14,980 nucleotides of DNA, taken from assembly GCA_964399335.1 (NCBI GenBank), contig CAYNQI010000016.1, positions 1 through 14,980 on the forward strand. The letters run 5' to 3'. Position 1 is the first letter of the stretch. The number at the start of each line of letters is the position of its first letter. Positions 1-14,980 of this stretch are shown here, one piece after another. The notes beneath the pieces are model-generated. The model saw only the letters and a program-made list of their open reading frames with translations. It ran no database searches and was not told the origin of the DNA. The translations under genes were made by a program, and so were the position numbers. This stretch comes from an uncultured Thermoplasmata archaeon. Lineage in GTDB: Archaea > Thermoplasmatota > Thermoplasmata > Halarchaeoplasmatales > Halarchaeoplasmataceae.

Positions 1-1061
1 TGAAAACCAAAGAGAAAGTTGGTATTAAAAGTTACGCTGGATACGTGCCAAGATACAGGATCAAACCAAAAGAGATCGGTGAAGTATGGGGTAAAGATGG
101 AGAAACTATGGGTAAGGGACTCAGGATTAACAGTAAATCGGTTCCTTCACCTGATGAAGATGTGATAACGATAGCAACTCAAGCTGCTAGATGGGCTATG
201 GAAAGAGCAAGAATCAAAGGTATCGATATAGGTGCTATCTATGTGGGCTCAGAATCACATCCATATGCTGTTAAACCAACTGCAACGATAGTTGGAGCAG
301 CTATAGGTGCTACACCTTTGATGACAGCTGCAGATTATGAATTTGCATGTAAAGCCGGTACCGCTGGATTCCAAACTTGCATGGGCTTGGTATCATCAGG
401 GATGATAAAAAACGGAATGGCTATCGGAGCTGACACGTCACAAGGTGCCCCTGGAGATGCTTTAGAATACTCGGCAGCTGCTGGTGGTGCTGCTTATATT
501 ATAGGCACAGAGGACATCCTAGCAGAGATAAAACACACATGTTCCTTTACTACAGATACACCAGATTTCTGGAGAAGAGAGGGACAAAAATACCCCTCGC
601 ACGGAGGAAGATTCACTGGCAAACCTGCCTATTTTAAACATATAACTGAGTGTACAAACAATTTGATGGAAGAATCTGAAACGGTACCAGACGATTATGA
701 TTATGCAGTGTTCCATCAACCTAACGGAAAATTCCCTGTTAAAGTAGCTAAAAAATTAGGATTTTCAAAAGAACAGATCGATCCTGGTTTATTAGTTACA
801 AGGATTGGAAATACTTATTCAGGTGCTGTTCCCTTGGGTTTGGCAGCAACGTTAGATCAAACAGAACCGGGTGATAGAATTTTGGTGACTGCTTATGGAT
901 CTGGTGCTGGTTGTGACAGTTTTGACATTGAAGTCACGGAGAATATAAAAAAGATAAAAAATGATGAAGTACCGACTATCCAAGAAGTAATCTCCGATGA
1001 AGAGTTCATACCGTATTCTATCTATGCTAAATTCCGAAGGAAAATAGAAGGAGGTCATTAA
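1..1061 (+). CDS. hmgS: Archaeal hydroxymethylglutaryl-CoA synthase (5' end clipped by 1 nt at the window edge)
   Basis: Catalytic motifs are intact: [11 protein letters not shown] (Glu, nt 252-254), FACKAG (Cys, nt 348-350) and FHQPN (His, nt 714-716). It also has the archaeal-type [15 protein letters not shown] motif. The frame is open upstream of the GTG at 45 (xTG AAA ACC AAA GAG AAA GTT GGT ATT..., i.e. [M][20 protein letters not shown]), which matches the usual HMGS N-terminus. Confidence 0.95.
1050..1055 (+). promoter_or_regulatory. Shine-Dalgarno site (GGAGGT) for the thiolase-like gene, embedded in the HMGS 3' end
   Basis: GGAGGT lies 7 nt before the ATG at 1063. The HMGS stop is at 1059-1061. 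Confidence 0.75.
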
Positions 1062-1062
1062 A

Positions 1063-2229
1063 ATGAGAGACGTAGCGATAATAGGTATTGGAGAAACACA
1101 AATAGGTGAACTTTGGGACAAGTCACTTAGAGAATTGGGTATAGAAGCAGGTCTAAAGGCAATACGTGACGCTGGTGTTTCTGGAGAAGAAGTTGATATG
1201 CTCTATGTTGGAAATATGTCAGCAGGCAAGTTGATCAATCAAGAACATGTTGCCCCCATGATCGCTGATTATGCAGGTTTAGATGATGTTCCTGCTGTCA
1301 GAATAGAATCCGGTGGTGCCTCAGGAGGGATGGCTTTAGCTGAGGGATATATTTCAGTAGCATCCGGCCTAGATGATATCGTTGTCGTTGGTGGTGCAGA
1401 AAAGATGACCGATGTGAATGATGAGGAAGCAAAAAAGATATTGTCTTCAACTGCAGATCAAGAATGGGAAACAGTGTGTGGGGCTACATTTGATTCATTA
1501 CACGCAATGATGGCCCGTTATCACATGAATAAGTATGGAACCACTAAAGAGCAGCTTGCAGAAGTGATAGTTAAGAACCATTCGAACGCATCTAAAAATC
1601 CAAACGCACAATATCCTAGAGAGATACCTAAGAATTTCGTCATGAATGCTCCCATGGTTTCAGACCCCCTGGGAATGTTTGATTGTGCTCCACTTTCTGA
1701 TGGTGGAGCTGCTGTGGTCTTATGTCCAGCAGAATATGTGGATAGTTATAAAGGAGAACCAGTGAAGATATTAGGAGCCGGTCACGGAGCAGATCATATA
1801 GCTCTTCATGATCGAAGAGAGATAGGGAGTATGAAAGCCACTAGGATAGCTGCTGAGAAGGCCTTCGAACACTCAAAAATATCCCCGAAAGATATAGATC
1901 TTGCAGAAGTTCATGACAACTATTCTATAAGTGAAATCGTAGCAATCGAAGATCTGGGATTCTTCAAAAAAGGAGGAGGGGGACAAGCAACAGAAGATGG
2001 TAGGACAGCTTTGAATTCAGAGGTCTCTATAAACACTTCTGGTGGATTAAAAGCTAAAGGACAACCAGTAGGAGCTGTAGGTATCAACCAAGCTATCGAA
2101 GCTACTATTCAACTTCGAGGTGATGCTGGTGATAGGCAAGTAGAAGATGCAAGATATGGATTAACCCATAATGTAGGTGGGACCGGTGCTAGTGCTGTTG
2201 TTCATATATTTGAGAGGTGGTCTGAATGA
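1063..2229 (+). CDS. Archaeal acetyl-CoA acetyltransferase (thiolase)-family protein with a degenerate active site
   Basis: Thiolase-fold motifs are present: MRDVAIIG, YVGNMSAG, DIVVVGGAEKM, DCAPLSDGGAAVVL, INTSGGLKAKG and THNVGGTG. It sits between HMGS and DUF35. The catalytic positions read ESGGASGG (normally ExxCASG), EVHDNY (normally HDCF/HDAF) and KGQPVG (normally GHP). Confidence 0.9.
   Translation: MRDVAIIGIGETQIGELWDKSLRELGIEAGLKAIRDAGVSGEEVDMLYVGNMSAGKLINQEHVAPMIADYAGLDDVPAVRIESGGASGGMALAEGYISVASGLDDIVVVGGAEKMTDVNDEEAKKILSSTADQEWETVCGATFDSLHAMMARYHMNKYGTTKEQLAEVIVKNHSNASKNPNAQYPREIPKNFVMNAPMVSDPLGMFDCAPLSDGGAAVVLCPAEYVDSYKGEPVKILGAGHGADHIALHDRREIGSMKATRIAAEKAFEHSKISPKDIDLAEVHDNYSISEIVAIEDLGFFKKGGGGQATEDGRTALNSEVSINTSGGLKAKGQPVGAVGINQAIEATIQLRGDAGDRQVEDARYGLTHNVGGTGASAVVHIFERWSE
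2214..2219 (+). promoter_or_regulatory. Shine-Dalgarno site (GAGGTG) for DUF35
   Basis: GAGGTG lies 6 nt before the ATG at 2226. The ATGA start/stop overlap with the thiolase gene suggests translational coupling. Confidence 0.65.
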
Positions 2230-2639
2230 CGACCCCTAGATTCTGGAGAGAGATAGAACAGAGATATCGGGGTATCGGAGTGCAGTGTGAAATTTGTGAT
2301 AGGGTGTATTTCCCACCAAGGGAGATATGTCCTCACTGTCGTAGAGAAAGCTTCGGAAAGATGAATGAACGTGAACTGAGTGGAAAGGGAAAGGTTTTGA
2401 CATACACCGAAGTACATGATCCACATCCGGATTTCAAGATGTTAACTCCATATATAATGGCTATAATTGAAATGGAGGAAGATGTTAGAGTTACGGGACA
2501 AATAGTAGACATAGACTACGAGAAAGTAGAAACTGGTATGGAAGTAAAAGCTACGATGAGAAGGCTTGGTGAAGAAAGCCCGGAAGGTATAATCTACTAC
2601 GGATATAAGTTCACTCCCATAAAAGAGATAAAAGAGTGA
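2226..2639 (+). CDS. DUF35 family Zn-ribbon/OB-fold protein (scaffold subunit of archaeal thiolase/HMGS complexes)
   Basis: MTTPRFWRE N-terminus, a CEIC...YFPPREICPHC zinc ribbon, and an OB-fold segment (GKGKVLTYT...PYIMAIIEMEEDVRVTGQIVD...YGYKF). It is the third gene of the HMGS-thiolase-DUF35 trio. Confidence 0.93.
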   Translation: MTTPRFWREIEQRYRGIGVQCEICDRVYFPPREICPHCRRESFGKMNERELSGKGKVLTYTEVHDPHPDFKMLTPYIMAIIEMEEDVRVTGQIVDIDYEKVETGMEVKATMRRLGEESPEGIIYYGYKFTPIKEIKE

Positions 2640-2663
2640 TAAAATCCCTTTAAAACCCTTTAA

Positions 2664-2677
2664 TTTTTCTTTTCTTT
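2664..2677 (+). terminator. Putative archaeal oligo-T terminator after the trio
   Basis: TTTTTCTTTTCTTT lies about 25 nt after the DUF35 stop. Confidence 0.45.
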
Positions 2678-2693
2678 AAAAAAGTTTTAAAAT
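2678..2693 (+). promoter_or_regulatory. Putative BRE + TATA promoter for the nitroreductase gene
   Basis: AAAAAAG-TTTTAAAAT ends 26 nt before the ATG at 2720. The same arrangement occurs at 5006-5021 and 10032-10048. Confidence 0.5.
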
Positions 2694-2719
2694 AATGAGG
2701 ACATACTCAACCAGATAAT

Positions 2720-3229
2720 ATGGATGTTTTCAAAGCCATCGAAGAAAGACAAAGTATAAGAAATTACACGGGTAAGGGAATACGAAAGAAAGATATGTTA
2801 AAATTACTTGATGCTGCAAGAAATTCTCCATCTGCTAAGAATCTTCAGCCATGGGAATTAGTCGTTGTAACAAAAGATAGTCTCAAAAAAGAAATGATCG
2901 AAATATTTCATAACCAAGCATTCATTGAAGATGCTGGGGCTATTATTATTGGTCTTACCGAGAATGAAAAATGGGCGGATATAGATCTTGCTATCGCTCT
3001 TGATCATCTATCTTTAGCTGCCACTTCATTAGGTATGGGAACATGTTGGTTAGGTGCATTTAAGTCAGTAAAATTAAGAGAAAGGTTGAACATACCTGAT
3101 AATTTCAATATAAAGGTATGTATGTCTGTTGGATACCCAAGTAATACAGATAAACCTCCTGTGAAAAAAAGTGTTCACGAGCTTGTAAGTTGGAATATGT
3201 ACGGAAATAGAAAAGATATAAGAAAATAG
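2720..3229 (+). CDS. Nitroreductase-family FMN-dependent oxidoreductase
   Basis: RQSIRNY FMN-binding N-terminus, ARNSPSAKNLQPW, and DLAIALDHLSLAATSLGMGTCWLG. At 169 aa it is a typical size. Confidence 0.92.
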   Translation: MDVFKAIEERQSIRNYTGKGIRKKDMLKLLDAARNSPSAKNLQPWELVVVTKDSLKKEMIEIFHNQAFIEDAGAIIIGLTENEKWADIDLAIALDHLSLAATSLGMGTCWLGAFKSVKLRERLNIPDNFNIKVCMSVGYPSNTDKPPVKKSVHELVSWNMYGNRKDIRK

Positions 3230-3252
3230 AAAGAAAGGTTTTTTGATTTTAA
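3230..3252. terminator. Putative bidirectional T-rich terminator zone between convergent genes
   Basis: The + strand has TTTTTTGATTTT (3239-3250). The - strand has a CTTTCTTTCTATTTTCTT tract just past the synthetase stop. Confidence 0.35.
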
Positions 3253-4944
3253 CTAGTATGGTAGACTTTCGTGGTCCTCTAAATATTCCTCTTCAGCCCT
3301 ATCCCGTAATTCTGTTCTTCTTATTTTACCGCTTATTGTTTTTGGAAGTTCTTCGACAAATTCTACCTGTCTTGGATATTTGTAAGGAGCGGTTACCTCT
3401 TTGACGTGCTCTTGTAGTTCTTTTTTAAGTTCATCGCTTGGTTCGTATCCTTCATTCAAAATAATGTAAGCTTTTACTATCTTTCCTCTGATTTCATCGG
3501 GAGCACCTATCACAGCTGGTTCTTGGACTGCAGGATGTTCTTGTAACGCACTTTCTACTTCGAATGGCCCGATCCTGTAACCCGAAGCTTTTATCACGTC
3601 ATCAGACCGTCCAACGAACCAGAAATAACCGTCTTCGTCTTTGTAAGCCTTATCCCCTGTGTAATACCAATCACCTTCAAAAACTCCTGTGGTTTTTTCA
3701 TCATCTTTCCAATATTCCTTAAACAAACCTGGAGGTCTCTCGGGAACTACCTTCAAGCCTATATGACCTTCTTCACCGACGTCTAGAATATTCTGATCAT
3801 CATCTATTATCTCTACTTCATGTCCAGGTGTTGGTTTACCCATCGAACCGGCCTTAACTTCCATGGTAGGATAGTTTGCGACTAGTGCTACAGTTTCAGT
3901 TTGACCATAATAATCATAGATTCTTAGACCTGTATATTCTTCCCATTTGTCAATAACATCAGGATTTAATGGTTCTCCAGCACTAAGACAGTGACGTAAA
4001 GAACTAAGGTCGTAACTTTCTACATCTTCATTGATCATCATTTTATATATCGTAGGTGGGACACAGAAAGTCGTGATACCGTAATCTTGTAATATCTTCA
4101 AAGTTTTCTTTGGATCGAATCTACCTGTGATATTCTGTTGAACGATGGTAGCACCGACTATCCACTGACCGAAAAGCTTACCCCAAACAGCTTTAGCCCA
4201 TCCATTATCTGCGATAGTCCAATTTGTATCTTCTGGGGTTAGATCTTGAACGTATCTTGCTGTAACTGTGTGGCCAATTGGATAAGAATGGGTATGAAGT
4301 ACCATCTTAGGTTTACCAGTAGTTCCAGACGTGAAGTAAATCAGCAATGGGTCTTCACTTTTTGTAGCTTCTATATCATCTTTATTGAGTTCCGGAGAAG
4401 CTTCCTCCATAAGTGTTCTATATTCATCCCAACCATCTTTTTCCTCTTCAGAATTAATCAAAATGAAATTATTTAGAGATTTCATCCCTTCCTTATCTCT
4501 AACCTTATCTATTTTTTCGTGATTTGACCAATCCGTGACTATGGTGTTAGCCTCAGCCCGATTTATTCTATATCTGATGTCTTCAGGTGTAGCAAGATTG
4601 GGCGTAGGTATGGGCACCACTCCGAGCTTGATCATACCCAACATTGCAACATACCACTCGGGAATCCTATGTACTAGGATCATCGCTCTGTCGCCTTTTT
4701 TAATTCCTTTTTCCCTGAGGGCATTAGCAAATTTATTAGATAGGGTTTTAAGTTCCTGGAAGGTGTGCTTATCAGCATTCTCACCACTATTATCTACGGA
4801 GATAAGCGCTGTTTTGTCAGGATATTCTTTTGCTCTTTCATCCACTTCATCAAATGCAAAATTGTAAAATTCTGGAACTTTCCATTTGAACTCTTTTTTG
4901 ACTTTTTCGTAATCATACATATTATGTTCATGTTCTTCGCTCAT
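3253..4944 (-). CDS. AMP-forming acyl-CoA synthetase, medium/short-chain (MACS/ACSM-like)
   Basis: ANL superfamily motifs: YFTSGTTGKPK (P-loop), SAGEPLN, YGQTET, YYTGD, FVGRSDDVIKASGYRIGPFEVESAL and LPKTISGKIRR. The ATG at 4944 is preferred over the in-frame GTG at 4953, whose GTGA resembles an RBS remnant. Confidence 0.93.
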   Translation of the reverse strand: MSEEHEHNMYDYEKVKKEFKWKVPEFYNFAFDEVDERAKEYPDKTALISVDNSGENADKHTFQELKTLSNKFANALREKGIKKGDRAMILVHRIPEWYVAMLGMIKLGVVPIPTPNLATPEDIRYRINRAEANTIVTDWSNHEKIDKVRDKEGMKSLNNFILINSEEEKDGWDEYRTLMEEASPELNKDDIEATKSEDPLLIYFTSGTTGKPKMVLHTHSYPIGHTVTARYVQDLTPEDTNWTIADNGWAKAVWGKLFGQWIVGATIVQQNITGRFDPKKTLKILQDYGITTFCVPPTIYKMMINEDVESYDLSSLRHCLSAGEPLNPDVIDKWEEYTGLRIYDYYGQTETVALVANYPTMEVKAGSMGKPTPGHEVEIIDDDQNILDVGEEGHIGLKVVPERPPGLFKEYWKDDEKTTGVFEGDWYYTGDKAYKDEDGYFWFVGRSDDVIKASGYRIGPFEVESALQEHPAVQEPAVIGAPDEIRGKIVKAYIILNEGYEPSDELKKELQEHVKEVTAPYKYPRQVEFVEELPKTISGKIRRTELRDRAEEEYLEDHESLPY

Positions 4945-5005
4945 ATGAATCACTGTCGAGGGGTATGAACAGCAAAAATAAAGATTTTGCCCTTCAAACC
5001 AAAAT

Positions 5006-5021
5006 AAGAAAAGTTTTATAT
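5006..5021 (+). promoter_or_regulatory. Putative BRE + TATA promoter for the dihydrolipoamide dehydrogenase gene, within a divergent intergenic region
   Basis: AAGAAAAG-TTTTATAT ends 28 nt before the ATG at 5050, consistent with a leaderless or short-leader transcript. Confidence 0.6.
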
Positions 5022-5049
5022 TGTCTATATTCTAGGGAAAGTTGGTAAG

Positions 5050-6390
5050 ATGAGTGAGAGAGTAATCGTTATAGGGAGTGGACCAGGCGGATACAAGAGT
5101 GCAGTCCATGCAGCTAAGAAAGGTTTAGATGTTAAATTGATTGAAAAAAGTGATGATATAGGTGGCGTATGTACTAATCATGGATGTATCCCATCAAAAG
5201 CCCTTTTATCTATTGCAGAGACTATTGATGATATACAAAATTCCAGGAGAAAAGGTATATCTTCGTCTATCGATGATATCGATCTTAATAAAGCCCAGAT
5301 GGTAAAAAACAGGGCAGTAAAAACATCTCAAAAGGGTATCATTAACCAGCTTGAGGAAAATGATATAGAGACAATAAAAGGCGAAGCAAAAATCAAGGAT
5401 AAAAACACAGTTGACGTCGGTGGTGAAGTACATGAAGCAGACTATATCATTATTGCTACTGGTTCTGAACCGATAATACTGCCAGGTTTGGATGTAGATG
5501 AAGAGAACATCTTGACTAGCAGAGGAGTGTTAAAATTAGATGAGATTCCAGAAGATATACTTATCATCGGTGGAGGGTATATCGGAATAGAGCTTGCTTT
5601 CGTACTATCATCTTTTGGAAGTAAAGTGACTATAGTTGAATTGATGGACAATATTTTGCCTAATATGGACCAAGACTTAGCTGCAGAAATTGAAAGTGTT
5701 CTCAAAAGAAAGAGGATTAAGGTCATAACGGGTTCTAAAGTTTCAGAAGTCGAAGGTGATTCACCTTTTGAAGTAAAGATAGAAGGTAAAGAGAACAAGA
5801 CTATCAAAGCAGAAAAAATACTGTGTGCTGTAGGTAGAAAACCAACACCCCCTGAGACTGAATTAGATATTATAGGTCCTCATAACGAAATAATCACAAA
5901 TGATTTTATGGAAACCCCTGTAAAGAACGTATATGCAGTTGGTGATGTTACAGGTAAAATGATGTTAGCTCACGCAGCTTATAAACATGCAGAAATCGCT
6001 GTGAAAAATATAGTCGGGGAAGATACTCCTAAATTTTCACATTACAGTGTTCCTGCTGGGGTATACACTCATCCAGAAGCTGCCAGTATTGGATCAACTG
6101 AGGAAGAAGCTAGAGAAAAATACGAGGATATAAACATCGGTAAATACCCTATTTCAGCAAGCGGTAGGGGATACTCTACTGGTAACAGAACTGGTGTTGC
6201 AAAAGTCATAGCTCACGATGATAAAATTGTAGGTATGCATTTAGTATGCCCGGCTGCAACGGATATTATCATGGAAGGAACAATTGCTATGGAAGGTAAT
6301 ATAGGAGTTGATAAATTATCTGATATTATCCACCCCCATCCCACCTATTCAGAAGCTCTTAAAAAAGCAGCGGAAAAAGCACTACGATAA
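5050..6390 (+). CDS. lpdA: Dihydrolipoamide dehydrogenase (E3 / glycine cleavage L protein)
   Basis: FAD motif GSGPGG, redox disulfide GGVCTNHGCIPSK, NAD motif GGGYIGIE, VYAVGD, and the C-terminal His-Glu pair HPHPTYSE. Confidence 0.93.
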   Translation: MSERVIVIGSGPGGYKSAVHAAKKGLDVKLIEKSDDIGGVCTNHGCIPSKALLSIAETIDDIQNSRRKGISSSIDDIDLNKAQMVKNRAVKTSQKGIINQLEENDIETIKGEAKIKDKNTVDVGGEVHEADYIIIATGSEPIILPGLDVDEENILTSRGVLKLDEIPEDILIIGGGYIGIELAFVLSSFGSKVTIVELMDNILPNMDQDLAAEIESVLKRKRIKVITGSKVSEVEGDSPFEVKIEGKENKTIKAEKILCAVGRKPTPPETELDIIGPHNEIITNDFMETPVKNVYAVGDVTGKMMLAHAAYKHAEIAVKNIVGEDTPKFSHYSVPAGVYTHPEAASIGSTEEEAREKYEDINIGKYPISASGRGYSTGNRTGVAKVIAHDDKIVGMHLVCPAATDIIMEGTIAMEGNIGVDKLSDIIHPHPTYSEALKKAAEKALR

Positions 6391-6447
6391 ATATGTTGTC
6401 TGAATAAATTAAACCCAACAAAAATATCTAAAATGATTTACACCTAA

Positions 6448-9400
6448 TTAAGCCTTAATTTTACTAAGTTTTATAAGTGCCTGAGACTTATTGAGCATGG
6501 CATCTCTATAATCTCCTTGGATCTCCAAAGCTTTGTCATAGCATTCTAGTGCTTCAGAATAATTTCCACATCTAAAATTAACATTTCCTAAATTATTCCA
6601 TGCAATAGCATACTCTTCGTCAATATTTATCGCATTAATTAAGCATTTTTTAGCTTTTTCCTGTGCACCAACCCTACTATAAGCTGTTCCTAAATTATTC
6701 CAAATAGCCTCGTTATCCCCTTCAAGATCAAGTGCTTTTTTAAACTTTCTTATAGAATCCTCATATTCCCCCATGCTACAACTGTTTATTCCTTTGATAT
6801 AGTAAGGGATTGCTTTCTCTTCAGATACGGGACAGGTTTTACTAATATTTTCATAGTAATTTCCAGAATCTTGATAATTAGAGAATCTTTTTGAAAGTGA
6901 AACTGATTTGGTTTCATAACTCCCAATAGTTTCCTTATACCACGTGGCAGTACCGCTCATGACCATCACTGATCCTAATCCCAATGGCAATATAATCGTA
7001 TATTCAAGATGGGAGATCTGAACAGAATAAAATATCAATGTCAATCCTGCAACGAACAATATACAGATACCTGAAAACCAAAGCATATAATAATGAAATT
7101 TTTTGGGTAAACTATAATCTAAAATCCAAAAAATCCCCAATGCAGTAGCCGTCATCCCAGCACTAGCTAACAATGGAATATTTAAATTGAGGATATACCT
7201 ACTCGTCGGAATAAATGATGAGATTATTATACCTATCAAATATCCCACAAACCCTATGGAAGAATATGAAATAATTTCATCTTTAAATGCATATACAGTT
7301 AATATGCCCAATCCAAAGAATAGACCTATCAAGATCAATCCAAGTTCACCAAAGTAATTAAAATCAGATGTCCTGTAGGTCGTAAAATATATACCTCCAA
7401 AAGCTAAAAGAGATAAACTAGAAACCGGTACTTCGTAATCTTTTGCTTTATACAAAATATTTTTTAAACTATGTTGAATATGAGATTCTACAAAATCAGG
7501 TTCTGGTCTAGATTTTTTTAAAGATGGTTTAGATTTAGAAACAACCGAGGGTTCTGATTTAACTGTTTGAGAAACTCTAGTAGCTTTTGATAAAATCGTT
7601 TTCTCACTAATCGTTTCTTTTTCTCCAACAACTTCGTCTAAAGACTGATCGCAAACACTACAAAATTCGCTATCTTTACTTATATAAGATTTACAGGTTG
7701 GACATCTTATCCAATCATCATCTTTTTTGAAATCTTCTACAGACTTTTCCTCATCTTCAATCTCTGTCTTTAATCCATCAGCATCATATTCCAATCCCTT
7801 TTCTTTAAGATCACTTGTAGATTCTGTTTGATCCGGCTTATCTTCAATTTCTGCTTTTTCTTCGTCATATCGACTTTTCAAAATAGACTCGATTTCCTCA
7901 TTAAGTTTAATATCAAATTCGTCCTCATCCTCTTCTAAATCTATTTCATCGGAAGTTGGTGCAAAATCACCTAAATCATCTTCATCTATTTCATCCCCAG
8001 TGATTTGCTCTTCATCATCCATTAATTCACTTAAATCAAAATCGTCTTCTTCAAGCTCTTCATAATCTTCTTCAAATTCATCAATATCTTGGTCTTCAAG
8101 CTCTTCATCCAACGTTTCTTCTGTATTCAAAGTTTCAGAGGGTTCTTCTTCTACTTCTGAATGATCGTAACTTTCTGCAGGTTCAATATCACTTTCCCCT
8201 AAATCTGATTGACATATAGAACAGGTCTCAGCACTAGCACTTACCATGGCGCCACAACTTGTACATAAATATAATTCCACTTCGTCTTCTTCATATTCCT
8301 TTGAACCATCATCAGTTTGGCCAAAGAATTTTTTTATGACCTCTTCTTGGTCAGTTTCTGCGACGGAAACCTCCTCTTTTTCGATGTCTTTTTTTGCAAA
8401 CTCCATATCGCTTCCGCATATCGAACATCTTTCCTTTTGATCTTTTACAAAAGCTCCACAAGCATCACAGATAGCCAAATTTCCATCTGTATAATCAATA
8501 TGAGATCCATCAACTGTTTCTATTTCTGGGGTCTCTGAAGATAAACTGCCGCAAACAGGACATCTTTCATTTTCATTTCTTAAAAAAGCTCCACACACTG
8601 TACAAACGTCTACCTTACTCTCATCTCTTGAGGTTATATCTTCCCTCTCAGATCCAATTTCCTCTTCTGTCTTTTCAGAAAGACCAAGTGCTTTTTTAAG
8701 CGTATTAACGTCATCATCCATAGAATGGTCTTCAACATCATATGGTTCTAACTCGGTATCGATAGCTTCTTTTGTAAACTCATGATGACAAATAGGACAT
8801 TCTTCTACAGAGTTATTAGATATCCATCCACAATTCCCACAAATTTTTGCATTATCTCCTACATGGAGTCCCTCTGCTGTAGTACTAGTTGATTCCGGTT
8901 CTTTATAAAATTCATCTTCAGATTTTTCTTCTACTTCAAAAGCTTCTACTTCCTCTTTCGAAACATGGGAATCTTCAATATCCTCGTCTTCATACAAAAA
9001 TTCTTCATCAATCTCACTTAACAATTCAGGTTCTATTTCTTGAAGTTCCTCTGTTTCTTTTTCTTCGGATACCTCTTGTTCTAATCCCTCATTTAATTCT
9101 TCAGCTATACTTTCAAATGATTTTTCGGGCTCTATTACTTCTTCCTGCCCTACGTCTAATTCATCTATTACTTCTAGATCTATTTCTTCTTGGACTTCTT
9201 GAACACCCTCTTCGTCTGGTATTTCTGGCTCTATTTCCTCCTCATATTCCTCAGGTATATCTTCTTCTTCAATATCCTCGGAGAAAGTAAATCCACAATT
9301 CGGGCAGTCCGTTGATTTTACACTAACAAAAGCTCCACAATTAGTACATAAGAAAAGTCCATCCTCCTCTTCTTTTTCTTCAGTCTTTTCCTGGATAACT

Positions 9401-9999
9401 TCTTCTGTGATTTCTTGTTCTACTTCCTCTTCTACTTCCTCTTCTATCTCCCCCATACTTGTTCCACAATATTTACAAACCTCAGAATCTGCACTTACAA
9501 AAGAACCGCAGTTAGTGCAAAGATAAAGTGAACCATCTTCTTCTTGAGTTTCATCTAAATCTTCGTCTGCATCATCATTTCCCTCCTCATCGATTTCATC
9601 GTCTATATCCTCCATAATTGCTCCACAATTCGAACAGCGTTTAGATTCTTCCCCGACGAAAGCACCACATTCATCACAAAGATAAAGCCCTCCTTTTTCT
9701 TTAGTTTCCTCAATAGTTTTTACAATATCACTAGCTATAGATTCACCTATGCCTTCTATAGAAGTTATACTCTCAACATCTATATCATCTAAATCTTTAA
9801 TATCGGAATATCCAGCTTTAACAATATTCTTAGCTCTAGAAGAACCAACTCCAGATATTTGTTTTAAAGCATTTAAAACATTGAATTCATCATTATCAAG
9901 GGACTGTCCTGGTAATTCTTGATCACATTTTTTACATTTAACAGAATCCAGAGAATTTACAGTGCCACACTCTTCACATTTTATTTTATTGCTACTCAA
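6448..9999 (-). CDS. Multi-zinc-ribbon / HhH / polytopic membrane / TPR protein of unknown function (1183 aa)
   Basis: Nine CxxC-x10-CxxC motifs, a tandem HhH motif (ISGVGSSRA...IEGIGESIA), long D/E-rich linkers, about 6 hydrophobic helices (aa ~855-1021), and three TPRs plus a cap (e.g. AIAWNNLGNVNFRCGNYSEALECYDKALEI). TTG start with a strong RBS. Confidence 0.9.
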   Translation of the reverse strand: MSSNKIKCEECGTVNSLDSVKCKKCDQELPGQSLDNDEFNVLNALKQISGVGSSRAKNIVKAGYSDIKDLDDIDVESITSIEGIGESIASDIVKTIEETKEKGGLYLCDECGAFVGEESKRCSNCGAIMEDIDDEIDEEGNDDADEDLDETQEEDGSLYLCTNCGSFVSADSEVCKYCGTSMGEIEEEVEEEVEQEITEEVIQEKTEEKEEEDGLFLCTNCGAFVSVKSTDCPNCGFTFSEDIEEEDIPEEYEEEIEPEIPDEEGVQEVQEEIDLEVIDELDVGQEEVIEPEKSFESIAEELNEGLEQEVSEEKETEELQEIEPELLSEIDEEFLYEDEDIEDSHVSKEEVEAFEVEEKSEDEFYKEPESTSTTAEGLHVGDNAKICGNCGWISNNSVEECPICHHEFTKEAIDTELEPYDVEDHSMDDDVNTLKKALGLSEKTEEEIGSEREDITSRDESKVDVCTVCGAFLRNENERCPVCGSLSSETPEIETVDGSHIDYTDGNLAICDACGAFVKDQKERCSICGSDMEFAKKDIEKEEVSVAETDQEEVIKKFFGQTDDGSKEYEEDEVELYLCTSCGAMVSASAETCSICQSDLGESDIEPAESYDHSEVEEEPSETLNTEETLDEELEDQDIDEFEEDYEELEEDDFDLSELMDDEEQITGDEIDEDDLGDFAPTSDEIDLEEDEDEFDIKLNEEIESILKSRYDEEKAEIEDKPDQTESTSDLKEKGLEYDADGLKTEIEDEEKSVEDFKKDDDWIRCPTCKSYISKDSEFCSVCDQSLDEVVGEKETISEKTILSKATRVSQTVKSEPSVVSKSKPSLKKSRPEPDFVESHIQHSLKNILYKAKDYEVPVSSLSLLAFGGIYFTTYRTSDFNYFGELGLILIGLFFGLGILTVYAFKDEIISYSSIGFVGYLIGIIISSFIPTSRYILNLNIPLLASAGMTATALGIFWILDYSLPKKFHYYMLWFSGICILFVAGLTLIFYSVQISHLEYTIILPLGLGSVMVMSGTATWYKETIGSYETKSVSLSKRFSNYQDSGNYYENISKTCPVSEEKAIPYYIKGINSCSMGEYEDSIRKFKKALDLEGDNEAIWNNLGTAYSRVGAQEKAKKCLINAINIDEEYAIAWNNLGNVNFRCGNYSEALECYDKALEIQGDYRDAMLNKSQALIKLSKIKA

Positions 10000-10006
10000 A
10001 TTATGG

Positions 10007-10013
10007 CACCTCC
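10007..10013 (-). promoter_or_regulatory. Shine-Dalgarno GGAGGTG for the TTG-initiated zinc-ribbon gene
   Basis: The minus strand reads GGGGAGGTG-CCATAAT-TTG. Confidence 0.75.
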
Positions 10014-10031
10014 CCTTTATTTTTATTTGGC

Positions 10032-10048
10032 ATATATATACTTTTCTC
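10032..10048 (-). promoter_or_regulatory. Putative BRE + TATA promoter for the zinc-ribbon gene
   Basis: The minus strand reads GAGAAAAG-TATATATAT in the 71-nt gap between the two large genes. Confidence 0.55.
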
Positions 10049-10070
10049 AGCGGTGGGAATGATTATAACG

Positions 10071-13000
10071 TTAACCAACTGTATCACCTCTGTATATTTC
10101 TGTTAGCCTGTCCTCATTATGGTATACGTGCTGAGAATCTGTATCATTATTTTGCATTGATTTGTTTCCTTCTTTTTTACGTCTATATATAAACATCCCG
10201 ACAAACAATCCTATTGTTGATAATACTGGAATGAATATGTCAGAAAATTCTGAGATAGTTGTAACATCAGTGACAGTATCAGATACTGATGAATCCCTAG
10301 TAGAAGTAGCTGTAAGTGTACTTACATCCTCGACTCCAGATTCTGCATTCCCAGGTATCTCAACACCAAGTGTAACATCTATAGATTCTCCCATCTTTAA
10401 TTTCCCTGTATCTGGGTTTCCACTTCCTGTAGAATCCCATTCAGAATCGACATAATCCCAGTTCCCATCTCCACCATAATCAATAGCTATTACATTGCCA
10501 TCTCCATCATAAAGAGTTAAATTAAAGCCTTGAGAGGAAGAAACACTCAACTCAAAACGATCGTTACCCCTACCCAGATTAGTTATGGTATGATCATACA
10601 ACACCTCAGTACCAGCTTCTCCTTCACCTTCTCGATCCGGATCAACCTCCACATCAGCAGGTATTTGGAATAATCCATCGTCTTCAGATACAGCTTCTTC
10701 GTAGTCAGTAGCTGTCACCTCTGCCTGGTACTCACCAACATTTGCTTCTTCATCTAAATCATATTCACCTTCATAGGTCAAAGTACCTTCTGAAGAAGAT
10801 AATGAATCAAGTGGGTACATATCAATATTTTCCCCTATTAGCTCCCCATCAGGATTATATATATCCAAGGTTGCCTCCATAATATTTTGTGTTCCATACG
10901 GATCGGAAACATCAGCTCTAACTGTAACTGTATCACCTGCACTGAAGGTATCAGTCTGTTCACCATCTTTGTAAGTCCGGATATTCTCTAGATCAATATA
11001 TGTATCTGTGTTAAGTTCAATACGGGAATCGAATTCAGATGAATCATAATACAAAGTCAAGTCATTAGTAGAGACACTTACCTCCAACTCAAGACGATTA
11101 CCCTCCGAAAGTGTCCAATCAGTATTAATTGGGAATTCGTACCACCCTTCATCTTCTAAAGAACCTATTGAATGTTGACCTATCCTTTCACCTGATTCAA
11201 GCAGGCTAACCGTTACATCAGGACGTCTCCACCCATCACGATGAGGTTCGATGTATAGATAAACGTTTGAGGTACCTAGAAGTGTAAAATCACCAGCGAG
11301 TTCAGGTGATTGGTACCAAATTTGATCTCCCTGGAATCTATTTTGAACTGTATTATCACCTATTTGATTGTCTAATGTATCATCCTCATGTAGATATAGT
11401 GTTCTCATCACCGTCGGAGGGGGAACGCGAGTTGTTACTGCAGCATCATCAATTATATCATCTTCAGTTGAAGATGTTGCATATAATGCCGTTTCATCTG
11501 TTTCCCCTTCTATATCTGGTGGAACAAATTTTACGAGTGTGAAATCTATTGAATCTAACGCTTCTAAAGATACATCGGGATAGCCACTATCAGTACTATC
11601 CCATGACTGATCAATCCAATCCCAGTTACCTTTCCCCTCTTCATCAAGAGCAACGAGTTCTCCTCCAAAATATAACCCTGTTTCCCATCGGCGGCTTGAT
11701 TCACCTACGCTTAGCTCATAGATATCGTCCATATTCCCTATATTTTCAACAGTAATACCATACTCTACACTAGAATCAGCATCTACTGTTTTGTAATTAT
11801 CAGGGTAAACGAAAACGTCGTATTCTTTGGGTAATAAGAAATAACCAGACCCAATATCAGATATACCCTGTATATCTAATGCAGTGATATCGATCTCATA
11901 TTTACCCCTAGTCACATCCTCAGGGATCTGGAAAGAAGTATAATATGTGGCACTATAAGGAGGATGATTATCATCATCTTCCAAAAAATCCATTTCAACG
12001 TTCTCTAAAAATATTTCACCATCAGGATCCAACACATCCATAGTGATATCAAAAATCACGTCAGCACTCACCGGATGAGAAACGTCAGTCCTTACTTCCA
12101 CAATTTCTCCATAGTCAAAATCACTCCTTTGATTGCCATCTGAATCGTAAGTCCTTACGTCATCAACTTCGACAGTAGTATCTGTTGGTATGTTGATCCT
12201 AGAATCGTATTCATCATTATTATAATAAACTGACAGATGTAATCTACCATCATCCCCAAAAATTTCAGTGTTCATCGATAATGTATCCCCTGCAGATAGA
12301 GTATCTACCATAGGATCAATAGACACCATATACCACCCTTCATCAGAAACTCTGCTGATCTCACTATATCCAACAGTATTCCCTCCACTATCTAAAGATA
12401 TATTGACCCCAGGAGCATGACGGCCTGTAGGATCTGGCTCTAGGTAAAGATGAACGGTCATGTCTGATGTGATGGAAAGATCACCTGCAAATGGTTCGGA
12501 TTCCCATGAGTGTGAATCTGTTCCTCTATTATCTAATAAAACACTGAGTTCATTATTTCCTTCTTCAAGTGATAGAGAGTCTTCTTCTCTAAGATAGAAT
12601 CTTAGATTTTCACTTGATTCAGTAAGGAGTTGATCTTCACCACCTACTATCTCCTCGGAATCTACAGAATTCGTTTCAGGATTATAACTGCTCAGATCAT
12701 AACTATTAGAACCATCTTCGATATCGTTGAAGTGATTCATACGCTGATTGATACCCCGTATACTCTCTTCATCTATTGGAGATGTAACATCCATAGCATT
12801 AGTCCAGTCAGAGCTGACGAAGGACACTCTTGCTTCAGATTCAAGTTCTAAATCGATAGCTGTTTCCAAACTAGTTCGATTGATTGCAGTGTGTATTTCA
12901 TCTATCATGGTCCATTCCCAGTCGTTACCCGATCCTTCATATTCAGTCAGATATGCCGAAGTAACTTCCATATTTCTACCTGTGATGTTAACCATATAAT

Positions 13001-14980
13001 CTGCTCTGATGTCTAACCATGGTGCACTGTAACCCTCAGTTGGGTCAGTTTCGATAAATATCCTCATGAAATCATGACCCGTCCTAACTGGAATTGTTAC
13101 TGGACCGATATACCGACTTACTTCTCTACCCCAATATCTTTCGGGAATTTTGGGGTCTTCGGGGATAGTAGTGTTCAACCATTTATCGGGACCATAGGGC
13201 CAATCAGCAACTCCATCACCATCTACATCTGGAAGAAGTTCACCATCAACCTCCACGAACATCTCGGAATCTGGAGTTCCATCGTTTGTAAAATCATTTG
13301 GATATGGGTCGTATATATCTGGTATTCCATCACCATCGGAATCTTTCAATTCAGGAGGCCTAGACCGATGATATGGGATGTCCTCACCACCCATCATGTT
13401 ACCTTCAACTCCCACCTTAAACAAAGTTTCATCGTGTGAATACATGCTGTGTCTTCTGATATCTATATTTGGATTCCAGGTATCATGGGGAGTCAAATCG
13501 TCTAATGGATCGGTTCTATAAGCATATTCATCCCAGAATGCAAATGCTCCATCAACACGAGGTTCTTCAGGGATCTCATTTATATGTTTATTTTCCATTA
13601 ATGGAGGGAAAATGGTAGATAATCCGTCTCTACAAAGGATATCGGCCAATCTTAGTCCAATAGGTTCTCTAGAAGTTGCTTCATCATTAATATACGCTGC
13701 TACGATGAACTCTCGAGGTTTAGGAGTTAATTCTAGATCCAATTCGATTGTAGCATTATTCTCAAAGTTTTCATATACCGCAATTGGTTCTCCGATAAAT
13801 TCGCCATTAGTGTAATTTTGCATATCATAAATGAATACACTATCGATGTATTCTGAAGAATAGTCGTTATATTCTAAAACAATTGATTCCATTATTGCAT
13901 CTTCAGATATAGAAATCGATTCAAAAGAAAATAAAGGTTCTAGTTCTCCAGATTCAACTACTTTCGGTCCAAATAATTCTGTAGAGGTCGCAATAGAATC
14001 TAGACCCTCCCATACTTTTCCAGCAGTGATGTCCCACCCACGGGGACTTTTTGAATGGATTACCATTGAAGGTTGTTTATCTTCTGCAAGACTACCTATC
14101 CAAAATCTTGCTTCCAACTCACTTCCTTCCGATATAGCTTGACCACCTCCAGAATTCCGGAATCCATTCCAATCATCAGATCCACGACTTTCATTGAATC
14201 TTTGAAGCGTAGTTCCTTCGATATTTTCACCCCATCCATATACTTCAAAAAGGTAATCTGCCTTTATATCTCCGATTTCATACCCATAATCTTCCACATC
14301 GATGAAGAAACGCACTGAATGCACACCCTCATCGATTTCAAACAATGTACCATTAGTTCGTAAATATAGATACATATATCCATCAGATTCCTTTAATTTG
14401 TATTCTCTAATATCTAAACTTTTGTCTTCTAATTCATCATTCTCTGGATCGTAATAAGCACGAACAGCGTGCCAATCATCAAAGTCACCATCTATTTCAA
14501 CATCTATTTCAACAGGTACGTAAAGAAGATTTAACATTATTGGTATAGTTAAAAGAAAAATCATTATGACCACAGTCCCTAATCCTTTTTTAAACCAAGA
14601 TGGAGGCATACCACGATGAGGTAAGCTACCTCCTTCACCAAGATCCATTCTATGTGATGCAAGGGTGTCTTTAATGAAACCCTCATCATCATTTGGTAAA
14701 CCTCCTCCAACTAGACCATTTACCAGGCCATCTTCAGCAGGTAAACTGTTTTTCTCTTCGTCTTTTATAAAATCTGAATATACATCTTCTTCACCGGTCA
14801 TCCCAACAATTCTATCAACTAATCCATCTTCATCCGGTATAGATTGGCTCTCTAAAACAGTATCAATAGTGCCATCAGTTGCAGTTTCTTTAAACACAAC
14901 GTCCCCATTGTTTTTGTCTAATCCATTTACTAATCCGTTTATTTTTCCATTAACTTCACCGTTGATTTTTCCGTTAGTCA
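10071..14980 (-). CDS. Large acidic cell-surface glycoprotein-like protein, 5' partial (>1635 aa)
   Basis: The frame stays open from the GTG at 14897 to the window edge (...TNGKINGEVNGKINGLVNGLDKNNGDVVFKE). It has a TM helix near 14520-14586, beta-sandwich-type extracellular repeats, DxDGDG loops, about nine extracellular NxS/T sequons, and a C-terminal SEF-TM-RRKK segment. Confidence 0.88.
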   Translation of the reverse strand, partial: TNGKINGEVNGKINGLVNGLDKNNGDVVFKETATDGTIDTVLESQSIPDEDGLVDRIVGMTGEEDVYSDFIKDEEKNSLPAEDGLVNGLVGGGLPNDDEGFIKDTLASHRMDLGEGGSLPHRGMPPSWFKKGLGTVVIMIFLLTIPIMLNLLYVPVEIDVEIDGDFDDWHAVRAYYDPENDELEDKSLDIREYKLKESDGYMYLYLRTNGTLFEIDEGVHSVRFFIDVEDYGYEIGDIKADYLFEVYGWGENIEGTTLQRFNESRGSDDWNGFRNSGGGQAISEGSELEARFWIGSLAEDKQPSMVIHSKSPRGWDITAGKVWEGLDSIATSTELFGPKVVESGELEPLFSFESISISEDAIMESIVLEYNDYSSEYIDSVFIYDMQNYTNGEFIGEPIAVYENFENNATIELDLELTPKPREFIVAAYINDEATSREPIGLRLADILCRDGLSTIFPPLMENKHINEIPEEPRVDGAFAFWDEYAYRTDPLDDLTPHDTWNPNIDIRRHSMYSHDETLFKVGVEGNMMGGEDIPYHRSRPPELKDSDGDGIPDIYDPYPNDFTNDGTPDSEMFVEVDGELLPDVDGDGVADWPYGPDKWLNTTIPEDPKIPERYWGREVSRYIGPVTIPVRTGHDFMRIFIETDPTEGYSAPWLDIRADYMVNITGRNMEVTSAYLTEYEGSGNDWEWTMIDEIHTAINRTSLETAIDLELESEARVSFVSSDWTNAMDVTSPIDEESIRGINQRMNHFNDIEDGSNSYDLSSYNPETNSVDSEEIVGGEDQLLTESSENLRFYLREEDSLSLEEGNNELSVLLDNRGTDSHSWESEPFAGDLSITSDMTVHLYLEPDPTGRHAPGVNISLDSGGNTVGYSEISRVSDEGWYMVSIDPMVDTLSAGDTLSMNTEIFGDDGRLHLSVYYNNDEYDSRINIPTDTTVEVDDVRTYDSDGNQRSDFDYGEIVEVRTDVSHPVSADVIFDITMDVLDPDGEIFLENVEMDFLEDDDNHPPYSATYYTSFQIPEDVTRGKYEIDITALDIQGISDIGSGYFLLPKEYDVFVYPDNYKTVDADSSVEYGITVENIGNMDDIYELSVGESSRRWETGLYFGGELVALDEEGKGNWDWIDQSWDSTDSGYPDVSLEALDSIDFTLVKFVPPDIEGETDETALYATSSTEDDIIDDAAVTTRVPPPTVMRTLYLHEDDTLDNQIGDNTVQNRFQGDQIWYQSPELAGDFTLLGTSNVYLYIEPHRDGWRRPDVTVSLLESGERIGQHSIGSLEDEGWYEFPINTDWTLSEGNRLELEVSVSTNDLTLYYDSSEFDSRIELNTDTYIDLENIRTYKDGEQTDTFSAGDTVTVRADVSDPYGTQNIMEATLDIYNPDGELIGENIDMYPLDSLSSSEGTLTYEGEYDLDEEANVGEYQAEVTATDYEEAVSEDDGLFQIPADVEVDPDREGEGEAGTEVLYDHTITNLGRGNDRFELSVSSSQGFNLTLYDGDGNVIAIDYGGDGNWDYVDSEWDSTGSGNPDTGKLKMGESIDVTLGVEIPGNAESGVEDVSTLTATSTRDSSVSDTVTDVTTISEFSDIFIPVLSTIGLFVGMFIYRRKKEGNKSMQNNDTDSQHVYHNEDRLTEIYRGDTVG
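10173..10253 (-). other. PEF-CTERM-like sorting/anchor segment (ISEFSDIFIPVLSTIGLFVGMFIYRRKK)
   Basis: Tripartite layout of motif, hydrophobic helix and basic cluster, as in archaeosortase C substrates, but with SEF in place of PEF. Confidence 0.65.
10254..12611 (-). repeat. Tandem duplication of a ~390-400 aa three-domain module (copy 1 ~12611-11415, copy 2 ~11414-10254)
   Basis: Paired motifs: FAGDLSITSDMTVHLYLEP / LAGDFTLLGTSNVYLYIEP; DEGWY / DEGWY; YDSRINIPTD / FDSRIELNTD; VRTY / IRTY; DPDGE / NPDGE; GKYEI / GEYQA; GNWDWIDQSWDSTDSGYPD / GNWDYVDSEWDSTGSGNPD. Confidence 0.85.
13203..13343 (-). other. Ca2+-binding-type loops (TSP3-like DSDGDGIPDIYDPYPND...DGTPD and DVDGDGVAD)
   Basis: Two DxDGDG motifs with the DGIPD..DP.P pattern characteristic of thrombospondin type-3-like repeats. 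Confidence 0.7.
14922..14978 (-). repeat. Tetrapeptide xxNG repeat (TNG-KING-EVNG-KING-LVNG) with 12/24-nt DNA periodicity
   Basis: On the plus strand, ccgtttatttttccatta (14935-14952) and ccgttgatttttccgtta (14959-14976) match at 16 of 18 nt, 24 nt apart. The repeat continues off the window. Confidence 0.75.

Follow-up and report, generated by a model that had tools for sequence, protein, structure and literature searches.

A probable pseudo-thiolase partner of HMG-CoA synthase, devoid of thiolase catalytic residues, in a salt-lake Thermoplasmata archaeon

The operon and its thiolase-like protein

The window, i.e., the whole stretch of 14,980 nucleotides analyzed here, opens with three tightly packed genes on the + strand, which encode an HMG-CoA synthase (HMGS), a thiolase-fold protein, and a DUF35 protein. 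The archaeal-type HMGS (3..1061, +), whose 5' end is cut by the contig start, is the sole HMGS-like gene of the bin. It matches chain 6esq_I (E 3.1e-142), scores 548 bits on NF003274 (cut-off 244), and keeps an intact E-C-H-N tetrad, with GSESHP, EFACKAG, VFHQPNG, and GNTYSG all found. The first 17 residues of the truncated HMGS (window 1-53) recur without change where contig C209 ends (G000 C209:1575-1625), and the two contigs probably join at this overlap. The second gene (1063..2229, +) encodes a Cys-less SCP2/archaeal-type thiolase-like protein of 388 aa with Thiolase_N and Thiolase_C_1 domains, which matches 6esq_A, the thiolase of Methanothermococcus thermolithotrophicus, over its full length (E 1.8e-109). 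It scores 540.1 bits on the NCBIfam equivalog NF053570 (acetyl-CoA acetyltransferase), under the cut-off of 600, and the sole NCBIfam model that it passes is the subfamily NF004720, 'thiolase domain-containing protein'. The third gene (2226..2639, +) overlaps the stop codon of the second by 4 bases and encodes a DUF35 protein made of a zinc ribbon and an OB fold (zf-ChsH2 and OB_ChsH2_C), with the CxxC...CxxC of the ribbon intact and a match to 6esq_E (E 1.1e-39).

The chains matched by these proteins are those of the M. thermolithotrophicus thiolase/HMGCS/DUF35 complex, the structure of which was reportedly solved in 2018 (PNAS 115:3380; PDB 6ESQ/6ET9). Judged from sequence, each of the three operon proteins is the ortholog of one chain of this complex. 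The HMGS-thiolase-DUF35 arrangement is also found in 26 relatives of the class and in about 60 relatives of the phylum.

Past the operon, a small nitroreductase-family protein (2720-3229, +) and a dihydrolipoyl dehydrogenase (5050-6390, +; TIGR01350, 463 bits, above the cut-off) flank a gene for an AMP-forming short-chain acyl-CoA synthetase (3253-4953, -), whose scores with the acetate-CoA ligase and MbcS models (~530-540 bits) fall short of the cut-offs. The rest of the window encodes a 1183-aa protein (6448-9999, -) with an N-terminal helix-hairpin-helix, several double zinc ribbons, and C-terminal TPR repeats, followed by a protein of at least 1608 aa (10071-14978, -) that runs off the window end, has weak matches to the Wzt_C and MG2 domains, and is probably a large surface protein.

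Thiolase chemistry needs a nucleophilic Cys, the acid/base Cys of the HDCF motif, and the His of the GHP motif. In a locally gap-free alignment to 6esq_A, G85 of the thiolase-like protein (codon GGT, 1315..1317, +; context R-I-E-S-G-G-A-S-G-G) aligns with the ACASG Cys, N286 with the HDCF Cys, and Q334 (codon CAA, 2062..2064, +; context SGGLKAKGQP) with the His of the GH motif. The His and Asp of the HDCF motif are kept, in H284-D-N286-Y (CAT GAC AAC TAT, 1912..1923, +). The AlphaFold model of the protein, built on an alignment of 89 sequences, has a mean pLDDT of 97 and superposes on 6esq_A/6et9_C with a TM of 0.97 and an rmsd of 1.2-1.3 A, at 46% identity. Hence, the fold is complete and the residue alignment is not in doubt. 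A preliminary description of this locus had named the same three residues, with coordinates that proved exact when checked against the sequence, and was right in placing G85 and Q334 one base away from the canonical codon; N286 (AAC) is two bases away from TGC. Its view of a full-length and uninterrupted fold agrees with the open reading frame and the model, and the HNxGG and SGGLKAKG loops that it described as retained can be read in THNVGGTG (368-375) and in the sequence preceding Q334.

One might think that the protein is still the acetoacetyl-CoA thiolase of the pathway, working through another nucleophile or with the cysteine of HMGS, because its fold, its CoA-site loops, and its operon are fully retained, and because some relatives have a Cys two positions past the lost one (GACG). 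Yet, the protein of the window lacks Cys at both 85 and 87, and not one but three catalytic residues are gone, when a single mutation of the His of HDxF is enough to kill the activity of the archaeal complex (PMC12960953). We searched for a compensating Cys by comparing 121 family members with canonical relatives and found none. Residue 139, a Cys in the window protein, is F in 114 of the 121 members; C208 is equally conserved among canonical thiolases; and C221 is at the end of a strand in the AlphaFold model (E213-222), where it seems to be away from the active site, and also aligns with a Cys of 6esq_A. A substitute Cys nucleophile was thus rejected, since each of the three candidates either is not conserved among family members or is just as common in canonical enzymes.

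Conservation of the loss and selection on the gene

The nucleophilic Cys is absent from 120 of the 120 nearest cluster representatives (63-94% identity), which come from MAGs named Saliniplasma, Natronoplasma, Thermoplasmata, and Methanomassiliicoccales. In these proteins position 85 is G, S, N, D, or A, position 334 is Q, R, N, D, or Y, and the equivalent of the HDCF motif is almost always HDN[YF]. Residue 286 is N in 114 of the 121 family members, where residue 334 is mostly Q (79), R (25), or N (15). The canonical relatives with the full set of catalytic residues (55 proteins) provide a measure of how specific these changes are: among the sites that are at least 85% conserved in this set, the only ones that differ are C85, C286, and H334, together with P144, F287, G319, and T339. 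The alignment of orthologs called for by the preliminary description thus upholds the lineage-wide loss, but not the uniformity of G, N, and Q themselves, which vary between lineages. A Cys-less subgroup that includes Methanomassiliicoccales MAGs (P0086-P0088, P0100, P0101, P0104, P0109, P0112, P0115, P0116, P0120, and P0122) reads G-A-C-G, with a Cys two positions past the lost nucleophile, at a place normally occupied by Ser.

These results could in principle be caused by a sequencing or assembly error, or by a gene heading for loss. The substitutions at G85 and Q334 are only one base away from the canonical codons, and the bin is fragmented (212 contigs). However, the frame is uninterrupted, its model is of high confidence, selection on the gene is strong (see below), and equivalent losses are found in the 120 cluster representatives. 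Since these come from independent assemblies, error is excluded, in line with the initial remark that independent errors landing on separate catalytic sites would be unlikely. Taken together, we give artefact or pseudogene decay a negligible probability.

The loss is widespread beyond the closest relatives. Of the 28 operons found in the class sample, which covers 30 genomes, 26 are Cys-less. Among the 133 full-length 50%-cluster representatives nearest to the query, ~40% are Cys-less, with many residue combinations. Across Cys-less lineages one finds G, S, D, N, E, or T at position 85, N, S, A, V, or D at 286, and Q, R, N, D, Y, or H at 334. The Cys state changes at least 16 times on a FastTree phylogeny of the 50%-cluster representatives, at least 7 changes being forced by well-supported branches, and at least 5 times on the HMGS tree of the Thermoplasmatota sample. 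By these trees the Cys was lost repeatedly, with at least 5 losses within the phylum and 7-16 over the whole family. The protein of the window is placed in an all-Cys-less clade of 18 rows (support 98).

One class relative (G020) has two tripartite operons, L046 (G020:C65:15500-19800) and L011 (G020:C4). The first includes a live HMGS and a Cys-less thiolase, and the second a Cys-bearing thiolase, an HMGS-like gene (27% identity) with the tetrad T/S/Q/D, and a DUF35 gene. Judged by residues, each of the two complexes looks half dead, the one complementary to the other.

The thiolase-like gene is under strong purifying selection, the same as HMGS. Relative to a genome of the same genus (G001), dN/dS is 0.032 for the thiolase-like gene, a check that the preliminary description had proposed, 0.031 for HMGS, and 0.047 for DUF35. 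Among 57 Thermoplasmatota operons, divergence relative to the operon's own HMGS is 1.28 for Cys-less and 1.06 for Cys-bearing proteins, although the pairs are not independent. Cys-less forms thus evolve ~20% faster than Cys forms relative to HMGS, and both kinds evolve slower than DUF35. Such a modest relaxation is expected if just the catalytic constraints went.

Classical thiolases outside the operon

If the operon thiolase lacks activity, acetoacetyl-CoA would have to be made elsewhere. The search for a second, canonical thiolase, also suggested at the outset, failed in the bin itself and succeeded in its genus. The bin, which is 80% complete, revealed only the gene of the window in searches with Pfam PF00108 and PF22691, at the protein and DNA levels, and by tblastn. 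It also lacks HMG-CoA reductase, hbd, and the epimerase, the latter two of which flank the thiolase of a congener. As a consequence, the absence of a classical thiolase from the bin is uninformative and reads as incompleteness of the bin. All four congeners have a classical thiolase (PF00108, E about 1e-79 to 1e-81), and in all four it adjoins hbd. In G001, it is a protein of 438 aa with NKVCASG, NEAF, GHPIG, and CIGGG, encoded directly beside the 3-hydroxyacyl-CoA dehydrogenase. In G011, the thiolase-hbd pair is 2.3 kb downstream of the operon, past a divergent acyl-CoA synthetase gene that also follows just past the operon in the window (3253-4953, -). Of the four congeners, three have HMG-CoA reductase, as do 24 of all 30 genomes searched, own bin included; the presence of this enzyme in congeners indicates that the pathway is used.

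The classical thiolases of the genus and of several family relatives are longer (434-464 aa) than the usual form found in others (~393-418 aa). They carry an insertion of ~45 aa after about residue 40 (L033:1151-2467 (-); homologs in G002-G004, G006, G010, G011, G013, and G015), which splits the Pfam Thiolase_N match into 2-42 and 38-259.

We analyzed the co-occurrence of the two thiolases in 80 Thermoplasmatota genomes with a completeness of at least 90%, to which the own bin was added, taking as classical those with a PF00108 match at E<=1e-50. A Cys-less operon thiolase occurs in 43 genomes, every one of which has, in addition, a classical thiolase whose catalytic motifs are intact. A Cys-bearing operon thiolase was found in 19 genomes, of which 13 are devoid of classical thiolase; conversely, all 13 genomes without classical thiolase keep the Cys in the operon. 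In the class sample, the two canonical operons (G018 and G021) belong to genomes where no classical thiolase was detected. The six phylum-sample genomes with both a Cys-bearing operon thiolase and a classical thiolase fit a possible order of events in which the classical thiolase is gained and the operon chemistry is subsequently lost, on a tree that is unrooted. Independent contrasts on the HMGS tree number only 3-5, which prevents the sign test from reaching significance (it is not significant); in these contrasts the traits are opposite or show no difference, and never go in the same direction. Nevertheless, the Cys-less form was never found alone (0 of the 43 sampled genomes lack a classical thiolase). 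Together with the missing residues, this makes it very unlikely that the operon protein remains the acetoacetyl-CoA thiolase of the pathway.

Role of the thiolase-like subunit

Archaeal HMGS is said, in a second-hand account of the 2018 structure, to depend on the thiolase for CoA binding. Our results suggest that the protein of the window is probably a pseudo-thiolase that serves HMGS as a scaffold and CoA-site subunit, while a classical thiolase makes acetoacetyl-CoA. As all three catalytic residues are lost, the subunit should be unable to form the acetyl-enzyme or to condense acetyl-CoA. It may have been kept in the operon since HMGS still requires a partner, as a structural component of the DUF35-bridged assembly and as part of the CoA-binding chamber at the HMGS/thiolase interface. 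Acetoacetyl-CoA would come from the separate classical (AtoB/PhaA-type) thiolase encoded beside 3-hydroxybutyryl-CoA dehydrogenase, and would reach HMGS as a free intermediate. We thus infer that the three proteins still form a complex, in which the thiolase-like subunit is without activity and helps HMGS to bind CoA. The retention of H284, D285, and the SGGLKAxG and HNxGG loops implies that the ligand pocket probably persists.

The likeness to the M. thermolithotrophicus complex is close, including three orthologous adjacent genes, a thiolase model of almost identical fold, and intact HMGS tetrad and DUF35 zinc ribbon. The difference lies in the thiolase subunit, where the nucleophile, the Cys of HDCF, and the His of GHP are all missing; with these residues lost, it should be unable to carry out the channelled two-step reaction from acetyl-CoA by which that complex is defined. 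Known bacterial complexes provide the inverse case. PhlABC (5M3K), MucABC (9VBO), and PfACAT/HMGS-DUF35 are still dodecameric and still have the CoA chamber at the interface, although their HMGS-like subunit is dead (Liao et al. 2026, PMC12960953). This precedent leads us to read the present protein as the mirror case, a pseudo-thiolase. Like those complexes, the one encoded here is tripartite, with one thiolase-superfamily subunit proposed to be dead and to act as structural partner, but in the bacterial complexes the ACAT keeps its Cys and the HMGS-like subunit is inactive, whereas here HMGS would be live and the ACAT dead, as read from their residues. Furthermore, the bacterial complexes left primary metabolism, whereas the HMGS of the window is the only one of a lineage that needs mevalonate. 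Membership in the PhlC/MucB group of Friedel-Crafts C-acyltransferases, which retain Cys88/87, have lost HDxF, and have an HMGS-like partner without the E-C-H-N tetrad (PMC12960953), was rejected: the Cys is missing here, the HD of the motif is kept, and the tetrad of the partner HMGS is intact.

The preliminary description had left two options, a pseudo-enzyme serving HMGS as scaffold or CoA-site partner, and a thiolase fold with new chemistry. We favor the former given the lineage-wide loss, the varied residues, the operon, the selection, and the presence of a classical thiolase. The latter option would have the pocket of H284, D285, N286, and Q334 run a Cys-independent reaction on CoA thioesters (aldol/retro-aldol, decarboxylation, or hydrolysis) linked to HMGS. 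Cys-less enzymes of the thiolase fold do exist, such as Ltp2, the Sal aldolases, and TbSLP, which has weak malonyl-CoA decarboxylase activity (PMC12329534). The very low dN/dS and the strong conservation of N286 and H284 in the close family point the same way, and the conservation of N286 could be a sign of a retained chemical role. Yet, residues 85, 286, and 334 differ between Cys-less lineages of many origins, which is unexpected for one new active site; such variation fits a lost function rather than a newly fixed one. The gene also always has as neighbors an HMGS whose catalytic residues are intact and a DUF35 that stands alone. Finally, acyl-CoA carboxyltransferase was found in none of the five genomes of the genus, so that malonyl-CoA is unlikely to be available, and a malonyl-CoA-dependent route (NphT7-like or decarboxylase) was rejected on these grounds. 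All in all, we regard a new chemistry as unlikely.

The aldolases deserve closer comparison, because the preliminary description had drawn an analogy with Ltp2. Ltp2-ChsH2(DUF35) (6OK1) and Sal-Shy(DUF35) resemble the present system by an SCP2-thiolase fold without nucleophilic Cys and by a DUF35 partner. In these aldolases the catalytic Tyr opens the YDHF or YDCY motif and acts with a second Tyr (Ltp2) or with the motif Cys (Sal) (PMC12329534). The analogy did not survive the comparison of motifs, since the first-position Tyr is absent from H284-D-N-Y, whose fourth position alternates between Y and F in the family, and membership among steroid side-chain aldolases was rejected. Moreover, the DUF35 of Ltp2 and Sal is within a hydratase, whereas here it stands alone and is orthologous to 6esq_E, and the match to their fold is weaker (TM 0.85-0.87, 26% identity). 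Another archaeal SCP2-type thiolase-like protein, ST0096 of Sulfolobus tokodaii (PDB 4YZO; E 1.3e-66, TM 0.85-0.97), is also Cys-less, with Ser at this position. Unlike the window protein, it keeps the GHP His and has HDM, and proteins with its signature type (S/HDM/GHP) form a separate Cys-less clade of 12 rows (support 100). We found no reported function for ST0096 in the literature searched.

A variant of these ideas, which we consider rather unlikely, is that the H284/N286/Q334 site binds free acetoacetyl-CoA, which HMGS then receives by way of the shared CoA chamber, or that this site catalyzes a new reaction of a CoA thioester, the complex having been repeatedly re-engineered once a classical thiolase was acquired. 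As a pseudo-thiolase partner of HMGS, the Cys-less operon thiolase is a variant of a known complex, and one that is apparently undescribed, since we found no description of Cys-less thiolases in archaeal HMGS operons in the literature searched.

The unfavorable first step of isoprenoid-lipid synthesis is described as being overcome, in nearly all archaea, by the thiolase/HMGCS/DUF35 complex. Going by catalytic residues, the thiolase half would be unable to work in 43 of 62 operons, i.e., in most sampled Thermoplasmatota. Thermodynamic coupling as described would then be unable to operate in these Cys-less lineages, and HMGS should draw some second, non-catalytic benefit from the subunit. This matters for pathway reconstruction, because Cys-less proteins are named 'thiolase domain-containing protein' at NCBI but acetyl-CoA C-acetyltransferase at JGI, an automatic annotation that would be wrong for this purpose. 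Overall, these operons would be the converse of the bacterial complexes with a dead HMGS reported in 2026, and the repeated independent losses, which may follow the appearance of a classical thiolase, offer a natural series for the study of how pseudoenzymes originate inside obligate complexes.

Follow-up and report, generated by a model that had tools for sequence, protein, structure and literature searches.

A membrane-anchored array of nine zinc ribbons encoded beside a giant surface protein in Thermoplasmata: a candidate protein-docking scaffold

The 14,980-nucleotide stretch of DNA analysed here (the window) comes from an uncultured Thermoplasmata archaeon, a halophile from a soda lake, and codes for a protein that carries nine C4 ribbons on a long acidic arm anchored to the membrane. 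The best explanation for this protein, one on which our confidence is evenly balanced, is that of a multivalent protein-docking scaffold for a KaiC-linked giant surface module. From the N- to the C-terminus it consists of ribbon R1, an (HhH)2 domain, ribbons R2 to R9 with acidic linkers, six transmembrane (TM) helices and a 3-TPR domain (Table 1). A database record exists for an identical protein of 1183 aa, and orthologues start at the same position. The architecture as a whole has no counterpart among the entries of Pfam, NCBIfam or the PDB, which agrees with the original prediction that such an arrangement has no characterised function.

Ribbons, linkers and flanking domains

Nine CxxC-x10-CxxC motifs had been predicted, and all of them lie in one ORF at exactly the coordinates originally given. 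The motifs hold 36 of the 42 cysteines of the protein and all of its 18 CxxC pairs, and 20,000 shuffled versions of the protein contained a mean of 0.0016 such motifs by chance, with a maximum of 1. One Zn(II) per ribbon, with the 36 cysteines as metal ligands, is predicted. AlphaFold2 models the ribbons as small and folded, with short strands around every CxxC knuckle, and R1, the HhH domain and R2 form one continuous confidence block (aa 1-130, pLDDT 70-86). The array had been described as exactly spaced, and the inner spacer of ten residues (x10) is indeed found in 9/9 ribbons, but it is not peculiar to this protein: it is the standard spacer of the Zn_ribbon_3, Zn_Ribbon_1 and DZR families, occurs in 109/109 ribbons of the wider family and is the commonest CxxC...CxxC spacing in the genome (38 of about 145 pairs), where the same ribbon type is common across many unrelated proteins. 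The proposed consensus (L/I)(Y/F/x)LCxxCG(A/S)(F/M)V suits several ribbons, with L(Y/F)LC present in R2, R3, R4 and R8 and CG(A/S)(F/M)(V/L) in R2, R3, R4, R6, R7 and R8, while R1, R5 and R9 deviate from it.

Table 1. Coordinates of the features in the window
Feature	Coordinates	Strand	Remarks
Nine-ribbon gene	6448..9999	(-)	1183 aa, TTG start; ORF and translation
3-TPR domain with capping helix, cytoplasmic (predicted)	6460..6828	(-)	aa 1058-1180
Six-helix TM anchor	6934..7446	(-)	aa 852-1022; very short outer loops
Ribbon R9	7651..7704	(-)	aa 766-783; invariant Trp (W763) three residues ahead of first Cys
Conserved amphipathic helix, R8-R9 linker	7843..7926	(-)	aa 692-719; LNEEIESIL-type; pLDDT 55-75
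Ribbon R8	8212..8265	(-)	aa 579-596
Conserved short helix before R8	8326..8349	(-)	aa 551-558; KKFFG-type; orthologue alignment and AlphaFold2
Ribbon R7	8416..8469	(-)	aa 511-528
Ribbon R6	8551..8604	(-)	aa 466-483; conserved SETPxL(D/E) motif directly after
Conserved short helix after R5	8689..8721	(-)	aa 427-437; KKALGLS-type; alignment block and predicted helix H427-437
Ribbon R5	8788..8841	(-)	aa 387-404; CGNCG(W/Y), rubredoxin-like flavour
Ribbon R4	9295..9348	(-)	aa 218-235
Ribbon R3	9466..9519	(-)	aa 161-178
Ribbon R2	9625..9678	(-)	aa 108-125
(HhH)2 domain	9709..9870	(-)	aa 44-97; two G-h-G hairpins (GVG, GIG), both invariant
Ribbon R1	9925..9978	(-)	aa 8-25; C-x2-C-x3-N-x6-C-x2-C, most RanBP2-like of the ribbons
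Intergenic gap, giant stop codon to TTG start	10000..10070	(-)	71 bp
Giant acidic surface-protein gene	10071..14978	(-)	two anchors; 5' end lost at contig end

Alignment of 16 full-length orthologues (35-63% identity) showed that the nine ribbons, their x10 spacer and all 36 cysteines are invariant in 16/16, and that every ribbon position has its own conserved consensus signature. Identity outside the cysteines is 0.41 between ribbons at the same position in distant orthologues vs 0.24 with other ribbons. This position-specific conservation argues for nine binding surfaces that are not interchangeable. Class-level relatives carry 4-11 ribbons, and in several lineages within the family the HhH domain is missing but 6-11 ribbons are retained. 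The family is rare, since a profile of the 6-TM domain retrieved 31 clusters only among 1.84 billion representatives.

As a whole, the protein exceeds the Pfam cut-offs of Zn_ribbon_3 (PF13248; 68 bits, cut-off 27), DZR (PF12773; 68.1, cut-off 27.3) and Zn_Ribbon_1 (PF13240; 44.3, cut-off 25), whose CxxC-x10-CxxC knuckle pair is the same. R3 is the only ribbon to pass singly (Zn_ribbon_3, 30.1 bits vs 27), and the matches of R1 alone to Zn_ribbon_3 (E 4.8e-4) and Zn_ribbon_RanBP (E 3e-3) are both under the single-ribbon cut-off. These three are uncharacterised prokaryotic C4 families with no function attached in Pfam, and Zn_ribbon_3/DZR ribbons typically lie in the cytoplasmic part of membrane proteins, as predicted here. 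However, Pfam describes single or double ribbons, and the present protein has nine position-specific ones in fixed number, together with (HhH)2, 6-TM and TPR domains.

Tandem C-x2-C-x10-C-x2-C ribbons joined by disordered linkers and engaged in multivalent binding are also known from the RanBP2/NZF arrays of Nup153, Nup358 and ZRANB2, whose signature is W-x-C-x2-C-x3-N-x6-C-x2-C. Membership in this family was rejected: the W-x-C element is missing (the Trp of R9 stands at -3), the Asn occurs in R1 only and the spacing alone matches, with Zn_ribbon_RanBP (PF00641) scores of 17.2 bits for R1 and 14.6 bits for R8 vs a cut-off of 27. The likeness is one of pattern and not of family. The layout of CdpC (C3H ribbon with amphipathic helix, one linker, C4 ribbon) was likewise considered, and the protein differs from it in having nine C4 ribbons, a 6-TM anchor and R1 followed by HhH.

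The linkers had been expected to be D/E-rich, probably disordered and unequal, and our analysis agrees on each of these properties. They span 27-169 aa between ribbons, and most are predicted to be disordered (AlphaFold2 pLDDT <50). D and E make up 32% of the N-terminal arm of ~840 aa (genome median 16.7%, 95th percentile 21.8%), whose net charge of -205 marks it as much more acidic than the remainder of the proteome. Among orthologues, the R4-R5 (87-171 aa) and R8-R9 (127-280 aa) linkers vary widely, and those of R1-R2, R5-R6, R6-R7 and R7-R8 are nearly constant in length. The cytoplasmic location that had been proposed for this arm is in line with the absence of a signal peptide, with six predicted TM helices and with a positive-inside bias (K+R sum of 9.1 on the predicted inner side vs 1.4 on the outer side, mean of 16 orthologues), so that we infer, with good support, that the arm faces the cytoplasm.

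Three parts did not figure in the original prediction: an (HhH)2 domain that separates R1 from R2, the anchor of six TM helices and the TPR domain at the C-terminus. The first is well modelled (pLDDT 83-86) and matches HHH_5 (40.4 bits, cut-off 27); its sequence matches in the PDB are the N-extension of haloarchaeal eL32, the Zn+HhH region of LigA, Topo V and the RadA N-domain, and its weak NCBIfam matches are RadA, LigA, UvrC and RuvA. It is of a DNA-binding type and could contact DNA. The C-terminal part, including the six-helix anchor, was modelled at pLDDT 83.5. Its TPR domain matches TPR_11, TPR_1 and TPR_2 (E 1e-16 to 1e-17), aligns over ~120 residues with the 3-TPR domains of Sgt2, Hop/Sti1, PP5, CHIP and OM64 (VIA-align, Z about 20-21, rmsd 1.4-2.0 A) and found consensus TPR designs and the OGT TPR domain in Foldseek. 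The model is that of a 3-TPR domain of the peptide-binding type, with peptide binding as its putative role.

Genomic setting and fused relatives

In 11 genomes from 7 genera, the giant gene lies directly upstream of the nine-ribbon gene and shares its strand. Of 14 other genomes of the same family (f1) searched with both proteins, 10 have both genes, and three (G010, G011 and G013) have neither the giant nor a full-length ribbon gene, G011 holding only a 3-ribbon fragment without a TM domain; the single exception to this co-occurrence is a 65%-complete genome. The cassette of the family runs from a wHTH regulator through a KaiC ATPase and the giant surface protein to the nine-ribbon gene, which comes last. 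It is complete in three genera (G006, G007 and G009), where the KaiC protein matches PF06745 (E about 1e-55) and the giant has a degenerate KaiC-like N-domain. The KaiC and wHTH genes are not visible in the window because the contig ends inside the NG repeats of the giant. The cytoplasmic N-tail of the giant contains these (K/R)xNG repeats and two SLPAEDGL(I/V)NG-type motifs, and Pfam matches to beta-sandwich domains were found in the protein. A framework for KaiC-linked giants is the proposal of KaiC as a hub, reportedly made by Makarova, Galperin and Koonin in 2017 (cited in PMC6393860).

A gene for dihydrolipoyl dehydrogenase (E3) is the convergent neighbour in 10 genomes and is as conserved as the giant; its product meets the TIGR01350 equivalog cut-off for an ordinary E3. 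Outside family f1, the ribbon/6-TM/TPR gene has no conserved neighbour and stands alone. Synteny within a single family may partly be inherited gene order.

Other Thermoplasmata families have fused giants, ORFs of 1700-2340 aa with HHH_5, 6-8 x10 ribbons, NG repeats and one TM helix, after which comes an ectodomain homologous to the giant neighbour of the nine-ribbon gene; some also carry TPR. These fused giants (L027-L029) share the (HhH)2, x10 array, TPR, ectodomain and NG repeats, as well as KaiC and wHTH partners, but they bear the modules in their own tail, whereas here a 6-TM protein distinct from the giant carries the modules and the giant has a degenerate KaiC-like domain. The fusion of HhH, x10 ribbons and TPR to homologous giants elsewhere is counted in favour of a scaffold. 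Genomes outside family f1 can contain a stand-alone ribbon gene together with a fused giant (G032), which argues for the 6-TM family as an ancient line of paralogues and not a simple split of a giant, and its core function may be independent of the giants.

Docking model and rival explanations

Since its gene follows those of the giant and of a KaiC-type ATPase, the nine-ribbon protein probably serves as the docking scaffold on the inner side of a machine that links surface and cytoplasm. The six-helix anchor would hold the 3-TPR domain and the N-terminal arm at the membrane and may park the scaffold next to the giant's own TM helices. Along the arm, nine structurally independent C4 ribbons are strung on acidic spacers predicted to be disordered, with the (HhH)2 domain at the far tip, where it could touch DNA. 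TPR and/or ribbons may bind short motifs in the tail of the giant, the KaiC or pseudo-KaiC domain, or the regulator, and the multivalent arm could use avidity to collect several copies or different partners, the net effect being a coupling of cell-surface events to a cytoplasmic ATPase/regulator module. The C-tails of the giants, also cytoplasmic, are not conserved in sequence and are for that reason poor candidates for the TPR ligand. The binding steps are inferred throughout. The original idea of a beads-on-a-string multivalent binding tether fits the folded ribbons, each with invariant cysteines and a conserved surface of its own, the hypervariable acidic linkers with their predicted disorder, and the membrane anchor, its binding component being the conjectural part.

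Precedents for membrane-tethered ribbons that dock proteins beside long linkers support this model. GltJ of Myxococcus and ZitP of Caulobacter are membrane proteins with an N-terminal cytoplasmic ribbon and a flexible linker; within a machine that crosses the envelope, the ribbon binds proteins and works as a switch or adaptor. The ribbon of GltJ recognises MglB as well as the linker of GltJ itself, and it is similar in fold to the ZitP ribbon, which binds PopZ (PMC11135422). Similarly, the C-terminal ribbon of CdpC binds FtsZ1 (bioRxiv 10.64898/2026.07.16.738847). GltJ and ZitP differ in pattern, with a single bacterial ribbon and an inner spacer of 19 residues (C5, C8, C28, C31), and the GltJ ribbon is paired with a GYF domain.

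We consider it unlikely that the protein is an anchor for the cytoskeleton whose ribbons would bind subunits or interfaces of FtsZ/CetZ filaments and thereby fasten protofilaments to the membrane in bundles. It would then be an analogue of Haloferax CdpC with higher valency and an integral membrane anchor. CdpC (HVO_0399, DUF7093) is similar in its ribbons, its long acidic disordered linker (243 aa), the placement of one end at the membrane and a protein-docking ribbon, the C4 one, with an affinity for FtsZ1 of about 0.1 uM; remote homologues with multiple zinc ribbons and no assigned function are reported from every class of Thermoplasmatota (bioRxiv 10.64898/2026.07.16.738847). The genome has six tubulin-family genes, a multivalent array suits polymer binding, and the Haloferax counterpart of the conserved E3 neighbour was seen at midcell (bioRxiv 10.64898/2026.07.16.738847). 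However, CdpC has two ribbons and neither HhH nor TPR, it is attached by an amphipathic helix in its C3H ribbon and not by six TM helices, and its remote homologues have no evident unstructured linker, unlike the nine-ribbon protein (bioRxiv 10.64898/2026.07.16.738847). DUF7093 is not among the best 25 of 37 Pfam families for the whole protein, is absent from the complete Pfam lists (E up to 1) of R1, R3 and R5-R9 (7/9 ribbons) and is not among the best 25 matches listed for R2 or R4. The nine-ribbon gene has no ftsZ or cetZ neighbour, and a cytoskeletal role leaves both the link to the giant/KaiC cassette and the fusions unexplained.

The tandem C4 ribbons at the C-termini of topoisomerases IA bind DNA or RNA. 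By analogy, the present ribbons could bind nucleic acid and the (HhH)2 domain duplex DNA without sequence preference; DNA of the chromosome or of a plasmid would then be fastened to the membrane close to the surface giant. That HHH_5 passes its cut-off with the DNA-binding HhH of RadA, LigA, Topo V, UvrC and RuvA as nearest sequence relatives, that R1 precedes HhH as the Zn finger does in NAD-dependent ligase and that HhH heads are present again on fused giants would all suit such a tether, yet it seems quite improbable, as no ribbon has a net positive charge (0 to -3, and -205 for the arm) and neutral to mildly acidic ribbons are atypical for nucleic-acid binders. Since lineages without HhH keep the ribbons, the array cannot have contact with DNA as its core role. 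The Zn/Fe or redox-sensing array that had been suggested found no positive support and is very improbable, a metal or redox sensor being less likely than a docking scaffold. Its 36 metal-ligand cysteines within one cytoplasmic arm would buffer or store zinc, form rubredoxin-like Fe(Cys)4 sites, or make up a redox sensor based on thiols, with the folding state of this sensor signalling to the membrane how much zinc or oxidant is present. The hints are the score of R5 against RUBY_RBDX (24.5 bits, under the cut-off of 26.5), which no other ribbon comes near, and the conserved neighbour, a flavoprotein disulfide oxidoreductase; this enzyme is, however, an ordinary E3, and the ribbon type is widespread on unrelated proteins of the genome. 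Fixed copy number and ribbon-specific residues other than Cys point to specific surfaces and not to bulk metal capacity, and HhH, TPR and the giant/KaiC link are left unexplained.

A bolder form of the docking scaffold, possible but doubtful, would make the protein the cytoplasmic hub of an undescribed membrane-spanning archaeal machine for signalling or tethering. The giant would sense or adhere outside the cell, its basic NG-repeat/pseudo-KaiC tail and the free KaiC ATPase would assemble on the acidic nine-site arm, a programmable platform with a different client per ribbon, and at the tip of the arm the HhH domain would retain or let go of the wHTH regulator, DNA or both. If true, such a machine would amount to a receptor pathway built on KaiC, its scaffold carrying a zinc-ribbon 'barcode', and it would have no bacterial or eukaryotic counterpart.

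Minor elements of the arm and upstream region

Besides the ribbons, short conserved helices punctuate the linkers. The KKALGLS-type motif after R5 is present again in class-level relatives, and the KKFFG-type helix before R8 looks like a second copy of it. At the DNA level, R6 and R7 are the closest ribbon pair (80% identity over 50 nt). In the gap upstream of the nine-ribbon gene, an SD-like GGAGGTG stands 7 nt before the TTG start and an AT-rich, TATA-like stretch reads TATATATA, which gives this gap a putative promoter and ribosome-binding role.

A rare family with a nine-fold ribbon array

A regular-expression scan of the 1183-aa ORF recovered all nine CxxC-x10-CxxC motifs of the original prediction, each at the coordinates given there, and these ribbons (R1 to R9) take up every CxxC pair of the protein (18 of 18) and 36 of its 42 cysteines; 20,000 shuffles of the protein gave a mean of 0.0016 motifs and a maximum of one. 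The ORF (see table) opens with a TTG start codon, with GGAGGTG 7 nt upstream and a TATATATA stretch farther upstream, and its start position is common to the orthologues. An identical 1183-aa protein is already in the database, and since the same DNA recurs over its whole length in metagenomes assembled from soda and salt lakes in at least three studies, the gene is not an assembly artefact. DNA-level similarity among the ribbons is kept only by the R6/R7 pair (80% over 50 nt), and a recent tandem duplication was rejected for this reason.

Features of the window in and around the nine-ribbon gene
Feature	Position	Strand	Basis or context
Nine-ribbon ORF, 1183 aa	6448-9999	minus	ORF and translation
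Giant acidic surface protein	10071-14978	minus	upstream, same strand as nine-ribbon gene
Dihydrolipoyl dehydrogenase (E3)	5050-6390	plus	convergent, downstream of nine-ribbon gene; TIGR01350 462.8 bits vs cut-off 408.8
HMG-CoA-synthase-like, thiolase and OB/zinc-ribbon (ChsH2-type) genes, in series	3-2639	plus	

The nine x10 spacers are real, but the exact spacing emphasized by the original prediction is not special, as it is ordinary for the Zn_ribbon_3/DZR class. Pfam places the ribbons in its Zn_ribbon_3/Zn_Ribbon_1/DZR group (68 bits, with cut-offs near 27), whose models cover precisely the CxxC-x10-CxxC pattern, and x10 is the modal CxxC...CxxC spacing in the source genome (38 of about 145 pairs). 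Two or three x10 ribbons occur in other proteins of this genome, one of them a different giant surface protein that has them in its cytoplasmic C-tail, and an HMM built from 144 ribbons of the family matched 10 ORFs, with more than three copies only in the nine-ribbon ORF. RanBP2/NZF fingers have the same spacing, but the W-x-C signature is theirs only and the score also disagrees, so this identity was rejected. Contig C14 of the source genome starts with an ORF (G000:C14:1-543, plus strand) in which poly-Glu linkers join three nearly identical x10 ribbons in tandem; TPR-rich ORFs follow it, and it may be part of a further ribbon-array protein.

The whole architecture is covered by no Pfam, NCBIfam or PDB entry. 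Public databases give it no names other than 'double zinc ribbon domain-containing protein' and 'tetratricopeptide repeat protein', the NCBIfam scan returned no family above its cut-off, and a PDB sequence search with aa 1-240 gave a meaningful match only at the HhH region. The sole PDB match spanning a ribbon pair (R3-R4) was a weak one to an archaeal RNA-polymerase subunit M zinc-ribbon protein (E 1.4e-3), and the ESM Atlas search returned only low-score (0.80) small multi-DZR hypothetical proteins from Thermoplasmatota. When 5.8 billion proteins were searched with a word index, only 16 full-length relatives (1080-1330 aa) came up, the few named ones being assigned to 'Thermoplasmatota archaeon' or 'Candidatus Saliniplasma sp.' (order Ca. 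Halarchaeoplasmatales). The ribbon count is exactly nine in every one of the 16, with the x10 spacer throughout and all 36 cysteines invariant. Outside the cysteines, a ribbon of the window's protein is 41% identical to the same-numbered ribbon of orthologues that share only 35-38% identity overall, against 24% for other ribbons, and each of the nine has a separate consensus; judged from these comparisons, the ribbons are positionally orthologous across the family.

Distribution and copy number, which the original prediction had proposed to survey, were followed with a profile of the 6-TM domain (A2). It retrieved only 31 clusters, 25 of them at E ≤1e-10, from 1.84 billion representative proteins; the x10 spacer occurs in 109 of 109 ribbons of these clusters, whose full-length members have 4, 5, 6, 7, 8, 9 or 11 ribbons, with the HhH domain present in some lineages and missing in others. 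Taken with the 16 orthologues, these counts mean that copy number varies between families and is frozen at nine here. By six-frame search, most genomes of the source organism's family have the gene, as do several sister families within the class, and a TM-profile search of a sample even across the phylum matched 3 of 401 genomes; therefore, among the genomes searched, the family is confined to a few Thermoplasmata families. The nine-ribbon protein is a real, conserved, rare and uncharacterised family, and we find most interesting its frozen array of nine non-equivalent ribbons and its placement in a cassette with KaiC and a giant surface protein.

Topology and the acidic ribbon arm

The original prediction missed an HHH_5 (HhH)2 domain between R1 and R2 (aa 44-97) and TPR repeats at aa 1058-1180, both found with Pfam, as well as six hydrophobic helices between the HhH/ribbon arm and the TPR repeats. 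In an AlphaFold2 model of the last 334 residues (pLDDT 83.5), six TM helices lead into a domain of three TPRs and a capping helix, which matches the peptide-binding 3-TPR domains of Sgt2, Hop, PP5, CHIP and OM64 at Z about 20. Two fold searches aimed at the 6-TM domain had their match lists filled by TPR domains. The nine-ribbon protein has no signal peptide, and in the 16 orthologues the two flanks (N and C) together with loops 2-3 and 4-5 carry on average 9.1 K+R, compared with 1.4 in the remaining three loops, from which we strongly infer that both the arm and the TPR domain should face the cytoplasm, in agreement with the location predicted for the ribbon region.

The description of the linkers as D/E-rich, probably disordered and very unequal in length was also borne out. 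The arm contains 32% D+E and carries a net charge of -205, an acidity well in excess of the usual halophile bias, since the genome has a D+E median of 16.7% and a 95th percentile of 21.8%; the ribbons proper are neutral to slightly acidic. In the full-length AlphaFold2 model (16-row alignment, mean pLDDT 54), R1-HhH-R2 reached pLDDT 70-86, the remaining ribbons about 60-70 and most linkers less than 50, with short helices at 427-437, 551-558 and 692-719. Across orthologues, R4-R5 (87-171 aa) and R8-R9 (127-280 aa) are hypervariable, and R1-R2 (79-85 aa, HhH included), R5-R6, R6-R7 and R7-R8 are near-constant. The constant R5-R8 stretch holds a conserved KKALGLS-type helix after R5, a SETPxL(D/E) motif after R6, a basic/acidic stretch after R7 and a KKFFG-type helix before R8.

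Giant surface proteins, the KaiC cassette and domain shuffling

In the giant encoded upstream, an N-terminal TM helix and a C-terminal TM anchor flank about 1400 extracellular residues that include beta-sandwich domains, and a homologue of the giant directly precedes the nine-ribbon gene in 11 genomes from 7 genera. Both genes are present in 10 of the 14 other genomes of the source organism's family searched with both proteins, counts that are not independent observations because these genomes are kin. The family's giant-less genomes (G010, G011 and G013) also lack a full-length ribbon gene, G011 having just a 3-ribbon fragment without the TM domain, and the single exception to this co-occurrence is a genome of 65% completeness. 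In the genomes whose contigs extend farther upstream (G006, G007 and G009), the gene order is wHTH protein (197-221 aa), KaiC-like ATPase (229 aa, PF06745 E about 1e-55), giant and nine-ribbon gene. In G006 (L039, contig C1) and G007 (L037, contig C14), which represent two genera, the N-terminal 230 aa of the giant itself form a degenerate KaiC-like domain, with PF06745 below its cut-off (E 1.2e-3).

The cytoplasmic N-tails of the giants (in the window and at loci L034-L039) carry long tandem (K/R)xNG repeats and then, immediately ahead of the TM helix, a pair of SLPAEDGL(I/V)NG-type motifs; conceivably, these basic repeats serve the very acidic ribbon arm as counter-ion or ligand. Contigs, the window included, tend to break within these NG repeats. 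The giant's cytoplasmic C-tail was rejected as a TPR ligand, as the tails are not conserved beyond YRRKK.

In other Thermoplasmata families, fused ORFs of 1700-2340 aa (L027-L029) combine HHH_5, 6-8 x10 ribbons, NG repeats, one TM helix and, in two of three cases, TPR-like helices with a subsequent ectodomain homologous to that of the window's giant. The three cytoplasmic modules of the nine-ribbon protein therefore occur on the tail of its neighbour's homologues. A DG(H/F)WYK-type motif stands at a fixed distance before each ribbon of the fused giants and is absent from the nine-ribbon family, which suggests another ribbon subtype or an extra strand. One genome, G032, encodes a fused giant alongside a stand-alone 5-ribbon/6-TM/TPR gene, so simple gene fission was rejected as the origin of the nine-ribbon protein. 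The stand-alone genes of these class-level relatives have no conserved neighbours.

A proposed docking scaffold and competing explanations

The nine-ribbon protein is a membrane-anchored, cytoplasm-facing protein whose nine zinc ribbons, independent and non-equivalent, are strung along acidic, disordered linkers, with a DNA-binding-type (HhH)2 near the arm tip and a 3-TPR domain of the peptide-binding kind, and both cassette and domain fusions tie these HhH, ribbon and TPR modules to KaiC-linked giant surface proteins. From this architecture, the cassette and the fusions, we infer that the ribbons could be protein-docking beads of a membrane scaffold coupling the giant to a cytoplasmic module, a reading to which we give about an even chance. 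The beads would gather partners through avidity, candidates being KaiC or pseudo-KaiC domains, the regulator and motifs of the giant's tail; the 6-TM anchor would be positioned beside the giant's TM helices, and the whole system would link the cell surface with an ATPase/regulator module in the cytoplasm. The multivalent tether of the original prediction fits this architecture.

To our knowledge, DZR-type zinc ribbons rank with the most frequent modules of prokaryotic membrane proteins that still lack an explanation, and the only membrane-tethered ribbons that we know to have a known partner are those of ZitP, GltJ and, very recently, CdpC. The nine-ribbon family is an extreme, clean case, with a fixed set of nine ribbons, none equivalent to another, held apart by disordered linkers, and the genomic clues to its partners are unusually strong, namely the four-gene cassette with KaiC ATPase, regulator and giant and the domain fusions of sister lineages. 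If these partners are identified, it becomes testable what the DZR-type class recognises, how the wall-less Thermoplasmata link surface giants to the cytoplasm, and whether KaiC-like ATPases truly serve as archaeal signalling hubs.

The GltJ ribbon binds MglB and the ZitP ribbon binds PopZ (PMC11135422), and the C-terminal ribbon of CdpC binds FtsZ1 (bioRxiv 10.64898/2026.07.16.738847). These experiments support the notion that a membrane-tethered zinc ribbon with a long linker is a protein adaptor, and by analogy the nine-ribbon protein may be grouped with such adaptors. A tubulin-filament anchor resembling CdpC itself is an unlikely explanation, even though the same preprint reports multi-ribbon remote homologues in Thermoplasmatota, six tubulin-family (FtsZ/CetZ-type) genes (L048-L053) are present in the source genome (1.57 Mb, 80%-complete), and the E3 neighbour echoes the E3 protein that the preprint places at midcell, at the division site, in Haloferax. 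DUF7093 was not in the best 25 of 37 Pfam families for the whole protein, nor among the matches of R1, R3 and R5-R9 at E ≤1, the membrane anchor differs from that of CdpC, and the link to the giant and KaiC would be left unexplained. The protein lacks CdpC's defining architecture, and we did not assign it to CdpC.

The good evidence for the HhH domain would also suit a nucleoid tether whose ribbons bind nucleic acid too, but this seems quite improbable given that the ribbons have no basic character, the acidity of the arm is extreme and ribbons are retained in lineages without HhH. A metal or redox device is very improbable: nothing hints at it apart from a rubredoxin-like score of R5 near threshold and the flavoprotein product of the neighbouring E3 gene, and the ribbon-specific conservation speaks against it. 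Docking beads on a membrane scaffold remain our preferred reading.

Adjacency of the E3 gene to the nine-ribbon gene is kept in 10 genomes, the genes past E3 vary, and neither E1 nor E2 genes occur within the window. The gene trio at the start of the window matches that of the archaeal thiolase/HMG-CoA synthase complex of the mevalonate pathway, and is followed by nitroreductase and AMP-forming acyl-CoA synthetase genes.
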